DNA from: Thermoanaerobaculia bacterium
Lineage (GTDB): Bacteria > Acidobacteriota > Thermoanaerobaculia > Gp7-AA8
Direction of reading: 5' to 3'
Assembly (NCBI GenBank): GCA_035626775.1
Contig: DASPNA010000078.1
Span: 42,771-106,770 of the forward strand
Length of the DNA stretch: 64,000 nucleotides
Part shown: positions 1 to 64,000 of the stretch, piece after piece
How the letters are laid out: every line of letters begins with the position of its first letter
How positions within the stretch are numbered: position 1 is the first letter of the stretch
The notes under the pieces: generated by a model
Database searches by the model: none
What the model saw: the letters and a program-made list of their open reading frames with translations, nothing else
What the model was told of the DNA's origin: nothing
Program-made: the position numbers and the translations under genes

Positions 1-419
1 TCATCGAGAAGGCGATCCTGCGCTTCCGGCCGTCGTGGATCTTCACCCATCATCCGAGCGATTTGAACGTCGACCACCGCGTCTGCTATGAAACGACGAT
101 GGCCGCCGCTCGCCTGCCGCAGCGGCTCACGGAAGACGTGCCGGTCACGATGATCGAGCGCATCTACCTCTGCGAGGTACCCTCCTCGACCGACTGGGGA
201 CTGCCGCTGTCCGTTCCGTTTCAGCCGAATTCGTTTTTCAACGTGAGCGCGACGATCGATCAGAAGATCCGGGCCCTCGAGCATTTTCGCGGCGCGTTGA
301 AGCCTGCTCCTCATACGCGGAGTAAAGAGAACGTGCGCGCTCTCGCGCACGTACGCGGCGGCGAAGTCGGCCTCGAGGCGGCAGAGGCTTTTGTATTAGT
401 CAGGCACGTCACACTGTAA
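1..419 (+). CDS. PIG-L/LmbE-family N-acetylglucosaminyl deacetylase, C-terminal part (5' end outside window)
   Basis: Frame is open to position 3. Translation reads ...WIFTHHPSDLNVDHRVCYETTMAAA..., matching the PIG-L HPDD-x-DH signature region. Stop TAA at 417-419. Confidence 0.7.
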   Translation, partial: IEKAILRFRPSWIFTHHPSDLNVDHRVCYETTMAAARLPQRLTEDVPVTMIERIYLCEVPSSTDWGLPLSVPFQPNSFFNVSATIDQKIRALEHFRGALKPAPHTRSKENVRALAHVRGGEVGLEAAEAFVLVRHVTL

Positions 420-1414
420 TGATGAAGGTCGCTCTCATCGGCAGCGTCAGTTTCTCGCGCCATACGCTGGAGCGACTCATCGCCCACAAAGCGGACATCG
501 TAGGCGTTCTCGGTCTCGATGAATCGGCGTCCGAAGGCGTGAGCGACTACAGCAACCTCGAGACAACCGCAAAGGTTGCCGGCGTGCCGTATCGGTCGTT
601 CAAGCGCATCAATACCGATGAGGTTCTCGCGCAGCTCAGAGCGTGGGCGCCGGATGTTCTCTTCGTGGTCGGCTTGTCGCAGATGGTGAGCGACGACATC
701 CGCGCCGTTGCGTCCCGCGGCTCGATCGGTTTCCATCCGACGCGATTGCCGGAAGGCCGCGGGCGCGCGCCTGTGGCGTGGCTGACATGGGATGCGAAGC
801 CCGGCGCGGCAACGTTTTTCGAGCTCGAGAGCGAAGCCGACGCGGGAGGGATCTTTGTACAGGAGCCGTTCGACGTCGCTGACGGTAGCTACGCCGACGA
901 GACCATCGCGGCCGTTCGTGCCGCCATCGACCGCGCGCTCGATCGCTGGCTGCCAGACCTGCTGAAAGGCACCTGGAATCCAATTGCTCAGGATCATACG
1001 CAGGCGTCGTTCTGGGGCAAGCGCGCGGCAGAAGACGGATGGATCGACTGGTCGAAGCCGGCGACAGATATTGCGCGGCTCATTCGCACCGCCGGCCATC
1101 CATATCCGGGCGCCTACACCTATCACCGCGGGCGAAAGCTCATGATCTGGCGCGGCCGAGTGGTCGATCTGCCGCTGCGCGGGGTCATCGGCCGCATCTT
1201 GCAGGTCAATGAGCTCAATCACTTCGTCGTCCAGACCGGAGAGGGACTGTTGGAAGTCGAATCACACTCGATGGCCGGTACACCGGCAGCGAAATTAGCC
1301 GTCGGACAGCGGCTGGGATTCGTGGTCGAGGACGAAATCGCGCGGCTGCACGAACGCTTGTCGGCGCTCGAGCAGCGGCTCGCGCTCATCGAGAAGAGCA
1401 GCCCTGGTCAATGA
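419..1414 (+). CDS. Formyltransferase-family protein (Fmt/ArnA N-domain-like)
   Basis: N-terminal MKVALIGS plus GFHPTRLPEGRGRAPVAW, resembling the formyltransferase HPSLLP-RG motif. ATG overlaps the upstream TAA as TAATG. Confidence 0.75.
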   Translation: MMKVALIGSVSFSRHTLERLIAHKADIVGVLGLDESASEGVSDYSNLETTAKVAGVPYRSFKRINTDEVLAQLRAWAPDVLFVVGLSQMVSDDIRAVASRGSIGFHPTRLPEGRGRAPVAWLTWDAKPGAATFFELESEADAGGIFVQEPFDVADGSYADETIAAVRAAIDRALDRWLPDLLKGTWNPIAQDHTQASFWGKRAAEDGWIDWSKPATDIARLIRTAGHPYPGAYTYHRGRKLMIWRGRVVDLPLRGVIGRILQVNELNHFVVQTGEGLLEVESHSMAGTPAAKLAVGQRLGFVVEDEIARLHERLSALEQRLALIEKSSPGQ

Positions 1415-1672
1415 AGCGAGCGCGATGCAGTCGCGCAGGTAACGATCGGTGATCTCGACGTCTGGAACATCGCGTGGCTTCAGCGCGCCTCGGTAACAGA
1501 GAATGCGCAGATAGAGAAACGCGGCGCCGCGATGTTCCTCCGTCTTCAAAAACTTTCGCGCCGCCGAGCGAAGCGTGCGGTCGCTCACGCTTCCTGTGCG
1601 AATGGCCTCCGCGAGATTCTCACGTGCCTTTTGAAGATCACCCGCCACGAATCGTTGATGCGATTGCTTCAA
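1295..1672 (-). CDS. Hypothetical protein (weak)
   Basis: ATG forms an ATGA 4-nt overlap with the stop of the upstream ORF 1669..2010. However, the 3' end overlaps the convergent formyltransferase by about 120 nt. Confidence 0.25.
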   Translation of the reverse strand: MKQSHQRFVAGDLQKARENLAEAIRTGSVSDRTLRSAARKFLKTEEHRGAAFLYLRILCYRGALKPRDVPDVEITDRYLRDCIALASLTRAALLDEREPLLERRQAFVQPRDFVLDHESQPLSDG

Positions 1673-2010
1673 TAGAGTTTTGACACGCGCGCGGCGCTGC
1701 GCATCGCGCGCGCGCCGATTGTGCGGGCGCGACGGCGCCGTTCCAGACGCGCCTCATCTTCGATCGGATAGAAAGCCGCATCCAGCACTGCCGTTCCATA
1801 AGTCTGCAAACGCCGCTGGTTCCGCCGGATCCGATCGTGCAGCTCGGCATATTCAGTTGGCCGCGCCTCACCTTTCGACAAAAGCGCTCGCATGGAGCTG
1901 AGCGATCGCAACTGCAGGCTGACGTCATCCACGTGCTGCACGAGCGCCCACGCCGTCCATGATCCATCGACGCCCACGTCGCTGATGGATGGCCGGACGA
2001 GCTCGCGCAT
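1669..2010 (-). CDS. Hypothetical protein, possibly DinB-like
   Basis: ORF reads MRELVRPSISDVGVDGSWTAWALVQHVDDV... It is in the same frame as ORF 2047..2337, separated only by a single TGA. Confidence 0.35.
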   Translation of the reverse strand: MRELVRPSISDVGVDGSWTAWALVQHVDDVSLQLRSLSSMRALLSKGEARPTEYAELHDRIRRNQRRLQTYGTAVLDAAFYPIEDEARLERRRRARTIGARAMRSAARVSKLY

Positions 2011-2046
2011 CCGCTCTCGTTGTGTGTGTCGATGCGATCGATCGCT

Positions 2047-2337
2047 TCATAGAGAGGCGCGAGCTGCGGCGAGTCCCATGGGGACATTCAACGCTTTCTG
2101 CTGGTGGGCGAGTTTCGTCCGCGCCGCCTGATCGGCGGACCACATCGAGAGAAGCGCGCGCCGCAACGCCGGCTTCCGCAGCCGCGATTCATGATCTATG
2201 TGCGTCCGAAGGACTCGAAGTCGGGATCGCTCGAGGCCTCCATGGTGAAACGCGCCGCCGCGGGGACGTCGGCCGCTGCAGTCGCGCGCGAGGCGTCGTA
2301 GGCGGCGCATCCCAGGTGCGAACGACGGTGGCCGCAA
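2047..2337 (-). CDS. Hypothetical protein; possibly the N-terminal part of an interrupted gene
   Basis: Same frame as 1669..2010. TGA at 2047-2049, then 12 codons before the next Met. Confidence 0.25.
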   Translation of the reverse strand: MRPPSFAPGMRRLRRLARDCSGRRPRGGAFHHGGLERSRLRVLRTHIDHESRLRKPALRRALLSMWSADQAARTKLAHQQKALNVPMGLAAARASL

Positions 2338-2431
2338 GGAGAAGTACCGCGAGCATGGCCGGGATCGTAACGCTCGGGAAGAAGACGGGATGGAAACTTT
2401 CAGTTAGCTCGGGCTGCACCGCGTCCGACCT

Positions 2432-2842
2432 TCAGGTTGGCAAGGCCCGGGTCGCCGCCTGGAAACCTTCAACCGCGCGCCAACTGGCGGCAAGGAAGCA
2501 AAGGATGGACGCGAGTCCACCGAGCACGGTGACGACGAACATCGCGTTCGACGACCGATGCCAGTCGACGCTGCTCAGACAGTTCGTCAGGAAGATCGTG
2601 CCGTACGCGAGCACGGCGAAGAACGTACCGTAGATGAAGAACTGCAACGCCGAGACGAGCACATGGACGCTGTCGCGCGGCAGCGTCCCTTTCTCCCACA
2701 GATGACCGATGAAGGTCAGGAACGCGACGGTCGCCCCGCCGTTCATGGTGAGCAAAGCGCGAAGTGCAGCCTGCCCGCTGCTGACGACCGTCTCGTACTT
2801 TTTTAGCGGATGAACGTGCGTGACGGTTTCCGGTGTCGACAT
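2432..2842 (-). CDS. Small integral membrane protein
   Basis: Three to four hydrophobic helices (…ATVAFLTFIGHLW…, …FFIYGTFFAVLAYGTIFL…, …VVTVLGGLASILCFLAASW…). Confidence 0.5.
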   Translation of the reverse strand: MSTPETVTHVHPLKKYETVVSSGQAALRALLTMNGGATVAFLTFIGHLWEKGTLPRDSVHVLVSALQFFIYGTFFAVLAYGTIFLTNCLSSVDWHRSSNAMFVVTVLGGLASILCFLAASWRAVEGFQAATRALPT

Positions 2843-2910
2843 GGGGCGCCTCCGCCAAGGTAGTGACCCGTGCGGCGGCCGCGTTTCATCGCACGGCTAT
2901 ACTCAAGACA

Positions 2911-3137
2911 TGGCGCGCTCGAAACTGGCCGAACAACTCCGGCAGGAACAGGCCGCCGCGATCGCGGGGCTGACGCCGCAGGAACGCCTCGACCTCGCGT
3001 TCGAGCTCGGCCGGCGCGGCATCGAGATGTACATGAGCGCGCACCACGTCGACCGCGAGACCGCCGCCCGCGAACTGAAACGCGCCGGCCGGGCCGGGCG
3101 ACGCTACTCGCGTTGCATGGACGACGAGACGCCGTGA
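2911..3137 (+). CDS. Small protein, putative antitoxin-like partner of the downstream nucleotidyltransferase
   Basis: ORF reads MARSKLAEQLRQEQAAAIAGLTPQERLDLAFELGRRGIEMY... Its stop TGA (3135-3137) overlaps GTG 3134 of the next ORF as GTGA, suggesting translational coupling. Confidence 0.4.
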
Positions 3138-3600
3138 ACGCGATCGTGGTACGCGAAATCCTCGATCGCGCAAACATCCAGTTTGCGCTGATCGGCGCGG
3201 CTGCCGTGGCATTGCGTGGCCTGCCGCGCTTCACGCAGGACACCGACTTCTTCACCACGGACCGGCGCGTCCTTCAGCGTGATTTGTGGGACGTCCGATC
3301 AGGTCGATGTCGTCGTCGGCAAGTACAAGTGGGAGCAGCAGCTCCTCGCGCGCGCGGAGCGAATGGATTTGTTCGGCGCATCCGTGCTCGTTCCAGCACG
3401 AAGCGATCTCATTCTGATGAAACTCGCCGCCGGCGGCTACAAAGACCTGATCGACGCGGCCGGTCTGCTGTCGCTTGGGCCACGCGATGAATTGATTGCA
3501 GACGTGGCTTCGCGGATCGGCGACCTGTCCCGCGAAGCGCAGGCAAGCTGGCTCACCTTCTTCGCGAAACGAAGTAACTCAGGCCGGAAAACAGTCGACT
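3134..3600 (+). pseudogene. Pol-beta-superfamily nucleotidyltransferase, frameshifted near 3300
   Basis: Frame 2 reads VNAIVVREILDRANIQFALIGAAAVALRGLPRFTQDTDFFT (G-x-DxD NTase motif). The sequence continues in frame 0 as DQVDVVVGKYKWEQQLLARAERMDLFGASVLVPARSDLILMKLAAGGYKDLID. A single extra base near tcaGgtcgatg breaks the frame. The true 3' end is unclear. Confidence 0.5.
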
Positions 3601-3642
3601 CAACGAGCACAGCCCGCAATGGGCGACGCATATACTCGACGC

Positions 3643-4671
3643 ATGATGCGTCGGAAGTCCACCGCGACAGTCCTTTTCCTCGGGTTTCTCCTATCCGAAA
3701 CGGTGACTGGACAGGAACGACAGCTTCAGCAGGATCTCGCGCCGCTCGAGAAACGCGTGCGCGCCCTCGAGCAGCTTCTGCGGGACGCACCGGAACGTTT
3801 CGTCACGGAATCATTGGAGTTGTCGGCCGCATATCACGAAGCGGCAAAGCGCCACGCGAAGGTCACGCAAAGCGCCGGCGCGCGAAGCGACGCAGTGACA
3901 ATCCTGATACGCGCAGCGTTCGCGACGCGACAGATCCTTCGTCAACCGGAGCGAGCCCTCGATCTCTATCGCCGCGCCGCGGCACTGCATGCGGAACGAT
4001 ATCCTTCCGCGCGCGAGGCGGCGTTCCGGGACGAGATCGCGGACATCCAGCAGTTTGACCTTCGTGACCATGCAGCCGCAGCGAACACCCTCGAGCGGCT
4101 TCGCGAGTTCGAGAAGGCTCACGCGACCAATCAGGGAGAGATGGCGGGATGGAGTGCCTGGAGGGCGCAATGGCTGGACGCGGAGATCACGTATCTCCGT
4201 TCGAAGAAGGCATTCGCCGGCACCGTCAATGCCGCCGCGATGACCGGATTGATCGCACAGATCTATTACGGTGCGGGCACTGTCGGCTCTGTCCCGCTCG
4301 ACCCAGCGTTGAACATTTACAGTGAGACGTCGTTGTCACCCGCCGAGATCGAAACGAAGCTGGCGGCGCTTCCCGCATCACACACGACATTCCTCCAGAC
4401 TTGGATGTTCGCCACCAAATTACCCACGCCGGCCGCCGCACAGAAGTGGTTGACCCGTAATGACCCGGCCGGCTATTGGAGCGCGTCGCTCCTCACTCTG
4501 GCAGCGGTTGCGGAACGCGATCTCGACGCGTCTGCGGACCCGAAGTCCAATGTCGTGGCCAGTCTGATCCGTACGGAATCCAGGAAGCCAACGGCGTTCG
4601 CGCTACTGGCACGCCAATACGCGAAAACGCGTCGCCTGCCGCCGCCGATGCAGTTGAATATCGGTCATTGA
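3643..4671 (+). CDS. Secreted or periplasmic hypothetical protein
   Basis: ATG 3643 followed by MMRRKSTATVLFLGFLLSETVTGQ, a signal-peptide-like N-terminus, in a long open frame. Confidence 0.55.
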   Translation: MMRRKSTATVLFLGFLLSETVTGQERQLQQDLAPLEKRVRALEQLLRDAPERFVTESLELSAAYHEAAKRHAKVTQSAGARSDAVTILIRAAFATRQILRQPERALDLYRRAAALHAERYPSAREAAFRDEIADIQQFDLRDHAAAANTLERLREFEKAHATNQGEMAGWSAWRAQWLDAEITYLRSKKAFAGTVNAAAMTGLIAQIYYGAGTVGSVPLDPALNIYSETSLSPAEIETKLAALPASHTTFLQTWMFATKLPTPAAAQKWLTRNDPAGYWSASLLTLAAVAERDLDASADPKSNVVASLIRTESRKPTAFALLARQYAKTRRLPPPMQLNIGH

Positions 4672-4704
4672 GCGGCGACGGTCACTCAGCCGTTCACATA
4701 AAGA

Positions 4705-4724
4705 GGGCGGCCTTGCGGCCGCCC
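4705..4724. terminator. GC hairpin between convergent genes
   Basis: GGGCGGCC-ttgc-GGCCGCCC. On the minus strand it is followed by a TCTTTATGT stretch, downstream of nrdJ. Confidence 0.35.
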
Positions 4725-4748
4725 TCGCTGTCGTGCATGACGTCAAGA

Positions 4749-7616
<2,868 letters not shown>

Positions 7617-8564
7617 GGCTCTACTCTCCTCATGCCTTTCGCTGCTGCTTTCGAGAACTGACTACGCAGCAGAGGAGGGCCGTTCGATCACTGCAAAGGA
7701 GATCGGCCGGATGCGCTTCGCGAGCTCTGTTACGAACGCCGCCGGGTTGCCCGATGTCCCTCGATCGAATTTCCGTCCCCTGCCTCCCCCAACACGGCTC
7801 GCGGGCGACCCGTTTTTCGACGGCAGCTCCGCTGAATGGGGGCGCTGACGGCGAATCGCGGATGGCGAGGAGCTAAATCACAACATCACCGAAATGCCGG
7901 CCGGAACGACTTGGTGGAAGGGGTTTGAGGCACAGCAGTCTTGACTTTGACCGTCACCTGATAGCCGCGGATCTGGAGACGAACCGAACGGACCGGGGGA
8001 TGGTTTGCAGGACGTGTATCGTGCTTCAAATCCTTCATAGTCCTCCCTCACTTCCTCGCATTGTCGTTGTGGCGAGTAAGCTACGCCCGCACCTCGGGGA
8101 AGTCAAGCCAACACCCCCAACATCTTGTGGTGCCCGCGATGAAGAACACAACATCCTGCGTAACTATTCGACTTTGCAGTAAGTTACGTCTTTGCGTCCC
8201 GTCGGGTCCGGCAGAAGCTTTTCCGCCTCGGTTCCACCGCTTATCCGCCGGTTCTAGACAGGCTTTCCGCAGGCTTTTGCACAGGGTCGATTATGCAGAT
8301 TTCTTCGGGAATCCACATGTTCTCCACAGGATTCGGACTAGTTATCGTGCCATAAATCAGCAGCGATACAGCGCTGATTTTCATCAGCTTTTTCGTGCTT
8401 TTTCCATGCGTAGGGAGGCGGACTGGACTGAAAGAAAAAGGGCGAAAGAAGGGCGGAATCCGAAAACTGCGGAAAAGTCGGCGAGGGCAGACGCGGGCAC
8501 TACATCTTGTGGGCGAGAGAGGCAGTGCACACACAATGTGGCACGTGGAACATTTTTCCGCCTG

Positions 8565-9524
8565 CTAGTAGTCGCCGCTCGCTCCGGCGCCGCCGAAACT
8601 GCCGCCGCCGGTTGAGGGCCGCGGTTCCGGAGCGTGCGTCGCAGGCTGAAATGTGACGGTCGCGCCGATTTCGGCCAGATCGTCGACCGGTGTGAGCCCG
8701 ATCGGCGTGAGGACGAAGCCGCGCGTGTGGCCGCGCAGGAGACGCGAAATCGCGAACGTCAGCGCGAGGAGCAACGCGCCGGCAAGAGCGAACTTCGCTT
8801 CGAGCGGCGTCGGGATCTTCTCGCCGAAATCGCGCGCGGCGATGGCGAACGCGATGATGGCGGCGAAGAACATCGCGTGATGGCGCTTCGCGACGGCGAG
8901 ACCGATCGCGATCAGGCCAAACACCGCGTAGAGAACGATGGTCACATCACGCCACGCCGCGTCCGCGACGAGGCGTCCCGCAATCGGCATCACCAGCGCG
9001 ATGGCGATCCAGAGCGCCTCGGTCGTCGGGCGACGCCAGGTGCGCAGCAGCGTGAGACACGCGCCGAGCGCGATCAGCAACGCGGCGAGCGTGCCGACAT
9101 CGAATCGTTCTTCGAACCAGAGCATCACGAAGATCGCGGAGACCGCGCCGTACAGCGGATTGCGTACGCGCGCGCCGGCGATCGCCGCTGCGGCCGCGAG
9201 CACCAGCATCGATTCCGGCGTGCCGCTGCGCGGCAGCTCGCTGATGAGCGCAAGCAGACCTCCACCCCACAGCGCCGCTTCGACGCCAGTGAAGAACCAT
9301 CGCCGCGCGCCGATCAGGTATTCGGCCAGCACGATCGAAGCGATACCGGTGATCAGTCCTTCATTGAATGCGTAGAACCCGCCGATGGCGATGCACGTGA
9401 GCACGAAGAAGACGAGCTGCGCGAGGATCCCGTACGTGCGCCACGGCACCTCGAGTTGCGCTTCGGTGACGTGCGGGCGAAGCCGCCTGCGCAGATGGAG
9501 ATTGCGCTCGTGTTGCGCGTTCAT
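8565..9524 (-). CDS. Polytopic membrane protein, with a Gly-rich C-terminus ending in GDY
   Basis: Start ATG 9524 makes an ATGA overlap with the stop of the upstream gene (plus-strand tcat at 9521-9524). At least eight hydrophobic helices. Confidence 0.6.
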   Translation of the reverse strand: MNAQHERNLHLRRRLRPHVTEAQLEVPWRTYGILAQLVFFVLTCIAIGGFYAFNEGLITGIASIVLAEYLIGARRWFFTGVEAALWGGGLLALISELPRSGTPESMLVLAAAAAIAGARVRNPLYGAVSAIFVMLWFEERFDVGTLAALLIALGACLTLLRTWRRPTTEALWIAIALVMPIAGRLVADAAWRDVTIVLYAVFGLIAIGLAVAKRHHAMFFAAIIAFAIAARDFGEKIPTPLEAKFALAGALLLALTFAISRLLRGHTRGFVLTPIGLTPVDDLAEIGATVTFQPATHAPEPRPSTGGGSFGGAGASGDY

Positions 9525-10444
9525 GTGCGCCACTCCCGCACGCGCGAGTGAATCGCGAGGAGGCCGGCGATTGCGCCGACCATGGAAAGCGGGACGAACA
9601 GGAACATCCACTCTTTGTCGTCCACCACTTCATAGAACAGGACGTTGATGGCAAGCACCGCATAGAGGAACGAGTAAAGGACGAACAACTCGCCACGCCT
9701 GCTGATCCCCCAGACCGTGACCATTCCGGCGATGATGAGCACCAGCAGACACCCGATGACGGCGGTGTGGTTGTCGAACATCAGCGCGCACGAGCCGGCG
9801 AACGCAATGTTCGCCGCGAAGTGTTCGAACGACGGCGCGAAATCGCGCGCTTCGCGTTGCGGATCGAACCGCTCATGCGCCGAACGCCACATCAGCAGCA
9901 ACAGCGCGCACGCGAACGCGCGGATCGCATAGTCGGTCGCGGCGCTCGATTCCACGTCGCGCACGCCCAGCCACGCCGTCACCGCCGTGATGGACAGCGA
10001 CAGCACGATGCGCGAGCGGAAGACGTACGCCGTGACCGCGTGCCCGATGGCCGTGATCAGAAAGTGCCGTGGCCACGCGTCGCCGAGCAGATGAAACTGC
10101 GACTCGATGAACGCGACGTCGCCGCTGAGCAGCAGCGCGCCGAGGAGGAGGACGTAGTCGTCGACGATTGAGGCGCGTGCACGACGCCACCAGGCGAACG
10201 CGTAACACGCCGCCGCGGCAACCGCCATCAGCACGGCCAGCGCGAGCGGCCCGATGCGATCGAGGTTGTTCTTCAGCACCAGCCCGGCCGCGGTGGCGAG
10301 CAGCAACGCTCCACCCCACGACAGGACGCGCAGCTCGGGATGGAGCGAGAAGACCTCGCGGCGCTCGCGCGCGATCAGCTCGTTCGTGTTCTTGTCGCCG
10401 AGGATGGGACGGAGCTGTTCCAGCTCCGGCTCGTAGGAGAGCAT
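9521..10444 (-). CDS. Polytopic membrane protein, paralog-like neighbour
   Basis: ORF MLSYEPELEQLRPILGDKNTNELIARERREVF... with multiple TM helices. Confidence 0.6.
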   Translation of the reverse strand: MLSYEPELEQLRPILGDKNTNELIARERREVFSLHPELRVLSWGGALLLATAAGLVLKNNLDRIGPLALAVLMAVAAAACYAFAWWRRARASIVDDYVLLLGALLLSGDVAFIESQFHLLGDAWPRHFLITAIGHAVTAYVFRSRIVLSLSITAVTAWLGVRDVESSAATDYAIRAFACALLLLMWRSAHERFDPQREARDFAPSFEHFAANIAFAGSCALMFDNHTAVIGCLLVLIIAGMVTVWGISRRGELFVLYSFLYAVLAINVLFYEVVDDKEWMFLFVPLSMVGAIAGLLAIHSRVREWRT

Positions 10445-10460
10445 CGACGAATGTTACTGC

Positions 10461-10571
10461 GACCCCTCATCCGCCTTCGGCACCTTGTCCCCTCGCCGAG
10501 GGGAGAAGGCTACCCAGGTAGCCCTCGCCCCGCTTGCGGGGAGAGGGTGGCCAAAGGCCGGGTGAGGGGTC
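10461..10571. repeat. Palindromic element family 4 (GACCCCTCATCCG ... CGGGTGAGGGGTC terminal inverted repeats)
   Basis: Terminal inverted repeats GACCCCTCA/TGAGGGGTC, with internal hairpins CCCCTCGCCGAGGGG and CCCCGCTTGCGGGG. Related copies at 27237-27342 and 57204-57294. Confidence 0.7.
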
Positions 10572-10592
10572 GCTCTCAGCCCGTCGCTCCAG
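10569..10592. repeat. Half copy of palindromic element family 3; forms the 3' end of the CreD-like CDS
   Basis: gtcgctctcagcccgtcgctccag. On the minus strand it encodes ...SGATG plus the stop TGA of the CreD-like gene. Confidence 0.65.
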
Positions 10593-19089: not shown

Positions 19090-20745
19090 GTGCCGGGTCT
19101 CAAGAACCGCGAACACTATCCCGCGCTCGTGATCGGGACCGGCATTGCCGGACTCACGACCGCGTTCGCGCTGGCCAGCGCGGGCATCCGCGTGCTGCTG
19201 GTGACGAAGGCCACCGATCCCGCGGACTGCAACACGTCGTGGGCACAGGGCGGCATCATCTATCAGGGTGAGAACGACACGCCGGCGAAGCTGATCGGCG
19301 ACATCATCCGCGCCGGCGCCGGCATCTCCAACGAAGAAGCGGTGCGCTTCCTCGCCGAAGAAGGTCCGAAGGTCGTCAAGCAACTGCTGCTCGAGGAGAT
19401 CCATGTCCCCTTCTCCACGACCGTCGAAGGCGAGCTCGATCTCACGCAGGAAGGCGCGCATTCGGTGTCGCGCATCATTCACGCCGGCGACGCCACCGGC
19501 CGCGCGATCGAGACCTCTCTACTCAATCGCGTAAAGTCCGAGCCGAACATCACGCTCGCGACTGACGTGACCGCGATCGACCTTTTGTCGACGCACCATC
19601 ATCCGAACGACATCCAGGTGCGTTATCGCCTGACGAACGAATGCGTCGGCGTGTATCTGCTCGACAACAAGACCAACGACGTCTACACGATCTTCGCGGA
19701 CTACACGGTCCTGGCGACAGGCGGCGTGGGCCAGATCTATCTCCACACCACCAACACCAAGAACTCCCTCGGCGACGGCGTGGTGATGGCCAGCCGCGCG
19801 GGCGCGCGCATCATGAATGCCGAGTACGTGCAGTTCCACCCCACCGCGCTCGCCGACAAGAAAGCCAATCACTTCCTGATCTCCGAAGCGCTGCGCGGAG
19901 AAGGCGCGCGCCTGCGCAATCAGCGCGGCGAATACTTCATGGAGCGCTATTCGCCGGAGTTGAAGGACCTCGCGCCTCGCGACGTCGTGGCGCGCGCGAT
20001 CGTCGAGGAGATGACCCACAACAAAGAGGAGTTCATCTACCTCGACCTCGCCAATTTCTACCACGGGCCGCAGCCGATCGCGGAGCGCTTCCCGAACATC
20101 CGCGCGGCATGCGCGGCGATCGGGGTGGACATCGAGCGCGATCCGATTCCGGTCGTTCCCGCCGCGCACTATTTCTGCGGCGGCATCCTCGTCAACCCCC
20201 TCGGCGAAACGACATTGAGCCGGCTCTATGCGATCGGCGAAACATCATGCTCGGGAGTGCATGGTGCCAATCGTCTCGCGTCGACTTCACTGCTCGAAGG
20301 ATTGACGTGGGGCTATTACGCGGCGCAATCGATTCGCGAGAAACTCCATCGGCCGGCTTCGAGCGCATCGGCATCCGCGCTGCGCGCATTCTCATCGCTG
20401 CAACCGGGCAGCGGCGCGTTTCCGGATGCAATCGTGTCGACGATCCCCGACTGGCAGCCGCCCGGAAAGCAGAACCTGGAGGACCCCGCACTGATCCTGC
20501 AGGACTGGACGATCATCCAGCACACGATGTGGAACTACGTCGGCATCGTGCGCACGTACGAGCGCCTCAAGCGCGCCCTCGCCGACATGCAGCACCTCGG
20601 CAACCGCCTGACGAAGTACTACCACGAGTCGACGATCAGCAAGTCGATCGTGGAGCTGTTCCACGGGCAGCAGATGGCGTCGATCGTGGCCACGGCGGCG
20701 ATCCGCAACCCGCGCTCGATCGGGGCGCATTTCCGGAACGGCTAG
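19090..20745 (+). CDS. nadB: L-aspartate oxidase
   Basis: ALVIGTGIAGL FAD-binding motif at the N-terminus. Full-length (551 aa) NadB/fumarate-reductase-flavoprotein architecture. Confidence 0.9.
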   Translation: MPGLKNREHYPALVIGTGIAGLTTAFALASAGIRVLLVTKATDPADCNTSWAQGGIIYQGENDTPAKLIGDIIRAGAGISNEEAVRFLAEEGPKVVKQLLLEEIHVPFSTTVEGELDLTQEGAHSVSRIIHAGDATGRAIETSLLNRVKSEPNITLATDVTAIDLLSTHHHPNDIQVRYRLTNECVGVYLLDNKTNDVYTIFADYTVLATGGVGQIYLHTTNTKNSLGDGVVMASRAGARIMNAEYVQFHPTALADKKANHFLISEALRGEGARLRNQRGEYFMERYSPELKDLAPRDVVARAIVEEMTHNKEEFIYLDLANFYHGPQPIAERFPNIRAACAAIGVDIERDPIPVVPAAHYFCGGILVNPLGETTLSRLYAIGETSCSGVHGANRLASTSLLEGLTWGYYAAQSIREKLHRPASSASASALRAFSSLQPGSGAFPDAIVSTIPDWQPPGKQNLEDPALILQDWTIIQHTMWNYVGIVRTYERLKRALADMQHLGNRLTKYYHESTISKSIVELFHGQQMASIVATAAIRNPRSIGAHFRNG

Positions 20746-20914
20746 TTTCAATAACGTTATGGTATAACGCCATAACGCTCAAAAGCGCCACGCTTTTCTT
20801 CGTGGTGGCCCTGCTGTTCGCTCTTTCCACACACACCTCTTGCTCACGAACAAAAACGACGGGCACGAAACGCCGGTGTGGGGTCTCGAGCCGGTTTGTG
20901 TGGTCAGCGCGTGT

Positions 20915-21103
20915 ATCGATCCACGTTTTCGCAACACGCTCCGTATCTACAGCACGATGCAGATGCGCGTCTCGGTCGCGGTAGGCAACGTCACGATTCT
21001 CGTCGAGCACCTCACGGTCCCGTTGCCGATCCAGACGTGGGCGTTCATTACCGTCGCCAACAACGAAACGCAGGCGATCTCCACGATCACGCCGCAGCCG
21101 TAA
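20915..21103 (+). pseudogene. C-terminal fragment of a third IPT-paralog copy
   Basis: IDPRFRNTLRIYST...WAFITVANNETQAISTITPQP* matches the C-termini of the two downstream paralogs. It is followed by the same GGAGAAGA-ttcgATG junction. Confidence 0.5.
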
Positions 21104-21117
21104 CGGAGAAGAATTCG

Positions 21118-22113
21118 ATGCGATTCACGATCAAGCTCACGCTCCTGACGCTGCTCGCGACGTTGCCGCTCGCGGCGCAAACGAGCTACACCATCACTCC
21201 GGACAACGGTCCCACCTCCGGCGGCACACACGTCACGATCAAGGGCGACTTCGGCCAATGGCCGTATAGCGTGGACTTCGGCGACATCTCTGTGCCCGCG
21301 ACTCGCGTTGATGAGCACACGTTGACGGCGATCACGCCGCCGCACATGCCGGGCCGAGTCGACGTCGTGATCTTCGAGTACGACATCGGCATCACGACCG
21401 ATCTCACGTTCGAGTACATCGGGACCATGCCGGATGACTATGCACGGTTGCTTCTTCCGGTGTTTACGCCGGCCGTGCACGGCGCGTTCGGCTCGATCTT
21501 CGTCAGCGACCTGCGCGTGCTCAATTACGGAGGCATGTCGGCATCGATCCACGGCCTGGTGGCGGATTGTGCGCCGGTGATTTGCATCCCCTCCGAAGGT
21601 CCGTACGACCTCAGCCCGGGATCGGAAACGACGAACTTCGTCCCGAATGGCAATCCCGGCCGATTCGTGTACGTGAAGAAGGACCAGGCCGTGGGGCTGG
21701 CGATGAATCTGCGCGTATACGACACGACACGCGAGGCGCTCAACTTCGGCACCGAGATCCCGATCGTGCGCGAAGACGAGATGCCGCTGAACCGCGTCGT
21801 CTTCACGGGCGTCCCGACCGACCCGCGTTTTCGAAACACTTTGCGCATCTATTCGACGTTCCCATTCACGGCGATCGTCACCGTGGGCAATCGCGCGCCG
21901 GTACGCGTGCGGATGTTGGACACGACCGGGATCTACGATCCGTCTTACGCGATCTTCGGTGACTTTCCGGCGGACGGAAATCCCGTGCGCGTGACGATCG
22001 ATGCGGAGCTCGACTTCCAGACGCTGCTGCCGGTCGACGTACCGATCTGGGCGATGATCACGGTCACGAATAACGAAACGCAGATGATCTCGACGATCAC
22101 TCCGCAACCGTAA
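21118..22113 (+). CDS. Secreted IPT/TIG-domain protein, paralog 1
   Basis: Signal peptide MRFTIKLTLLTLLATLPLAAQ, then ITPDNGPTSGGTHVTIKG (IPT-like). About 90% identical to the next gene. Confidence 0.8.
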   Translation: MRFTIKLTLLTLLATLPLAAQTSYTITPDNGPTSGGTHVTIKGDFGQWPYSVDFGDISVPATRVDEHTLTAITPPHMPGRVDVVIFEYDIGITTDLTFEYIGTMPDDYARLLLPVFTPAVHGAFGSIFVSDLRVLNYGGMSASIHGLVADCAPVICIPSEGPYDLSPGSETTNFVPNGNPGRFVYVKKDQAVGLAMNLRVYDTTREALNFGTEIPIVREDEMPLNRVVFTGVPTDPRFRNTLRIYSTFPFTAIVTVGNRAPVRVRMLDTTGIYDPSYAIFGDFPADGNPVRVTIDAELDFQTLLPVDVPIWAMITVTNNETQMISTITPQP

Positions 22114-22127
22114 TGGAGAAGATTTCG

Positions 22128-23123
22128 ATGCGACTTACGCTCAAGCTCACGTTCCTGGTGCTGCTCGCGACATCGCCACTCGCGGCGCAAACGAACTACA
22201 CGATCACTCCGGACAACGGTCCCACCTCAGGCGGCACACACGTCACCATCAAGGGCGACTTCGGCCAATGGCCGTATGGCGTGATCTTCGGCGGCGTCTC
22301 TGTGCCCGCGACGCGCGTCGATGAGCACACGTTGACCGCAGTCACGCCGCCGCACATGCCCGGCAAGGTGGAGGTCGTCATCTTCGAGTTCGACATCGGC
22401 ATCAACACCGATCTCACGTTCGACTACATCGGGCCGGTCCCGGATGACTACGCACGGTTGCTCCTGCCGGTATTCACGCCGCCGGTGCACGGCGCGTTCG
22501 GCTCGCTGTTCTTCAGCAATCTGCGCGTACTGAACTACGGAGGCGCGACAGCATCGATCTACGGGCTCGAAATGGTCTGCGCGCCGATCCTCTGCATCCC
22601 GTTCGAAGGTCCGTTCGACCTCGGCCCCGGCTCAGAATCGACGGACTTCGTCCCGAACGGCAATCCCGGCCGCTTCGTGTACGTGAAGAAGGATCAGGCC
22701 GTGGGGCTGGCGATGAATTTACGCGTGTACGACACGACGCGCGAAGCGCTCAACTTCGGCACCGAGATCCCGATCGTGCGCGAGGAGGAGATGCCGCTGA
22801 ACCGCGTCGTCTTCACGGGCGTCCCGACCGATCCGCGTTTTCGCAACACGCTGCGCATCTATTCGACGTTCCCATTCACGGCGATCGTGACGATCGGAAA
22901 TCGACCGCCGGTGCGCGTGCGGATGTCGGACACCAACGGCATTCACGATCCGTCGTACGCCCAGTTCGGCGACTTTCCGACCGACGGCAATCCAGTACGC
23001 GTGACGATCGACGCGGAGCTCGACTTCCAGACGCTGCTGCCGGTCGACGTACCGATCTGGGCGATGATCACGGTCACGAACAACGAAACGCAGATGATCT
23101 CGACGATCACGCCGCAACCGTGA
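22128..23123 (+). CDS. Secreted IPT/TIG-domain protein, paralog 2
   Basis: MRLTLKLTFLVLLATSPLAAQ...; tandem duplicate of 21118..22113. An alternative ATG at 22113 would overlap as TAATG. Confidence 0.8.
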   Translation: MRLTLKLTFLVLLATSPLAAQTNYTITPDNGPTSGGTHVTIKGDFGQWPYGVIFGGVSVPATRVDEHTLTAVTPPHMPGKVEVVIFEFDIGINTDLTFDYIGPVPDDYARLLLPVFTPPVHGAFGSLFFSNLRVLNYGGATASIYGLEMVCAPILCIPFEGPFDLGPGSESTDFVPNGNPGRFVYVKKDQAVGLAMNLRVYDTTREALNFGTEIPIVREEEMPLNRVVFTGVPTDPRFRNTLRIYSTFPFTAIVTIGNRPPVRVRMSDTNGIHDPSYAQFGDFPTDGNPVRVTIDAELDFQTLLPVDVPIWAMITVTNNETQMISTITPQP

Positions 23124-23220
23124 CGAGGGGTCCCTCGGGTTCCTCGGTTCCTCGGGTTCCTCGGTGGGATAGGTTGCCCAATCGCCCACCCCGAGGAACC
23201 CGAGGAACCCCGAGGAACCG
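23124..23220. repeat. Palindromic element family 1
   Basis: gaggggtccctcgggttcctcggttcctcgggttcctcgg ... ccgaggaacccgaggaaccccgaggaaccg, between convergent genes. Confidence 0.75.
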
Positions 23221-23224
23221 TTTT

Positions 23225-24523
23225 TCAGTCGCAAGGCCGGTCCGGCGTACACAGGACCGCCGGTGCGAGTGCGAGACCGGCGAATGGATTGATGGGGCGC
23301 GCGTGGCCGGCGCAGAGTCTGTCCTCTGACGGCACAGGAACCCAGATCCACCACTTTTCCGGCGTGCCGGAGAGTGAGCCGTACCAGACGCCGGACGCGG
23401 GGCCACTCGTCGACGATGGATGCAGTTCGCGAACGCGCGACACGTCGACGAGCTCCGGCTCCGACCATGTCGCCACCGTCGGATCGAGCGATGTCGCGGT
23501 CTGCGCGTGCATCACATCTGCGAACACATACGCGTGCAGCCAGCGGCCGTTGCCGAATTTCACGTCGCCCGCGCCGAAGCGGAAGCCGGCTTCCTGCACG
23601 CCGTTGTAGAGCTCGAGCACCGCGTTGCCTTCGTCAGGCGGCAACTGTGCGCCGGTCGGATCATCGTCGTACGCCCACACCAGTCTGCCGGAATGCGGCT
23701 GCCAGCGGCCTTCGAGAAAGATCTCGCGCACGCTGCCACCGAATCCAAACGGATGATCGGCGTTGTAATCGAAGCGATAGAGCACCGACGACAACGCGCG
23801 GTCGTAAGTCGGATTGGAACTGCGCGGATGGTAGTACTGGAAAAACACGTAGAAAAGACCGTTCTCGAATGCGACCTGCACCTGTCCGATGCCCGACGGC
23901 GATGTACACGCCGGCGCGCTGAACGGCGCATTCTCGGATTGCGTGTACTTCGCGTAGATCACCGGTCCCCAGTTTTCGGTTTCGGCAACGAGGCCGCGCG
24001 CATAGACCTCCCACACCTCACCGTCATTCGAAACCGCCCAATAGATCTTGCCGTGGATGAAATCGGCGTTGCCGCCGACGAAGGCCATGTAGTAACGGAC
24101 GCCGGTCGGGCTGTTTTCATTCGGCAGCCGGACGACCGACGGACTGGCAAGCGGCCCGGAGTGGAACCATGATTCGAATCCGCAGCGCCTGTACTGTCCG
24201 GTGATCGCGGGACAGACATTCGCGTAAGAGTCGACGTTCGCAGGCAACGTCCACGCGCCATCGAGGCCGTTGCGCGCGCCGCGGAAAAGCGTATCGAGCG
24301 CGACGTCGGTGCAGTAGTTCGGCGCCGCGGCCTGCGCCATGACTCCGAGATCGATCCCGTTCGGCAGGAGATGAATGTCGGGGTCGTACCAGGTGCGGCT
24401 GCACGTATTCGTGCCCGCTGGTGTGGCGATCGGGAGCGAGCGATAGATCGTGCCGATGGAGTACTGGGCGATTGCCTTCGATGAAAGCAGCAGCGCGATG
24501 CCGGCAATGACAACGCGGGACAT
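23225..24523 (-). CDS. Secreted hypothetical protein
   Basis: Signal peptide MSRVVIAGIALLLSSKAIAQ. 432-aa open frame, Trp/Tyr/Gly-rich. Confidence 0.6.
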   Translation of the reverse strand: MSRVVIAGIALLLSSKAIAQYSIGTIYRSLPIATPAGTNTCSRTWYDPDIHLLPNGIDLGVMAQAAAPNYCTDVALDTLFRGARNGLDGAWTLPANVDSYANVCPAITGQYRRCGFESWFHSGPLASPSVVRLPNENSPTGVRYYMAFVGGNADFIHGKIYWAVSNDGEVWEVYARGLVAETENWGPVIYAKYTQSENAPFSAPACTSPSGIGQVQVAFENGLFYVFFQYYHPRSSNPTYDRALSSVLYRFDYNADHPFGFGGSVREIFLEGRWQPHSGRLVWAYDDDPTGAQLPPDEGNAVLELYNGVQEAGFRFGAGDVKFGNGRWLHAYVFADVMHAQTATSLDPTVATWSEPELVDVSRVRELHPSSTSGPASGVWYGSLSGTPEKWWIWVPVPSEDRLCAGHARPINPFAGLALAPAVLCTPDRPCD

Positions 24524-24527
24524 GACT

Positions 24528-25553
24528 TTAGAAGAGTTTGCCTTCGTGCGCGCCGCCGAGCGGGTAGCCGAGATGCGCGTAGGCAGTACGGCTGGCGACG
24601 CGGCCGCGCGGCGTGCGTTGCAGGAAGCCGATCTGGATGAGGTAGGGCTCGTAGAGATCTTCGATCGTGCCGCGATCTTCGCCGATCGACGATGAGAGAG
24701 CGTTCACACCGACCGGGCCGCCGCGGAACCGCTCGATGATCGTCGTGAGCAGCTTGCGATCGATCTCGTCTAGGCCGTACTCATCGACCTCGAGCATGCT
24801 CAGCGCGCCGCGCGCAATCGCCACATCCACTCTCCCCTCATGCCGCACCTCGGCGAAATCACGAACGCGGCGCAGCAGACGATTGGCGATGCGAGGTGTC
24901 CCGCGGGAACGGCGTGCGATCTCCACGGCCGCTTCCGGAGCAACTGCGATGCCGAGGATGTCGGCGGAGCGGCTGACGATGACGGTGAGCGATTCGACGT
25001 CGTAGAAATCGAGGCGATGCACGATGCCGAATCGCGCGCGCAACGGCGCCGTCAATAGTCCCGCTCGCGTCGTTGCGCCAACCAGGGTGAAGCGCGGCAG
25101 CTCGACCTTGAGCGTGCGTGCGGCCGGACCCTGGCCGATGACGACGTCGACGTGAAAGTCTTCCATCGCGGAGTACAGCACTTCTTCGACGATGGGAGGC
25201 AGACGATGGATCTCGTCGATGAACAGCACGTCGCCTGCTTCGAGGTTCGTTACGATCGCGACGAGGTCGCCGGGCTTCTCCAGCGCCGGACCGGAGGTAG
25301 AGCGCATGCTCGCGTTCATCTCGTTCGCGATGATGTTCGCGAGCGTGGTCTTGCCGAGGCCGGGCGGGCCGAAGAGAAGTACGTGATCGAGCGATTCGCT
25401 GCGCTTGCGCGCGGCGCTCAATGAGATCTCGAGGTTCGCTTTGACCTTGTGCTGGCCGATGTACTCGCGCAGAAGGCGCGGCCGCAGCGAGAGCTCGGTC
25501 TGAAGATCTTCCTGGTCTGGTGTCGGAGCGAGGATGCGGTCGTCCGTGGTCAC
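24528..25553 (-). CDS. ruvB: Holliday junction branch-migration helicase
   Basis: [14 protein letters not shown] (Walker A) and DEIHRL, full RuvB length. Confidence 0.95.
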
Positions 25554-27232
25554 TGCGCCGTAGTGTAGCCGAGCGTCGATGATGCGGCCGCGGACGCAAC
25601 GCGCGTGGGCAGCGATACCGTGATCGAGCTGCCCGCGCCTTCGCTCGACGTCACGTCGATCTTCCCTCCATGCTCCTGCACGATGCGATACGAGATGGCC
25701 ATGCCCAGGCCGGTGCCGGTGGGAAAGTTCGTGCGGAAGGGCTGGAAGAGGCGGCGCAGATCGGCTTGCGACATGCCGCGGCCGTTGTCGGAGAACGTGA
25801 TGCGATACGAGCCGTCGACGACAGTCGTGCGGACGGTGAGCACACCACCTTGCGGCATGGCCTGCACCGCGTTGCGCGCCAGGTTCCAGAACACCTGGCG
25901 GATCTGGTCGGCATCGCCGACGAGATGGAACGACGGCGGATCGATGTCGCGGCGGATCTCATGATTGCGATGGAGCTCGGGCGAGTTCTGCAAAAGATCG
26001 AGCGTTTCGGAAAGGTTGGCTGCGACGTCGTACTCCAGCGCGCGTTTTTCCTGCGGACGGACGAAGCGGAGAAAGTCGGAGATCGATTTATTCAACCGCT
26101 CCGATTCTTTCAGCACGATCGACATGAGGCGCTGTTCCTGCGCGGTCAGTGACGTCGATCCTTTGAGCACTTGCACCGATCCTGCGATGGCGGCGAGCGG
26201 ATTTCGGATCTCGTGCGCGATGCCGGCGGACAGCTCGCCCACCGCGGCCATCCTGTCCTTGAGGCGAAGCTCGGCCTCGAGCTTCTTCATCTCGGTGAGG
26301 TCCTGAAAGATGAGCGTGTAGCCCGCGGCAGCACCTTCCAGCGTGCTGAGTGGACTGACCGCGAAGCCGATGTTTCGCGCCGCGCCGGCCACGGTCACGT
26401 CGTCGATCTCCTTGCGCACGACGACACCCGCCGCGAGCTCTTCCCGTGCCTCGTTCCAGTGGTCCATGTCCAGAAAACCGAGCTCCGTCACGTGCCGGCC
26501 GAGAATCGCTTGCGGTTCCATCTGCAGGATCTGCGAGCCGGCGGGATTCACGAACGATGCGGTGCCGAACGACGAGAGCGTGATGAGGCCGGACGGGATC
26601 GATTCGACGACGTTCTGATTGAGCGCGCGGAGCTCGGCGAGGTTCTGGCGATTCGCATCGAGCTCGCGCGCGGTGCGCTGCAATTGTTCGGAGAGATACG
26701 ACGTGAGCAGCGCGGTCGCGTAGAAGCCGAGGAAGTTCGCGGCCATGTTGAAGTAGAGGCGCGAGGCGGACCAGTCGATCTCCAGCGACTGCGACTGCGC
26801 GGGCATCGGCAGCACGCGGTAGTAGAGAAGGTCGACCAGAACGCCGTAAAGGATCACCGCGCCCGATGCGGCGAGCAAACCGCCGCGCCGATAGAGCAGC
26901 ATCGACGCGGTGATGATCGAGACGAGATAGAGAAACGAGAACGGGGAATCGAGTCCGCCGGTAAAGTAGACCAGTAGTGTCTCGACGAGCAGATCGCCGG
27001 CGATCTGGATCATCACGTTCACGGCGCGCGACGGGACCGTAAAAGCGAGCCCGATGTAGAGGAGCGTGAGCGCGTACGTCACGCCGGCGGCGATGTAGAG
27101 GTAGTCGATGGGCAGGACTTCGCCGACCGTGTATTGAATGATGAGCGCGGCCAGCAGCAGCGTGGTGACGACGACCACGCGGACCGCGATGAGCATGCGG
27201 GTGTCGCTGGACATGGTCGGCACGCGACTCAT
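25550..27232 (-). CDS. Sensor histidine kinase (N-terminal TM region, PAS, HisKA, HATPase)
   Basis: [11 protein letters not shown]-box plus a G-x-G-L-G ATPase block. ATG at 27232. 4-nt overlap with ruvB. The extension to 27310 in the ORF track is repeat-derived. Confidence 0.85.
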
Positions 27233-27236
27233 GGTA

Positions 27237-27342
27237 ACCCTCGCCCCGCTTGCGGGGAGAGGGTGGCGCGCAGCGCCGGGTGAGGGGGACCCCTCATCCG
27301 CCTGCGGCACCTTCTCCCCTCGCGGAGGGGAGAAGGCTACCT
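27237..27342. repeat. Palindromic element family 4, permuted or tandem-partial arrangement
   Basis: ccctcgccccgcttgcggggagagggtggc...ccgggtgaggggg acccctcatccgcctgcggcaccttctcccctcgcggaggggagaaggctac. Confidence 0.7.
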
Positions 27343-27351
27343 GGGCGGCGT

Positions 27352-28554
27352 CTATCCGATCTGCGAGATCAGCGAGAACATCGGCATGTACATCGCGATG
27401 ACGATGCCGCCGATGGCGACGCCGAGGAAGGCGATCAGGACCGGCTCGAGGAGTTTCATGAGGCCGGCCACCGCGAGATCGACTTCGTCCTCGTAAAAGT
27501 CGGCGATTTTCGAAAGCATCGTGTCGAGCGCACCGGTCTGCTCGCCGACCGCGATCATCTGCACGACCATCGGCGGGAACACTTCGGTGTCACCGAGCGG
27601 CTCGCTGATCGTCTTGCCCTCTTCGACCGACTTGCGCGTGGCCATGATCGCGTCCTCGATGATTGAATTGCCGGCGGTGCGCGCCGTGATCTGCAGGCCG
27701 TCGAGGATCGGAACGCCCGACGAAGTCAGCGTCGACAACGTGCGGCAGAAACGGGCCACGGCGATCTTGCGCAGCAGCATGCCCAGGACCGGCGCGCGCA
27801 GCAGCAACCCGTCGATGACGCGCTTCCCTTTGTACGTCTCGCGATACTTGCGCACTGCGTAGACGGCGACGATGGCCAGGATGGTGATGAGCCACCAGAA
27901 GTCGCCGATGAAGTTCGACATCGCGATGACGACGCGCGTCGGCAGCGGCAGCTCCGCGCCGAGGCTGGCAAAGAGGGAGGCGAACACCGGGATGACCTTC
28001 CAGAGAATGATCATCACGACGATGACGGCGATGCTGATGACGGCGACCGGATAGATCATCGCCGACTTCACCTGTGAGTTCAGCTTGACCGACTTTTCGA
28101 TGTAGGTGGCCAGGCGCTGCAGGATGGTGTCGAGGATACCGCCCGCCTCACCGGCGGCGACCATGTTCGTGTAGAGATCGTTGAAGACCTTGGGGTGCTT
28201 GCGCATCGCGTCGGCGAGGTTGGAGCCGGACTCGACGTCCTGCCGCACCTGGATCAGCGTGCGCTTGAAAGCCTTGTGATCCTGCTGCGAACCGAGGATC
28301 TCCAGACACTGCACGAGTGGGAGACCGGCGTCGATCATGACCGAGAACTGGCGCGTGAAGATCGCCACCGACTGGGCCGGAACGCCGCCGCCGAACTTCG
28401 GCAGCGCGATCTCCTTCCCTTTTTCCTTGACGGCGGTGACGACGATCTGCTGCCGCCGCATCATGTTGATGACGGCGTCTTTCGAGTCGGCCACCAGCAC
28501 ACCTGTCTGCGTCTGACCGTTTCTCGCTGTGCCCTTCCACTCGAATGTCGGCAT
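27352..28554 (-). CDS. pilC: Type IV pilus assembly platform protein (GspF family)
   Basis: 400 aa. Two GspF-type repeats and three TM segments. Confidence 0.9.
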   Translation of the reverse strand: MPTFEWKGTARNGQTQTGVLVADSKDAVINMMRRQQIVVTAVKEKGKEIALPKFGGGVPAQSVAIFTRQFSVMIDAGLPLVQCLEILGSQQDHKAFKRTLIQVRQDVESGSNLADAMRKHPKVFNDLYTNMVAAGEAGGILDTILQRLATYIEKSVKLNSQVKSAMIYPVAVISIAVIVVMIILWKVIPVFASLFASLGAELPLPTRVVIAMSNFIGDFWWLITILAIVAVYAVRKYRETYKGKRVIDGLLLRAPVLGMLLRKIAVARFCRTLSTLTSSGVPILDGLQITARTAGNSIIEDAIMATRKSVEEGKTISEPLGDTEVFPPMVVQMIAVGEQTGALDTMLSKIADFYEDEVDLAVAGLMKLLEPVLIAFLGVAIGGIVIAMYMPMFSLISQIG

Positions 28555-28571
28555 CGTTTCCTCCCATCGCC

Positions 28572-28637
28572 CTGGAGCGACGGGCTCTCAGCCCGTCGAG
28601 CCCTGCATTTCGACGGGCCGAGAGCCCGTCGCTCCAG
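28572..28637. repeat. Palindromic element family 3, full copy
   Basis: ctggagcgacgggctctcagcccgtcg agccctgcatttcga cgggccgagagcccgtcgctccag. Confidence 0.75.
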
Positions 28638-28651
28638 TTCAGCTCCCGATT

Positions 28652-29779
28652 TTACGCCGGTCTTGGTCTCGCGCCCGCCGACGCAGGCGGACCCTGCGGG
28701 ACGATGGCGCCCGCGCCGCGCGAGATCATCTCCTGCAGCTCGTCCGGATTGGACGAGCGCGCCAACGCGGTCTGCAACGTGATCAGCTTCTTGAAGTACA
28801 GGGTCGCCAGCGACTGATTGAACGTCTGCATGCCGTACTTCGCCTGTCCGGTCTGCATCATCGAGTAGATCTGATGCACCTTGTCTTCACGGATGAGGTT
28901 GCGGATGGCGGGGTTCGGTACGAGGATCTCCATGGCCATGGCGCGGCCTTTTCCGTTCGCCTTGGGCAACAACGCCTGGCAGAGGATGCCTTCCAGCACG
29001 AACGACAACTGCGCGCGGATCTGCGGCTGCTGGTGCGCGGGAAAGACGTCGACGACGCGGTTGATCGTCTGCGCGGCCGAGTTCGTGTGCAGCGTGCCGA
29101 ACGTGAGGTGGCCCGTTTCGGCGATGCGCAGCGCCGACTCGATGGTCTCGAGGTCGCGCATCTCGCCGATGAGTACCACGTCGGGATCCTGACGCAGGGC
29201 GGACTTCAGCGAGTTGCCGAACGAGTGCGTATCGGCGTGCAGCTCGCGCTGGTTGACGATGCAGCTCTTGTGTTGATGGAGGAACTCGACCGGATCTTCG
29301 ATGGTGATGATGTGCTGATGGGTCTCGCGATTGATCTTGTCGATCATCGCGGCGAGCGTCGTCGATTTGCCCGAGCCGGTCGGACCGGTGACGAGCACGA
29401 GGCCGCGCGGCTTGCTGCAGATCTCTTCGACGACCGGCGGCAGTCCGAGCTCCTTGAAGCCGAGGATCTCGTACGGAATCTGCCGGTAGACCGCGGCCGT
29501 CGCGCCGCGCTGGTTGAAGATGTTCGCGCGGAAGCGCGCCAGCCCCTTGATGCCGAACGAAAGGTCGAGCTCGAGGTTTTCCTCGAAGCGATGCTTCTGC
29601 GCGTCGGTGAGCACCGAATACGCGAGCTGCTTGGTCTCCGGCGCGGTGAGCGGCGGGATGTCGAGCGGCACCAGCTTGCCGTCGATGCGAATCTGCGGAG
29701 GGGAGTTGGTCGTGACGTGGAGGTCGGAGCCTCCGCGCTCGACCATCGTCTTGAGGAGCTGGTGCAGTGTGATGGCCAT
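28652..29779 (-). CDS. pilT: Type IV pilus retraction ATPase
   Basis: MAITLHQLLKTMVERGGSDLH..., GPTGSGKSTTLAAMI (Walker A). ATG at 29779. The upstream ORF extension is derived from the AT-rich palindrome. Confidence 0.9.
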   Translation of the reverse strand: MAITLHQLLKTMVERGGSDLHVTTNSPPQIRIDGKLVPLDIPPLTAPETKQLAYSVLTDAQKHRFEENLELDLSFGIKGLARFRANIFNQRGATAAVYRQIPYEILGFKELGLPPVVEEICSKPRGLVLVTGPTGSGKSTTLAAMIDKINRETHQHIITIEDPVEFLHQHKSCIVNQRELHADTHSFGNSLKSALRQDPDVVLIGEMRDLETIESALRIAETGHLTFGTLHTNSAAQTINRVVDVFPAHQQPQIRAQLSFVLEGILCQALLPKANGKGRAMAMEILVPNPAIRNLIREDKVHQIYSMMQTGQAKYGMQTFNQSLATLYFKKLITLQTALARSSNPDELQEMISRGAGAIVPQGPPASAGARPRPA

Positions 29780-29815
29780 TGGTCCTGTCTCTCCAGTGCT
29801 ACATGCTTCGCGAGT

Positions 29816-29918
29816 GGAAATTGAAAATTGAAAATTGAAAATTGAAAAATCGGACTCCGGGTCGCGCGAGGCACCGACTTTCGTTTTTTCAATTTTCAAT
29901 TTTCAATTTTCAATTTCG
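29816..29918. repeat. AT-rich palindrome, (GAAAATT)x4 ... (CAATTTT)x4, family 5
   Basis: ggaaattgaaaattgaaaattgaaaattgaaaaatcgg ... ccgactttcgttttttcaattttcaattttcaattttcaatttcg. A stem of about 33 bp, between pilB and pilT. Confidence 0.8.
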
Positions 29919-29925
29919 TTTTCTC

Positions 29926-31641
29926 CTAAGCGACCGTCTCGCGAACGACTTCCTCGACGGTGGTCATACCTTCCTTGATTTTAATCAGCCCGGAGCGGCG
30001 CAGCGTGATCATGCCGTTCTCGATGGCCTTCTTCTTGATGTCGATGGCGGTGCCGCCTGCGAGAATGAGGTCGCGGATGTCGTCATCGATCTGCATGACT
30101 TCGATGAGACCGACGCGGCCTTTGTAGCCCGTGTTGTTGCACTTCTCGCAGCCTCGGCCTTTGTAAATCGTGAACGTCCCCACTTCCTCTTTCTTGTAGC
30201 CGAGGTTGGCGACGGCCTGATTGGTCATGTCGACGGCCTCCTTGCAGTTGGCGCAGATGCGCCGCACGAGACGCTGTGCGGCGATGAGCTGCGTCGCGGT
30301 GGCCACCAGGAAGGGCTCGATGCCCATGTTCATGAGGCGGTTGATGGTCGAGGGCGCGTCGTTCGTGTGCAGCGTCGACAGCACGAGGTGACCGGTCAGC
30401 GCAGCCTTGATCGCGATCTCCGCGGTTTCGAAGTCGCGGATCTCGCCGACCAGGATGATGTTCGGATCCTGGCGCAGGAACGAGCGCAGCGTGGCCGCGA
30501 AGTTGAGGCCGATCTGCTCCTTCATCTGCACCTGGTTGATCCCCGGCAGGTTGAACTCGACCGGATCTTCGGCGGTCATGATGTTCACTTCGGGCGAATT
30601 CACCTTCGAAAGTGCCGAGTACAGCGTGTTGGTCTTGCCCGAGCCGGTCGGCCCGGTGACGAGCACCATGCCCCACGGCTTGAAGATCGCTTCCTCGAAG
30701 CGCACGAGCGATTCCGGCTCGAATCCGAGCTTGGTCATGTCGAGACGGAGGTTGTCCTTGTCGAGCAGCCGCATGACGATCTTCTCGCCGAAGAGCGTCG
30801 GCAGCACCGAGACGCGGAAATCGAGCTCCTTGTTCTTGTCCTCGAGCTTGATCTTCAGCTTGATGCGGCCGTCCTGCGGCAGGCGCTTCTCCGAGATGTC
30901 GAGCTTCGAGAGAATCTTCATGCGCGAGGTCATGGCGTCCTTCAGCTTCAAGGGCGGATTCATGATCTCGTACAGGATGCCGTCGATGCGGAAGCGGACG
31001 CGATACTCCTTCTCGTACGGCTCGATGTGGATGTCGGAAGCACCGCGCTTGATGGCATCGGTAAGAATCAGGTTGCACAGCTTGACGACCGGCGCCTCCT
31101 CGGCGGAATCCGCGAGGGCGCTGACATCCATCTCCTCGTCTTCCTCGAGCACTTCGAGGTCGGCGCTCTCCTGGGTCTGAAGGTCTTCCATGACCTTCTT
31201 CAGCTCGAGCGAGGAAGTGGTGCCGTAGTAACTGTCGATGGCGGCCTTGATCCCGAGCTCGGAAGCTACGACCGGCTCGACGTTGTAGCCGGTCATGAAC
31301 TTGATGTCGTCCATGGCGAAGACGTTCGTCGGATCGGCCATGGCGATGGTGATCGTGGCGCCGGTCTTGTTGACCGGGAGGATGTTGTACTTGCGGGCGA
31401 CGTCGCCGGGGATCAGCTTGATCACGCCGGCGTCGATCTCGAAGTGCTGGAGGTTGATCGACGGCACACCGAACTGCTGGCTGAGGCACTCGGTGATGTC
31501 TTCTTCGGAGACGAAGCCGAGCTTGATCAGCGTTTCGCCGAGCTTGCCGCCGGTCTCCTTCTGGACGCGGAGCGCTTCCTTGAGCTGATCCTGCGAGATC
31601 AGGCTCGCTTTGGTGAGCAACTCACCGAGACGGACACTCAT
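29926..31641 (-). CDS. pilB: Type IV pilus assembly ATPase (GspE family)
   Basis: N-terminal GSPII_E_N-like domain, GPTGSGKTNTLYSAL Walker A, and a CxxC...CxxC tetracysteine motif. Confidence 0.9.
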   Translation of the reverse strand: MSVRLGELLTKASLISQDQLKEALRVQKETGGKLGETLIKLGFVSEEDITECLSQQFGVPSINLQHFEIDAGVIKLIPGDVARKYNILPVNKTGATITIAMADPTNVFAMDDIKFMTGYNVEPVVASELGIKAAIDSYYGTTSSLELKKVMEDLQTQESADLEVLEEDEEMDVSALADSAEEAPVVKLCNLILTDAIKRGASDIHIEPYEKEYRVRFRIDGILYEIMNPPLKLKDAMTSRMKILSKLDISEKRLPQDGRIKLKIKLEDKNKELDFRVSVLPTLFGEKIVMRLLDKDNLRLDMTKLGFEPESLVRFEEAIFKPWGMVLVTGPTGSGKTNTLYSALSKVNSPEVNIMTAEDPVEFNLPGINQVQMKEQIGLNFAATLRSFLRQDPNIILVGEIRDFETAEIAIKAALTGHLVLSTLHTNDAPSTINRLMNMGIEPFLVATATQLIAAQRLVRRICANCKEAVDMTNQAVANLGYKKEEVGTFTIYKGRGCEKCNNTGYKGRVGLIEVMQIDDDIRDLILAGGTAIDIKKKAIENGMITLRRSGLIKIKEGMTTVEEVVRETVA

Positions 31642-31752
31642 ACTTTTTTTTCTTTGACTCCCGAGGTGAACCTGCTCGCCCGGAACCGACCGGCGAGTTT
31701 AGCACCCGTGGTCGCGGGCGCGGACGGACCAGCGAGTTATTTTAACTGCACG

Positions 31753-32490
31753 TCAGCGCGGCAGCGGCGGCGGGTCACTGGCCGTCACGCCCTCGGTGAC
31801 TTTGTTGAGCGTCGCGGTGATGCTGCCGAACTTCACTTCGGTACGAATGCGCAGCGGCAGACGGCGCTCGTCATCGGAGTACCAGATGAACAGCTTCTCT
31901 TCGCGCTGCACGCCGGCGCTGGCCATCTGCGGCTCCACCAGCAGCGCGTTGAACGTGCCAAGCGGCGTCGTGATCTGCTCGCGCTTCACCACGTTGCCGT
32001 ACACGGTGTAGAGCTTGCCGCCGTCGATCAGTTTCAATTCATACGACTTCCCGGGTGCGAGCTCGAGCGTCCGGAAGTAATAGATGACGGAGATGGGATC
32101 GAAGATCGGACGGGGCACCGGCGTCTTGCGGATCTTCTTCCGCTTGCGAGACGCGACGCCGTCTTCGATGGTGATGGTCTCGCGCATCTTGTCGCCGCGC
32201 TCGTCGAGGCTCTTCACGATCTTGATGGTGGAAAAGTCTTCGCGCGCGACGGTGGTCTCGATCTCGTCCCGGATGCGGAAGAGGCGGCCCAGACCACCCC
32301 CGGACTTGGCCACGGAAGTGATGCGATAGTGCGCGTCGTCGTGCGGCGAGATGGTCATGCGCGCGGTACCGCCCGTGACCTTCATCCAGGTGACGGTGAA
32401 GTCGAGCGTCTCTCCTGCCTCGTACGTATCGTGGAGCGGACCGGCGATGGACGCGGAAACCGCGAAGAGAACCGCGAGCGCAAAAGTCAC
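31753..32490 (-). CDS. DUF3108-family protein
   Basis: Signal-peptide-like N-terminus and DUF3108-like size and composition. 4-nt overlap with the upstream GT9 gene. Confidence 0.65.
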   Translation of the reverse strand: MTFALAVLFAVSASIAGPLHDTYEAGETLDFTVTWMKVTGGTARMTISPHDDAHYRITSVAKSGGGLGRLFRIRDEIETTVAREDFSTIKIVKSLDERGDKMRETITIEDGVASRKRKKIRKTPVPRPIFDPISVIYYFRTLELAPGKSYELKLIDGGKLYTVYGNVVKREQITTPLGTFNALLVEPQMASAGVQREEKLFIWYSDDERRLPLRIRTEVKFGSITATLNKVTEGVTASDPPPLPR

Positions 32491-33407
32491 TCCGCGGTGA
32501 CCCTTCCCAGCATCGTCATCACCTCTTCAACACTTATCGAGTCCATCCATTTCGTGGTGGAAAAACGGTCGATGCAATGTTGCAGTTGGTGATACGGACC
32601 GTTGCGCCGTGGATTGGTCGGGCCGTAGAGGCCGATGACCTTCGTCCCGAGCGCGTCCGCGAGGTGCAGCGGGCCGGTGTCGCCGCCGATGACGACCTCT
32701 GCACTTTGGAGCAGACCTGCAAGCTCACGCAGGTTCGTCGACGGCGCGATACGAGCTCCGATCGCTTCCGCGAGCTCCCGTTCTCCCGGCCCCCACGCCG
32801 CGACCGCGCGCGGACCGATGCGCTTTGCGAGCTCGCGAAAACGCTCGACGGGCCACAGTTTGTTGGCCTTTCCGGCACCCGGGAGCAGGACGATGGAGTT
32901 TTCATAGCCAGGAACCGGAACCGCGAAATCGTCCCAATTCTGGAGCGACGGGCTCTCAGCCCGTCGGGTCTCGAGGTCGACCGGCTGAGAGCCCGTCGCT
33001 CCAGATGCGAGCTGCAGGTTTTGATCGATGACGTGCGACGCCGCATCGACACGTACGTGGCGGTTCGTGAACAGGAGCGCGGCTTTCTCGCGGATGGCGT
33101 GGCGATCGAATCCGTATCGCGTTTTCGCACCTGACAACCATCCGAGCGCCGCCGATTTGATCAGTCCCTGAAAGTCGACAGATGCATCGAAGCCGCGCGC
33201 GCTGCGAATCGCGCGAATGGCAGCTCGCGGTTCTTTCTTCATGCGCACCGGCAGCACCTCCACACCCGCGACGATCTCCACGAGCTCGCGATACGGCGCT
33301 TCGACGACCCACGTGACGTCCGCCGCGTTCTTGAGCGACACGACCGCGGGGATGGTGTGAATGACGTCGCCGAGTGCTGACAGACGAAGGACGAGCAGAC
33401 GGCTCAT
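32487..33407 (-). CDS. Glycosyltransferase family 9 (ADP-heptose:LPS heptosyltransferase-like)
   Basis: [22 protein letters not shown]...[24 protein letters not shown] (GT9 signature). ATGA overlap with hldC at 33404-33407. Contains an in-frame family-3 repeat. Confidence 0.8.
32940..33004. repeat. Palindromic element family 3, full copy embedded in-frame within the GT9 CDS
   Basis: ctggagcgacgggctctcagcccgtcg ggtctcgaggtcgac cggctgagagcccgtcgctccag. Translated on the minus strand as [21 protein letters not shown]. Confidence 0.75.
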
Positions 33408-33877
33408 CGCGCCCGCAATTTCTGGAGCACTGCGGTCGTCGAATGGTCCTTCGGGTCGCCGACGATTGCCACGCGTCCGCCATAGGACCGCACGATCTCG
33501 GCTTCCGGCACGGAGTCGGCCGTGTAGTCGGTGCCTTTGCACTGCACGTCGGGCCGCAACGTCTGCAGCAAGCGGCCGGGATTCTCCTCGCGAAAGATCG
33601 TGACGTACGCGACACCGCGAATCGCCGCAATGATCTCGGCGCGTTCGTCCTCCGGCATCACAGGCCGCCCCTCGCCTTTCAGCCTGCGCACCGATTCATC
33701 GCCGTTGACGCCGACCACGAGCACGTCCGCTTCGCGTGCCGCATCCTGCAGATAGCGGATGTGGCCGACGTGCAGCACATCGAAACAACCATTCGCGAAC
33801 GCGATCGATTTGCCGTTCGCACGCTCTTGCGCGAGCGCATCGACCAGCGCTTGCTCATCGAGGATCCGAGCGTTCAT
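33404..33877 (-). CDS. hldC: D-glycero-beta-D-manno-heptose 1-phosphate adenylyltransferase (RfaE domain II)
   Basis: [18 protein letters not shown], the cytidylyltransferase HxGH motif. Confidence 0.85.
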
Positions 33878-34890
33878 TCATTCAACTCTTCGTCGCGCTG
33901 AATCGCGTGCGCGAGCTCGTCGTTCGACACCGTTGCCGTCCCCATCTTCATCACCACGATCCCGCCCGCATAGTTCGCGAGCTTTGCCGCTTCCGCGAAC
34001 GACGCACCAGCCGCGAGTCCAAGCGTGAACGTGGCGATGACCGTATCTCCTGCGCCCGTGACATCGGCCACCTGATCGGTGCCCGACACCGGAATCAACA
34101 AAGGCGCACTCGCATCCCGCTCCAGCAACGCCATTCCTCGGCTCCCCCGAGTGATCAGCACCGCATCGCAATCGAGGCCCTGCTGCAGCTTGCGCGCGAC
34201 GCCGCCGACCTTCTCTTCCTCGCCGTTCCATAGCGATGTGCCCGCGGCGGCAGCGGCTTCCTCTTCGTTCGGCGTCGCCGCGGTCACGCCGCGATAGCTG
34301 AGCAGGTCGTAGCGCGAATCGAGCGTGACCGCTTTTCCGTCCGCGCGCGCCGTCAGCTCCGCGACCACGGACGGGCGCACGACCCCGTATCCGTAGTCGC
34401 TGACGAGCGCCGCGTGGCTGTTCGCGATCGCGTTGCGCAGGATGGCCGTGAAGTGTTGCGCTTCTTCGTCCGTCATGACGAACTTGTCTTCGATGTCGTA
34501 GCGCACGATCTGCTGCCGGCTCGCGTGCGGCATGCCGCCGAGGATGCGTACTTTGGTCGGCGTGTCGTAGCGGTCGGTGCGCTGGATGCCGTCGCACGAG
34601 ATGCCGTTCGACGAGAGATGCGCGACGAGCGTGTGCGCCGCGGAATCATTGCCGAGCACCGACACCGGCACCGGCAATGCGCCGAGGGCGTGGATGTTGT
34701 TGATGGCGTTGCCGGCGCCGCCGAGGAGGATGTCGTCGCGGTACTGGCGGAGGATGAGCACCGGCGCCTCGCGCGAGATGCGCTTCGGCGTGCCGTAGAT
34801 GAAACGGTCCGCTACGATGTCGCCGTAGACGACGACCAGCTTCCCCTTCATCGCTTCCGTGAGCTGCAACAGGCGGGAGCGGCTGAACAC
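33874..34890 (-). CDS. hldA: D-glycero-beta-D-manno-heptose-7-phosphate kinase (RfaE domain I, PfkB family)
   Basis: PfkB kinase motifs (GGAGNA..., DVTGAGDT). 4-nt overlap with hldC. Confidence 0.85.
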
Positions 34891-34906
34891 GCGGGGAGTC
34901 TAAACG

Positions 34907-35095
34907 ATGACTGACGAACGGCGCTTGATCGAAGGTGTGGACTTTTACCGCGAGGGACCGTACGTCGTATTCACGGAGAAGTATCTGCGCGAGCGCGGAT
35001 ACTGTTGCGAGTCAGGCTGCCGGCATTGTCCGTATGGGTTCAGCAAGGACCAGCGCAGTGACGTGCCGTGGGAACGCCGCCGTCCCGGCGGCTGA
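34907..35095 (+). CDS. Small Cys-rich protein (DUF5522-like)
   Basis: MTDERRLIEGVDFYREGPYVVFTEKYLRERGYCCESGCRHCPYGF. Confidence 0.5.
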   Translation: MTDERRLIEGVDFYREGPYVVFTEKYLRERGYCCESGCRHCPYGFSKDQRSDVPWERRRPGG

Positions 35096-35145
35096 GCGGG
35101 CGGCGTCTCGCCGCCGTCCCCCTCCCGCGGCGAGACGCCGCGTGC

Positions 35146-35622
35146 TCAGCCGGCGGGGACGCCGGCGTTCCGCAGGTCGGCTTCGCGTAGTTCCACCTTC
35201 TCGTCGCTCGTGAGCACGTTCTCGACGTCGATCAGCAGATAGACCTCTTCGCCGAACGGAATCACCGCGATGAGCAACTCGCCGCGGATGCCGCGAATGA
35301 GCGGCGGCGGCGGGAGGAGCGTGTCGGGCCCCACGTTCACGATGCGCCGCACTTCATCGACTTTCAGGCCGATCACGCCGGCGCTGGTGTGCGTGATCAG
35401 CACCAGCGGCTCGGGCTTGGACTCGAGCTTCGGATAAAGACGCTGGCGCAGGTCGATGATCGGAATCACTTCGTTGCGCAGCACGACGATGCCTTCGATG
35501 AACGCGGGCGCGGTCGGTACCGTGGTCGAGCCGGCGTACGGCACGATCTGCCGCACGGCCATGATGTCGAGCACGAACGTCTCCGGCCCGACGCGGAACG
35601 TGATCATGCGCAGGTCGGCCAT
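35146..35622 (-). CDS. cheW: Chemotaxis coupling protein
   Basis: 158 aa CheW-like domain (…FRVGPETFVLDIMAVRQIV…). Confidence 0.85.
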   Translation of the reverse strand: MADLRMITFRVGPETFVLDIMAVRQIVPYAGSTTVPTAPAFIEGIVVLRNEVIPIIDLRQRLYPKLESKPEPLVLITHTSAGVIGLKVDEVRRIVNVGPDTLLPPPPLIRGIRGELLIAVIPFGEEVYLLIDVENVLTSDEKVELREADLRNAGVPAG

Positions 35623-35628
35623 GACGGA

Positions 35629-37704
35629 TCAGCCCCTGACGCGGAACTTCCTGACTTCACTTTCGAGGCTGCGAATCGCGTCGTTGAGGAGCGTGATGGC
35701 CTCGCTCATGTCGCTCGCCGTGGAACGGTTGCCTTCGGCGATCGCGCGGACCTGCTGCATCGTGGCGACGATCTTCTCGGACTCCGACGACTGATCGGCG
35801 GCGACCTGGAAAATCTCGTGGATCATCTCGATCATCCGCTCCGCGGCCGCCGAGATCATCGACGATCCCGACTTCTGTTCGACCATCGCCTGGCGCACGT
35901 ACTTGGTCACTTCGCGCATCGATTCGACGGCGCGCATGATGTGATCCGAGCCCTGCGCCTGCTGGCGCGTCGCGGCGTTGATCTGGCCGACCATCGACTG
36001 CAACCGCTCGACGGCGCGCGTCACGGTTTCGCTGCCGATGGCCTGCTCGCGCGTCGCGTTCGCGATCTCTTTGCCCATGTTCGAGGCCTTCGACGCCGAG
36101 TCGAGAATGTTGTTCAGTGCTTTGCCCGCTTCATGGGAAAGCGCGACGCCGTTCTCGACGAGCGATGAGCCGGCGGACGTCGCCTTGAGCGCGTTATCGA
36201 CCTCTTCCTGCACGCCGCGAATGAGATTGGCGATGTCGCGCGTCGACGAGGCCGTCCGCTCCGAGAGGTCGCGAATCTCGGCCGCGACGACGGAGAAGCC
36301 TTTGCCGTATTCGCCTGCCTGCGCCGCGAGAATGGCCGCGTTCAGCGCGAGCAGGTTCGTCTGCTCCGCGACGTCTTCGATCACGTTCAGGATCTTGCCG
36401 ATGGCAACGGAACGATCGCCGAGGCGCGAGACGACGGAGTTCGCTTCGACGACGGACTGGCGAATCTGCTCCATGCCGTCGATCGTCTCGCGCACCGCGT
36501 TCATCCCCGACTCCGCTGCGTCGGCTACGGCGAGCGCGAGATCGTACGAGCGCGCCGCGTTCACCTCCACCTCCGCGATCGACGCGGACATCTCCACCAT
36601 CGACGATGACGTGTCGGTGACGAACGTCGTGAGGTAGACGACGTTCTGATCGACTTCGCTGATCGAAGACACCATCTGATGGGTTGCCGACGCGGTGTCT
36701 TCGACGGACGTGAAAAGCGTGTCGGTGTGGCGGCTCACTTCCTCCATCGACGCGACCATCTCGAGCATCGACGATGACGTCTCTTCCGACGATGCCGAAA
36801 GCGCCTCGACGTTGTCGGTGATCTTGCGAACGCCGCCGTTGAGCTGATCGATGGAGAGATACGTCTCGTCGATGACGGAGCGCTGTTCGTCTACACGTGC
36901 GATGACGAGACGCGAGCGGCTGTCCACTGTCTCGACCACGGACTTCAGCTTCGCCTGCGACTGCATCAGGTTCCTGACCGTCCGCTCGAGATCGCTCGCC
37001 ATCGCGTTGAACGCCTCGGCGAGACTGCCGATCTCGTCGGTCGTGCCGACTTCCGCGCGCTGCGTGAGGTCGCCTTTCGCGATCTGCCGCGCCGAGGTCA
37101 CGAGCGCGAGGATCGGCCGCACGATCAGCATCGATGCGAACCACGCCAGCAGACTCGCAAGCGCGAGCACGACGGCGGTGATGCCGAGGTTCATTCGGAA
37201 AAGAGAGGTGAGTGCACTTTGCGCCTGCGACTCGTTCATCAGCAGGCGAAAGTGGCCCTTCGGCGCTCCTGTCGCGGCACCCGTTTCGAAGAATGGCACG
37301 GTGTACACATGGTGCCCTTCGCCGACCAGCGCTCCTTCTTCCGCGCGAATCTCGCGACTCGTGAGGGTCGCGGGGAGTTCCGCTTTCGACGCGGCGAGGA
37401 TCTTTCCGCTGCCGTCGCGGAACTCCGCGTACTCGACGGATGGATTCGTCGCGAGCTTGTTGACGATCGCCTTCAGATCGTCGGTGAGGCCGAAGATCAC
37501 GTAGTAACCGGCGGTCGCTTCGATCGTGCGCGAGATCGCGGAGCCCTGCTCCACGGTCTGCCGGATCATCGCGCGCCGCACGAGATACTGCTGCAGCAGC
37601 AACAGCAACAGCGCGATGAGGATGGTGCCGGTGGCGAACACGAGCACGAACTTGGAGCGCAGGCCGAACCGCACACCTTCGTCATTCTGATTCTCGACCG
37701 CCAT
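35629..37704 (-). CDS. Methyl-accepting chemotaxis protein with HAMP domains
   Basis: N-terminal TM segment, HAMP, and a long MCP signalling domain with repeated ...SSS..E.S.SM.EM... heptads. Confidence 0.85.
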   Translation of the reverse strand: MAVENQNDEGVRFGLRSKFVLVFATGTILIALLLLLLQQYLVRRAMIRQTVEQGSAISRTIEATAGYYVIFGLTDDLKAIVNKLATNPSVEYAEFRDGSGKILAASKAELPATLTSREIRAEEGALVGEGHHVYTVPFFETGAATGAPKGHFRLLMNESQAQSALTSLFRMNLGITAVVLALASLLAWFASMLIVRPILALVTSARQIAKGDLTQRAEVGTTDEIGSLAEAFNAMASDLERTVRNLMQSQAKLKSVVETVDSRSRLVIARVDEQRSVIDETYLSIDQLNGGVRKITDNVEALSASSEETSSSMLEMVASMEEVSRHTDTLFTSVEDTASATHQMVSSISEVDQNVVYLTTFVTDTSSSMVEMSASIAEVEVNAARSYDLALAVADAAESGMNAVRETIDGMEQIRQSVVEANSVVSRLGDRSVAIGKILNVIEDVAEQTNLLALNAAILAAQAGEYGKGFSVVAAEIRDLSERTASSTRDIANLIRGVQEEVDNALKATSAGSSLVENGVALSHEAGKALNNILDSASKASNMGKEIANATREQAIGSETVTRAVERLQSMVGQINAATRQQAQGSDHIMRAVESMREVTKYVRQAMVEQKSGSSMISAAAERMIEMIHEIFQVAADQSSESEKIVATMQQVRAIAEGNRSTASDMSEAITLLNDAIRSLESEVRKFRVRG

Positions 37705-37757
37705 AGGACGGCGGGAGTTTAGCAGCACGGCGTCCGGCCGCTGCTATCATCCCGGCC

Positions 37758-38705
37758 ATGCCTCAGATCCGCTGTCCTAAGTGCGGACAGCTCTACGACA
37801 TCCCCGGCGTCGTGGCCGTGCGGCTGCCGAACTCGATCGCCACGTGTCACTGCGGCGAATGGCTCTCCGGCAGCAAGGCGGCGGTGCTGGCGCGGCTGGT
37901 GGACGTCAATCAGATTCGCGAGATCGATCTGAAGCCGTATCGCGTCGACGCCGCCGAGCCTTCGACCGGAGAAGCGCACAGCGAGCCGATGATTGCGCCG
38001 TCAAGGCCGCGATCGGTGCGCATCGTCGCGCGCGGCACGAAGGAATCGGTCAACATCGTCTTCACGATTCACGAGCATCCGCTCTGGATCGGCCGCAAGG
38101 GATGTCACGTCGAGCTCGCGGAAGCGGAGCTGTCGATCCGCCATTGCTCGATTGCGGTGCGCGGCGAGAACCTCGTCGTGCGCGATGCCGACTCGCACAT
38201 GGGAACGTTCCTGGACGGTCAAGCGATCGACGAGGCAGTCATCGGCGACGGCGTTCATCTGCTGCGCGCCGGCGCCGCGCTGGTCAGTGTCGAGCCGACG
38301 GACGAGCCTGGAGTGCTGGTCGGGCCGATCGCGCTCGACGACGCAAGCGTGACGGACGAAGGGGCGCTTGCCGCGAAAGTGCGCAGCGCACGCTCGACGC
38401 AACCCGCTCCCGCGGCGCGCGTGGTGTTGATCTGCGTCGAAGGCCCGCTCGCAGGCCAGGAGTTCGAGGTGCCGAGCGGCGGTCTGGTCGTCGGACGCGA
38501 AGGACACGTGCGCGTGCCGGACGAGTTTCTCTCGCGGCGACACTTCGAAGTCGCCCGCGAAGACGACGGCGCGATCCGCGTCCGCGACCTCGGCAGCCGC
38601 AACGGCACCTTCCTCAACACGCTTCCCGCGCGCAATACGAAAGTGCACGCGGGCGACGAGATCCGTGCCGGCGTCAACCGGTTCAAGGTCGAACATCGGG
38701 CCTGA
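37758..38705 (+). CDS. Zinc-ribbon protein with two FHA domains
   Basis: CPKCGQ...CHCGEW; two FHA cores (GRKGCHVEL...SIRHCSIAV...DSHMGTF and GREGHVRVPDEFLSRRHFEV...DLGSRNGTF). Confidence 0.8.
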   Translation: MPQIRCPKCGQLYDIPGVVAVRLPNSIATCHCGEWLSGSKAAVLARLVDVNQIREIDLKPYRVDAAEPSTGEAHSEPMIAPSRPRSVRIVARGTKESVNIVFTIHEHPLWIGRKGCHVELAEAELSIRHCSIAVRGENLVVRDADSHMGTFLDGQAIDEAVIGDGVHLLRAGAALVSVEPTDEPGVLVGPIALDDASVTDEGALAAKVRSARSTQPAPAARVVLICVEGPLAGQEFEVPSGGLVVGREGHVRVPDEFLSRRHFEVAREDDGAIRVRDLGSRNGTFLNTLPARNTKVHAGDEIRAGVNRFKVEHRA

Positions 38706-38795
38706 TTCCTTATTGATGGCGCTTCCATCATTGCGCGTTGGCTCGACACGGGCGCGGGTGGCATACTTCGCCCCTCTCTCTCAAGGACAACACGT

Positions 38796-39662
38796 ATGCA
38801 CATGTTCGAATCCGTCGCGGCTCGGGTTCTCGAACCCATTTCCGAGTTGCTGCAGAAGCCTCTCTCTCTCGTCGACGGGCAATCGCATGAAGTCACCAGC
38901 GCGTTTGCGATTCGCCTGACTGCGCCGCGCGTCGCGATCGTCTCATCGGACGGCGTACCGTTCACGGAACGCGAGCGGCGTGTCATTGAAGACCTCTTCG
39001 GCGTGGTGCGGCTGGTGAGCGAAAGCGAGTCGCGATACGAGGAGCTCGAGCAGCGGATGCTCAGCCTGCAGCGCGAGAACCTCGATCTCGTCGTGAAGAA
39101 CCGGATGTTGTCGGAGGTATCGTCGCGCGATTCGCTGACCGGGTTGTACAACCGCTGGTTCGTGATCGAGAAGATCGACAGCGAGATCAATCGCTCGCTG
39201 CGGCACGGGTCGCCGATGTCGCTGCTGATGCTCGACATCGATCACTTCAAGCGCGTCAACGACACCTGGGGACACGGCGCGGGCGATCAGGTGCTGCAGG
39301 CCATCGGGAAGCTGCTGCGCGACAGTTGCCGCGTGTACGACGTGCCGGGGCGTTACGGCGGCGAAGAGTTCTGCATCGTGTTGCCGGAAACGAAGCCGGG
39401 AAACACGACCGTGGTCGCGGAACGGATCCGCGCGCGGCTCGAATCGACGGCGCTCGCGTGTGGCGACGCGTCGATCACAGTGACGGCGTCGATCGGCATC
39501 GCCGGGATGGATACGGCGGATTCCGGCGAGCTGCTCAGTCCGGCGGCACTGATCGAGCGCGCCGACCGCGCCCTCTACTCCGCAAAAAACCGCGGACGCA
39601 ATCGGGTCGAATTATGGGACCATGCGGTACTACAAGTCGGCGGCGAGTCCACCAGCCATTGA
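38796..39662 (+). CDS. GGDEF-domain diguanylate cyclase
   Basis: RYGGEEFCIVLPET (GGEEF) with an intact I-site context. Confidence 0.85.
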   Translation: MHMFESVAARVLEPISELLQKPLSLVDGQSHEVTSAFAIRLTAPRVAIVSSDGVPFTERERRVIEDLFGVVRLVSESESRYEELEQRMLSLQRENLDLVVKNRMLSEVSSRDSLTGLYNRWFVIEKIDSEINRSLRHGSPMSLLMLDIDHFKRVNDTWGHGAGDQVLQAIGKLLRDSCRVYDVPGRYGGEEFCIVLPETKPGNTTVVAERIRARLESTALACGDASITVTASIGIAGMDTADSGELLSPAALIERADRALYSAKNRGRNRVELWDHAVLQVGGESTSH

Positions 39663-39748
39663 ATTTCTCTCGACGGTGAGCCCGGTCACGGCTCGCGGTG
39701 GGCTGTCGCCGTAGATTGAGCAGCACCAAAATCGGACACGAGGGGACA

Positions 39749-40450
39749 ATGCGAATCAAACTTCTTTTTGTCGTACTGTTGACGTTCATTGCGGGCAGCG
39801 CGCTCGCCGACAAGCCTTCGCTCGGCGTTGCCGAGTTCAGAAACGACACTTCCGCGGGCTGGTGGAGCGGCGGCGTCGGCCGCGAGCTGGCCGGCATGCT
39901 CACCAATGAGCTGGCGGGTACGGGCAAGTTCAAGATGGTCGAGCGCGAGAAGCTCGATGCGGTTCTCGAAGAGCAGGACCTCGCTGATTCCGGCCGCGTC
40001 AGCAAGAAGACCGGCGCGAAGATCGGCAAGCTGACGGGCGCGCAGTATCTCGTCGTGGCCACGCTCTCCGCGTTCGAAGAGAACGTGTCGGGCGGCGGTG
40101 GCGGCGTGAGCTTCCGCGGCGTCAGCCTCGGCGGCAAAAAGGAAGAGGCGTACCTGGCCGTCGACCTGCGCGTCATCGACACGACCACCGGGGAAGTCGA
40201 GTTCACCCGCAGCGTCGAAGCGCGCGCGACGAGCAAAGGCCTCGCCGTCGGCGTCTACCGTGGCGGCTTCGGCGGCAACCTCGGCAAGTACGAGAAGACC
40301 CCGACCGGCAAAGCGATCCGCGCCGTGATCATGGAGATCAGCGAGTACCTCGCCTGCGCCATGGTCGACCAGGGCGATTGCATGGCCGAGTACCAGGCCA
40401 AAGAATCGTCGCGCCGCGAGAAGACCAAGAAATCGATCAAACTCGACTGA
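39749..40450 (+). CDS. CsgG/LpoB-family lipoprotein (curli-type secretion channel-like)
   Basis: MRIKLLFVVLLTFIAGSALA; PSLGVAEFRNDT...KFKMVEREKLDAVLEEQDLADSGRV...AQYLVVATLSAFE. Confidence 0.7.
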   Translation: MRIKLLFVVLLTFIAGSALADKPSLGVAEFRNDTSAGWWSGGVGRELAGMLTNELAGTGKFKMVEREKLDAVLEEQDLADSGRVSKKTGAKIGKLTGAQYLVVATLSAFEENVSGGGGGVSFRGVSLGGKKEEAYLAVDLRVIDTTTGEVEFTRSVEARATSKGLAVGVYRGGFGGNLGKYEKTPTGKAIRAVIMEISEYLACAMVDQGDCMAEYQAKESSRREKTKKSIKLD

Positions 40451-40478
40451 GTCGGGTCCGCGACAACTGTGGGAGAAA

Positions 40479-40508
40479 GCCGGCCCGAAAAGGGCCGGCT
40501 TTTGTTTT
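40479..40508 (+). terminator. Rho-independent terminator
   Basis: AGCCGGCCC-gaaaa-GGGCCGGCT followed by TTTTGTTTT. Confidence 0.7.
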
Positions 40509-40540
40509 GGGAGGTGGGAAGACGTTTCCGCCTCATTCTC

Positions 40541-40601
40541 GCGTTACTTACGCTTTTCGTCGTTACTTACGCTTGACTTTCGCCCTGTTACCGCCTACAT
40601 T
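40541..40601 (+). promoter_or_regulatory. Putative lexA promoter, with a direct-repeat candidate operator
   Basis: TTGACT (40573-40578), 17 bp, then TACATT (40596-40601). GCGTTACTTACGCTT is repeated at 40541 and 40560, overlapping the -35 box. Confidence 0.4.
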
Positions 40602-40620
40602 GCGTTCCGGAGCGGCGGAA

Positions 40621-41247
40621 ATGAAATACCTGACAGAGCGGCAGCGTGACATTCTCAACTTCATCCGCGACTTCCAGAAAGAGCGGGGGGTGGCGCCAAC
40701 CCACCGCGAAATCTGCGACCACTTCGGGTTCTCCTCCTACGGCACGGTCTACAAACACCTCTCCCTGCTCGAGAAGAAGGGGCTCATCCGTCGCGACTGG
40801 AACCAGAAGCGAGGTGTCGAGCTCGTGGAGCAGGCGGAGAAGCCGGCAGCGATGCGGGAAAGCGCGCCGAACACGCGCGAGCTCCCGCTCTTCGGCTACA
40901 TCGCAGCGGGCCGGCCGCTCGATGTCGAAGTCTCCGCCGAGACGATCACCGTCCCGGAGCACCTCACCACCCGCGGCGAGAACTACGTGCTGAAGGTGCG
41001 TGGCGACTCGATGGTCGAGGACGGGATCCTCGACGGCGATCTGGTGATCATCGCCCGCCGCGAACGCGCCGACAACGGGGAGATGGTCGTCGCGAACGTG
41101 AACGGGGAAGTCACGCTGAAGCGTCTCTATCAGGAAGGCGAAAAGGTCCGGCTGCAGCCGGCCAATTCGATGATGAATCCGATCTACGCCGCTGCCCGTG
41201 ACGTCGCGGTGCAAGGCGTGGTGGTCGGTCTGATGCGCAGGTTCTGA
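40621..41247 (+). CDS. lexA: LexA repressor
   Basis: MKYLTERQRDILNFIRDF...; the AAGRP cleavage-site region; S24 peptidase VRGDSMVEDGILDGDLVII. Confidence 0.9.
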   Translation: MKYLTERQRDILNFIRDFQKERGVAPTHREICDHFGFSSYGTVYKHLSLLEKKGLIRRDWNQKRGVELVEQAEKPAAMRESAPNTRELPLFGYIAAGRPLDVEVSAETITVPEHLTTRGENYVLKVRGDSMVEDGILDGDLVIIARRERADNGEMVVANVNGEVTLKRLYQEGEKVRLQPANSMMNPIYAAARDVAVQGVVVGLMRRF

Positions 41248-41292
41248 GTCGGTTCTTGTCGAAACAGCGGTTTGCAAAAGGAAGAGGAAGCC

Positions 41293-41742
41293 ATGGATCT
41301 CGTATTGAAACTCCGTGAAATCCGGAAGCTCCGCGGGCTGAGCCAGAAGGATGTTGCCCGCCTCTCCGGCGTCGGAGAGAAAACGATCAGCTCATTCGAA
41401 ACGGGCCAGCGCATCGGATCGCTGAAGCTCGCGCAACTCAAGAGAATGCTCGGCGTGTACGGCTTGACCGAGGCCGAGTTCTTCGGCGGAACGGTGGAAC
41501 GCCAGATTGCGCCGTGGGAGCTCGATGACGAGGAGAACGCAGCACACCGCCTCGTCGAAGAGCTTCGCGTACTTCCGCGGCCGGTGCAGAAGGCGATGGT
41601 CGCAAAGTTCGAGTTGATGCTGGAGACCGCGACCGCCGTCGATCAGGTCAAGCGCGCGGACCAGGTCAAACGGATCAGCGAAAAGCGGCCGTCATACATG
41701 CGCGAAGAGCCCGACTGGCACATGCTGACGTCGCGCAACTGA
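41293..41742 (+). CDS. XRE-family HTH transcriptional regulator
   Basis: LRGLSQKDVARLSGVGEKTISSFETGQ; RBS GGAAGAGGAAG precedes the ATG. Confidence 0.7.
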   Translation: MDLVLKLREIRKLRGLSQKDVARLSGVGEKTISSFETGQRIGSLKLAQLKRMLGVYGLTEAEFFGGTVERQIAPWELDDEENAAHRLVEELRVLPRPVQKAMVAKFELMLETATAVDQVKRADQVKRISEKRPSYMREEPDWHMLTSRN

Positions 41743-41796
41743 CGTCACGATTTGGAGTGCGGCAACGCCTGCTGGTGCCGCACTCCAAAACCCGCC

Positions 41797-43923
41797 TCAC
41801 TGCATCGCCGCCGCTTTTGCGCTCCACCTTGCCGCGGCGCTTCCGTTCTCCACCACAGTCCACGTTTCGGCCGCCAACTGCGCCGTTGCCGCCGAGCGGT
41901 TCGCGTTGAACATCCGTTGAAGCGTCTGCTCCGCATCCGGTCCACGGCCGAGCATCGCGTACAGCACCGCGAGTCGCGTATACGCCTGGCGATTGTTCGG
42001 AAACGCCGCGATCTCCGCGCGAAACGCGCTCTCCGCTTCGGTGATGTGTTCCATCCGCGCGAGCGCATCGCCGCGCGTCATCTCGAGATCCGGCACTGGC
42101 TCTCGCGCGCTCTTCTTCACCTCATCGAGCAGCCGCAGCGCCTCCGCCGGCTTGCCCTGATCGATTGCGATGAGTGCGAGCAGCACACCGCCAGCGTTGC
42201 GGTAGAGCGAGTCGTCCATCGCGAGACGGGCTGCACGCTCGGCACCGGCGCGATCTCCACGCGCGAGCGCAATGCGGCCGAGAAGGTGGTGCGCGGCACC
42301 GGGCTGCGACTTCAGCGCGAGGTTCGCGTGCGCCGCTGCTTCGTCGAGCTGGCCGAGCCGCAACTGCAGCGATCCGACTGACACGGCCATCTGCTGCGCA
42401 AGCATCGGCGCCGCGTTGATTCCGGCGCGGTACGAACGCACCGCATCCTCGAGACGTCCCACTTTTTCCTGCGCGACAGCGAGACGGAACCACGCGTCCG
42501 CAAACTGCGGACTGCTTTTCACGATCGATTCGTACTGCGCGATTGCCGCCGAAATCTGACCGCCTCGCTCGAGGACCGACGCCGCCTTCAGTTGCTCGAG
42601 GTCCGCAATGCGATCTTTCGGATCCGGCAATGCTCCGCCGTCGCCGTTCGCACGCGTCTGCCCGAGGTATCCGAGTGCGGCCAGCTTCGCGGCTTCTTCG
42701 GGATCGACATTCCCCGGCGCGCTCAAATCCGCCGCGTGCGCCGCGATCGCCTGGCGCATGCCAGCCAGCACGCGCCGTTCTTCGGCAGCGATGTTCGTGC
42801 GTTCGCCCGGATCGCCCGCGACGTCATACAACTCGACGCGCGGCGCTTCGATGAAGTGATGACGCGCGTCGACGAGCGAGCGCAAACCGCTCCATCCGAA
42901 ATGAATGCGCGGCAGCATGGTCTCGCTGTAGATGCGACGCGGTTGCTGCGATGCCGCGAGCAGCGAAGTCCCGGCGAGCGGCGCACGCGATGTTGTGCCG
43001 GTCAACGATGCAATCGTCGGCGCGACGTCGATGAGCTGCACGGGATGCGCGATCGTTTCTCCGCCTCGTTCCGACTTCGGCAATTTCAAGAGCAGCGGTA
43101 CGCGCATTACCTCGCGATACAGAAACACGCCGTGCTCACCTTCGCCGTGATCGCCGAGTCCTTCACCGTGGTCGGAGAGCAGCAGCACGGTCGCGCGATC
43201 ATAGACGCCGAGCTCTTTCAGCCGCGCAATGAATCGCCCCACCGCTGCATCGGCAGCAGCAACTTCCGCGTCGTACGAATTCGTGAAGCGCGAACGAAAC
43301 GGCTCAGGCGCTTCATACGGCCAGTGCGGTTCGAAGACATGCAGGAAAAAGAAGAACGGCTTCGATGCATGTTCCGCAACCCACTGGTCGGCCGCCGCAA
43401 CCGTCGCGTTTCCCTCGCGCGCGAGATCGCCGATCGCGACGTTCGAAGCACCGCCGACGCGATCGTCGTAGAAGTCGAAGAGCGGACCGACGCCGGTACC
43501 CGACCGCAGCACGTACGCCGACACCGCCGCGCCAGTCGCGTATCCCGCGCGTTTCAACATCGCGGGCAGCGAATCGAACTTGCTGCCGTCGAACGTGTAT
43601 CCGAGGTTGTTGCGGACTTCGTGCTGATACGGGAGCAGGCCGGTGAGCAGCGAGAGGTGCGACGGCAACGTCATTGGACAGTGCGAATACGCGTTCTCGT
43701 AGAGGATTGCGTCGCGGCGAAGGGCATCGATTGCCGGCGTTTCCACACCGCGATATCCGTACGCTGGTAGCCGATCGGCGCGCAGCGTGTCGATGGAGAT
43801 GATGATCACCGGCGAACCCGGTGACGCAACCGGCGCGGTGTCGCGCGCGGTCTCGCGCCCGCACGCAAGCAGGACGGCGATCGGGATGAGCGTGGCCAGG
43901 CGCCGCAGCATCACGCTAGGCAA
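41797..43923 (-). CDS. Sulfatase-family lipoprotein with C-terminal TPR repeats
   Basis: Lipobox LLACG; sulfatase N-terminal region SIDTLRADRL...CPMTLPSHLSLLTG; TPR-rich C-terminal half. Confidence 0.8.
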   Translation of the reverse strand: MPSVMLRRLATLIPIAVLLACGRETARDTAPVASPGSPVIIISIDTLRADRLPAYGYRGVETPAIDALRRDAILYENAYSHCPMTLPSHLSLLTGLLPYQHEVRNNLGYTFDGSKFDSLPAMLKRAGYATGAAVSAYVLRSGTGVGPLFDFYDDRVGGASNVAIGDLAREGNATVAAADQWVAEHASKPFFFFLHVFEPHWPYEAPEPFRSRFTNSYDAEVAAADAAVGRFIARLKELGVYDRATVLLLSDHGEGLGDHGEGEHGVFLYREVMRVPLLLKLPKSERGGETIAHPVQLIDVAPTIASLTGTTSRAPLAGTSLLAASQQPRRIYSETMLPRIHFGWSGLRSLVDARHHFIEAPRVELYDVAGDPGERTNIAAEERRVLAGMRQAIAAHAADLSAPGNVDPEEAAKLAALGYLGQTRANGDGGALPDPKDRIADLEQLKAASVLERGGQISAAIAQYESIVKSSPQFADAWFRLAVAQEKVGRLEDAVRSYRAGINAAPMLAQQMAVSVGSLQLRLGQLDEAAAHANLALKSQPGAAHHLLGRIALARGDRAGAERAARLAMDDSLYRNAGGVLLALIAIDQGKPAEALRLLDEVKKSAREPVPDLEMTRGDALARMEHITEAESAFRAEIAAFPNNRQAYTRLAVLYAMLGRGPDAEQTLQRMFNANRSAATAQLAAETWTVVENGSAAARWSAKAAAMQ

Positions 43924-43982
43924 TCAAAAAAAATGCCCCGGCGATTCCGCCGGGGCATTCACTGCATGCTGCGAGTCGAAAC

Positions 43983-46900
43983 TTAGAAGCGGAACCCGAA
44001 CGAGAACTGGAACGTACGAGCGAGCTGATAGCTGGCAGAGCTGCCTGCCACCGGCTGGCCGAAGGTCGGGGTGAACGCGTAGTGCGTCCCTTCGATCGGT
44101 TCCGTTCCGGAAAACGGGTTGAAGCTCTGGCAGCGCACCGCAGCGCCTTCGGGGCTAACGCAGGCGAGGTTTCCATTACGACCTGAGATGACGCCGGTCT
44201 GGCCGGCAATCTGCGCCTGGTTGTTGAACGCGTTAAGCACCTCGGCTTCGACGAACATCTCGGCACCGAAGACCGGCAGGCGGTAGTTGACCGCGAGGTC
44301 GGTGCGGTTGATGTCATCCCAGCGGAAGCGGCCGCGCTCACCGACGAAGTAGATGACGCCAGCGTTGTTGGTCGGGGGGCTGACGTAGTTCGTGGCGCCA
44401 GCCGTGGACTTCGCGCAGTTCGTCGGCAGGGCCGCCGTCGCCGCCTGGCCGCAAGGCGTGATCAGCATGGCCGACGAGAACGGACGGCCGGAGTCGAAGC
44501 GGTGCAGCGCGCTGATGTTCAGGATACCGGCCGGGCCGAGCGGGACGTCCACTCCAGCCCACGCACGAAGCTTGTGCGTCTGATCGCCGGAGAGGAAGCC
44601 GATCGGCGCGTTCTGCTCGAAGCCCTGGTACTCGGGATACTGATTGACAAAGCCGCCCGTGGAGACCGGACCGCTGCCCGAAGTCTCGCCCTCGACGTTG
44701 CCGCGGAGCTCAGACCACGTGTAGGAGCCGCCGACCTGCAGGCGGTTGAAGAAGCGCTGGTTGGCCTGGAGCTGAACGCCGCGGTAGGTGCGCTCGAAGA
44801 CGTCGCTGTTTCCGACGATCGTCAGATCGGCGGTTGCACCGGTGCTGGGAAGGGTCACGCGACCAGTTTCTGCGTTCGTGATCGAGGTGTAGAAGTTGTT
44901 CCACTCGCGGTTGATGTAGTCCGCGCGGACATAACCGGTGGGTGAATACTGGAAGCCGGCGCCGATCGTCCACTCGTCCATCGACGGGGCCTTCACGCCA
45001 CCTTCCTGAAGACGCGTGCTGAAACCGCCGATGCTGACGAACTCCGGCGGATTGAGCGTGGCGTTGAAACCGCCGCGGGCATTGAACCAGTCGATGACGG
45101 TCTGGATGATCTGGCGCGAATTGCCGGTCACCGTTTCGCCGTCGTAGTACCAGCTATAGATGTTCGGCGATCCAGCGTTCGCGCTCGCGCCCTGAACGCC
45201 TTCCGCGAGACGGCCAACGTAGCGGCCGAACGTGGCGCCGAAGCGCAGACGTCCATTTCCGGTCGGGTCATACGTCGCACCGAGACGCGGGCTGAAGGAC
45301 GACTCATCAGCGGTGGGGTTGGCGGCCTGGTCGACAGCCTCGGTGGTGTCGAAACGGCCACCGATGTTGAACGAGAAGTTCGGGTTGAGGTCCCACTTGT
45401 CGTTGATGAAGAATGAATCGGTGGTGAGATCCGAACCGAGCGACGGATTGTCGACGCGCCAGTTCACGAGCTCATCGCCCGGATCCAGCGTGAAGATCGG
45501 GGTGTTGTTCACGACGACCGGGTCGGTCGAGTAGTTGTACAGCGTCAGGCCGCTGGCGGACTGCCAGTTGTTGGACTGCAGCAACTCGACATAGCGCTCG
45601 GCGCCCGCGACGAGGTTGTGCGTGCCGAGACGCTGGGTTCCGAGGAAGTACGTGAGTTTGGCAGTGGTCTTTTCGGAGTCGCGGAACTCGTCCGAGCAGA
45701 CGCCGCAGAAGGCCGGCGCATTCGCGAACGTGCTGTGAATGGCGGCGTTCGCCGGACGCCAGATCAGCAGCGGCGTACCGAGAACGAGATCGGTGTTATC
45801 GCCGCCGAAACCGATGAACGTGAACTGGCGCTTATTGTACGAGACCTCGCCGAGCAGGTTGCTCGTGAAGATGCCGTTGTAGTGCAGGGCGCGGAAGCTC
45901 TCGTCCTGCTCCGCGAAGGGATCGACAGCGCCCAGGTCCCACGCGCGGAACTGCGTGTCGTTCGTGAACGACAGCGGGTTGTCGAGGTAGTTCAACATCA
46001 ACGAATGGCTGGGGGTGATCTGACCGGTCAGCTTGGCTTCCCAGCGCGTGTTCTCCGTTTCGGAGTTGATCACCGTGCCGGTCTGGCCGACCAGGTCCGG
46101 ATTGCGCGACGGCGCGGTCGAGTCGGCGTTACGGCCGGCGAGGAAGAACCACAGGCGATCGCGGATGATGCGGCCGCCAAGCGTTGCTTCGTAGACCGGG
46201 TTGGTCTGGTCGACGCCCTTCGGCTCACCCGCGGCGCTGACTTCAGTCCACGACGGATTGGTGAGCGAGTCGCGAAGAGAGCCGGTGAACTCGTTGCCAC
46301 CCGACTTCGTGATGCTGCTGACGACGCCGCCCGTGAAGTTGCCGTACTCCGCCGAAACACCGGCGGAAAGGACGGTCGTCTCCTGGATCGCGTCCTCGAT
46401 GTACAGCGGACGGGACGAGCCGCGGACGTTGTCCTGCACCACGGCACCGTTGACCATGATCAGGTTGTCGCTCGACATCGCACCGGAGATCTGCAGGTTG
46501 TTGCCCGGACCGTTGTTGGTGACGCCGGGCGCGAGGTTCGCGATGGCGACCGGGTTACGGCCAAGCGGAAGATCGTCCACCTGCCGCTTCTGGAAGTTGG
46601 CTTGCACTTCAGTGGTCTCGAGGACCGCCGGCGCGCTGGCCGTGACGGTGATCGACTCCGTCACCGACGACACCTTCAGGTCGACGTCGACGCGAGCCGT
46701 ACCGGCGACCGTGACTCGCGCGGAACGGGTCGCTTCCTGAAGACCTTCCAGGCTGAAGCGAAGCGTGTAGTCGCCTGGTGGCAATGCCGCCAGGTTGTAG
46801 TTTCCGTTCGCATCGGAAACCGCGGTGCGTGTGCCCTGGAGCTGCGGCGACGTCGCGGTGACGAGCACGCCCGGAAGCGGCGCGCCATCGGAAGTCACCC

Positions 46901-46997
46901 CACCGGTGAGCGCACCGGTGACAGCACTCTGTGCAAACGCGCCGACAGTTGCGAGCAGGAGCATCGCAACGACTGCGAGATAGCGATAAAACTTCAT
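43983..46997 (-). CDS. TonB-dependent receptor with an N-terminal carboxypeptidase-regulatory-like domain
   Basis: Signal peptide MKFYRYLAVVAMLLLATVGAFAQ; NGNYNLAALPPGDYTL (CarboxypepD_reg); C-terminal ...FSFGFRF. Confidence 0.85.
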   Translation of the reverse strand: MKFYRYLAVVAMLLLATVGAFAQSAVTGALTGGVTSDGAPLPGVLVTATSPQLQGTRTAVSDANGNYNLAALPPGDYTLRFSLEGLQEATRSARVTVAGTARVDVDLKVSSVTESITVTASAPAVLETTEVQANFQKRQVDDLPLGRNPVAIANLAPGVTNNGPGNNLQISGAMSSDNLIMVNGAVVQDNVRGSSRPLYIEDAIQETTVLSAGVSAEYGNFTGGVVSSITKSGGNEFTGSLRDSLTNPSWTEVSAAGEPKGVDQTNPVYEATLGGRIIRDRLWFFLAGRNADSTAPSRNPDLVGQTGTVINSETENTRWEAKLTGQITPSHSLMLNYLDNPLSFTNDTQFRAWDLGAVDPFAEQDESFRALHYNGIFTSNLLGEVSYNKRQFTFIGFGGDNTDLVLGTPLLIWRPANAAIHSTFANAPAFCGVCSDEFRDSEKTTAKLTYFLGTQRLGTHNLVAGAERYVELLQSNNWQSASGLTLYNYSTDPVVVNNTPIFTLDPGDELVNWRVDNPSLGSDLTTDSFFINDKWDLNPNFSFNIGGRFDTTEAVDQAANPTADESSFSPRLGATYDPTGNGRLRFGATFGRYVGRLAEGVQGASANAGSPNIYSWYYDGETVTGNSRQIIQTVIDWFNARGGFNATLNPPEFVSIGGFSTRLQEGGVKAPSMDEWTIGAGFQYSPTGYVRADYINREWNNFYTSITNAETGRVTLPSTGATADLTIVGNSDVFERTYRGVQLQANQRFFNRLQVGGSYTWSELRGNVEGETSGSGPVSTGGFVNQYPEYQGFEQNAPIGFLSGDQTHKLRAWAGVDVPLGPAGILNISALHRFDSGRPFSSAMLITPCGQAATAALPTNCAKSTAGATNYVSPPTNNAGVIYFVGERGRFRWDDINRTDLAVNYRLPVFGAEMFVEAEVLNAFNNQAQIAGQTGVISGRNGNLACVSPEGAAVRCQSFNPFSGTEPIEGTHYAFTPTFGQPVAGSSASYQLARTFQFSFGFRF

Positions 46998-47171
46998 CCA
47001 ATCCTCCTTTGGTTCTGGGTGGCGGGCCACCGAACGCGGACCCATTGCATGTTCTCGCCCAAATCACCAGTTCGGGCAAGTCTCTCAAGCCGCGCGACTT
47101 ATATCATGCGAAGAAATCGAAGAAAAGTCTCGGCGTTCGGCCTTTTGGAGAGCCGCACGCGGTTTGTTGAA

Positions 47172-48074
47172 TCACGCCCCGCCGAGCTCGCGAGCGAGGG
47201 CCGCATCGAGCGCCGGTCTCGCGAACACGAATCCCTCCGCCGCCGCACGCCGCGGCACCACGCGTTGCCCGCCCAGCAGCACCTCTTCCGCCATCTGCCC
47301 GAACATGACCCGCAGCGCCAACGCCGGCACCGGCATGAATGCCGGACGATGCATCGCCGATCCGAGGGAGCGCGTGAAGTCGCGATTGCGCACTGGTTGC
47401 GGCGATGTCGCGTTGTAGACACCGCGCACGCGGTCGTGATCGATGGCCCACACGATGATCCGCACAACATCTTCGCGATCGATCCACGACATCCACTGCG
47501 CACCGCTCCCGATCGGTCCGCCCGCGCCGAAGCGGAACGGCAGCATCATCTTCTTCAGCGCGCCGCCGCTGCGATCGAGCACGACGCCGAAACGCAGCAC
47601 CACCAATCGCGCCATTCCTTCGGCGCCACGCGCAGCGCTCTCCCATTGCTCGACGAGATCGGCGAGAAATCCATCGCCGCGCGGTGAGCTTTCGTCCAGC
47701 ACTTCATCGCCGCGATTTCCGTAGAAGCCAACCGCGGATGCGTTGACCAGCACGCGCGCGCGCGACGGCGCGCGGCGCAATGCTTCGACGATCGCATTCG
47801 TCGCCTCGATGCGACTCGACACGAGCCGCCGTTTGCGCTCCGCGGTCCAGCGTCCTTCGCCGATATTCTCGCCGGCGAGATTCACGATCGCGTCGGCGCT
47901 CGCGACTGCGTCCGACCACGCGCCCCGCGTTTGCCCATCCCACTCGAGCGGCCGGCCCAGGCGCACGTGCGACGCGTTGCGCGTCAACACCGCAACGTCA
48001 TCGCCGCGCGCGAGCAGCGCCTCGACGAGCGGCTGCCCGACGAACCCCGAGCCTCCGGCGATGACGATCTTCAC
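47172..48074 (-). CDS. TIGR01777/YfcH-family NAD-dependent epimerase-like protein
   Basis: MKIVIAGGSGFVGQPL Rossmann motif; DUF1731-like C-terminus. Confidence 0.8.
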   Translation of the reverse strand: MKIVIAGGSGFVGQPLVEALLARGDDVAVLTRNASHVRLGRPLEWDGQTRGAWSDAVASADAIVNLAGENIGEGRWTAERKRRLVSSRIEATNAIVEALRRAPSRARVLVNASAVGFYGNRGDEVLDESSPRGDGFLADLVEQWESAARGAEGMARLVVLRFGVVLDRSGGALKKMMLPFRFGAGGPIGSGAQWMSWIDREDVVRIIVWAIDHDRVRGVYNATSPQPVRNRDFTRSLGSAMHRPAFMPVPALALRVMFGQMAEEVLLGGQRVVPRRAAAEGFVFARPALDAALARELGGA

Positions 48075-48224
48075 GAAGCGATTCTAAACAAGATCGCCGC
48101 CGGCCCACGCGGCCGGCGGCGATCTTGTTTACTTCAGCAGGAGAGTAGGAGGATTGATCTGTCGCTTCTCGCTTCGTTTTCGTCGCTTCACACATTCAGA
48201 CGAACGGATCGCCGAAAAGTTTCG

Positions 48225-49280
48225 TCAGGCGATCCGAGAACGAGCCTCGACACGCCGCGGATCGCCGGCGTTGCCTTTTTGTAACCCCGCGAACGCGATC
48301 ATGGCCGCGTTGTCGGTGCAATAGCGCTTCTCCGGCAGGCGCACCACCACGCCGCGATGCTCGCCCCACGCGAGCATCCGCTCGCGGATGACTCCGTTGG
48401 CCGCCACACCGCCTGCAAGCGCCACCGCTTCGGGCTTCTCCCCTTCCAACCGCTGCCATATCGAATCGAGGCGATCGAAGAGTTGCGCGACGAGCGCTTC
48501 CTGAAAGGTCGCGCAGAAATCCTGGAACAACGGGCTCTCGGCCCATTCCGGATTTTCGTCGGGCTGAGAGCCCGTCGTTCCAGCCTGGATGGCGTGCTCG
48601 CGCGCGAGCCGGATCGCACCCGCTTTCAGGCCGCTATACGAAAAGTCCAACGACTCGTCGCGGAACTGCGGCACGACGAACGGGAACCGCTTCGCATCGA
48701 CCTTGCCGGCGCGTCCGTGTTTTTCGATCTCCGGCCCTCCGGGATACGGCAGGCCAATGAACTTCGCGACTTTGTCGAAGGTCTCGCCGATCGCATCATC
48801 GCGCGTGCGATTGAGCTGGCGGATGTCGCTGCCGCGCACGTCGTAGATCGCGGAGTGGCCACCGGAGATCACGAGCGAGAGAAAGCGCGCCGGCAACGGC
48901 AGCGCCGCTCCTTCGCGTTGCAGAAAAGGCGAGTAGATGTGACCTTCGAGATGATTGACGGGCATCAGCGGAATGCCCAATCCGTACGCGAGTCCCTGCG
49001 CGCCGGCCACGCCGACGAGCAACGCGCCGATCAATCCCGGACCCGACGTCACCGCAATCGAGTCGACGTCACTCCATTGCGCATTCGCGTCACCAAGCGC
49101 GCGCTCGACGAGCGGAAACAGATGCTGCAGATGCTCGCGCGACGCGATCTCCGGCACCACGCCGCCGAACGGCTGATGCCGCGCGATCTGCGAGTTGATC
49201 AGGTTCACGCGCACGTTCCCGTCGCGCTCGAGCAGAGCGACGGAAGTCTCGTCGCAGGACGTTTCGATTCCGAGGATCAC
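48225..49280 (-). CDS. tsaD: tRNA N6-adenosine threonylcarbamoyltransferase
   Basis: MILGIETSCDETSVAL..., HLEGH and GGVAAN motifs. Confidence 0.9.
   Translation of the reverse strand: MILGIETSCDETSVALLERDGNVRVNLINSQIARHQPFGGVVPEIASREHLQHLFPLVERALGDANAQWSDVDSIAVTSGPGLIGALLVGVAGAQGLAYGLGIPLMPVNHLEGHIYSPFLQREGAALPLPARFLSLVISGGHSAIYDVRGSDIRQLNRTRDDAIGETFDKVAKFIGLPYPGGPEIEKHGRAGKVDAKRFPFVVPQFRDESLDFSYSGLKAGAIRLAREHAIQAGTTGSQPDENPEWAESPLFQDFCATFQEALVAQLFDRLDSIWQRLEGEKPEAVALAGGVAANGVIRERMLAWGEHRGVVVRLPEKRYCTDNAAMIAFAGLQKGNAGDPRRVEARSRIA
48557..48583. repeat. Half copy of palindromic element family 3, in-frame inside tsaD
   Basis: cgtcgggctgagagcccgtcgttccag, translated as ...TTGSQPDENPEWAESPLFQ... 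Confidence 0.65.
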
Positions 49281-49328
49281 TCGCGCGGTAACGCGCGTCG
49301 GGCGGCGGAACGTTCCCGGCGCCGGGCG

Positions 49329-49477
49329 CAGAGTCTCAGAGTCTCAGAGTCTCAGAGGGTCGGTGGGACTCGCCGTTTTCAGAGCGGAGCAATCCGCGTT
49401 ACCGGAAATTCAGAGAAACGCCCGTCCCCACGACCCTCTGAGACTCTGAGACTCTGAGACTCTGAGACTCTGAGACT
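49329..49477. repeat. Palindromic element family 2, large copy
   Basis: (cagagtct)x3-4 gagggtcggtgggac ... gtccccacgaccctc (tgagactc)x4. Confidence 0.8.
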
Positions 49478-49533
49478 TCACGCAACGATCCGCACGCGTC
49501 CATTCGCGCGACGCTCCGAGCACGCGCCCTATA

Positions 49534-52191
49534 ATGCCGGCCCTCGCGATGAAAGAAGAACTCGCCACCCGATACGAGCCGTCCGAATTCGAGCAGCGCA
49601 TCTACGCCTCATGGGAAGAGGGCGGATATTTCACGCCCGTCGCCGACCGCGAGCGGCCGAAGTTCTCGATCGTCATCCCGCCGCCGAACGTCACCGGCCG
49701 GCTGCATATCGGCCACGCCCTCGTGAACACGCTGCAGGACATCATCGTGCGCTGGAAGCGTATGTCGGGCTTCAACACGCTGTGGCTTCCCGGCACCGAC
49801 CACGCCGGCATCGCCACGCAGATGGTCGTCGAAAAGCAGCTCGAGAAAGAAGGCATCTCCCGCTTCGACCTGGGGCGCGAAAAATTCGTCGAGCGCGTCT
49901 GGCAATGGAAGGAACAACACTCCACCGAGATCAAAGACCAGCTCACACGCCTCGGCGCTTCCGCCGATTGGTCGCGCGCGCGCTTTACGCTCGATGAAGG
50001 TCTCTCGCGCGCCGTGCGCTATGTGTTTGTGAAGCTGTACGAGGACGGCCTGATCTATCGCGATCTGGCGATGGTGAACTGGTGCCCGCGTTGCCGCACC
50101 GCGATCTCCGACGTCGAAGTGGAGTTCCGCGAAACGAACGGCAAGCTGTATCACATCGATTACCCGCTCGCCGATTCAGCATCGGGCACGGATCGCCGCC
50201 TGGCCGTTGCCACAACGCGTCCCGAGACGATGCTCGGCGATACCGGCGTGGCCGTGCATCCCGAAGACGAGCGCTATCGCGATCTCATCGGAAAACACGC
50301 GACGCTCCCGATCGTCAATCGCTCCATCCCGATCGTCGCCGATCCGATCCTGGTCGATCGCGAGTTCGGCACCGGCGTCGTGAAAGTCACGCCCGCGCAC
50401 GACAAGAACGACTACGAAGCCGGCCTGCGCAACAATCTTCCGCAGCTTCAGGTCATCGACGAACAAGGACGCATGACCAACGCCGCGGGCGCCGAGTTCA
50501 GCGGCCTCGATCGCAGCGAAGCGCGCGAGAAAGTCGTCGAGCGGTTGCGCGAGCTCGGGCTGCTCATCAAGGTCGAGAGCCACCTGCACAACGTGGCGGT
50601 GCACGAAAAGTGCGACACGCCGATCGAGCCGATGATCTCGCGGCAATGGTTCGTGAAGATCGAGCCGCTCGCGCGTCCCGCCATCGACGCCGTGCGCAAC
50701 GGCGAGGTCACCATCACGCCGCAGGCGTGGGAAGCGACGTACTTCAACTGGATGGAGAACATCCACGACTGGACCATCTCGCGCCAGCTCTGGTGGGGCC
50801 ATCGCATCCCCGCGTTTCATTGCGCGAATGGCCACACCAGCGTGTCCATCGACGATCTCACCACCTGCGCCGAGTGCGGCGCACCAGTCACGCAGGAGAC
50901 CGACGTGCTCGACACGTGGTTCTCGTCCGGACTGTGGCCGTTCTCGACGATGGGCTGGCCCGACGAGGGCTCGCCCGACTATCAAACGTTCTATCCGACC
51001 GACACGCTCATCACCGGTTTCGACATCCTTTTTTTCTGGGTGGCGCGCATGATCATGATGGGCCTGCGCTTCACCGGAAAAGCGCCGTTCTCGCAGGTGT
51101 TCTTGAACGGTCTCGTGCGCGACGAGCAGGGCCGGAAAATGTCGAAGACGATCGGCAACGTCATCGATCCGCTCGACGTCGTGAACGAAGTCGGCGCCGA
51201 CGCGCTCCGCTTCACGCTGGCCGTCAACGCCTCGGGACGCGACATTCCGCTCGGCCGCTCGCGCATCCAGGGTTACTCGGCGTTCGTGAACAAGATCTGG
51301 AACGCGTCGCGCTTCGCGATGATGCATATCGACACGGAGCTGAAGAGCGCCGGCCCGATCGAGCGCGACAATCTCAAGACCGTCGAGCGCTGGATTCTCT
51401 CGCGCCTCAACTCCGTCACGCGCGAAGTGAACAAGCAGCTTTCCGTGTTCCGCTTCGACGAAGCCGCGAACGCGATCTACCAGTTCTTCTGGCACGAGTT
51501 CTGTGACTGGTACATCGAGATGGCCAAGCCCGTGCTCCTCGGCAAGCACGGCACCGATGACGACCGCCGTCTCGCGCGCCGCGTGCTGCTGGAGGTGCTC
51601 GACCGCTCGCTGCGTCTGCTCCATCCGTTCATGCCGTTCGTCACCGAGGAGATCTGGCAGAAGCTCGGCGGCGTCGAGCCGTCGATCATGATCGCGCCGT
51701 ATCCGATCACCGAGGAAGTGCTCGAGGATCCGGATGCCGAGCGGCTGACCAGCGCGGTAAAGGCGATCATCACCACCGTGCGTAATCTGCGCGCGGAGCG
51801 CGGCTTCACGCCGAAGGACCGCTTTACGCTGCACATTCGCGGCAACGATCCACGCGAGTCGAACTTCTTCCGCGAATACGCCTACCTGCTGCTGGAACTG
51901 GCGCGGCTCAACGAAGTGATCGTCGAAGGCACGCCACCCACGGGCGCGCATCAGGACGTCGTCGAAGGCTTCACGATCGCGATCGTGTTCCCGGAGAAAG
52001 TGGTGTCCGAGGAACAGCTCGAAAAGGTACGCCGCGAGATCGAGAAGACGCGCAACGAGCTCGCGTCGATGGATGCGAAGCTCGCCAACGAGCAGTTCGT
52101 GCGCAACGCGCCGCCGCACATCGTGCAGGGCGCGCAGACGCGTCAGGCCGAGCTGCGCGCGCGGCTGGAGACGCTGCAGCAGAATCAATGA
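49534..52191 (+). CDS. valS: Valine--tRNA ligase
   Basis: PPPNVTGRLHIGHA (HIGH) and KMSKT (KMSKS), with a C-terminal coiled coil. Confidence 0.95.
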   Translation: MPALAMKEELATRYEPSEFEQRIYASWEEGGYFTPVADRERPKFSIVIPPPNVTGRLHIGHALVNTLQDIIVRWKRMSGFNTLWLPGTDHAGIATQMVVEKQLEKEGISRFDLGREKFVERVWQWKEQHSTEIKDQLTRLGASADWSRARFTLDEGLSRAVRYVFVKLYEDGLIYRDLAMVNWCPRCRTAISDVEVEFRETNGKLYHIDYPLADSASGTDRRLAVATTRPETMLGDTGVAVHPEDERYRDLIGKHATLPIVNRSIPIVADPILVDREFGTGVVKVTPAHDKNDYEAGLRNNLPQLQVIDEQGRMTNAAGAEFSGLDRSEAREKVVERLRELGLLIKVESHLHNVAVHEKCDTPIEPMISRQWFVKIEPLARPAIDAVRNGEVTITPQAWEATYFNWMENIHDWTISRQLWWGHRIPAFHCANGHTSVSIDDLTTCAECGAPVTQETDVLDTWFSSGLWPFSTMGWPDEGSPDYQTFYPTDTLITGFDILFFWVARMIMMGLRFTGKAPFSQVFLNGLVRDEQGRKMSKTIGNVIDPLDVVNEVGADALRFTLAVNASGRDIPLGRSRIQGYSAFVNKIWNASRFAMMHIDTELKSAGPIERDNLKTVERWILSRLNSVTREVNKQLSVFRFDEAANAIYQFFWHEFCDWYIEMAKPVLLGKHGTDDDRRLARRVLLEVLDRSLRLLHPFMPFVTEEIWQKLGGVEPSIMIAPYPITEEVLEDPDAERLTSAVKAIITTVRNLRAERGFTPKDRFTLHIRGNDPRESNFFREYAYLLLELARLNEVIVEGTPPTGAHQDVVEGFTIAIVFPEKVVSEEQLEKVRREIEKTRNELASMDAKLANEQFVRNAPPHIVQGAQTRQAELRARLETLQQNQ

Positions 52192-52952
52192 TCGACACGA
52201 AGCACATCGTCCCGCGCCTCACGACGATCGAATCGCTCGCGTACATCCCGCGCGTGGCGTCGACGAACCTGATCGGGCGGCGCATCGTGACGGAGTGCGT
52301 GGAGAACGAGCTGTCGCTGCCGCAGGCGATGATCATCGCGGGCGAGCAGTTCGCGGGCCGGGGGCGCAACGAGCGGAGCTGGTCGTCGCCCGCAGGCAAA
52401 GGGATTTACGCGACCACGCTGATCACACGGCCGGCGCAGGAGCTCGCACTCGTGCCGCTCGCGATGGCGAACATCCTGGCCACGTATCTGCGCGAAACGT
52501 TCGCGATCGACGCACGCATCAAGTGGCCGAACGACATCCTCGTCGCGAACAAAAAAATCGCCGGCATTCTCACCGAGGCGCGCGTGCAGGATGAGCGCGC
52601 GTTTCTGATGATCGGCACCGGCATCAATGTCGAGCCGTGGAGTGATGATGCGCGTCCGAGCTCGACATCGATTCGCGAGAACACGTCGCGCACGAGTGAT
52701 GTCGAAACGGCGATCGTCGCGTTTGTCGAGCACGTCGATGCGCAGCTCGCACGGGCGTTCGATCACGATGACGTGCTCGCGCGCTGGCGCGAGATGACGA
52801 TCCATCAACGCGGCGATCGCATTCGCTCCATCCTCGGCGAAAAGACCGTCGACGGCACGTGGTCGCACCTCGATGAAGACGGACGGGCGGTGCTCAATAC
52901 GGCCGATGGTGAGATGGCGGTGAGCGCGGGCGACGTGGTGATTCTCGAATAA
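52188..52952 (+). CDS. birA: Biotin--protein ligase (group I, no HTH)
   Basis: GRGRNERSWSSPAGKGIY. ATGA overlap with valS. Confidence 0.85.
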   Translation: MIDTKHIVPRLTTIESLAYIPRVASTNLIGRRIVTECVENELSLPQAMIIAGEQFAGRGRNERSWSSPAGKGIYATTLITRPAQELALVPLAMANILATYLRETFAIDARIKWPNDILVANKKIAGILTEARVQDERAFLMIGTGINVEPWSDDARPSSTSIRENTSRTSDVETAIVAFVEHVDAQLARAFDHDDVLARWREMTIHQRGDRIRSILGEKTVDGTWSHLDEDGRAVLNTADGEMAVSAGDVVILE

Positions 52953-52966
52953 ACTTCTCCAAGCGA

Positions 52967-53755
52967 ATGTCGTCCAACCTCCTCGTCGTCGATCTCGGCA
53001 ACACGAACATCGTCCTCGGCCTCTATCAGGGCGACGCGCTGGTGAGCTCGTGGCGGCTTGCCACCGCGCGCGAGCGCACCGCCGACGAATACGGCATCCT
53101 CGCCAAACAGCTCATCGGCGACGCGCTCCGCACCCCGCTCGAAGGCGCGATCGTCGCCTCGGTCGTGCCGCCGCTCAACAGCGCGATCACGTTCATGATT
53201 CAGAAGTACTTCAGCATCGATCCGCTGTTCGTCGAGCCGGGCGTGAAGACCGGCATCGCCATTCACGTCGACAACCCGCTCGAAGTCGGCGCCGATCGCA
53301 TCGTCAATTGCGCGGCCGCGCACGACGCATATGGCGGGCCGGCGGTGATCGTCGACTTCGGCACCGCGACCACGTTCGACGTGGTCACCGCGAACGCGGA
53401 GTTCATCGGCGGCGTGATCGCGCCGGGCCTGAACATTTCGGCCGAGGCGTTGTTTGCACGCGCGGCGCGTTTGCCGCGTGTCGATATCCGCCGGCCCGAT
53501 CACGTCATCGGGACGAACACCGTGGTCAACATGCAATCCGGCATCTACTTCGGCTACCTCGGCCTCGTCGACGGCATCCTCGCGCGCATCCGCCGTGAAG
53601 TGCCGGACCTCAAACGCGTCGTCGCCACCGGCGGCCTGGCGTCGCTGTTCGCTGAAGAGAGCGAGCACATCGACGAAGTCGATCCCGAGCTCACGCTGAA
53701 GGGATTGAAGATCATCTACGACCGCAACAGGATTGCGCGCCGCGCACGCAAATGA
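52967..53755 (+). CDS. coaX: Type III pantothenate kinase
   Basis: LLVVDLGNTNIVLGLY and the ...GTAT... block. Confidence 0.85.
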   Translation: MSSNLLVVDLGNTNIVLGLYQGDALVSSWRLATARERTADEYGILAKQLIGDALRTPLEGAIVASVVPPLNSAITFMIQKYFSIDPLFVEPGVKTGIAIHVDNPLEVGADRIVNCAAAHDAYGGPAVIVDFGTATTFDVVTANAEFIGGVIAPGLNISAEALFARAARLPRVDIRRPDHVIGTNTVVNMQSGIYFGYLGLVDGILARIRREVPDLKRVVATGGLASLFAEESEHIDEVDPELTLKGLKIIYDRNRIARRARK

Positions 53756-55305
53756 AACGGGCGCTCATCCTGCTGTTCGCGGCGATGCCGCTGGTTGCGC
53801 AAGTCAACGCGAAGCGTGGTGCGCTTTCGACGGCGCATCCAATCGCGACGAGGGCCGGCCTGAAAGTGCTGCAGCAGGGCGGCACCGCGGCCGACGCGGC
53901 GGTGACCGTCGCCACCGTGCTCGCCGTCGTGCATCCGCAAGCCGGCAACCTCGGCGGCGGCGGCTTTCTCGTTTACTACGACGCAAAAACGCGCGGCGTG
54001 TGGACGCTGGACTTCCGCGAGATCGCACCGCGTGAAGCGGTGCGCGGTGTGTTCGACAAAGTCCCCGCCAGCGGTGCGCGTGCGGCAGGCGTTCCCGGCA
54101 CCGTCGCGGGACTCGACGCGATGCATAAGAAGTTCGGCGCGCGTCCGTGGAAAGAACTGCTCGCGCCCGCGGTCTCCGTTGCACGTGATGGCGCACGAAA
54201 GGATGCAGAGCTCGCGGCGGACATCGCCGATGCGACGCGCGATCGCAAGCTCGATCTCCCGAAGACGCTGCCGGCGCCGGAGCTAGCGGCAACGTTGCAG
54301 CGGCTGGCCGATCACGGCGCGCGCGATTTTTACAGCGGCACGATCGCGAAGAAACTGATCGAAGGCGTGCGTGCGGGTGGCGGCGTCTTCGGCTTCCGCG
54401 ATCTGCACGAATACGAGCCGGTGTGGCGCGCGCCGATCAAGCTGCGCTACGGCGCGTACGAAATCTACACCGTCGCTCCACCATCCGGCGGCGGAATCGT
54501 CCTCGGCGAAACTCTGAACATCCTCGCCAACGACGACCTCTCGGCGCTCGGCTTTCAGACGAAGGCGTCGCTGCACCTGCTGGTCGAGGCGCAACGCCGC
54601 GCCGGCATCGATCGCGAACGTTACATCGGCGATCCGCTCGGCGCGCGCATCCCCTATCGCGATCTGCTCTCCCAGCAACGCGCGGAGAAGTGGCGCAAGA
54701 CCATCGACGCGAATCGCGCCATCGCCACGAGCGTGCTGGCCGAACCGCAACAGCTCGCCGCGGAAGGCGAGCACACGACGCACTTCACGATCGCCGATGC
54801 GCAAGGCAACGTCGTCTCGTTCACCACCAGTCTCGGCGAGAACTTCGGCAGCGGTTTTCTGGTCCCGGAGCTCGGCTTCTTTCTGAACGACGCGCTCACC
54901 GATTTCACGACCGGCGCGAATGCACTCGATCCCGGCAAGCGGCCGGCCACGTCGATGTCGCCCGTGATCGTGCTGCGCGATGGAAAGCCGTTTCTGGCCA
55001 TCGGCACGCGCGGCGGCACCGCCGTTCCGACGACCATTCTGCAGGTCTTTCTGAATGTCGTCGTGTACGGCAAGTCGCTGCCCGCCGCGATCGCCGCGCC
55101 GCGCTATCACCACGGCGGCATGCCGGACGAGCTGGCGTACGAGCTCGATCGGACGCCGCAGCCGATGCTCGAATCGCTGCATGCGATGGGACACGGAGTG
55201 AACGCGCGCAAGTCCATTGGTGACGTCCACGCGATCCTGTTCGAGAATGGCCGCCTCATTGCCGTCGCCGATCCGCGGCGACCCGGCGCAGCGGGAGGAT
55301 ATTGA
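53752..55305 (+). CDS. ggt: Gamma-glutamyltranspeptidase
   Basis: Signal peptide, then TTHFTIADAQGNVVSFTTSLGENFGSG (catalytic Thr region). Confidence 0.85.
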   Translation: MKRALILLFAAMPLVAQVNAKRGALSTAHPIATRAGLKVLQQGGTAADAAVTVATVLAVVHPQAGNLGGGGFLVYYDAKTRGVWTLDFREIAPREAVRGVFDKVPASGARAAGVPGTVAGLDAMHKKFGARPWKELLAPAVSVARDGARKDAELAADIADATRDRKLDLPKTLPAPELAATLQRLADHGARDFYSGTIAKKLIEGVRAGGGVFGFRDLHEYEPVWRAPIKLRYGAYEIYTVAPPSGGGIVLGETLNILANDDLSALGFQTKASLHLLVEAQRRAGIDRERYIGDPLGARIPYRDLLSQQRAEKWRKTIDANRAIATSVLAEPQQLAAEGEHTTHFTIADAQGNVVSFTTSLGENFGSGFLVPELGFFLNDALTDFTTGANALDPGKRPATSMSPVIVLRDGKPFLAIGTRGGTAVPTTILQVFLNVVVYGKSLPAAIAAPRYHHGGMPDELAYELDRTPQPMLESLHAMGHGVNARKSIGDVHAILFENGRLIAVADPRRPGAAGGY

Positions 55306-55979
55306 TGTCGTTGAAGATCGAGGCGGCGCGCGCCGCACTGCAGGAAGTGCGCTCCGGGATGTCGCTCGGCCTCGGCACGGGCACCACGGCCAACGAGTTC
55401 GTCAAGCTCCTCGGACAGGCATTACGCGACGGCACTCTGCGCGACATCCGTTGCACGTGCACTTCGGAAAACACGGAAGCGCTCGCACGCGAGGTAGCGG
55501 TGCCGACGTTTCCGCTCTTCGACATCGTGCCGCTCGACGTCGCGGTCGATGGGGCGGACGAAATCGATGCGCAACTACGCCTCATCAAAGGCCGCGGCGG
55601 CGCGCTGTTGCGCGAGAAGATCGTCGAGCAGCAGGCCAAGCGTTTCATCGTCATCGCGGACGAGTCGAAGATCGTCGACAAGCTCGGCGCCGGATCGCTG
55701 CCCGTGGAAGTGACGCCGTTCGCGCGCGAGGTGCTGGAGCGGCGCTTTCACGAAATGGGACTGGCGCCCGTGCTGCGCATGCATGACGGCTCACCGCGCG
55801 TGACTGATGAAGGACATCTCATCCTCGACGTGAGCGTCCCGAGGAACGCCGACATCGCCGATGTCGTGGCGCGCATTCGCGAGCATGCGGGCGTCGTCGA
55901 GACCGGCTTTTTCCCGCATGAAGCGACGGAAGCGATCATCGCCGCGAGCAACGGCATCCGTCGCGTCAAGCGGCCTTAG
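55302..55979 (+). CDS. rpiA: Ribose-5-phosphate isomerase A
   Basis: GLGTGTTA, DGADE and KGRGGALLREK. Confidence 0.9.
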   Translation: MMSLKIEAARAALQEVRSGMSLGLGTGTTANEFVKLLGQALRDGTLRDIRCTCTSENTEALAREVAVPTFPLFDIVPLDVAVDGADEIDAQLRLIKGRGGALLREKIVEQQAKRFIVIADESKIVDKLGAGSLPVEVTPFAREVLERRFHEMGLAPVLRMHDGSPRVTDEGHLILDVSVPRNADIADVVARIREHAGVVETGFFPHEATEAIIAASNGIRRVKRP

Positions 55980-56562
55980 TCTTCCGCACGTTGACCTCGA
56001 ATTTCCACTGGTGCTTGGCGTACCAGAACGAGACGTTGGAGACGTACGGCGTCTTCAGCGGCTTGTCGATCTTCGTTTCGAACAGTGGATACAGCGCGCG
56101 CGGATTGTCGTAGTGCCACACGAGCTCCGCGTGACCGACCGTTTCTTCGCTGGGATGTCTGACGAAGTTGCGCAGACCGTCGTAGACCTTCTCGCAGATC
56201 TGCGCGCGATAGACGGGACCGCGATGACTGGGCGCGGTGCCGAGAATCGGGAAGCCTTTCTTGGTGACCTTGGCGATGTATTCGGCGGAATCCGAGGTCA
56301 CGGTTTCCGTGACGGTGATGAGGCCTTCGCGCTCCAGGTTGCGCAGCGTGCGCACGGCTTTCTCGTCGTACTCGTCCTTGGGCGCCTTCGGCGTCCACCA
56401 CACGCGTTGCGGCACCTCGGCGTACACAGGTTCCCGCTTGAACATCCAGCTGGAGACGATCTCCTTCGCCTTCGCCTCGGTGAGAGGCTCCCTCTTCTGG
56501 CAGCCGGCCAGCGCAATCAGCACGCTCAGCAGCACCATCACTCGACACGTCATTCTGCGCAT
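55966..56562 (-). CDS. Lipoprotein, hypothetical
   Basis: MRRMTCRVMVLLSVLIALAGCQ (lipobox LAGC). Confidence 0.55.
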   Translation of the reverse strand: MRRMTCRVMVLLSVLIALAGCQKREPLTEAKAKEIVSSWMFKREPVYAEVPQRVWWTPKAPKDEYDEKAVRTLRNLEREGLITVTETVTSDSAEYIAKVTKKGFPILGTAPSHRGPVYRAQICEKVYDGLRNFVRHPSEETVGHAELVWHYDNPRALYPLFETKIDKPLKTPYVSNVSFWYAKHQWKFEVNVRKTKAA

Positions 56563-56620
56563 GCACGCTTTGTAGCAAACACATCGCCATGCTGTCGCGG
56601 ATTTGGTTATGCTTCGCCCC

Positions 56621-57202
56621 ATGAGTCAGAAAGCCCTCACCATTCCGTCCGTCGTGGTCGACCGCCTGGTGCGCGGCCGCGCTGTCGCCGACATGCTGCT
56701 CGTGATCGGTGCAAGCGCGTTGATCGCGATCGCGGCGCAAGTGGCGATTCCGCTTCCCTTCACGCCGGTCCCGCTGACGCTGCAGCCGCTCGCGGTGATC
56801 TTCATCGGCGTCGCACTCGGATCGACGCGCGGCGCGGCCGCCGCGGCCCTCTATCTGCTCGAAGGCTTCAGCGGATTGCCCGTTTTCGCCGAAGGACACG
56901 GCGGGCCGCTATGGCTCATCGGCGCAACCGCCGGTTTTCTCTACTCGTATCCGTTCGCGGCGTGGGTCGCCGGTTTCGTGTCTGAGCGCGGCTGGGGCTC
57001 TTCGCTTCTTCGCGCTGTGACCGGCATGCTGCTCGCGCTCGGCGTGATCTACCTCGGCGGCTGGTCGTGGCTGGCGATGATGACCGACGCGCGCACCGCC
57101 TTCGCACTCGGCGTTGCTCCGTTCGTACTTGCCGACATCGTGAAGGTTGCAATCGGCGCGGCGCTGCTGCCAAAGGCGCAACAGATCCTTTCGCGCGTCT
57201 GA
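56621..57202 (+). CDS. bioY: Biotin transporter, BioY family
   Basis: Six-TM BioY-like profile (…IPLPFTPVPLTLQPLAVIFIGV…). Confidence 0.8.
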   Translation: MSQKALTIPSVVVDRLVRGRAVADMLLVIGASALIAIAAQVAIPLPFTPVPLTLQPLAVIFIGVALGSTRGAAAAALYLLEGFSGLPVFAEGHGGPLWLIGATAGFLYSYPFAAWVAGFVSERGWGSSLLRAVTGMLLALGVIYLGGWSWLAMMTDARTAFALGVAPFVLADIVKVAIGAALLPKAQQILSRV

Positions 57203-57203
57203 T

Positions 57204-57294
57204 CCCCTCATCCGGCGCCTTCGGCCACCTTCGCCCCGCGCCGCGGGGCGAAGGCTACGAGGCGCGTGCCAAGGTGCCGAAGGCGGATGAGGGG
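57204..57294. repeat. Palindromic element family 4, compact variant
   Basis: cccctcatccg gcgccttcggccaccttcgccccgcgccgcggggcgaaggctac ... cggatgagggg. Confidence 0.7.
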
Positions 57295-57298
57295 TGTG

Positions 57299-59761
57299 CT
57301 ACGCCTGCCCCACCGGCACGTGATCGTGGGTCGCCGGTTCCGGCTCCGGCAGCGGATGTGATTCCCGTCCTGCGCGGTCCGTCGTCTTCTGCTCCGCCGC
57401 GTCCTTCGCCAGCAGCGCGATCTGCAGCACGTCTTCGACGTGTTCCACGAAGTGGAACGTCATGTCGCGCTTGATCGGTTCAGGCACGTCGACGAGATCG
57501 CGCTCGTTGAGCTTCGGCAGGATCACGGTGTTGAGCTTCGCCGCACGCGCCGCGAGTACTTTTTCCTTCACGCCTCCGATCGGCAGCACGTCGCCGCGCA
57601 GCGTCACCTCGCCCGTCATCGCCACGTTGCGGCGCACGGGACGTCCGGTGAGCACTGAGATGATCGCGGTCGTAATGGTGATGCCGGCGGACGGTCCGTC
57701 CTTCGGAATCGCACCGGCCGGAACGTGGATGTGAATGTCGTGCGTCTCGAAGTAATCCGGCGGAATTCCGTTCTCGTCCGCATGCGCGCGCGCATACGTC
57801 AGCGCAGCCTGCGCCGATTCCTTCATCACGTCGCCGAGTTGTCCTGTTAGTGAAAGCTTCCCTTTGCCGCGCACCGCCGTGACTTCGATGAAGAGGATGT
57901 CGCCGCCGACCGCGGTCCACGCCAGTCCCGTCGCCACGCCGACCTGATCGCGCTCGAGCAGCTCCTCCGCGAAGTGCTTCATCGGTCCGAGGTATTTGTC
58001 GATATTCGCGTCGGTGATGCGGTAGTTCTGCTCGTTCTTTCCTTCCGCGACCTGCACCGCGATCTTGCGGCAGATCGTGCCGATCTCGCGCTCGAGATTG
58101 CGCAGTCCCGCTTCCTTCGTGTATCCGGTGGTGATGCGCATGATCCCGGAGTCGGTCCAGGTGACCGGCACGTCCTTGATGCCGTTCTCCTCCATCTGCT
58201 TCGGGATGATGTGCGTCTTGGCGATCATCAGCTTCTCCTCGTCCGTGTAGCCGGAGAGGCGGATGACTTCCATGCGATCGAGGAACGCCGGCTGAATGGT
58301 GTCGAGCACGTTCGCCGTGACGATGAACATCACGTTCGAGAGGTCGTACGGCACGCCGAGGTAGTGATCGCGGAAGGAGAAGTTCTGTTCGGGGTCGAGC
58401 ACTTCGAGCAGCGCCGAGGAAGGATCGCCGCGATAGTCGGCGCCGATCTTGTCGACCTCGTCGAGCATGAACACCGGATTGCCGGTCTGCGCCTGGTTGA
58501 TGCCCTGGATGATGCGGCCGGGCAGCGCGCCGACGTACGTGCGGCGATGTCCGCGGATTTCCGCTTCATCGCGCACGCCGCCGAGGGAGATGCGCACGAA
58601 CTTGCGATCGAGGGCACGCGCGATCGAGCGGCCGAGTGATGTCTTGCCGACACCGGGAGGTCCGACGAAGCAGAGGATCGGTCCTTTCATCTTCTGACCA
58701 CGCAGCTTGCGCACCGCCAGATATTCGAGGATGCGTTCCTTGATCTTCTCGAGGTCGTAGTGATCTTCGTCGAGCACGCCGCGGGCGCGCGCGAGATCGT
58801 GATTGTCGGCGGACTGCACGCCCCAGGGGAGGCCGGTCATCCAATCGAGATACGTGCGGATGATCGACGTCTCGGCGGAATCGGGATGCGAGCGCTCCAG
58901 CCGCTTGATCTGTTTCTCGATCTCCTCCTTCGCTTCGCCGGGGATGGACTTCTCTTCGATCTTCTTCCGATAGTTCTCGACTTCTTCCGCGAGCTCTTCG
59001 CCTTCGCCGAGCTCCGACTGGATGGCCTTGAGCTGCTGCCGCAGGAAGTACTCGCGCTGCGACTTGTTCATCTCGCCCTGCGCCGCGGACGAGATCTCCT
59101 GCTGCATGGTGAGCAGGTTGATCTCGCGCGTCAGCATCTCGTTGACTTTCTTGAGGCGCTCGACGGGATCGATTGTTTCGAGAATGCCTTGCGCTTCTTC
59201 GAGCTTGAGGTCGAGGTTCGACGCGGCGAGGTCCGTCAATCGCGCCGGATCGTCGAGGTTCGCCGCGATCACCATCACCTCGGGCGAAATGTTCTTGCCG
59301 AGCGAAACCGCGCGATCGAGATTCTGCTTCACGGCGCGGATGAGCGCTTCGACCTCCAGGCCCTTGTCCTTGGTCACCGGCTCTTCGATGCGCGTGATCT
59401 TCGCTTTGAAGAACGGCGCGGTCTGGATGAAGTAATCGATGCGCGCGCGGGAGAGACCCTGCACCAGGATGCGGATGCGGCCGTCCGGCAGCTTGAGCAT
59501 GCGCATGATGATGGCCACGGTGCCGGTGCGATAAACGTCTTCCTCGCCGGGGTCCTCGTTCTGAAAGTCCTTCTGCGCCGTGAGCATGATGACGCGGTTC
59601 TCGGCCAGCGCCTGATCGACCGCGTTGATCGACTTCTCCCGCGAGACCGAGAGCGGCACGATGATGAACGGAAAGATCACCAGGTCCTTCAGCGGCAGCA
59701 CCGGCAGGACGTCCGGAATCTTGATGGCTTCTTCTTTCGCGGTTTCGTTCGCGTCGGTCAT
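57299..59761 (-). CDS. lon: ATP-dependent Lon protease
   Basis: LON N-domain; GPPGVGKTSL Walker A; C-terminal S16 protease with PKDGPSAG. Confidence 0.95.
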   Translation of the reverse strand: MTDANETAKEEAIKIPDVLPVLPLKDLVIFPFIIVPLSVSREKSINAVDQALAENRVIMLTAQKDFQNEDPGEEDVYRTGTVAIIMRMLKLPDGRIRILVQGLSRARIDYFIQTAPFFKAKITRIEEPVTKDKGLEVEALIRAVKQNLDRAVSLGKNISPEVMVIAANLDDPARLTDLAASNLDLKLEEAQGILETIDPVERLKKVNEMLTREINLLTMQQEISSAAQGEMNKSQREYFLRQQLKAIQSELGEGEELAEEVENYRKKIEEKSIPGEAKEEIEKQIKRLERSHPDSAETSIIRTYLDWMTGLPWGVQSADNHDLARARGVLDEDHYDLEKIKERILEYLAVRKLRGQKMKGPILCFVGPPGVGKTSLGRSIARALDRKFVRISLGGVRDEAEIRGHRRTYVGALPGRIIQGINQAQTGNPVFMLDEVDKIGADYRGDPSSALLEVLDPEQNFSFRDHYLGVPYDLSNVMFIVTANVLDTIQPAFLDRMEVIRLSGYTDEEKLMIAKTHIIPKQMEENGIKDVPVTWTDSGIMRITTGYTKEAGLRNLEREIGTICRKIAVQVAEGKNEQNYRITDANIDKYLGPMKHFAEELLERDQVGVATGLAWTAVGGDILFIEVTAVRGKGKLSLTGQLGDVMKESAQAALTYARAHADENGIPPDYFETHDIHIHVPAGAIPKDGPSAGITITTAIISVLTGRPVRRNVAMTGEVTLRGDVLPIGGVKEKVLAARAAKLNTVILPKLNERDLVDVPEPIKRDMTFHFVEHVEDVLQIALLAKDAAEQKTTDRAGRESHPLPEPEPATHDHVPVGQA

Positions 59762-59826
59762 TCAATCCTCACAAATTCGCGGGAGAACCATGCGGCGGGT
59801 TCTGCAATGGCTGTTCCCGTAGTTGA

Positions 59827-59850
59827 GTACCTCGGAACTCCGAGGAACCG
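59827..59850. repeat. Palindromic element family 1, minimal copy
   Basis: gtaCCTCGGaactCCGAGGaaccg. Confidence 0.5.
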
Positions 59851-59852
59851 TT

Positions 59853-60299
59853 TCATTTCAACCGGTGTAACTCCTTTACGAACGCATCGACGTCCTCGAA
59901 CCGGCGATACACCGATGCGAATCGGACGTACGCGACCGGGTCGAGATCGCGCAATCGATCCATGACCAGCGTGCCGAGCGCCTGCGACGAGATCTCGCGC
60001 TCGGAGGTGTCGGACATGGCCGACTCGATGTTGTCTGCGATGCGTTCGAGCTCCGCCTGCGGCACGGGCCGTTTGCGGCACGCGATCTGGAGCCCACGCA
60101 TGAGCTTATTACGCTCGTAGGCCTCGCGGCGTTGATCGCGCTTCACGACCTGGAACGTCGGCAGCTCGATCTTCTCGTAACTGGTGAAGCGGCGCTCGCA
60201 GCGGGCGCACTCGCGCCGGCGACGGATGACCTCTCCTTCGCGCCCCTCGCGCGAGTCCACCACGCGGTCTTCGAGATTCCCGCAGAACGGGCACCGCAT
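59853..60299 (-). CDS. nrdR: Transcriptional repressor NrdR
   Basis: MRCPFCG...CARCERRFTSYE zinc ribbon plus an ATP-cone. Confidence 0.9.
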   Translation of the reverse strand: MRCPFCGNLEDRVVDSREGREGEVIRRRRECARCERRFTSYEKIELPTFQVVKRDQRREAYERNKLMRGLQIACRKRPVPQAELERIADNIESAMSDTSEREISSQALGTLVMDRLRDLDPVAYVRFASVYRRFEDVDAFVKELHRLK

Positions 60300-60325
60300 A
60301 ATCGGCGCGGTATATCACACGGAGG

Positions 60326-60423
60326 GAGTTCCTCGGGTTCCTCGGTTCCTCGGAGGGGAACGCGATGTGATGCTCCTCCCCTCCGAGGGACCCGAGGTAC
60401 TCCGAGGAACCCGAGGAACTCAC
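60326..60423. repeat. Palindromic element family 1
   Basis: gagttcctcgggttcctcggttcctcggaggggaa ... ccctccgagggacccgaggtactccgaggaacccgaggaactc. Confidence 0.75.
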
Positions 60424-61427
60424 TCGCGCGGCGTCACGTCCTTCCAACGAAAGCCTTCGCGCGCAAACAGGAACAAGCCCGTCGTCAGCACCGGCAGCGT
60501 TCCGATGACGTGAAACAGGACCGCGACGGCGACGCTCGCATCGATGCTGAACTGATAGAAGCGCGTGAGCACGAGCTGACACGCTTTGTGGAATCCGCCG
60601 ATCCCGCCCGGCGTCGGAATGGCCAGCCCCACCGTGGTCACGCCGGTGACGAAGAAGCTCGCGTCATACGGCAACGGCTGGTGAACGGCTTTCGTCGCGA
60701 ACCAGAACTGCGATGTAAGACAGAGCCACACACCCATCGTGCAAAGCACGACCTTCGCGAAGACGCGCCGGTTCTGCGTGATCTTCAGCGTCTCGGTGAA
60801 AGTGTCGAAGAAGTGCATCCAGGCGTTGCGGAAACGCTCGGGCAATAGCCGGCCGAGTTTCTCGTGCAGCCGCCGGACGCTCTCGCGAAAGAAGCTCAGG
60901 CTGATCATGAGGATCGCCAGCGCGACGAGCAACACCGCCGACGCGATGGCACCCGCGCGCACGATGTAGAACCACGCCGCCGTGGAAGCGTCATGCGAGA
61001 ACTCGTTCCAGCGCAGGATGGCGAAGAAAACGAACATCGTCAGGATGCTCGTGAGGTCGAGCACGCGCTCGGTCAGCACGGTACCGAGTGCGCCGGAGAA
61101 ACGATGCGATGTGCGCCGCGCGAGCAGCGCCGGCCGCGCGACATCGGACGCGCGAATGGGCAGGATGATCGAGAACATGTAGCCGACCGTGTTCGCGAAA
61201 AACGTCGCGAAGAACGGCGGAGGGTCATCGGGATCGAGGATGGTCCGCCACCGCAAGGTGCGCAGCAGCAGCGCCGTGGCGTTCGCGATGAAGCCGACGA
61301 TCACCCAGCCCCAGGAAGCGGCGGCGAGGATGCGTCCAACCTGCTGGAGGTCGGCGTTCCGCAGGAAAAGCCAGAGGAAGAAGACCGTCAGCGCCGCAAT
61401 GAACGCGATCTGTAGAATGCGCTTCAA
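60420..61427 (-). CDS. Lysylphosphatidylglycerol-synthase-TM-domain-like (UPF0104) membrane protein
   Basis: Eight TM helices, with a ...PTPGGIGGFH... block. Confidence 0.7.
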   Translation of the reverse strand: MKRILQIAFIAALTVFFLWLFLRNADLQQVGRILAAASWGWVIVGFIANATALLLRTLRWRTILDPDDPPPFFATFFANTVGYMFSIILPIRASDVARPALLARRTSHRFSGALGTVLTERVLDLTSILTMFVFFAILRWNEFSHDASTAAWFYIVRAGAIASAVLLVALAILMISLSFFRESVRRLHEKLGRLLPERFRNAWMHFFDTFTETLKITQNRRVFAKVVLCTMGVWLCLTSQFWFATKAVHQPLPYDASFFVTGVTTVGLAIPTPGGIGGFHKACQLVLTRFYQFSIDASVAVAVLFHVIGTLPVLTTGLFLFAREGFRWKDVTPRE

Positions 61428-61447
61428 ACGAGCGGCATAGTCTCACG

Positions 61448-62380
61448 ATGTTGACGATCTACACGCACCCCGTCTTTGCGCGCCACGATACCGGGTTCGA
61501 CCATCCCGAACGCCCCGCGCGCCTCGACGCCGCACTCGAAGGCGTGACCCGCGCCGGCCTCGCCGACCGCATCGTGCGCAGGCCCGAAACGCATCCCGAC
61601 ACGGAGCGCATTATTCATAAGGTGCACTCCGCCGATTACGAGCGCGAATTCGAACAAGCGGTGCGCGGCGGCTCGCGTTTTTTTCATTCGCTCGACAATC
61701 CCATCTCGTCCGCGACTTTTGCAGCCGCGCGCGCCGCAGTGGCCACTGCGTTGACCGCGGTCGCGGAATCGAAACGCAGCTTCGTCATCGCACGTCCGCC
61801 CGGCCATCACGCCGAACGCGTCGCGGCGATGGGCTTCTGCTTCTTCAATACCATCGCGTGCGTCGCGGAGTGGCTGCGCGAGCAACCCGGCATCGAGCGC
61901 GTGTTCATCTACGACTACGACGTGCATCACGGCAACGGCACACAGCATCTCTTCGAAGAACGCGATGACGTTTATTACGCGTCCATTCATCGCTATCCGT
62001 TCTATCCCGGCACTGGCGCCGCGGATGAAATCGGGACCGGCGCAGGCGGTGGTTTTACGAAGAACATCCCGGTCCGAGGCGGAGAAGGCGACGCGGCGTG
62101 GCTGCGCGCGACTGAAGACGTGATCGTGCGCGCCATCGACGAATACCGCCCGGACGCGATCCTCCTCTCCTCCGGATTCGACGCCCATCGCCGCGATCCC
62201 CTCGGCGGCATGAACGTGACCGAACAGGCGTACGGCGAGCTCACGCGCCGCATCGCGGAAGCCTCGGAGCGACACTGCGAAGGGCGCGTGTTCTCCCTGC
62301 TCGAGGGGGGCTATGACCTCGAAGGGCTGGCCGCCAGCGTGAGCGAGCACGTCAACGCGCTCGATGACGGCGCTCGGTGA
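61448..62380 (+). CDS. Histone-deacetylase-family amidohydrolase (AcuC/HDAC-like)
   Basis: RPPGHHAE and IYDYDVHHGNGTQ. Confidence 0.85.
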   Translation: MLTIYTHPVFARHDTGFDHPERPARLDAALEGVTRAGLADRIVRRPETHPDTERIIHKVHSADYEREFEQAVRGGSRFFHSLDNPISSATFAAARAAVATALTAVAESKRSFVIARPPGHHAERVAAMGFCFFNTIACVAEWLREQPGIERVFIYDYDVHHGNGTQHLFEERDDVYYASIHRYPFYPGTGAADEIGTGAGGGFTKNIPVRGGEGDAAWLRATEDVIVRAIDEYRPDAILLSSGFDAHRRDPLGGMNVTEQAYGELTRRIAEASERHCEGRVFSLLEGGYDLEGLAASVSEHVNALDDGAR

Positions 62381-62433
62381 CGAGCGCAGCATCGTGCAAC
62401 GCACGGACTCATCGCACGTATGAAGCAGGCGTG

Positions 62434-63861
62434 ATGCGAACGATTGGCCTGGCGACGCTCCTTCTCTTCACTGCTTGCGCGACACTGCCGCAGCCATCGC
62501 TCGCACCGTGCACGATCGACGAGGTCGCGGGCGATGTTCGCTGCGGAACGCTCTCGGTACCGGAAAACCGAGCCGCGTCCGGCGGACGCACGATCCCTCT
62601 GCGCATCGTCATCCTCGCGGCGCGCGGCGCCGCCACACGCGATCCGATCTTCATCTTGCAGGGAGGACCAGGGCAGGCCGCATCGACACTGGCCGAGTTC
62701 TACGCGCGCACCTACGACGGCGCACGCGATACACGCGACATCGTGCTCGTCGATCAGCGCGGCACCGGCGCCTCGAACGGATTGCACTGCCGCATGACGA
62801 ACGACATCGATGGCGTCACCGTCATCGGCGAGATGTTCCCACCCGAAAACGTGCGGCGCTGCCTCGACGAAGCGCGCCGGCACGCCGACGTCGCACACTA
62901 CGGCACGGCCGACGCGGTGCTCGACCTCGAGGACGTCCGCCGAGCGCTCGGCTACGAAGCACTCAATCTCTACGGCACGTCCTATGGCACGCGCGTGGCG
63001 ATCGAGTACGCACGCCGTTTCCCACGGCGCGTGCGCACGCTCACCCTCAAAGGAAGCGTGCCGCCGAGCGTCGTCGTCTCCACCGCCTTCGGCCGCGACT
63101 CGCAACGCTCTCTCGATCTGTTGTTCGACGATTGCGCTGCCGATCGCTCCTGCGGCGCCGCGTTCCCTGCTCTTCGAACGGAGTTCGACGCGGTCCTCCG
63201 TCGGTTGCGCGAATCGCCCGTGGCAGTGAGGCTCAGCGATGTACGCGGCGCGACAGGCGAAGTCCTGGTGCGCATCACGCCAGGCTTATTCGCAACGGTG
63301 ACGCGCAGTCTTTTGCAGTCCACCGGCAGCGCCGCGGAATTGCCGCTGCTGATCCACGAGGCGGCCGGCGGCGACTTCGCGCCGTTCGCGCGTCTTGCGG
63401 CGCGTTTGCGCCTCGGCGCCGAGAAGGAGCTCAGCTACGGGATGACATTCGCGGTCAGCTGCTCCGAAGACTCCGCCGCCGCTGCGCTGGCCGCAGACGC
63501 AGGAGAAGGGACGTTTCTCGGCACCTACTGGCGCGATCAGCTGGTGGCCGCTTGCGGCGTGTGGGGCAACAGCTCGGTTACCACACATCGCCAGCCACTC
63601 CGCAGCGAACTGCCGACGCTCCTCATCTCCGGAACGCTCGATCCGGCCACTCCACCGAGCTATGCGGAGGAGTTGCGCGCGCAACTGCCGAACAGCCTGC
63701 ATGTCGAAGTGCGCAACGGTAGCCACTCCTTCTCCGGAATGACGGGCTGCATCGACCGGATCATGGTGGACTTTGTGAGCAAAGGGACGGTGACAGGCCT
63801 CGATCGCGCGTGCGCCGCCGCGATCAAGCGCCCGCCATTCGTCGTGTCGCGCTCGAAGTAG
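62434..63861 (+). CDS. Alpha/beta-hydrolase lipoprotein (S33 tripeptidyl-aminopeptidase-like)
   Basis: Lipobox LLLFTACA and GTSYGT (nucleophile elbow). Confidence 0.75.
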   Translation: MRTIGLATLLLFTACATLPQPSLAPCTIDEVAGDVRCGTLSVPENRAASGGRTIPLRIVILAARGAATRDPIFILQGGPGQAASTLAEFYARTYDGARDTRDIVLVDQRGTGASNGLHCRMTNDIDGVTVIGEMFPPENVRRCLDEARRHADVAHYGTADAVLDLEDVRRALGYEALNLYGTSYGTRVAIEYARRFPRRVRTLTLKGSVPPSVVVSTAFGRDSQRSLDLLFDDCAADRSCGAAFPALRTEFDAVLRRLRESPVAVRLSDVRGATGEVLVRITPGLFATVTRSLLQSTGSAAELPLLIHEAAGGDFAPFARLAARLRLGAEKELSYGMTFAVSCSEDSAAAALAADAGEGTFLGTYWRDQLVAACGVWGNSSVTTHRQPLRSELPTLLISGTLDPATPPSYAEELRAQLPNSLHVEVRNGSHSFSGMTGCIDRIMVDFVSKGTVTGLDRACAAAIKRPPFVVSRSK

Positions 63862-64000
63862 AAGCGCGCTTACCGCTTCTTCGAACGGCAAATGGACCGG
63901 TACAGCTCCTCTAGTCGCGTGATCCGCAACTCCTTAGAGAACCCGTCGGCGACATGCACGCGCGCGGCGCGGCCCACGTCGACCGCGCGCGCAGGGCTCT

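Follow-up and report, generated by a model that had tools for sequence, protein, structure and literature searches.

[quoted passage not shown] The gene pilB (29926..31641, minus strand) encodes a type IV pilus assembly ATPase of 571 aa (TIGR02538, 798 bits, above the curated cut-off) and closes with a TAA stop codon at 29926-29928. It is followed on the same strand by pilT (28652..29779), which encodes a twitching-motility ATPase of 375 aa (TIGR01420, 505 bits), opens with an ATG start codon at 29777-29779 and is preceded by the ribosome-binding site GGAGAG at 29789-29794, and genes for PilC and a PilS-like kinase lie downstream, likewise on the minus strand. A PilT protein identical to that of the window is assigned by NCBI to a Thermoanaerobaculia MAG and the related loci belong to Acidobacteriota, on which grounds a myxobacterial origin, first suggested by the order of the pil genes and the GC content, was rejected. 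The gap between pilB and pilT measured 146 nt, in agreement with the original prediction, and most of it is filled by an unstranded hairpin element at 29817-29917, which consists of two inverted arms and a centre of 35 nt.

Read on the plus strand, arm 1 (29817..29849) is composed of GAAATT, three GAAAATT units and GAAAAA, or 4.4 heptamer units, and arm 2 (29885..29917), composed of TTTTTC, three AATTTTC units and AATTTC, is its exact reverse complement. In the minus-strand mRNA, arm 2 is the 5' arm, which begins 9 nt past the pilB stop codon, and arm 1 is the 3' arm, UUUUUCAAUUUUC...CAAUUUC. Tandem Repeats Finder reported a period of 7 with 4.4 copies and 100% matches at 29818-29848 and the same at 29886-29916, an inverted-repeat search returned arms of 36 nt (29817-29852 and 29882-29917) that were 97% complementary, and our own scan gave a loop of 35 nt between arms that are perfectly complementary over 33 nt. 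Thus, the stem of about 33 bp that had been predicted from four GAAAATT units facing four CAATTTT units was borne out by the repeat finders as well as by the scan. The accompanying description of the whole as a perfect palindrome of about 100 bp holds for the arms but not for the centre (29850..29884), the 35 nt of which are GC-rich, barely self-complementary and of a sequence found in no other copy. The region of the element is 14% GC and the window 63.5% GC, the latter value replacing the figure of about 67% given originally.

The hairpin is distinct within the window and stable as RNA. Thus, the 14-mer GAAAATTGAAAATT, at up to two mismatches, occurred eight times in the window, every time inside the hairpin, as compared with 0.04 occurrences expected from shuffles, and the fold of the minus-strand (mRNA-sense) RNA had an energy of -50.8 kcal/mol (z = -5.6), which none of 200 shuffles equalled. 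The gap was 100% identical at the same locus in two other metagenome assemblies and the element is therefore no assembly artefact. Rfam 15 gave no match at gathering thresholds anywhere in the window, rRNA included, and permissive thresholds added just generic matches to miRNA-precursor-like hairpins, far below threshold; no recognisable ORF remnant was noted in the 35-nt centre. The original prediction had also placed the hairpin in an architecture common to other tandem-unit families, and five further palindromes with tandem-unit arms, of units about GTTCCTCGG and GAGTCTCA, were indeed found in the window, the units of these other families being 8-10 nt long.

The same gap was compared in nine close relatives, the pilT genes of which are approximately 90% identical in nucleotide sequence to that of the window and 91-97% identical among themselves. 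In six of the nine, the gap is 14-39 nt long and holds the ribosome-binding site alone, without arms (gaps of 14-39 nt were recorded at loci L199-L201, L203 and L205-L208). The 37 nt between the element and the pilT start codon (29780..29816, minus strand) have homologues at L205, which has no element, and at L202 and L204, which carry sister elements. Since the right flank seen in the window has its homologue in L205, where arms are missing, the flank is native intergenic DNA and the element an insert. The sister element of L202 lies at the same position between homologous flanks and reads AATTGAGAATTGAGAATTGAGAATTGAGAATTG, 14 nt and the exact complement, with GAGAATT units throughout both arms, while the sister version of L204 has decayed, its GAGGATT-type units numbering four on one side and one on the other. 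The gap of the ninth relative (the contig with P0016) is 149 nt, as measured from gene calls alone.

Copies of the GAAAATT family

The search for other copies that accompanied the original prediction as a proposal was made with an exact pattern (two units, 20-50 nt, two inverted units) in public genomes, one genome per species, and it returned more than 116 genomic stretches at the least. Among the matches listed, most were in MAGs of Thermoanaerobaculia or other Acidobacteriota, with several copies per MAG, and other phyla were represented by Bacteroidota (including the isolate Parabacteroides segnis BX2), Verrucomicrobiota, Nitrospinota, Planctomycetota and Chloroflexota. The copies in these five other phyla had the same termini, AATTGAAAATTG...CAATTTTCAATT.

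Family anatomy was determined from 89 copies taken from high-GC loci. Arm length peaked at 30/30 nt and varied in steps of 7 nt, and the ends of the arms were sharp (G/AATTG...CAATT/C). The centres, which ranged from 8 to 47 nt (median 30 nt) at 65% GC, were all different, and about one quarter of the short copies had centre ends of the form GATCGGA...TCCGATC. The centre in the window shares the end ATCGGA with this quarter of the family, and its opposite end is degenerate (ACCGACTTTCG).

None of the 89 copies was intragenic. For 77 of them, the gaps occupied were co-directional in 50 cases, convergent in 15 and divergent in 12, as compared with 287, 82 and 82, respectively, of the 451 adjacent gene pairs in the same loci; the split among copies is that of the background and there is thus no orientation bias. 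The upstream stop codon was a median of 4 nt from the copy, and within the outer arm in approximately 38% of cases, and the next start codon was about 24 nt off.

Traces of insertion were sought around the copies. Direct repeats of 3 nt or longer, as expected of a target-site duplication, were absent around all of 88 copies, complementarity of the flanks was confined to the first G...C pair (2.65 of 8 positions as opposed to 2.63 in the control), and duplication between flank and centre did not rise above the shuffled control in the family as a whole. A model in which each arm is a separate insertion with its own duplication, prompted by an AAAACG repeat that brackets one arm in the window, was rejected on the last of these results, and insertion into pre-existing hairpins was rejected on the second. 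A phage origin of the element was also rejected, as the palindrome pattern was absent in viral contigs, although PF05635 genes flanked by arrays do occur there.

The same architecture is found with other units. Thus, the same approximately 1.08 Mb of Acidobacteriota DNA contained 51 further palindromes with periodic arms, built from about 40 other units, mostly 7-mers, and these other unit families are GC-rich, with arms that are not AT-rich. An autonomous transposase between distant arms was considered for L079, where arms were noted 2.5 kb apart with ORFs between them, and was set aside in favour of the clearer case of L044.

PF05635 genes within the same arms

When the fetched loci were searched for loosely paired arms, GAAAATT arms of 30 nt were found 383 nt apart at L044. 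The interval contains one ORF of 122 aa, the product of which matched TIGR02436 ('four helix bundle protein', E = 1e-20), a family identical with Pfam PF05635, or S23p, which is known as the protein of the intervening sequences (IVS) in 23S rRNA. Five other assemblies (L209, L214, L223, L225 and L226) contain orthologues with 64-79% identity to this protein, and all six copies occupy the same locus between two LigB-family genes, within GAAAATT arms of about four units. With arms that are GAAAATT throughout and proteins that are just 64-79% identical, the arms are the more conserved of the two. The inner junctions of these full-length elements, TTGAAAGAT directly before the ATG and TCCGAT directly before TTTTCAATT, match the centre ends of short copies over short stretches of 6-9 nt, and the ATCGGA end of the window copy matches the 3' junction. 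As the six Thermoanaerobaculia genes represent one orthologous locus, they amount to a single independent association of PF05635 with GAAAATT. There was no PF05635 gene in the 64-kb window, and the idea that the window and a PF05635 contig come from the same MAG was rejected, since the protein accession series differ.

Inverted tandem arrays were also noted around PF05635 genes of other organisms. A Bacteroidales gene is flanked by (GTGAAAA)4 and its complement, and of 26 records obtained by tblastn of a plasmid collection, ten were examined and all ten had such arrays around the gene. The units were AAGTAAA in Nostoc TCL26-01, AAAGTAA in Anabaena cylindrica, AATTCAA in Nostoc flagelliforme (31-nt arms, 100% complementary), GTCGGAR in Nostoc punctiforme, ACCAGTG in Euhalothece, GAAAGNG in Treponema saccharophilum, GATTAGT in Bernardetia, CAGTNAN in Chondrinema and of an AATTAGG type in Monoglobus, while the repeats of Pseudanabaena were longer. 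Inverted tandem heptamer arrays were thus present at 13 of the 13 distinct PF05635 genes sampled from cellular genomes and plasmids of five phyla. Among viral contigs, arrays were present at about 12 of 21 PF05635 loci, one of them with AATTGAA units, and absent from roughly 9 of 21, which may be Avd genes of the DGR type. The unit that flanks the Nostoc flagelliforme gene had no other occurrence in the first 50 kb of plasmid pNFSY05, and dispersal of ORF-less copies has therefore been shown for GAAAATT alone. In the open-access literature searched, no paper was found that links heptamer inverted repeats to PF05635 genes in general.

Among the closest known systems is the IVS of 23S rRNA in Coxiella burnetii and Leptospira (PMC4990558). 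In Coxiella, the S23p ORF of the IVS lies between inverted repeats that form a 28-bp stem, which RNase III cuts, and the heptamer GACAGAT is present three times in tandem at the 5' cut site (PMC4990558). Common to both systems are a terminal stem of about 28-33 bp, tandem heptamers in the stem region and the enclosed gene family, PF05635/TIGR02436, which is the family of the gene inside GAAAATT arms of related genomes. Judged from its sequence, the ORF-bearing form of the family is built like an rRNA intervening sequence. The window copy itself has the long terminal inverted-repeat stem of an IVS (33 bp, -50.8 kcal/mol) but not the enclosed gene, its 35-nt centre containing no ORF, and it sits between pilB and pilT, in an mRNA intergenic gap, rather than in helix 9, 25 or 45 of 23S rRNA. 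It further differs from the 23S IVS in being one of many dispersed copies and in that its cleavage by RNase III is a prediction. With no ORF in this copy and a gene within the same arms in related genomes, the feature is filed as an ORF-less relative and not as a full member. ORF-less IVSs of about 100 nt occur in Salmonella and Campylobacter.

We consider it fairly probable (roughly 0.6) that the feature in the window represents an 'IVS-like' repeat element in a copy without an ORF, and that its 33-bp RNA stem is an incidental site for RNase III. On this reading, the full-length relatives would be those in which the same GAAAATT arms and inner junctions enclose the PF05635/TIGR02436 gene of about 120 aa, and the short copies would derive from ORF-bearing ones, or the reverse. 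In the lineage of the window, this copy would have become fixed behind pilB, 9 nt past the stop codon, most sister lineages being without it, and the arms of the copy would be held uniform by slippage and arm-to-arm correction, possibly with help from a trans-acting factor, while centre and flanks drift. In the pilB-pilT transcript, the arms would pair into a perfect, A/U-rich duplex of 33 bp. RNase III needs roughly 20 bp of duplex. The stem exceeds this length and resembles the IVS stems that are cut, from which cleavage of the duplex by RNase III would be expected by analogy. After such a cut, the 3' end of pilB would be unprotected and the 5' end of pilT monophosphorylated, such that the fates of the two messages would be uncoupled and both probably lowered to a modest extent. 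That the same arms flank the S23p gene family of IVSs excised by RNase III makes RNA processing at the hairpin plausible. An RNase III site in the pilB-pilT message would probably be an incidental consequence of the element and not evolved control of pil genes.

Maintenance of the arms and alternative roles of the hairpin

Copies at orthologous positions were informative as to how the stem is maintained. A second shared site, directly after the stop codon of an NYN-domain gene, carries GAAAATT units in L035 and GAGAATT units in L199 and L202 and is empty in the window and L203. In an alignment of site copies, 93% of the cells of the 33-pair stem were paired, and both-sided changes, from A-U to G-C once per unit, were noted at seven pairs (12 cells), a result reached by none of 500 shuffles and far above that of slid controls, for an alignment of few sequences in which the changes are not independent. 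At the level of sequence, the arms have clearly stayed complementary and uniform while flanks have drifted to about 70% identity and centres have become unalignable. The orthologous copies of L199 and L202 at the NYN-gene site have approximately 16 of 21 centre bases in common, which indicates that centres drift at an ordinary rate, and the idea of hypervariable centres was rejected accordingly. Uniformity of the arms would result from slippage within arrays and template switching between arms, or quasipalindrome correction, which is an established mutational mechanism in E. coli. The lineage-wide switch of the unit at two sites hints that something acts in trans or that elements were re-inserted.

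Slippage and template switching might also be taken as the whole explanation, that is, as a purely local process of DNA metabolism with neither an element nor a protein behind it and with copies that are unrelated by descent. Such a process would be in keeping with the roughly 40 units, mostly 7-mers, that form palindromes of this kind in 1.08 Mb of Acidobacteriota DNA, with the change of units in concert within and between arms, and with arm lengths that vary in 7-nt steps. In addition, an array of AGCTNTT units in the pilT-pilC gap of L199 resembles a sequence that is present once in L203, and slippage has been proposed for the excess of heptamers elsewhere (PMC4692102, citing Mrazek 2007). 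It would leave unexplained, however, the identical units, termini (G/AATTG) and inner junctions at more than 100 sites in six phyla, the constant association with PF05635 and the preference for four units, and as a sufficient account it appears unlikely. Slippage and template switching probably do operate as the maintenance mechanism, and so complement, and do not replace, the reading of the hairpin as an ORF-less copy of an IVS-like element.

The order of an A-rich arm, a GC-rich centre and a U-rich arm, which is the same on either strand, raises the question of a bidirectional intrinsic terminator or attenuator, in which a hairpin of the centre between A-rich and U-rich arms would effect a partial stop after pilB. 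The median distance of 4 nt between stop codons and copies is in line with this role, and Xanthomonas heptamer repeats likewise lie about 28 nt past the upstream ORF (PMC4692102). Against it, a consensus terminator scan made no call and the centres of the family had no more structure than their shuffles (mean z = -0.44), a result on which centres as structured terminator hairpins were rejected. Nor is there a U-run past the full stem, which is A/U-rich and is followed by CCACUCGCG. Copies are not enriched between convergent genes and occupy co-directional gaps as often as expected from background (50 of 77 as opposed to 287 of 451), where the next start codon is often about 24 nt away, and the families of the same architecture are GC-rich. 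Termination as the role of the element was thus judged rather improbable.

As originally predicted from its position and composition, the hairpin would be a regulatory or RNA-processing element that uncouples pilT from pilB. Control of the pil operon in cis, by a dedicated attenuator or processing site that sets the ratio of pilB to pilT, would agree with the exact intercistronic placement and the high stability of the hairpin. It would also agree with the finding that other palindromes of heptamer units occupy this gap independently in several lineages of Acidobacteriota (L140, L141, L153 and L156/L164; the fillers of this gap in L119 and L131 are partly palindromic), since such recurrent occupation could mean selection for a hairpin there. 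The distribution of the element argues otherwise. It is missing from six of the nine close relatives and, among 80 Acidobacteriota metagenome loci with pilB-pilT synteny, most have a gap of 10-35 nt with just a ribosome-binding site. The element recurs at more than 116 unrelated sites, its spread over gap types is that of the background, and the neighbouring gaps (pilT-pilC, pilC-pilS and FHA-MCP) are filled just as haphazardly, with other unit families in some species and nothing in others. As an evolved device, the uncoupling element therefore found no support, and a dedicated role in the pil operon must be regarded as very improbable. Judged from these sequence comparisons, the element is a dispersed one that is rapidly gained and lost and not a conserved pil device. 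Since it is dispersed and absent in most relatives, any effect on pilB and pilT is best seen as a by-product, and the hairpin, as a lineage-specific passenger, may trim or split the pilB-pilT message.

A portable promoter, in which -35/-10-like hexamers of the AT-rich arms (TTGAAA ... GAAAAT) would drive pilT or an antisense RNA, is equally hard to credit, because the single sigma-70-like match in the element (TTGAAA, 18 nt, AAAAAT; 9/12 positions) points against both pil genes, being on the plus strand, with none on the pilT strand, and because the arms of other families are not AT-rich, whatever is suggested by a region of 14% GC in a 63.5% GC genome and by the left arm directly upstream of the PF05635 start codon in full-length elements. 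The absence of a call in the terminator scan, together with co-directional gaps that leave no room for a promoter and are as common as in the background, would make the element no strong terminator, and the direction of its single sigma-70-like match would make it no obvious pilT promoter.

Relation to known repeat systems

Paired inverted heptamer arrays are known, as is the combination of an IVS stem with S23p. In unit size and in paired intergenic placement, the window copy agrees with known tandem-heptamer inverted-repeat pairs. It is unlike a classical MITE, as there is no target-site duplication and the centres are unrelated except for the short ends found in a subfamily.

The heptamer repeats of Xanthomonas (GGGAATC) and Nostoc (GGGGAYT) are tandem arrays between genes, most often of four units, and are found near the upstream ORF (about 28 nt) in gaps that differ between related species (PMC4692102). 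Xanthomonas genomes contain approximately 185 GGGAATC arrays each, mostly of four units, of which some 70-75 pairs are inverted and capable of forming a stem-loop, and the function of the Xanthomonas and Nostoc repeats was left open (Rehm et al. 2015, PMC4692102). These repeats differ from the family described here in having a G-rich unit, with the preference for four units ascribed to G-quadruplexes, and no link with PF05635 was drawn (PMC4692102). Since the GAAAATT unit has the same four-unit mode and is incapable of forming a G-quadruplex, the explanation offered for Xanthomonas is undercut. Arrays of the heptamer TAACTGA in Beggiatoaceae, Cyanobacteria and Bacteroidetes, of 2-6 units, are intergenic too, and here as well distant phyla have a unit in common without a known means of spread, but nearly all are direct, not inverted, and are located just upstream of start codons (MacGregor 2015, PMC4679880). 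The arrays that flank the Chondrinema PF05635 gene contain TAACTGA.

REPIN-RAYT systems (Bertels and Rainey 2011, PMC3116915) resemble the GAAAATT family in several respects: both consist of dispersed extragenic hairpins with conserved inverted ends and a less conserved spacer, both lack target-site duplications, and in both a single-copy gene flanked by the same ends marks a likely trans-acting partner. In contrast, a Y1 HUH transposase recognises the REP ends, each of them a short and imperfect palindrome, whereas GAAAATT arms are tandem heptamers with no internal dyad and do not fold on themselves, and the gene within them is a PF05635 four-helix-bundle (Avd-like) gene and not a Y1 transposase. 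The window copy was thus not classed with REP or REPIN sequences. Correia/NEMIS and ERIC elements are approximately 100-150 bp long, are co-transcribed with their neighbours and have inverted ends that form long RNA hairpins, which are cut by RNase III in the case of NEMIS, while such miniature elements otherwise change mRNA decay. They differ in having classical TIRs without tandem sub-repeats at the ends, a conserved interior and a TA target duplication, and we know of no PF05635 partner for them.

Relative to these systems, four features appear to be new, namely the AT-rich GAAAATT family of Thermoanaerobaculia, the short ORF-less hairpins that this family forms in mRNA gaps, the arms and junctions it has in common with a PF05635 gene, and heptamer arrays as a general accompaniment of PF05635 genes. 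The S23p of Xanthomonas is a homopentameric ring (PMC4990558), and the accessory protein Avd of DGRs is the counterpart of PF05635 (PMC10053308). A broader and more tentative reading, which we regard as possible and would not press, is that tandem-heptamer palindromes are non-autonomous partners of PF05635 (S23p/Avd-like) proteins, in the manner of REPINs and RAYTs, and that the arrays bind the pentameric ring. Approximately one heptamer unit would then be contacted by each protomer of the four-helix-bundle ring, which would explain the mode of 4-5 units, and the protein would maintain, homogenise or spread arrays across the genome. If this were true, the 23S IVS, the cyanobacterial STRR, the Xanthomonas GGGAATC repeats and the pilB-pilT hairpin would belong to one widespread protein-repeat system that has gone undescribed as such.

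For the biology of the pilus, the hairpin would be of little consequence, as it lies outside conserved control of pil genes. Its interest is rather in the repeats themselves. Intergenic heptamer repeats such as the cyanobacterial STRR, the GGGAATC repeats of Xanthomonas and the TAACTGA repeats of Beggiatoaceae have been recorded for decades without an explanation, and what the S23p 'intervening sequence protein' family does, its DGR relative Avd excepted, has been a puzzle too. If the association of heptamer arrays with PF05635 genes holds, both puzzles would become open to ordinary experiments in cultured organisms.

Other repeat families in the window

Palindromes with arms built of tandem units were noted at several other positions in the window. 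Three of these, at 11860-11944, 23128-23219 and 60328-60421, were of the GTTCCTCGG type (an approximate unit of 8-10 nt) and had arms of 3-4 tandem units; the centres differed among all three, and the palindromes were located between co-directional genes in two cases and between convergent genes in the other. Palindromes with 8-nt units of GAGTCTCA were present at 12535-12627 and at 49329-49477, the latter in a gap between divergent genes and with a centre of 66 nt that was self-complementary in part. A tandem repeat with a period of 80 nt (12054-12358; 3.8 copies, approximately 75% matches) was found within a long intergenic region, with a tandem-unit palindrome on either side.

Distinct from the tandem-unit palindromes was a REP-like family, copies of which were located at 15737-15793, 28572-28637, 32939-33005 and 48522-48583. 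The arms of these copies were non-periodic (CTGGAGCGACGGGCTCTCAGCCCGTCG) and 23-28 nt long, separated by a loop of 10-16 nt, and one copy took up the pilT-pilC gap of the window.

Corresponding gaps in close relatives

The pilC-pilS and FHA-MCP gaps, both empty in the window, were occupied in two close relatives of the window organism by palindromes of (AGAGGGC/AGAGCGC)n (L199, 12454-12519 and 2170-2252; L203, ~2070-2160), in which the unit variants followed a mosaic order that was not mirrored from arm to arm. The pilT-pilC gap of L199 contained an (AGCTNTT)n palindrome (~11130-11240), the counterpart of which in L203 (~11130-11175) was one lone GTAAGCTGTTAGG. This lone sequence represents either a seed from which an array is built locally or what remains after a deletion.

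GAAAATT-type copies and heptamer arrays elsewhere

Two GAAAATT-type palindromes were located 2.8 kb apart (1581-1671 and 4363-4460) in a Nitrospinota MAG (L047). The two copies had approximately 30 nt in common on both flanks (CTGTCGCTGCGCTCC... at one end, ...GCGACCTTCTCCGAAGGTCGCTAGC at the other), so a larger repeat may enclose them. In L226, a related assembly with GAAAATT arms around a PF05635 gene, the right arm and ~45 nt of inner sequence were duplicated in tandem downstream of the gene (730-950).

PF05635 genes with heptamer arms were located between cas2 and cas1, or immediately upstream of cas1, on plasmids of Nostoc sp. TCL26-01 (L217), Anabaena cylindrica (pANACY.01; L218) and Pseudanabaena (L220). 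An unannotated PF05635 copy was noted between hsdS and hsdR in Monoglobus (L229), and another adjoined xisH in Nostoc punctiforme (L232). On a Chondrinema litorale plasmid (L230), the heptamer arrays flanking the PF05635 gene (55-110 and 695-725) contained TAACTGA, the unit of the abundant direct repeats reported from Beggiatoaceae, Cyanobacteria and Bacteroidetes (PMC4679880).

Follow-up and report, generated by a model that had tools for sequence, protein, structure and literature searches.

The window analysed here is a 64-kb stretch of DNA from a Thermoanaerobaculia MAG. A WaaC-like ADP-heptose:LPS heptosyltransferase gene of the GT9 type lies on its minus strand; the open reading frame extends over 32487-33542, of which 32487-33407 is the real gene, encoding a protein of 306 amino acids identical to P0001. 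Inside this gene, at 32940-33004, sits a near-perfect palindrome of 65 nt, a REP-type head-to-head doublet of the family that we call A, for which, as for the other copies below, no strand is assigned. It consists of two 27-nt arms (32940-32966 and 32978-33004) and an 11-nt spacer (32967-32977), in the order CTGGAGCGACGGGCTCTCAGCCCGTCG, GGTCTCGAGGT and CGACCGGCTGAGAGCCCGTCGCTCCAG. A check of the sequence found both letters and layout to be as the sequence-only reading had described them. The two arms differ by one mismatch, which is a synonymous Pro codon. Together with base 33005, the element makes 66 nt, or 22 codons, read as residues S135-Q156 of the GT9 protein. As RNA it has a folding energy of -63.6 kcal/mol (z = -9.0). 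When promoters and terminators were scanned for around the element, the hairpin proved not to be followed by a terminator-like T-run, and we therefore rejected its reading as an internal intrinsic terminator. A search of the whole 64-kb window against Rfam at gathering thresholds matched no family.

The reading frame that contains the palindrome belongs to one intact gene. A single PF01075 match with an E-value of 1.2e-40 runs across the insert, and the protein aligns to E. coli WaaC. The fold predicted by AF2 has an overall pLDDT of 88, and the confidence dips at the insert only, to 62-70 in the 10-residue blocks of residues 141-160, which hold most of it. Comparison of the model with 2h1h_A (WaaC) yields a TM-score of 0.84, and the insert falls in the linker that joins the N-terminal Rossmann-like domain to the C-terminal one. 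The conserved motifs and the frame on either side match those of the orthologs, and the operon synteny hldE-like/GT9/DUF3108 is conserved. Repeats and palindromes can mislead short-read assemblers, and the source is a MAG; we hence considered an assembly chimera, a pseudogene and a pair of genes divided by the repeat. Exactly this 306-aa protein is on record for two contigs from several sources, and many independent metagenomes show the same architecture. Based on the continuity of PF01075, the two-contig identity, the ortholog motifs and the AF2 fold, we rejected these readings for GT9 as almost certainly wrong. The earlier claim that a member of a dispersed palindrome family is translated in frame within an intact GT9 gene is borne out.

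The 27-mer of the arm, with up to 3 mismatches allowed, has 7 arm matches in the window versus none in 100 dinucleotide shuffles. Two further doublets, known from the earlier reading, are both intergenic when their neighbouring ORFs are checked. The one at 15733-15797 exactly fills the gap between the convergent ORFs 14719-15732 (plus strand) and 15800-17683 (minus strand), and the one at 28572-28637 lies between the stop of pilT (28652) and the start of pilC (28554), both on the minus strand. The pilT/pilC site shows synteny with the loci L112/L113. Two copies had been overlooked: one at 48522-48583, which is degraded and lies in frame within tsaD, and a truncated arm, TCGCTCTCAGCCCGTCGCTCCAG, at 10570-10592, which adjoins a GTAG-tagged palindrome of a different family (10519-10569). 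The other palindromes of the window, namely (GAGTCTCA)n, (GTTCCTCGG)n, (AAATTGAAA)n and the one at 35084-35157, have no coding-type frame spanning them. In the 21-kb syntenic loci of the distant relatives L112 and L113, the only family-A copy is that in GT9, in degenerate form.

Beyond the window, family A was found at no fewer than 30 further loci in three Thermoanaerobaculia MAGs. Its usual position is between genes, adjoining gene ends, and about 80% of the sampled loci have no coding-type ORF across them. Eight of the approximately 39 sampled loci, or about one in five, follow the reading frame of Pfam-confirmed genes in which they lie, and the GC3 on either side of them is of the coding type; the census loci are pattern matches sampled in MAG contigs rather than a whole-genome count. 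The hosts of the eight are GT9, TsaD, an aldolase-SDR fusion (between the domains), a STAND NTPase, YfhO, a DUF3857-transglutaminase, a ParA-like protein and BlaR1-M56.

The unit that is repeated, a short GC-rich arm of 27 nt, forms a hairpin with a 9-bp stem, a 3-nt loop and a 5' (C)TGGAG tag. We gathered 74 arms. Columns 8-12, which hold the tag, are at least 90% conserved. Base pairing is kept in 98.4% of the cells across 69 distinct arms, and compensatory double-sided changes number 47 versus 10.7 in shuffles, the observed value being reached by 0 of 500 shuffles. When the arm alignment is slid out of register, pairing collapses to 16-40%. The arms occur singly, in head-to-head doublets that frequently combine two variants of the arm, in tail-to-tail pairs (L009, L013, L019 and L021) and in clusters, such as the alternating cluster at 5827-6059 of L014. 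The arms are near-identical, and the spacers of the doublets, 8-15 nt long, are mutually unrelated in sequence; therefore, the arms seem to have been added singly, 8-15 nt apart. Hetero-doublets are common, for example A+A', A+E in L012, and C+A at 10519-10592 of the window.

These features are those of REPs. Family A is a short GC-rich palindrome within the 20-40 nt range, present in many dispersed copies; its hairpin varies by compensatory changes, it forms head-to-head dimers and BIME-like clusters, and it is mostly extragenic near the 3' ends of genes, convergent or co-directional, as at 15733-15797 and 28572-28637 and at about 80% of the sampled loci. The canonical GTAG/CGTC tag is absent from the family-A arms, which carry GGAG instead, one base from GTAG. 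We conclude that the GT9 palindrome is a REP-like element, and not a Rickettsia palindromic element (RPE) by sequence, size or host. The likeness to RPEs that had been proposed holds for the in-frame behaviour, which is seen in GT9, TsaD and six more Pfam-confirmed genes. Like family A, RPEs (Ogata et al. 2000, via PMC10969869 and PMC3184786) are palindromes found between genes and in frame in unrelated housekeeping genes, where they encode a fold-compatible peptide. However, RPEs are AT-rich elements of about 100-150 bp that are confined to the obligate intracellular Rickettsia and have a conserved peptide of 30-50 aa per family (PMC10969869, PMC3184786), whereas family A has a GC-rich 27-nt arm, a 65-nt doublet, an unrelated sequence and a free-living soil host.

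Similar behaviour is documented by Di Nocera, De Gregorio & Rocco 2013 (PMC3733652), who catalogued in-frame intragenic REPs in free-living bacteria, among them Opitutus terrae, Thauera, Stenotrophomonas and Xanthomonas (recB). The earlier statement that genomes of this kind offer no parallel does not survive this catalogue, though we found no report of such in-frame elements for Acidobacteriota or Thermoanaerobaculia in the literature. The GTAG/CGTC REPs of that survey are hairpins of 20-40 nt with an unpaired end tag; head-to-head dimers prevail, clusters occur, and the elements abut 3' gene ends. A minority lies in frame inside genes, mostly as dimers encoding 20-30 aa, and recB carries different REPs at about the same site. 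The survey does not include Acidobacteriota or Thermoanaerobaculia, and family A differs from its REPs in the GGAG tag, in an intragenic share that seems high (about 20% of the sampled loci) and in a much larger same-site turnover at GT9, described below. Family A in GT9 and tsaD is a new example of a behaviour known for RPEs and for REPs of other free-living bacteria.

Other repeat classes share fewer traits with family A. The pairs and clusters of E. coli BIMEs likewise alternate two REP variants (Y/Z) at gene ends, but BIMEs differ from family A in being strictly extragenic in E. coli and in having specific binding data for gyrase, IHF and Pol I. MITEs such as ERIC, BOX, Correia, the Coxiella QMITE and those of Anabaena (PMC10969869, PMC3184786, PMC5896051) are also small non-autonomous repeats, and some of their copies lengthen or break into ORFs without a change of frame (in-frame cases are reviewed in PMC10969869 and PMC3184786). 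They have IS-derived terminal inverted repeats and target-site duplications and are usually longer than 100 bp. In contrast, the family-A element is wholly hairpin rather than terminal inverted repeats plus core, we saw no IS relationship, and comparison of filled with empty sites in GT9 and tsaD revealed no flanking direct repeat of the target-site duplication type. REPINs (Bertels & Rainey 2011; PMC3116915, PMC3337134) resemble family A in their high copy number and mostly extragenic position. REPINs are held to replicate as complete doublets, in association with a RAYT gene that is present once and has REPs on its flanks; the family-A doublets differ in their unrelated spacers and frequent hetero-doublets, which, with the single arm in a tsaD relative of 93% identity, may point to addition arm by arm. 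A motif scan (Y..NP plus HUH) over 519 kb found no RAYT-type transposase, an absence that is only weakly informative because RAYTs are single-copy, and the ORFs between the REPs in L028 are ordinary genes.

The second in-frame host of the window, tsaD, lies on the minus strand at 48225-49280 (the coordinate of the 5' end is approximate) and encodes 351 aa identical to P0121, with a PF00814 match at an E-value of 5e-81. The degraded family-A doublet at 48522-48583 is translated in frame as AGTTGSQPDENPEWAESPLFQ, and the frame of the element is the same as in GT9. The corresponding segment has a constant length of 26 aa in 94 of 101 parsable orthologs, versus 38 aa in the window. A relative with 93% identity has a single arm at this site, which corresponds to the doublet in the window, the starts of the spacers being homologous, and relatives with 87% identity are empty. 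Native residues of the linker are absent from GT9 and from TsaD alike, and therefore either a later deletion or a replacement mechanism has to be assumed.

Alignment of the GT9 orthologs, which had been suggested as a check for an insertion of about 22 residues, gave a divided answer. The stretch is lineage-specific, since it differs in the closest orthologs, but it is no clean addition of 22 residues. The ortholog P0003 (L111), with 84% identity, has an unrelated 11-aa linker and no palindrome, and P0002 (L031), with 85% identity, has a different palindrome, of family B, in its linker. Compared with P0003 the window protein is 11 aa longer on balance, and compared with the shortest linkers it is 15 aa longer. 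In all three genes the boundaries are identical (CTC GCN, linker, AAY TGG), and the linker therefore looks like the replacement of an earlier linker or element. Based on the net gain of 11-15 aa and the common boundaries, we rejected a simple insertion of 22 aa and favour replacement of an earlier linker.

The same linker is occupied recurrently. Repeat-derived linkers are present in 56 of 113 GT9 orthologs and belong to at least 7 palindrome families, and the state of the linker changes at least 35 times on a neighbour-joining tree (without support values), with many gains and losses. Palindromes at the DNA level were confirmed at the linker in metagenomic orthologs, and many orthologs contain half-deleted palindrome remnants there. 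Cut-offs of -45 or -50 kcal/mol for the 90-nt MFE do not distinguish the linker from other parts of these GC-rich genes, and only the tail below -60 does; such extreme hairpins are found at the linker in 8 of 37 GT9 genes, and the lowest value away from it, -60.8, comes from one sequence counted as two loci (L053/L089). Family-A peptides occur at the same site and in the same frame in the distant orthologs P0058, P0077, P0104 and P0111 (64-70% identity), L051 has a GTAG-tagged relative starting with GTAGG at the same site, and families C and D are found there without a GGAG end. Tolerance alone fails to account for the same-frame family-A peptides in distant orthologs and for the palindrome of L036, which is still perfect; they hint that the site is targeted, that gene conversion occurs or that the hairpin is under selection. 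The turnover of many families at one GT9 linker is the sole aspect of these observations that is possibly new.

A hairpin kept for a role as nucleic acid would account for some of this pattern. As a stable stem-loop of the mRNA where the two Rossmann-like domains meet, it could pause the ribosome for co-translational folding; it could also affect mRNA stability or processing in the hldE-like/GT9/DUF3108 operon, or bind proteins like gyrase or IHF as the REPs and BIMEs of E. coli do. In about half of the orthologs it is precisely this linker that palindromes of unrelated families have come to occupy, the stem is kept by compensatory changes and is very stable (-63.6 kcal/mol), and an ortholog of only 70% identity (L036) retains a perfect palindrome of 88 nt. 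However, the covariation is family-wide and equal in the intergenic copies, other intragenic copies lie in unrelated proteins and at unrelated positions, and neither a T-run or terminator signature nor an Rfam family accompanies the hairpin. The hairpin is missing from about half of the orthologs, among them the 84% relative, and many have half-deleted remnants, a pattern that fits neutral decay rather than maintenance. The survey of intragenic REPs (PMC3733652) reaches the same neutral reading, placing them in 'flexible linkers or loops'. We thus regard a nucleic-acid role as very unlikely.

Active targeting, in which new REPs land beside or in exchange for a resident REP hairpin or an end-like sequence, would turn the GT9 linker into a self-perpetuating landing pad instead of a merely tolerant site. 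The native N-W-S-D codons AAC TGG AGC GAC resemble the end of the element, CTGGAGCGAC, but TGGAGCG is present in the W-S codons of only some orthologs (L032, L042, L051), and L111 and L031 have TGG TCC. The window (family A) and L031 (family B) have linker elements of equal size, 66 nt, with identical boundaries and the common ends TGGAG(C/T)G...C(G/A)CTCCA; families C and D, however, reached the same site without the GGAG end. Targeting would also agree with the frequent hetero-doublets, with arms that seem to be added one by one at a fixed distance of 8-15 nt, with the single arm in the 93% tsaD relative versus the doublet in the window, and with REPs being known insertion targets of IS elements (PMC3733652). 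Neither a transposase nor a cleavage site was identified, and the same pattern could result if copies simply survive in whichever loop of a small enzyme is the most permissive. We regard targeting as less likely than not. A more elaborate version, in which the linker acts as a homing site where the resident hairpin attracts the next one from an active GGAG or GTAG family and the old arms are deleted, so that selfish hairpins rewrite the linker again and again like a cassette, possibly aided by an advantage that an mRNA hairpin confers at the domain boundary, appears quite unlikely.

We consider it probable that a REP-like element inserted and survived where frame and fold tolerate it, and that decay and replacement followed. 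The family-A unit is present in numerous scattered copies in this genome and in those of related Thermoanaerobaculia. According to this proposal, one copy would have arrived in the DNA of the GT9 linker, most likely by insertion beside, or replacement of, an older resident palindrome. Its mobilisation may have involved a single-strand transposase of the RAYT or IS200-like type, or else template switching driven by the hairpin, and new REPs may prefer sites where a REP is already present. The copy would have survived because two of the three frames of a family-A doublet are open on either strand, because the event of 66 nt, or 22 codons, preserved the downstream frame, and because the small, polar, Gly/Ser/Pro-rich peptide sits in a surface linker that would tolerate any sequence. 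The encoded peptide is presumably neutral. The same course was probably taken earlier in tsaD.

With this occurrence, the presence of selfish palindromes within proteins, as known from Rickettsia, extends to a soil lineage that is free-living, GC-rich and uncultured (Acidobacteriota, Thermoanaerobaculia), and the phenomenon reaches not only envelope genes but also the essential gene tsaD. Inserts of this kind make metagenomic proteins look more novel in sequence than they are, by low-complexity segments of the types SGATGSQP, RRAESPSLQ, KAVAAATALQ and PHPSPLPGGERG. They serve as presence/absence characters for the dating of lineages, and they flag permissive linkers that could be used in protein engineering. 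The GT9 linker provides a natural data set for random REP insertion with a filter of selection versus homing to existing hairpins. If the homing of REPs to REPs is true, it would amount to a recurrent, site-specific turnover of a protein linker within coding sequence, by a mechanism undescribed so far.

The palindrome at 32940-33004, composed of CTGGAGCGACGGGCTCTCAGCCCGTCG, GGTCTCGAGGT and CGACCGGCTGAGAGCCCGTCGCTCCAG, has two 27-nt arms with a single mismatch between them and a spacer of 11 nt, and its predicted RNA fold reaches -63.6 kcal/mol (z = -9). It belongs to a repeat family, family A, of which a search with the 27-mer at up to 3 mismatches revealed 7 arms in the window versus none in 100 dinucleotide shuffles. 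Besides the doublet in the GT9 heptosyltransferase gene, one at 15733-15797 exactly occupies the gap of two convergent ORFs and one at 28572-28637 separates the stop codon of pilT from the start of pilC, both intergenic copies thus lying at typical positions of repetitive extragenic palindromes (REPs). A degraded doublet, with only one arm within the mismatch limit, is located in tsaD on the minus strand (48522-48583), and a truncated arm was found at 10570-10592. Three further families of intergenic palindromes, none coding in appearance, have arms made of tandem 8-9-mer arrays facing their own reverse complement: (GAGTCTCA)n at 12535-12627 and 49295-49514, (GTTCCTCGG)n at 11862-11942, 23116-23222 and 60322-60425, and (AAATTGAAA)n at 29815-29917. 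This architecture is unusual and unlike that of REP-like hairpins.

A degenerate arm pattern yielded at least 30 further family-A loci (L numbers denote loci on other contigs); among the matches listed, nearly all come from the MAG SMAG_U3424 and a few from two other Thermoanaerobaculia MAGs. Arms in these loci occur as singles, head-to-head doublets, tail-to-tail pairs and an alternating cluster (L014, 5827-6059), and doublets often pair two arm variants, such as GGAG-CGACGGGCTCTCAGCCCGTCG with GGAG-TGCCGGGCTCTCAGCCCGGCA. A single arm forms its own hairpin, CGACGGGCT-CTC-AGCCCGTCG. Among 74 arms gathered by a pattern that leaves the four outer stem positions free, these positions show 10 fully complementary variants. 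The 9-bp stem is 98.4% paired over the 69 distinct arms, with 47 double-sided changes; shuffling gave 10.7, and none of the 500 shuffles reached the observed value. Sliding the register as a control lowered the pairing to 16-40%. In addition, the tag (C)TGGAG 5' of the stem is at least 90% conserved. Because the arms are almost identical across doublets while the spacers, 8-15 nt long, are unrelated, the conserved unit, as judged from the arms, is a single hairpin plus tag, which is probably also the copied unit. Rfam contains no family matching the repeat. Its overall anatomy is that of REPs and their mosaic clusters, BIMEs, as defined in PMC3733652, although its own tag is GGAG whereas theirs is GTAG or CGTC, and the strict GTAG criterion for a REP excludes it. 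BIME-like clusters with alternating arm variants were observed in SMAG_U3424 (L014 5827-6059, L012 3786-3846, L021 73-262), together with one hetero-doublet in which a GGGCTTCAGCCC-core arm is combined with one of family A. A conserved pyrimidine flank, CTCTCTCTGGAG, is an additional feature of the SMAG_U3424 arms and is missing from the window copies.

The copy at 32940-33004 is enclosed by a minus-strand ORF (32487-33542), in which the actual GT9 gene spans 32487-33407 and encodes 306 aa. The ATG of this gene overlaps the stop codon of the cytidylyltransferase gene upstream. The protein is identical to P0001 in our set of orthologs (P numbers), which is present on two contigs and labelled 'MAG TPA: glycosyltransferase family 9 protein [Thermoanaerobaculia bacterium]', and it aligns with E. 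coli WaaC (2GT1/6DFE) with an E value of 2.5e-26. The in-frame residence claimed by the sequence-only reading is confirmed, as the element together with one additional base corresponds to the 22 codons of S135-Q156, and one PF01075 match (E 1.2e-40) runs across the site. On either strand, two of the three frames of the doublet contain no stop codon, and both orientations yield nearly the same peptides because the element is a palindrome. The frame SGATGSQP...RRAESPSLQ, used in GT9, TsaD, L001, L016 and L025, is by its composition the most linker-like, being small, polar and Pro/Gly-rich. The AlphaFold model of GT9, with 31 orthologs as input, reaches a pLDDT of 88, and its superposition on WaaC 2H1H gives a TM of 0.84. 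Across residues 141-160, in 10-residue blocks containing most of the insert, the pLDDT falls to 62-70, the sole other dip being a short C-terminal block. The insert follows helix 126-138, with which the N-terminal Rossmann-like domain ends, and precedes strand 172-175, with which the C-terminal domain begins, so that the insertion site is the inter-domain linker.

The alignment of 31 orthologs is conserved throughout save the stretch from 'QNLQLA' to 'NW..FP', which varies from 7 to ~45 residues. In the three closest sequences the linker boundaries, CTC GCN and AAY TGG, are identical and the content differs: 66 nt of family A in the window, 66 nt of another palindrome (TGGAGTGCGGCAGC...GCGGTGGCCGCAGCCACCGCACTCCA, peptide YGVRQRQLPLSNAVAAATALHM) in L031/P0002 (85% identity), and 33 nt of unstructured sequence (peptide RAFANEGSGRA) in L111/P0003 (84% identity). 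The stretch is lineage-specific, as had been predicted; however, the net gain is only 11 aa in place of the expected ~22, and the event looks less like a clean insertion than like the replacement of an older element or linker. The operon is conserved between the window (31753-34890) and L111-L113, with genes for a PfkB-type heptose kinase and a cytidylyltransferase-like adenylyltransferase (split HldE), GT9 and DUF3108 followed by pilB-pilT-pilC, and neighbouring genes show 4-nt overlaps.

The same linker has been occupied recurrently. Scoring of 31 loci in the extracted DNA of metagenomic GT9 orthologs revealed strong palindromes at the linker point in about 11. Linker palindromes are family-A variants in L036 and L112/L113, GGGCTTCAGCCC-core families in L063 and L051 (the latter beginning with canonical GTAG), the TGGAGTGCGG family in L031, L034, L073 and L061/L062, the GTCATCCCGAGCG family in L042 and L084, and the CCCTCTCCCC family in L033; L067 and L083 also carry one. 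Repeat-derived linker peptides are recognisable in 56 of 113 orthologs (family A 9, B 21, C 6, D 4, E 8, F 1, G 1, long unclassified 6), with classes assigned by regex and some 'empty' linkers possibly representing decayed elements. A neighbour-joining tree of the masked proteins, without support values, requires at least 35 linker state changes and places P0001 among family-B and 'empty' sequences, apart from the other family-A clade (P0058, P0077, P0104, P0111). The collected loci also contain families A, B, C and E as repeats dispersed between genes. Half-elements are frequent at the linker, for example DTKAVAAATALQ and AALSDRRAESPPL, which indicates decay by deletion. The 11-aa 'empty'-looking linkers of P0005-P0017 (RAVAPSGSREA etc.; NAVAAATAPEP in P0017) may be decayed right halves of a family-B element (KAVAAATALQ), in which case almost no ortholog of that clade would have a truly native linker. 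In 8 of 37 GT9 genes the linker contains an extreme hairpin, with a 90-nt MFE below -60 kcal/mol, and the lowest value outside the linker is -60.8, in one sequence represented by two loci (L053/L089). Selection for the mRNA or DNA hairpin itself at the domain boundary is improbable, since the hairpin is absent from half of the orthologs, its remnants are decaying and no terminator signature was found around the element.

Other palindromes of the window resemble those of the linkers. GTAG-tagged composites, GTAGCCCTCGCCCCGCTTGCGGGGAGAGGGTGGCC...GGCCGGGTGAGGGG, at 10519-10592 and ~27254-27320 are the source of 'PHPSPLPGGERG'-type peptides in other GT9 orthologs, and one directly adjoins a truncated family-A arm. 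A single hairpin at 41751-41790 (TTTGGAGTGCGGCAACGCC...GGTGCCGCACTCCAAA) is a member of the 'B' superfamily, which fills the linker of the closest relatives (P0002, P0004) and not that of the window's GT9. Upstream of the hldE-like kinase gene, a palindrome at 35084-35157 with 31-nt arms (CCCGGCGGCTGAGCGGGCGGCGTCTCGCCGC / reverse complement) has a core resembling the element in the L083 linker.

About 39 family-A loci were screened for a stop-free frame across the element and coding-type GC3 on both flanks, followed by Pfam searches of the ORFs, and 8 (~20%) lie within Pfam-confirmed genes. The hosts are GT9, tsaD (PF00814, E 5e-81), an aldolase-II/SDR fusion with the copy exactly between both domains, a STAND NTPase/BTAD protein with the copy between NB-ARC and TPR, YfhO, a DUF3857-transglutaminase, a ParA-like ATPase and a BlaR1-type M56 peptidase. 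Random neutral insertion into a mostly coding genome would place the majority of copies within genes; ~20% intragenic, all in frame and mostly in loops or between domains, is what would be expected if purifying selection had acted after insertion. The cleanest filled-versus-empty contrast is tsaD, an essential tRNA-t6A gene. A constant 26-aa segment (...IRVDGDAQALADFCA) is present in 94 of 101 parseable TsaD orthologs, versus 38 aa (...IQAGTTGSQPDENPEWAESPLFQDFCA) in the window, whose segment forms an extra loop of ~16 residues against Salmonella TsaD (3ZET_B). The 93% identical L114 tsaD has a single arm only (...IQSGTTGSQPVEGPLADFCA), and those of L115 and L116 (87%) are empty. The tsaD copy is the older of the two, being more decayed than the GT9 copy.

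The anatomy of the repeat suggests spread by a REP-associated (RAYT) or IS200-like single-strand transposase or by hairpin-driven template switching. A motif scan of 519 kb of collected sequence found no RAYT, and no target-site duplication is visible at the GT9 and tsaD sites. It is also conceivable, if rather doubtful, that new arms are added beside existing hairpins, which would turn the GT9 linker into a landing pad that perpetuates itself. Consistent with this, inter-arm distance is kept at 8-15 nt even though spacers are unrelated, hetero-doublets are common, the single tsaD arm of the 93% relative corresponds to the window doublet, and families A and B have TGGAG(C/T)G ends in common and sit within identical boundaries in GT9.

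The defining trait of Rickettsia palindromic elements (PMC10969869, PMC3184786) is their insertion in frame; family A differs from them in size, composition, host and sequence. The biology proposed by the sequence-only reading stands; its claim that nothing comparable is known was wrong, as intragenic GTAG and CGTC REPs, including in-frame ones, had been catalogued in several free-living species by Di Nocera et al. 2013 (PMC3733652), whose supplement names Opitutus terrae 70 times. The same study found different REPs at about the same site in recB of two Xanthomonas species and proposed neutrality in 'flexible linkers or loops' for intragenic REPs. No account of such repeats in either Acidobacteriota or Thermoanaerobaculia turned up in our literature search. 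In-frame REP-like inserts are thus already known; what seems to lack an earlier description is how extensive the turnover at a single linker is. The main value of the finding lies in the hot-spot data set and in the hit in the essential gene tsaD.

Follow-up and report, generated by a model that had tools for sequence, protein, structure and literature searches.

The window, a 64,000-nucleotide stretch of Thermoanaerobaculia DNA, carries a lexA gene followed 46 nt downstream by an apparently co-transcribed gene for an XRE-family regulator (xre). The features of the locus, and of the nrdJ upstream region discussed below, are collected in Table 1. The intergenic region before lexA (40451-40620) follows a csgG-like gene, whose terminator-like hairpin is a perfect 11-nt inverted repeat (I1, arms 40476-86 and 40492-502) and leads into the T-run TTTTGTTTT. 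A promoter scan of positions 40300-41400 detected TTGACT-17-TACATT as the sole sigma-70-like site, where 0.1 was expected by chance. This promoter lies at a distance of 19 nt from lexA.

Table 1. Features of the lexA-xre locus and of other regions of the window
Feature	Position	Strand	Remarks
csgG-like gene	39698-40450		CsgG Pfam match; 5' neighbor of the lexA region
Terminator-like hairpin and T-run of csgG-like gene	40476-40509	+	Upstream limit of the lexA control region
Distal triplet of units	40524-40554	+	GTTTCCGCC 40524-32, ATTCTCGCG 40535-43, ACTTACGCT 40546-54
14-mer repeat pair CGTTACTTACGCTT	40542-40555 and 40561-40574	+	Exact; 19 bp start to start
Unit B ACTTACGCT	40565-40573	+	Abuts -35; inside second 14-mer copy
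-35 hexamer TTGACT	40573-40578	+	Promoter scan; identical in 81/81 orthologous promoters
Unit C ACTTTCGCC	40576-40584	+	Overlaps 3' half of -35 and start of spacer
Unit D GTTACCGCC	40587-40595	+	Fills spacer as far as -10
-10 hexamer TACATT	40596-40601	+	Promoter scan
Inverted unit-like word GGCGGAAA	40614-40621	+	Overlaps ribosome-binding region and start codon
lexA coding sequence	40621-41247	+	208 aa plus stop; ATG at 40621
xre (XRE-family, HTH_3)	41293-41742	+	Pfam HTH_3 E = 7.8e-11; apparently co-transcribed with lexA
ruvB	24528-25553	-	No promoter region of its own; overlaps end of pilS-like sensor kinase gene
nrdR	59853-60299	-	NrdR encoded in the same window
nrdJ array box 1 TTTTCCGCC	8219-27	+	11-bp head-to-tail array
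nrdJ array box 2 GGTTCCACC	8230-38	+	11-bp head-to-tail array
nrdJ array box 3 TTATCCGCC	8241-49	+	11-bp head-to-tail array
nrdJ array box 4 TTCTAGACA	8252-60	+	11-bp head-to-tail array
nrdJ array box 5 CTTTCCGCA	8263-71	+	11-bp head-to-tail array
nrdJ array box 6 TTTTGCACA	8275-83	+	11-bp head-to-tail array
Further nrdJ-region sites listed with the array	8468-8476 and 8440-8459	-	
nrdJ-leader inverted repeat	8188-8183 and 8164-8159	-	CGTAAC and GTTACG; not conserved as a pair
NrdR-like box pairs and near-palindrome TGTTCCACGTGCCACA	8526-8552, about 8490-8510, 8120-8160	-	Upstream of nrdJ
nrdJ leader features	7886-8038 and 7611-7795	-	

The identification of the downstream gene as lexA in an earlier note on this DNA was confirmed. 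The product scored 204 bits against the NCBIfam equivalog TIGR00498 (cut-off 111), and its full length could be aligned with two solved structures of LexA, 3k2z (Thermotoga) and 3jso (E. coli), an alignment in which the AAG cleavage site, GDSM, and KRL are all retained. More than 7600 LexA homologues were found, the best being named LexA proteins of Thermoanaerobaculia, Acidobacteriota, and the nearest being 86-94% identical. The open reading frame is a bona fide, full-length lexA and, as judged from these alignments, cleavage-competent.

The same note had reported a 15-nt word repeated directly at a distance of 19-21 bp across the lexA -35 hexamer. The repeat is real but was mis-parsed. An exact 14-mer is present twice, the second copy ending one base into the TTGACT hexamer, whereas the 15-mer versions do not agree at the initial base (G versus T); start to start the copies are 19 bp apart, not 19-21 bp. 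No further copy occurs in the 64-kb window, other matches requiring 3 mismatches, which is chance level. Among 80 Thermoanaerobaculia species the proximal copy alone is kept and the distal copy is variable, so that the pair itself is species-specific. The conserved unit is shorter than the proposed operator word, about 9 nt, and its spacing is exactly 11 bp. The two 14-mers contain the last unit of a first triplet and the first unit of a second.

This parsing comes from an alignment of the lexA loci of those 80 species (L001-L080; LexA 82-93% identical) with the window, giving 81 promoters. The sequence CTTGACTT was present exactly once in each, at the lexA promoter. A 37-nt core, ACTTACGC-TTGACT-TTCGCC-nnn-TTACCGCC-TAYATT (also written ACTTACGC-TTGACTTTCGCC-nnn-TTACCGCC-TAYATT), is near-invariant. 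Its consensus, ACTTACGCTTGACTTTCGCCnnnTTACCGCCTAYATT, aligns without gaps in the 81 species with a mean pairwise identity of 0.89, compared with 0.31 for the 45 nt immediately 5' of the core and 0.42-0.50 for the 60 nt preceding each of five further conserved genes of the same loci, which served as controls. Such figures point to very strong purifying selection on the lexA promoter repeats.

The core holds three head-to-tail units, B, C, and D, whose CGC cores are separated by 11 bp from B to C and again by 11 bp from C to D, exactly and in all species. Unit B reads ACTTACGCT in 57 of the 81 promoters and TT.CGC in 76; unit C reads ACTTTCGCC in 54 and TT.CGC in 80. Unit D takes the form G/ATTACCGCC, with TTACCGCC in 76 promoters. 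Free variation is limited to 3-4 nt between units C and D. The -10 hexamer itself varies (TACATT in 47 promoters, TATATT in 19, CATATT in 11). Beyond the hexamers, 14 of the 17 spacer positions and the 8 bases upstream of the -35 hexamer are near-invariant. A conserved spacer is not needed by RNA polymerase, and its conservation here points to a protein sitting on the promoter.

Upstream of B-C-D, one to five further units are added at steps of about 10 bp. The unit consensus is ACTTWCGCC, about 9 nt, the upstream units reading aCTT(a/t)CGCC. When unit-like words were counted as TTnCGC or TTnnCGC, they clustered 9-11 bp (73 words), 19-21 bp (34), and 28-31 bp (16) before unit B, with further clusters at about 40 and 50 bp. 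The upstream spacing is variable (9, 10, or 11 bp), and the units are in phase in most species despite differing in exact sequence. Steps of about 10 bp would place all units on roughly one face of the helix. TTWCGC pairs were present in 68 of the 81 lexA promoters, against about 3 expected. In the window the CGC trinucleotides start at 40529, 40540, and 40551 and at 40570, 40581, and 40592, forming two triplets of 11-bp period 19 bp apart, the last unit of the distal triplet lying within the first 14-mer copy.

Inverted copies of the unit are sporadic only (L005, L006, L017, and L032; for example, GGCGTAAGCCTTACGCC in L006). In the window one such word, GGCGGAAA, pairs with 40525-32 as inverted repeat I3. 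Many relatives have GAGGCGGTAATG at this position. It is missing in eight, those with an almost leaderless lexA, and is thus not an obligatory part of the array. In these eight of the 81 species (L003, L005, L017, L021, L023, L025, L026, and L076) the lexA ATG lies 8-10 nt past the -10 hexamer, so that the transcript would have no leader or almost none. The remaining species have 18-26 nt between the -10 hexamer and the ATG, with a GAGG ribosome-binding site.

The array corresponds to no described LexA consensus. Eight published LexA-box words were run on the 81 lexA promoters, namely GTTC-N7-GTTC, GAAC-N4-GTTC, CTGT-N8-ACAG, TGTTC-N4-GAACA, and the cyanobacterial, Bdellovibrio, Leptospira, and Geobacter types. 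Each was found in 0-1 of the 81 promoters, which is chance level; specifically, GTTC-N7-GTTC occurred in one promoter (1.0 expected) and TGTTC-N4-GAACA in none. A full-text literature search found no paper on the LexA motif of the Thermoanaerobaculia.

The closest known parallel in geometry is the LexA box of the Alphaproteobacteria, for which direct repeats with an 11-bp period are established (PMC4951493). Acidobacterium capsulatum, too, has a box of this GTTC-N7-GTTC type, its lexA being a lateral acquisition from Alphaproteobacteria (Mazon et al. 2006). The arrays described here share with these boxes the direct repeats, the 11-bp period, and the location within the lexA promoter, and in both cases the binder is presumed to be a dimer of LexA whose DNA-binding domains are flexibly tethered. 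However, the word is ACTTWCGCC instead of GTTC, and three invariant units with a variable upstream array replace one or two pairs. The tandem LexA sites of Verrucomicrobia offer a second parallel, with several adjacent sites in the lexA-operon promoter and stepwise occupancy (PMC4951493). Nevertheless, those sites are palindromes (TGTTC-N4-GAACA, paired 2 bp apart), and that word is missing here.

Searches for the array elsewhere returned little. A three-unit pattern scan of 667 kb of Thermoanaerobaculia DNA detected no array of three or more units outside lexA promoters. Scoring of unit chains with a position weight matrix (PWM) over about 870 kb gave the array upstream of nrdJ as the sole notable non-lexA match, and in the same 870 kb, a sample that lacks recA, no credible unit pair was present besides that region. 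In Acidobacteria recA is not under LexA control (PMC4951493). A tblastn search of all fetched loci with E. coli RecA and DnaA gave no match, and an exact-protein look-up of about 10 kb beyond the window revealed no SOS gene. The only classic SOS gene noticed in the scanned sample was an operon-internal ruvB. In the window ruvB stands within a row of type IV pilus genes, an order that is repeated in L448 and L450.

Wider scans gave no further operator. A metagenome scan for three TTWCGCC units with 3-4 nt gaps gave at least 120 matches; those read were unrelated 10-11-bp tandem repeats, none of them with lexA or xre, which we take to be iterons or integrase arm sites. A viral scan gave no match to a B-C-D-like pattern. 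Two TTACGCC units gave at least 120 viral matches, taken for chance, and the C-D pattern likewise gave at least 120, with one conserved phage sequence dominating among those listed.

The nrdJ upstream region was compared in eight species, the window and seven orthologous loci (L444-L450, around 9230-9600). Although the PWM derived from the lexA units ranked these regions best among non-lexA arrays, the nrdJ array was rejected as a second LexA site. Its boxes prefer TTTTCCRCM where the lexA units prefer ACTTWCGCC. In seven of the eight species the last box of the array is a perfect TTWTNCACA; the eighth (L450) has a one-mismatch box there and a perfect one nearby, so that every species has at least one perfect DnaA box upstream of nrdJ. 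DnaA boxes with up to one mismatch are about 20-fold enriched there. The 11-bp register is kept across the eight species, with fewer units in one or two. The perfect terminal boxes, the enrichment, and the different unit preference lead us to read these units as DnaA boxes, and the array looks like an oriC-style low-affinity DnaA array controlling the class II ribonucleotide reductase gene. A seventh, separate DnaA-box-like 9-mer, TTTTCCGCA, lies on the opposite strand to the array.

The most likely interpretation of the row of phased repeats at lexA is that it is a candidate SOS (LexA) operator of a new kind, which most likely represses lexA and xre through promoter occlusion. Direct repeats, strong conservation, and the absence of any known LexA-box word make a lineage-specific direct-repeat operator the most economical reading. 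To this extent the earlier proposal of a lineage-specific direct-repeat SOS box is upheld, with the exception of the word put forward for it. We infer that the lexA-xre operon is transcribed from the sigma-70-type promoter embedded in the head-to-tail units and that a repressor would bind these units cooperatively, blocking RNA polymerase. If the repressor is LexA, its winged-helix domains would bind direct, not inverted, repeats, as in the Alphaproteobacteria, and DNA damage would free the promoter by way of RecA-stimulated LexA self-cleavage.

LexA acting on its own gene is the most probable binder among the candidates, at about even odds. Autoregulation of lexA is, to our knowledge, nearly universal among studied bacteria. 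If LexA is autoregulatory here, the units are the only candidate site, since no known box word is enriched in these promoters. Indeed, apart from the polymerase-binding sequences, they are the only conserved sequence in the lexA promoter, and they overlap the core promoter of a genuine lexA gene at a position kept in 81/81 species. The LexA recognition helix, SSYGTVYKHLSLLE, is at least 97% invariant within the clade and unlike that of E. coli LexA; judged by eye, the recognition region is presumably nearer to the Gram-positive than to the alphaproteobacterial type. Several points tell against LexA. In the roughly 870 kb scanned, where ruvB was the only classic SOS gene noticed, no second SOS promoter carried the motif. 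Rows of 4-8 head-to-tail sites with an 11-bp period typify DnaA more than they do any LexA operator so far described, and the spacing of the upstream units is uneven. It is conceivable, but doubtful, that SOS control here follows a mode not described before, in which LexA, alone or with the XRE protein, polymerizes head to tail along the helically phased 4-8 ACTTWCGCC units over its own promoter, more like an initiator on iterons than a dimer on a palindrome, or else that ATP-DnaA directly represses lexA.

An operator of the co-transcribed XRE protein, acting alone or with LexA, is an unlikely but serious alternative, under which the operon would be XRE-autoregulated and the LexA sites would lie elsewhere. 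The location of the array fits it, as the promoter is that of the regulator's own operon, and xre is found directly 3' of lexA in 80/80 related loci, including those with rearranged flanks, the gap between the two genes ranging from 11 to 93 nt. The XRE proteins of loci L001-L080 are 140-151 residues long, with a near-invariant helix-turn-helix and a helical C-terminal half. The motif is near-invariant too, but so is the DNA-binding domain of LexA, and comparing the conservation of the two domains did not discriminate between the proteins. Both the XRE family and the motif are, as far as sampled, confined to the clade; the family is small (about 1700 clusters, the named ones from Thermoanaerobaculia), and curated families gave no match for the XRE protein beyond the HTH_3 domain.

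A structural model of the XRE protein (pLDDT 72) consists of the helix-turn-helix, a low-confidence segment at residues 70-77, and a helical hairpin. In this model the segment may be a flexible linker and the hairpin a possible oligomerization module. Fold searches returned the DNA-damage repressor DdrO as well as HipB and SinR. However, these matches are weak (E about 2e-3) and generic to the helix-turn-helix, which alone superposes well (33% identity to DdrO over 66-67 residues); the C-terminal halves do not superpose on those of DdrO and SinR (r.m.s.d. about 9 Å). In a further difference from the DdrO system, no IrrE-like protease gene was seen beside xre here. The DdrO operator is a 17-bp palindrome. 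XRE dimers usually bind inverted repeats, whereas the units here are direct repeats, although SinR can bind direct repeats. No xre-specific site was found between lexA and xre, and the lexA promoter would be left with no conserved LexA site, a rare situation. Whichever protein binds the array, the strict lexA-xre linkage suggests that the SOS circuit of this clade may have in xre a second component, as yet unstudied.

We consider it improbable that the units are weak DnaA boxes and that ATP-DnaA oligomers coat the lexA promoter, tying the SOS set-point to replication initiation. The nrdJ array, with the same geometry and shared units, makes DnaA a possible, although less likely, binder at lexA. 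Low-affinity DnaA arrays, as known from E. coli oriC, are marked by head-to-tail 9-mers with 2-bp gaps, a geometry with an 11-bp period that units B, C, and D share. The likeness extends to sequence: the weak boxes TTTTCCGCC and TTATCCGCC of the clade's nrdJ array end in CCGCC, as do unit D and some upstream lexA units, and the word TTTCCGCC, found among the upstream lexA units, recurs among the weak boxes of that array. There is also precedent, since DnaA co-represses the SOS genes uvrB, recN, and dinJ in E. coli and nrd is a classical target of DnaA repression (PMC6015884). Nevertheless, TTWTNCACA boxes with up to one mismatch are at background in the 81 lexA promoters (4 in 33 kb, or 0.12 per kb), and each of units B, C, and D departs from this consensus at 4 positions. 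Unlike the low-affinity arrays of oriC and nrd promoters, the lexA array has no CAC core and no near-consensus anchor box, and its units diverge from the nrdJ boxes at three positions, 1, 2, and 5, preferring A, C, and A/T there to the T, T, and C of nrdJ.

It is very improbable that there is no operator at all, the conservation reflecting promoter strength and the 14-mer pair a recent neutral local duplication: the distal 14-mer is indeed unconserved in relatives, and conservation of the two hexamers is expected anyway, but the near-invariant positions in the spacer and 5' of the -35 hexamer form a repeating word, the upstream units recur in phase where their exact sequences differ, and the control promoters have no comparable conservation.

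Returning to LexA as the binder, the units would then constitute a variant direct-repeat LexA box of unusual multi-unit architecture, in a class for which no SOS box is known. They would also be the second instance, independent of the first, in which LexA recognizes direct repeats, with a bearing on the evolution of LexA specificity. The LexA-binding motif of a lineage allows damage-inducible genes to be predicted by genome scan, and for the Thermoanaerobaculia, which are a widespread class of Acidobacteriota with hardly any cultured members, the ACTTWCGCC units give a concrete, testable candidate. Repression of lexA by ATP-DnaA, if true, would mean that the SOS threshold is coupled to replication initiation across a whole bacterial class.

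At least 22 of the 80 related species have an IS1-family-like mobile element inserted directly 5' of the lexA repeat array (for example, L007 668-3919, L014 2832-3932, L020 2160-3920, and L078 771-3921, with at least 18 more); none is present in the window. Terminal inverted repeats of about 39 nt (GGTAGTGGTCTAGTTTGA...GTTGTAACA) bound the element, which carries small XRE genes as cargo. It always lies 50-51 or 60-63 nt from the -35 hexamer (72 nt in one locus), and its 8-bp target duplications vary by species (AGAAATTC in L007, TAGGGGTA in L078). This pattern suggests repeated independent insertion at a preferred site beside the operator. An Rfam search of eight lexA loci gave no RNA family match, either at the IS-like element or close to the lexA promoter.

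The region upstream of nrdJ holds other elements besides the DnaA array. An inverted repeat in the nrdJ leader had been proposed as a relative of the lexA repeat. This does not hold, as the left arm is unconserved and the first of two NrdR-like boxes overlaps the right one, ACTTACGCA; the word was rejected as LexA-related. Two pairs of NrdR-like boxes (CCAC-N8-GTGG type) and the conserved near-palindrome TGTTCCACGTGCCACA are present upstream of nrdJ. With the NrdR-like boxes, the DnaA array, and an nrdR gene in the same window, nrdJ is apparently controlled by at least two regulators, NrdR and DnaA.

A conserved 50-residue open reading frame (MKDLKH...) lies between the proximal nrdJ promoter and nrdJ. 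An Rfam search of the nrdJ upstream region gave no match. In six of the eight species nrdJ is preceded by a long conserved helix (GGGGGAGGTAGGGGACGGAAGTTCGATC ... GATCGAAC.GCCCTCCTCTAC); in five of these a T-run comes next. Among the six sequences only 4 of the 43 base pairs of the helix covary. The helix is possibly an attenuator or a riboswitch-like leader. The nrdJ ribosome-binding site, GAGGAGAG, has its complement in CCTCCTCT.

Follow-up and report, generated by a model that had tools for sequence, protein, structure and literature searches.

A REP doublet read in frame within tsaD of a Thermoanaerobaculia bacterium

The tsaD gene of a Thermoanaerobaculia bacterium carries within its coding sequence a complete, inverted doublet of short palindromic repeats, and this doublet is read in frame as part of the enzyme. 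We analysed a stretch of 64,000 nucleotides of one contig (the window), and our data argue that the element is very probably a non-autonomous, REPIN-like REP doublet that was inserted in the loop between helices alpha7 and alpha8 of TsaD and that has been carried there as a tolerated passenger while the gene itself was kept. Such a family would move as single-stranded hairpin DNA by means of a RAYT-like enzyme, and the insertion in tsaD would predate the split between the window species and the species represented by locus L034. In the tsaD frame the element would have supplied a stop-free peptide rich in Gly, Ser, Thr, Pro and acidic residues, the enzyme would have stayed functional and under strong purifying selection, and the element would then have drifted from the family consensus, with one unit left in the L034 lineage. 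Among copies in genes that matter, the survivors would be only those events that preserved the frame, contained no stop codon and fell in loops. The host gene and the parts of the element are as follows:

48225-49280, minus strand: tsaD (tRNA N6-adenosine threonylcarbamoyltransferase), 351 aa, with the insert at residues ~233-253

48522-48583, inside tsaD: complete REP doublet of 62 nt, reading CTGGAACGACGGGCTCTCAGCCCGACG-AAAATCCG-GAATGGGCCGAGAGCCCGTTGTTCCAG in the sense direction and translated as (A)GTTGSQPDENPEWAESPLFQ

48557-48583, minus strand: better-preserved unit, the 27-mer cgtcgggctgagagcccgtcgttccag, which comes first (5') in the tsaD sense

48522-48548, plus strand: partner unit, more diverged, CTGGAACAACGGGCTCTCGGCCCATTC, recognised by a covariance-model match and by its identity to the family reference copy

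The host gene product matches PF00814 and is 100% identical to an NCBI protein named TsaD (HYC60493.1). It aligns with E. coli TsaD (4YDU) with an E value of 1e-63, and its AlphaFold (AF2) model superposes on 4YDU with a TM score of 0.80. In addition to the PF00814 fold, the protein has the HxxxH metal-binding motif (HLEGH, residue 110) and the CTDN motif (residue 321) of the TsaD/Kae1/Qri7 family, both of which are intact. The gene order ValRS - TsaD - epimerase/DUF1731 is conserved in the related loci L035, L037 and L038, and in L037 and L038 a gene for a TonB-type outer-membrane protein comes next after epimerase/DUF1731. The tsaD gene is essential in most bacteria, not in all.

The original prediction that tsaD contains a member of a repeat family within its reading frame is borne out both by the repeat content of the window and by the frame itself, which runs ...LAREHAIQ-AGTTGSQPDENPEWAESPLFQ-DFCATFQ... 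across the insert. At three or fewer mismatches the 27-mer has six matches in the window versus 0.00 expected from 100 shuffles, and its 13-nt hairpin core has eight matches versus 0.11 expected. A covariance model of the unit finds exactly eight units in the 64-kb window, and these form four doublets. The doublets follow the plan CTGGAG-CGACGGGCTCTCAGCCCGTCG-(11-12 nt)-CGACGGGCTGAGAGCCCGTCG-CTCCAG, in which two hairpin units lie in inverted orientation; every unit carries a CTGGAG (variant CTGGAAC) head, and its 9-bp stem closes a loop of 3 nt. All four window copies are doublets, 62-66 nt in length, whose RNA folds range from -47 to -61 kcal/mol (z -7 to -10.6), and two of the four are intragenic. 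The three copies outside tsaD are located as follows:

28572-28637: canonical intergenic doublet, 66 nt, between the minus-strand ORFs 27352-28554 and 28652-29899; RNA fold -61.4 kcal/mol

15733-15797: intergenic doublet, 65 nt, which takes up the space that separates two convergent genes ending with stop codons at 15732 and 15800; RNA fold -60.2 kcal/mol

32940-33004: near-canonical doublet, 65 nt, in frame within a GT9 glycosyltransferase gene and translated as (S) followed by 21 residues

The tsaD copy had been described as a half element at 48557-48583. This interval is indeed the better-preserved arm, but the description as a half is wrong, because the covariance model resolves the eight units of the window into four doublets; the tsaD copy is the full inverted doublet at 48522-48583, with arms, spacer and heads in the correct doublet geometry. 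Similarly, the 21-residue peptide attributed to the half element is read in frame as proposed, but it is encoded by the entire 62-nt doublet. The 48557-48583 unit consists of a CTGGAAC head and a hairpin whose 3-nt loop is closed by a stem of 9 bp. It differs from the family consensus at two of its 27 positions and scores 43.1 bits (E 7e-7) with covariance model R1, of which it is itself a training member. The partner arm at 48522-48548 has the core GGGCCGAGAGCCC on the minus strand, is 78% identical to the family reference copy and scores higher with the covariance model (18 bits, E ~0.1) than any other window sequence that was not used to train it. As RNA, the tsaD doublet folds with -47.1 kcal/mol (z -7.1), and in the tsaD mRNA the 18-bp outer stem of the doublet is still intact, with one G-U pair only.

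Comparison with orthologs confirms that the doublet is an insertion. We took the best 120 of 8000 scored TsaD homologs (77-93% identity), 112 of which are readable across the loop, and in 106 of these 112 the segment between IRLAREH and FCATFQ is 13 residues long, compared to 25 in the window protein (+12). The same loop has 18 residues in P0002 and 17 in P0003. In P0003 the +4 insertion is unrelated to the repeat, and three other homologs are off by one residue. Relative to E. coli TsaD the loop had been estimated as 10-12 residues longer; it is longer, by a measured 16 residues. The counterargument that such a loop might be normal for this clade, with no repeat in relatives, fails on both sides, as the clade has 13 residues where the window has 25 and the closest relative, L034, has a unit of the repeat at this very codon.

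In a blastn comparison of the window with the syntenic, empty-site ortholog L037 the alignment breaks exactly at the element (48521/48587), and window positions 48522-48586 (65 nt) stand for 29 nt of L037. With 65 nt in and 29 nt out, the event is a replacement and not a clean insertion, and the net gain of 36 nt corresponds to 12 codons, so that the reading frame is kept. No target-site duplication is visible when the tsaD site is compared with L037. The insert is not an assembly artefact: tsaD is 100% nucleotide-identical in two independent ENA assemblies (L038 and L039), whose contigs are 98.9-99.7% identical to the window.

In the AF2 model of the window TsaD, whose confidence is only moderate (mean pLDDT 76, with 20 sequences in the alignment), residues 229-249 form a coil between helices 216-228 and 250-277, with pLDDT values below 50 at residues 235-240. 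Because window residue F213 aligns with F207 of T. maritima TsaD, helix 216-228 is assigned as alpha7, and the alpha7-alpha8 loop thus spans ~5 residues in T. maritima versus 20 in the window protein. In the 2026 cryo-EM structures of the T. maritima TsaB2D-tRNA complex, alpha7 (Tm 210-223) runs along the D-stem of the tRNA, with contacts provided by residues 207-218 (PMC13276492). The insert starts ~3 residues past the end of alpha7. The loop is acidic in the window protein, in the clade (IRIDGD..) and in E. coli (RDNGTDDQ), which suggests that it may be directed away from the RNA backbone. The insert would most likely be a tolerated passenger in a length-variable, solvent-exposed loop and not an adaptation; its neutrality is only assumed, because it starts so near the tRNA-contacting helix.

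The allele that bears on the age of the insert is that of L034, which encodes P0002. Its identity to the window tsaD, 89% at the DNA level and 93% at the protein level, indicates a different species. At the same codon L034 has a single unit, CTGGAACGACGGGCTCTCAGCCTGTCG, with the same CTGGAAC head, and at the left junction both the window and L034 alleles have a Gln codon (CAG/CAA) where the clade has Arg (CGC). For the L034 remnant AAGGCCCGCTCGCC, the ancestral ACCGCGCTCGCT and the right end of the element are about equally good matches. Between the window and L034 genes we calculated a dN of 0.032 and a dS of 0.357 (dN/dS 0.089); given this ratio and the intact motifs, the host tsaD has been under strong purifying selection since the event. 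These alleles show an insert kept across a speciation.

The CTGGAAC head is not peculiar to the tsaD site. A doublet at the unrelated locus L047 (= L049) has the same CTGGAAC head and also the characters GGGCC, GTTG and TTCCAG of the tsaD right arm, which are therefore subfamily characters. Moreover, the differences A6, A8 and G19 of the tsaD partner unit are all three found in a unit of this locus, and the arms of the tsaD copy differ from the L047 relative at 5 of 54 positions versus 8 of 54 from the overall consensus. The shared characters favour a history in which a complete doublet would have been inserted and one arm then lost in L034, although with two lineages and an ambiguous L034 remnant the reverse order would fit as well. 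In-place compensatory evolution of the CTGGAAC/GTTCCAG outer stem within tsaD was considered and rejected: other genomes commonly contain CTGGAAC units, and an unrelated locus has a CTGGAAC...GTTCCAG homodimer whose right arm shows the same characters.

It is unlikely that two independent events at a hot spot brought a doublet into the window lineage and a single unit into the L034 lineage at the same codon. Events of this kind would fit the loop of the GT9 gene, in which orthologs sharing 85% identity have different families of REP doublets at one codon position, and they would fit the L034 unit (a CCTGTCG variant), which is identical to a unit at the unrelated locus L048; the nucleotide before the element, G in the window and T in L034, points in the same direction. 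Yet both alleles have the Gln left-junction codon, where the clade has Arg, together with the CTGGAAC head, and the window and L034 TsaD proteins are mutually closest among the best 120 of 8000 scored homologs.

Domestication of the insert, with the loop now functional in tRNA binding or TsaE cycling or the mRNA hairpin in tsaD mRNA stability or translation, appears decidedly improbable. The insert adjoins the D-stem-binding alpha7 (PMC13276492), it persisted through a speciation, and its 18-bp outer stem with the single G-U pair remains intact in the mRNA (z -7), all of which speaks for a function. However, descent from the CTGGAAC homodimer subfamily accounts for the intact outer stem. L034, in turn, has one unit, and the RNA fold of its unit region is no better than that of shuffles (z -0.84), so the complete peptide is not conserved and nor is the long hairpin; the -47 kcal/mol hairpin, being lost in this sister lineage, is unlikely to be required. 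The presence of the family in unrelated proteins and linkers also argues for tolerance over function. Finally, chance resemblance, ordinary loop variation or an assembly chimera has next to no probability, since, apart from the slight variation of the loop within the clade (P0003 by four residues, three homologs by one), zero matches are expected, both arms, the spacer and the heads stand in doublet geometry, the gene is identical in three independent assemblies and the unit is also present in a different species.

Insertion of a tolerated passenger is also what the other copies point to, as translated in-frame copies recur across genes. The second intragenic copy in the window is carried by the following gene:

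32487-33407, minus strand: GT9 heptosyltransferase-like gene, 306 aa, which hosts the doublet 32940-33004

The product of this gene is 100% identical to P0122 (306 aa), which is named 'glycosyltransferase family 9 protein [Thermoanaerobaculia bacterium]'. The PF01075 match covers residues 111-324 of the queried GT9 ORF translation and extends across the insert at 180-201, and the doublet is translated in the frame that is also used in tsaD. In the ortholog L041 a short loop, RAFANEGSGRA, is found at the insert position. Heptosyltransferases are a class usually dispensable for viability, as seen in E. coli waaC and waaF mutants. To call tsaD a second essential gene that tolerates the element was therefore an overstatement, the other intragenic copy being in this heptosyltransferase-like gene.

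The genome SMAG_U3424 has at least five genes with intragenic units, and Pfam domains span or flank each of them; copies were counted as intragenic only with Pfam support across the element or on both its sides. These are:

L002: Aldolase_II-SDR fusion, element between both domains

L008: Peptidase_M56, element within the domain

L009: DinB_2/FGE-sulfatase protein, element between both domains

L017: AAA-TPR-BTAD regulator, element between the AAA and TPR regions

L019: DUF3857 protein, element within the domain

Calling intragenic copies on the basis of GC3 was rejected, as it gave false positives and one false negative (the GT9 copy was missed). L006, L031 and the 815-aa ORF of L021 were discarded as intragenic hosts, their translations reading as junk, and the 288-aa ORF of L021 is a bacterioferritin with the element upstream of the Ferritin domain. 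The 65-nt canonical doublets have two of three frames per strand free of stops, and the third frame contains a TGA in one arm.

A wider proposal is that Thermoanaerobaculia contain an undescribed, TGGAG-headed REP-doublet superfamily that systematically generates diversity in protein loops; we regard it as speculative and rather doubtful. Doublets would then enter coding DNA by replacing short loop-coding segments, frames that are stop-free and loop-friendly would be favoured, and doublets would succeed one another at the same codon, as the two families in the GT9 loop may have done. The tsaD insert, located beside the D-stem helix, could in that case have altered tRNA handling.

Beyond the window, a scan of one genome per species revealed the unit in three other Thermoanaerobaculia MAGs, with SMAG_U3424 accounting for 27 of the 33 loci among the matches listed, and when JGI metagenomes were scanned for the CTGGAAC variant, two samples yielded 27 loci. 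Among units from loci preselected for carrying the repeat, 50 of 68 have the CTGGAG head. In SMAG_U3424 the outer stem of the partner hairpin is often a different one, such as TGCC...GGCA. Among 29 distinct units covariation is seen at the three outer pairs of the stem (CG/UA/GC, GC/AU/CG and AU/CG/GC), and stem cells changed on both sides number 27 compared to 6.5 in shuffles, with none of 500 shuffles reaching 27, in a set of units chosen for at least eight paired positions, which biases toward pairing.

A search by tblastn with an approximate E. coli YafM query, which is a weak probe for RAYTs, returned nothing at E<0.4 in 383 kb, and in another 254 kb the same query had no match at E<1. 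In L030, none of the ORFs that lie between REPs is a transposase candidate. Overall, no transposase of any kind (RAYT/Y1 or other) was found with this weak probe in ~640 kb from incomplete genomes carrying the family, so that the mobilisation of the family is inferred. None of the window copies is flanked by a target-site duplication. In several metagenome copies AT is present on both sides of the element; this flanking AT is self-complementary and could equally belong to the palindrome. A search of Rfam gave no family match and only sub-threshold chance matches, among them mir-645 (21.6 bits versus a gathering score of 90) and, on the upstream repeat, EBv-sisRNA-2. Our literature search found no work on repeats of this bacterial class.

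The element is of an already known sort, namely translated intragenic palindromes such as the Rickettsia RPEs and the REPs described in 2013, and it involves no new mechanism. The RPEs, an account of which is attributed to Ogata et al. 2000 and which are mentioned in PMC3733652, are said to be palindromic mobile repeats present in frame in many unrelated functional Rickettsia genes, where they are reportedly translated as an extra surface segment while the host protein is kept under selection. RPE-1 is reportedly ~100-150 bp long, A+T-rich and confined to Rickettsia. Like the RPEs, the present element is palindromic, lies in frame in unrelated genes, is translated and has a host under selection; unlike the RPE hosts, the present organism is presumably free-living, with 63% G+C and not a reduced intracellular genome. 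Judged by composition (~70% G+C here), length and host, homology to RPEs is very unlikely and the likeness is one of behaviour.

With REPs and REPINs the family shares a dispersed hairpin palindrome, inverted doublets that form one hairpin and compensatory stem changes. It departs from them in its location, which is not extragenic for two of the four window copies and for at least five more in SMAG_U3424. As in the REPIN-RAYT system (Bertels and Rainey 2011, PMC3116915), two inverted REPs form a hairpin of ~60-70 nt with many copies per genome, there are subfamilies with compensatory stem changes, and there are singletons that resemble remnants of doublets. In contrast to that system, no RAYT was found (~640 kb, weak probe) and there is no GTAG head, and whereas REPINs are described as extragenic (PMC3116915), half of the window copies are intragenic. 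Compared with MITEs, the whole element is an inverted repeat, but it has no flanking direct duplication and no related IS was seen.

The tagged REPs offer a comparison for the intragenic copies, which we draw from the available text of the paper describing them: GTAG- and CGTC-tagged REPs are also present inside ORFs (Di Nocera, De Gregorio and Rocco 2013, PMC3733652). According to that text, dimers or groups that encode 20-30 residues make up over half of the inserts in genes, tRNA synthetases and pseudouridine synthases are among the host proteins, the authors propose that the inserts are tolerated because they fall in flexible linkers or loops, and the CGTC repeats are without a dedicated transposase (PMC3733652). 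The present family resembles these REPs, as portrayed there, in its short hairpin units, which bear a conserved tag at one end and mostly form inverted head-to-head dimers, and in being mostly intergenic with a minority wholly inside ORFs; as for the CGTC repeats, no associated transposase was found in our incomplete genomes (PMC3733652). The text gives the CGTC-tagged REPs a CGTC head, an 8-9 bp stem starting with A-T pairs, a 4-5 nt loop and a CCA-like tail (PMC3733652). Set against this description, the 9-bp stem and the tail CTCCAG, which contains CCA, fit, whereas the end opposite the tail is CGAC, the first stem pairs are C-G and G-C and the loop has 3 nt; nor does the unit alignment contain GTAG. 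Thus, the present units are distinguished from the GTAG and CGTC REPs of that text by the tag CTGGAG/CTGGAAC, by a stem that is G+C-rich from the first pair and by the 3-nt loop (PMC3733652). In the same text, the Acidobacteriota class Thermoanaerobaculia is not among the phyla given for either superfamily, and tsaD is not among the hosts mentioned for intragenic REPs (PMC3733652).

With the tsaD copy, the range of translated selfish palindromes now includes soil Acidobacteriota and, among host proteins, a tRNA-modification enzyme that is universally conserved. The event is well dated, as full, half and empty alleles are present in related species and the host gene has a dN/dS of 0.09, and the site, directly after the helix that binds the tRNA D-stem, provides a natural variant in which the importance of this loop can be tested. 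For annotation, odd inserts of 10-25 residues that contain GATGSQP or RRAESPSLQ in proteins of this clade should be read as repeat-derived.

The loop of the glycosyltransferase family 9 (GT9) gene that hosts an in-frame CTGGAG doublet (a REP-type element of two inverted hairpin units) at window 32940-33004 is an insertion hot spot. In the GT9 ortholog at locus L040, which is 85% identical, the same codon is occupied by a doublet that equals that of the window in length and belongs to a different family:

L040, about 530-589: doublet ATGGAGTGCGGCAGC...GCCACCGCACTCCAT, two 8-bp hairpins

The ortholog at locus L041 has a short loop, RAFANEGSGRA, and across 120 homologs the loop-spanning segment ranges from 27 to 77 residues. 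Several peptides recur in GT9 homologs, for example TKAVAAATALQN, FGVRWPQPPLW and GATSFARAAPHPSPLPGGE, and these look repeat-derived.

The flanks of the CTGGAAC variant of the unit were inspected in the 27 loci (L042-L068) from two JGI metagenomes (Ga0196977 and Ga0196978). CAT or AAT precedes many of the units, and AT follows several of the doublets; therefore, the palindrome may be longer, reaching AT-CTGGA...TCCAG-AT, or a 2-bp AT target may be duplicated, two readings that are indistinguishable because AT is self-complementary. Single units appear to be read in frame with recognisable coding motifs at two of these loci, an aminotransferase-like VVINPNNPTG (L050) and a methyltransferase-like LDIGCGSG (L054). 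In SMAG_U3424, another Thermoanaerobaculia MAG, a block that includes a variant hairpin and a canonical unit is present as a tandem duplicate, 143 nt apart (L015, 5828-6058).

Two convergent genes of the window, with stops at 15732 and 15800, are separated by a 67-nt gap that another doublet, at 15733-15797, fills exactly. Gaps between convergent genes are a typical location of REPs with a role in bidirectional termination or mRNA stabilisation.

The divergent intergenic region between tsaD, itself host to a CTGGAAC-headed doublet, and valS holds a further palindromic element (window 49328-49358 and 49436-49478), in which tandem 8-mers, (CAGAGTCT)n, stand opposite (AGACTCTG)n with ~75 nt between them. 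A search of this element against Rfam gave only a sub-threshold chance match (EBv-sisRNA-2). The element recurs near 12.5 kb, where its neighbour is a tandem repeat of four copies (window 12042-12366; period ~80 nt, 61-100% identity):

Window 12524-12627: second copy of the tsaD-valS 8-mer palindromic element

The window also contains a 54-nt dispersed repeat, GACCCCTCATCCGCCTTCGGCACCTTGTCCCCTCGCCGAGGGGAGAAGGCTACC, which includes the hairpin CCCCTCGCCGAGGGG and is found in three copies with 63-100% identity:

Window 10461-10514: copy of the 54-nt repeat
Window 27288-27341: copy of the 54-nt repeat
Window 57206-57259: copy of the 54-nt repeat

Short arrays of GGTTCCTCGG-type repeats are dispersed over three sites (window 11857-11893, 23125-23170 and 60323-60359). 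Finally, window 20917-23125 holds three tandem copies of a longer repeat (period 1010 nt), the ends of which are 81-91% identical; these are probably three paralogous genes or domains side by side.

Follow-up and report, generated by a model that had tools for sequence, protein, structure and literature searches.

Inverted pairs of 7–9-nt tandem repeats are known from cyanobacteria and Xanthomonas, and an accepted origin or function for them is lacking. The closest precedent for the element described here is the GGGAATC (GGGANTN) heptamer pairs of Xanthomonas (Rehm et al., 2015; PMC4692102). Their units combine a conserved core with two variable positions, most arrays count four units, and approximately three quarters of the arrays lie in convergent inverted pairs that are capable of forming a stem-loop (PMC4692102). 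Between 89 and 93% of them are intergenic and near the stop codon of the upstream ORF, and in a comparison of two species 83% have kept the same gene context, the number of repeats varying (PMC4692102). The authors attributed the four-unit bias to G-quadruplex formation (PMC4692102). In cyanobacteria, STRR hairpins consist of tandem short units in intergenic regions, with examples in the hupS–hupL spacer and ahead of hoxW; for STRR located between co-transcribed genes, a role in transcript stability or translational coupling has been proposed (PMC2670836). TAACTGA heptamers have been reported from marine Beggiatoaceae, cyanobacteria, and Bacteroidetes (MacGregor, 2015; PMC4679880).

Other repeats share the inverted layout with larger arms. 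A REPIN consists of two inverted REPs around a spacer and is presumed to be mobilized in trans. The spacer of a REPIN is less conserved than its REPs, and REPINs are not known to leave a target-site duplication. In foldback transposons, arm lengths differ within and between copies. The tandem repeats within the inverted repeats of the foldback element Galileo contain extra transposase-binding sites (PMC4079207). A REP itself is described as an imperfect palindrome of 20–40 nt with a conserved GTAG or CGTC tag at one end (PMC3733652).

Two Tandem-Arm Palindromes in the Window

The window, a 64,000-nucleotide stretch of DNA from a metagenomic Thermoanaerobaculia bacterium, had been reported in the first-pass annotation to hold two palindromes with mirrored tandem CAGAGTCT arms, the larger of which was said to enclose a second, inner palindrome. 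All of this was borne out. Copy E (49329–49477) and copy B (12533–12629) both consist of tandem CAGAGTCT units, a spacer, and tandem AGACTCTG units, and TRF detected tandem arrays in the arms of both. The left arm of copy E (49329–49357, forward strand) holds 3.6 units by TRF, all of the T/G-state type, and ends inward in the phase ...CAGAG, while its right arm (49436–49477, forward strand) holds 5.2 complementary units with TGA in all three reading frames. The 78-nt spacer between them (49358–49435), whose sequence was found at no other locus, contains a second stem formed from its ends and an innermost hairpin, GCGGAGCAATCCGC, at 49384–49397. The inner palindrome pairs gagggtcggtgggac (49355–49369) with gtccccacgaccctc (49424–49438), overlapping the ends of the arms, and the inverted repeat that includes it has 55-nt arms that are 85% complementary. 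In copy B, the left arm (12533–12569, forward strand) begins with a degenerate unit from 12533, continues with 4.4 units at 12535–12569 by TRF, and reads T,G,T,T inward at the variable position K of its units. Its 35-nt spacer (12570–12604), also found only here, contains a short inner stem (GGTCC/GGACC), and the right arm (12605–12629, forward strand) has 2.9 units at 12605–12627 by TRF.

A search of the window with a two-unit 16-mer, allowing up to two mismatches, gave 12 matches, all inside copies E and B, where shuffled sequences led us to expect 0.03. The arrays are not a chance occurrence. The RNA fold of copy E reached −99.4 kcal/mol (z = −9.2), and the DNA fold of copy B reached −30.3 kcal/mol (z = −5.4). 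Copy E is an oversized member of its family: its spacer measures 78 nt, and the median for all members is 24.5 nt. The inner palindrome is specific to copy E, as the other members are without that feature. The exact TsaD protein encoded beside copy E was found on two ENA contigs, each with an identical copy E. Both copies were unchanged in contigs 98.9–99.7% identical to the window and, for copy B, in one further contig.

Gene Neighborhoods of Copies E and B

Copy E lies between tsaD (48225–49280, reverse strand; Pfam TsaD), the start of which is 48 nt from its left arm, and valS (49534–52191, forward strand; Pfam tRNA-synt_1 and Anticodon_1), which starts 56–71 nt from its right arm. The first ATG of valS is at 49534, and the second, at 49549, is a possible true start. 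The two genes are divergent, and copy E takes 149 of the 253 intergenic bases. The first-pass annotation had placed the copy in a divergent promoter region; the divergent intergenic location is correct, and the word promoter describes position only. No sigma-70-type promoter or terminator-like site was predicted in or beside copy E. A TATAAT recognized by eye at 49530–49535 lies downstream of the copy.

Presence or absence of the element in relatives at this site had also been proposed as informative. In the only close TsaD relative in metagenomes, at locus L088 (73–75% amino-acid identity), the octamer element is absent from the tsaD/valS region, and a different tandem-arm repeat is there instead. 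At tsaD/valS, copy E most likely persists as a tolerated passenger and was not built for the purpose of a promoter or terminator. The right end of copy B shares bases with the TGA stop codon (12626–12628) of a DUF1028-family gene (12626–13660, reverse strand).

Several further features were noted in these neighborhoods. A perfect palindrome at 48085–48131, with 21-nt arms (TAAACAAGATCGCCGCCGGCC and its complement) and a 5-nt loop, lies between an epimerase-like gene and tsaD, and a related motif, AAACAAGATGGCCCC, occurs near 11955–12000. The long non-coding stretch that separates copy B from a GGTTCCTCG element contains an 80-bp tandem repeat (12054–12358; 3.8 copies, 75% matches). Near this repeat-rich stretch, approximately 268 nt past the DUF1028 gene, two independent contigs come to an end, L172 and L173 (the second from GCA_035626595.1). 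An NYN-domain protein with a predicted ribonuclease fold is encoded at 16793–17611 of the window.

Abundance and Taxonomic Range

The exact 19-mer GAGTCTCAGAGTCTCAGAG was scanned in one genome per species, and at least 85 stretches of DNA matched, nearly all of them from Thermoanaerobaculia or Acidobacteriota MAGs. At least 74 paired elements were present in the matched loci, with at least 29–30 in each of two MAGs; these counts are lower bounds because the scan, which listed at least 85 stretches, needed an exact 19-mer match. The same requirement biases the sample of elements, and the source assemblies are short-read MAGs. At least seven related MAGs carry the family, scattered over numerous intergenic sites that are unrelated to one another. 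Among the matches listed from other phyla and from viral contigs, the 19-mer was confined to single unpaired arrays. A phage origin was rejected, as four viral contigs matched and each held a single array only. In one viral contig, IMGVR_UViG_3300031576_001184 (L169, approximately 3600–3670), Xanthomonas-type GGGAATC-like heptamers adjoin a GAGTCTCA octamer array.

The repeat family that had been postulated from two copies therefore has many more members in related genomes, and where the lack of further copies would have spoken against it, related MAGs hold dozens of copies per genome. Copies E and B represent a lineage-restricted family of Thermoanaerobaculia whose short foldback elements are non-coding and high in copy number. 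In these MAGs, the elements occupy about a tenth or more of the intergenic regions. For genome annotation, it is relevant that they overlap stop codons, can alter how a protein ends at its C-terminus, and are found where contigs break.

Anatomy of Unit, Arms and Spacer

The canonical element measures approximately 92 nt in total and is composed of (AGTCKCAR)×4 followed by AG, a spacer of approximately 25 nt, and CT followed by (YTGMGACT)×4. All 74 paired elements have the polarity (AGTCKCAR)n, spacer, (YTGMGACT)n, and the reverse order was never seen. The inner boundary (...CARAG/spacer/CTYTG...) and the outer boundary ((G)AGTC...GACT(C)) are both constant. The modal arm is 34–35 nt long, that is, four units plus AG; by rounded unit count, 78 of the 148 arms have four units, 27 have three, and 17 have five. 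The length of the left arm does not predict that of the right (r = 0.00), and spacers range from 11 to 176 nt around the median given above. Either strand of the element is able to fold as a long hairpin. No stop codon occurs in any frame of the first arm, and three or more AGACTCTG units give TGA in all three frames.

Across 575 units, the A, G, T, C, C, and A positions are each more than 99% invariant. The remaining two positions are nearly restricted to two states, K being T in 75% and G in 25% of units and R being G in 85% and A in 13%, with other bases almost absent. Because the arm detector penalizes a mismatch equally at all positions, this contrast is not a detection artifact. The K and R states are mutually independent within units, and the likeness of neighboring units in typical arms was 0.60, compared with 0.63 expected. 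No covariation between arms was detected at K or R in any register (|z| at most 1.6), so conserved pairing at those positions is rejected. Certain K patterns, read from outer to inner, recur across several genomes (T,G,T,T in left arms and T,T,G,T in right arms), and T,G,T,T, which copy B carries, is more frequent in the left arms of the family than any other. Arms of more than five units are mostly runs of a single unit type. Lineage-specific unit variants include CACAG in SMAG_U4347 and GAGTCGTC in SMAG_U1196 and co31. At L003 (1384–1572), a whole element with AAGTC-variant units is tandemly duplicated, with approximately 105 nt per copy, beside a response-regulator-like gene.

Placement Relative to Genes

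Gene positions were obtained with a crude, GC3-based gene caller, and start codons are uncertain for that reason. All 74 paired elements are intergenic. Intergenic regions with an element of any family were tandem in 58 cases, convergent in 19, and divergent in 17, compared with 181, 63, and 62, respectively, for those without an element. The elements use the three contexts in background proportions, which leaves a dedicated promoter or terminator role unsupported. Of about 66 gene 3′ ends next to an element, approximately 14 share exactly 2 nt with it and form their stop codon at the junction (T+AG or T+GA), and most of the others end within 15 nt of it. The next start codon is often found 6–20 nt past the element, and in approximately seven cases an ORF extends into it. 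No T tract was found in the flanks of the 74 paired elements.

Known classes of non-coding feature were also compared with these data. An intrinsic (Rho-independent) terminator was rejected on the missing T/U tract, the lack of a terminator-like site at copy E, and the background proportions of contexts, and a CRISPR array was rejected on the inverted arms and the single spacer per element. The whole window gave no match to Rfam 15 at the gathering score, and at copy E the single match, to a viral hairpin RNA, fell below the threshold and is attributable to chance.

Sister Families and Composites

Sister families were sought by pairing TRF arrays with their reverse complements located up to 250 nt apart. 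At least 12 other unit sequences of 7–9 nt with the four-unit inverted layout were found in these genomes, including GTTGCTG, AATTGAA, GTTGTC-N, GGTGTC-N, AGTGGTC, GGTTCCTCG, and AGTCKTAC. Four units were the mode in the 7-nt unit families (35 of 66 arms) and the commonest count for 9-nt units, of which eight arms were sampled. This shared mode for 7-, 8-, and 9-nt units suggests that unit number, and not nucleotide length, is preferred. The clade is a natural experiment: single genomes contain many unit sequences arranged in one and the same architecture.

In the window, the tandem-arm layout is also present in GGTTCCTCG palindromes with 8–9-nt units (11860–11944, 23116–23222, and 60322–60425) and in an AAATTGA heptamer palindrome (29815–29917) with 4.4 units per arm and an inner ATCGGA/TCCGAT stem. 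The GGTTCCTCG family was also observed in loci L038, L051, and L074, and the AAATTGA family in loci L005, L019, L027, L039, and L041. The loops of elements often contain other repeat families. Three loci of one MAG (L057 7319–7490, L021 3385–3550, and L053 2146–2260) combine arms of the AGTCKCAR family (A) with arms of the AGTCKTAC family (B), which alternate as A> B> loop <A <B. One intact element inserting into another could not give this interleaved order, and these composites permit two alternative hairpins or a pseudoknot-like fold.

A separate REPIN-like doublet, composed of CTGGAGCGACGGGCTCTCAGCCCGTCG, approximately 10 nt, and the complement, is present at 48522–48583 (inside tsaD, reverse strand), 15733–15797, 28572–28637, and 32939–33005. 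Translation continues in frame through the doublet in tsaD (..AGTTGSQPDENPEWAESPLFQ..), at the position of a 12-residue insertion (aa 234–246, nt 48543–48581) relative to the 75%-identical TsaD of L088.

Possible Mobility and Copying, and Age of the Elements

Two orthologous sites were found in filled and empty states. An element follows directly after a TAG stop codon in L045, and L018 has a 47-nt spacer without an element at that site; L007 carries an element where L020 has only 8 nt before a uvrB-like start. The upstream ORF of L007 has a 13-residue tail derived from the left arm and a TGA stop codon in the spacer. Paralogous elements of SMAG_U4347 with related spacers and unrelated flanks were identified in three pairs: L027/L081 (22 of 24 positions identical), L025/L072, and L036/L065. 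Approximately one spacer in four has the motif RGCTYCGCC beside one of the arms. Together, the shared spacers and this motif indicate that arms and spacer are inherited as a unit. Clearly related spacers amounted to two or three pairs and three copies with a nested AGTCKTAC array, and the remainder were at the shuffled level. In L027/L081, the K patterns of the arms differ and the spacers are 92% identical, which indicates that arm patterns change faster than point substitution and points to unit-level exchange.

Two other accounts of the spacer were rejected. If it were older local sequence that gained arms, the filled/empty comparisons should reveal it; both were at chance likeness (approximately 1.5 matches expected by our own estimate), and the paralogs with near-identical spacers contradict this idea. 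Homology of spacers at orthologous sites was rejected on alignment scores of 3–10 against a shuffled 99th percentile of 9, the correct orientation scoring no better. As for traces of insertion, no target-site duplication of 3 nt or more exceeded the shuffled-pair control at 16 boundary offsets. Flanking 2-nt direct repeats were observed in 11 cases compared with 3.4 expected, a marginal and unconvincing excess, and palindromic extension into the flanks was only marginally over the control.

The same orthologous intergenic sites are filled in genomes whose flanking genes share 75–81% DNA identity, which points to long retention under constraint or a very strong site preference. Site sharing across genomes may reflect either long retention or recurrent insertion at permissive sites, as both are compatible with the data. 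Different unit families occupy orthologous sites in different genomes in several cases: L088 2413–2490 and window 49329–49477; L008 2202–2434 and L072 5097–5278; L008 7301–7384 and L072 1–97; and L041 6881–6977 and L064 6382–6463. This suggests that insertion strongly favors certain sites or that elements replace one another in situ.

No transposase or RAYT gene recurred near the elements, and protein clustering over approximately 680 kb of loci gave ordinary large families only. Among the 20 proteins of the window that were scanned against Pfam, there was no transposase, only products of housekeeping genes. Arms separated by 0.5–4 kb around an ORF were not seen in the retrieved loci.

Origin and Possible Function

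On balance, we consider it probable that the octamer family is a non-autonomous foldback repeat of a REPIN- or MITE-like kind, copied as a unit and then reshaped by slippage or unit exchange. An enzyme supplied in trans would copy arms and spacer together. Its target might be the octamer arrays, each offering several binding sites as foldback transposons do, or else the hairpin folded from single-stranded DNA, in the manner of REPIN/RAYT and IS200/IS605-type systems. Insertions would survive only at gene boundaries; one at the extreme 3′ end of a gene would swap only a few C-terminal residues because arm 1 is stop-free and arm 2 has TGA in three frames. After insertion, slipped-strand or unequal exchange would add, remove, and reshuffle units, and the single-stranded loop would evolve rapidly.

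The presence or absence of whole elements at orthologous sites and the shared spacers in unrelated flanks count for this foldback reading, as do the abundance of the family, its constant polarity and phases, its intergenic location, its lineage-specific unit variants, the change of arms after insertion, and the occurrence of other repeats in the loops. By analogy, the sub-repeat binding sites of Galileo and the mobilization of REPINs in trans would also fit. Several observations count against it. In the sequence sampled, no transposase, RAYT, or autonomous copy was seen, and the mostly unrelated spacers are unusual for a copy-and-paste MITE. The six invariant and two two-state positions look more like a per-unit sequence constraint than the decay of a selfish element, and the interleaved composites with a second family are a further difficulty, as are the orthologous sites that are filled in genomes with diverged flanking genes. 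With at least 12 unit families, the model requires either a separate enzyme for every family or a single one that reads structure instead of sequence.

Selection by the host of a hairpin acting in cis, as RNA or DNA, could also account for a number of these features. The hairpin would protect mRNA 3′ ends, terminate transcription independently of a U tract, offer an RNase III site, or couple translation from stop to start across the stem. The stems of copies E and B are very stable, the elements lie tight against stop codons with the next start often a short distance on, and orthologous sites in diverged genomes are filled, sometimes by other families, as if any hairpin sufficed. STRR offer a parallel through the proposal of transcript stability or coupling (PMC2670836), and most Xanthomonas repeats of the GGGAATC type are transcribed (PMC4692102). 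We nevertheless regard this explanation as unlikely: there is no 3′-end or convergent bias, divergent promoter regions are used at the background proportion, and no T or U tract trails the stem. K and R do not covary between arms, so perfect pairing is not conserved, and selection on structure only would not fix one octamer at hundreds of loci.

It is less likely still that the octamer arrays are sites for a host protein, such as a nucleoid-organizing, segregation, or other repeat-binding protein, with hairpin potential as a by-product. At least 12 unit sequences in the same genomes would require equally many proteins, no candidate protein was found in the sequence sampled, and random positions at gene boundaries suggest no regulon; in addition, the filled/empty sites and the shared-spacer copies indicate mobility. 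These points weigh against a unit profile that does resemble a recognition motif, with six invariant and two tolerant positions that are independent between units and between arms, and against the preference for four units at lengths of 7, 8, and 9 nt. Ribbon-helix-helix proteins bind contiguous 7–8-bp repeats, as in the heptads of the omega repressor, the 8-bp met boxes of MetJ, and the ACTC boxes of ParG (8-bp spacing).

Local expansion of simple sequence, in which slippage during replication lengthened the arms of a small pre-existing hairpin at each locus and nothing moved between loci, is very improbable. It agrees with the variable unit number and with the uniform runs in long arms, and heptamer repeats over-represented in some bacterial genomes have been credited to polymerase slippage, in work cited by PMC4679880. 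Such growth cannot give the same octamer, polarity, and phases at 74 or more unrelated loci in several genomes, nor shared spacers at unrelated sites, and neighboring units are no more alike than chance. The dispersal data already contradict this reading. A G-quadruplex or other non-B DNA structure, as offered for the four-unit preference of Xanthomonas repeats with the same architecture and mode (PMC4692102), deserves almost no credence, for AGTCKCAR, AATTGAA, and GTTGTCN all keep the four-unit mode without a G tract, and the reading is, as judged from the letters themselves, already contradicted. Telomerase-like addition of units at a break, which fits the polarity and not the outer phase or the shared-spacer copies, and a Chi-like orientation-dependent motif, which is incompatible with a dozen different units, were also rejected.

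Alongside the foldback reading, a broader and rather doubtful possibility is that the octamer family, its sister families, the GGGAATC pairs of Xanthomonas, and perhaps STRR form one phylum-spanning class of "four-unit foldback repeats" with dedicated unit-counting machinery. Candidates for such machinery would be a nucleic-acid-binding enzyme that is tetrameric or has four domains, or template-directed synthesis of about four units per strand. The two-state positions and the interleaved composites would then be signatures of that machinery and not of ordinary transposition. A four-unit preference at any unit length, without G-quadruplex potential, removes the only published explanation for the number four. 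The fixed phases, the two tolerated positions, the lack of arm covariation, the filled/empty sites, and the loops that accept other elements provide handles on the problem.

Comparison With Known Systems

Terminal inverted repeats are shared with MITEs, which differ in that the octamer element has no target-site duplication, an internal sequence mostly not common to its copies, and no parent IS with the same ends among the sequences seen. Like the foldback transposons FB, Galileo, and Tetris, it has, in miniature, inverted repeats assembled from tandem sub-repeats on either side of a middle domain that varies. Those transposons are eukaryotic and 10–100 times larger, and they have an 8–10-bp target-site duplication and a Mutator- or P-superfamily transposase, neither of which was found for the octamer element in the sequence sampled. 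REPINs resemble it in their two inverted conserved modules around a spacer, their hairpin, and their high-copy, intergenic, and vertically persistent character. In contrast to REPs and REPINs, the arms are octamer arrays that are not self-palindromic and carry no GTAG or CGTC tag, and no RAYT gene was found in the approximately 680 kb of loci or among the 20 window proteins. REPINs and eukaryotic foldback transposons are the best mechanistic analogies.

In architecture, the nearest systems are bacterial. TAACTGA repeats are likewise short intergenic units set against gene boundaries, in sets of 2–6, with no known mechanism of spread (PMC4679880). They form direct arrays oriented toward a downstream start, with one inverted set reported, whereas the octamer elements are all inverted pairs (PMC4679880). 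STRR are a second precedent (PMC2670836; Vioque, 1997, through citing work); they are heptamer units of heterocyst-forming cyanobacteria, whereas the present unit is an octamer of Acidobacteriota, and the likeness is architectural only. The Xanthomonas pairs share a conserved core with two degenerate positions, the preference for four units, convergent intergenic arrays, closeness to the upstream stop codon, and persistence at the same gene neighborhoods across species. By comparison, AGTCKCAR has 8 nt instead of 7, no GGG run, and no G-quadruplex potential, and its host belongs to the Acidobacteriota and not to the Gammaproteobacteria. The AGTCKCAR elements, unlike those of Xanthomonas, are not depleted between divergent genes, and many unit families coexist within one genome in Thermoanaerobaculia. 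The octamer element is a new example of a known, unexplained class, the inverted pairs of short tandem repeats.
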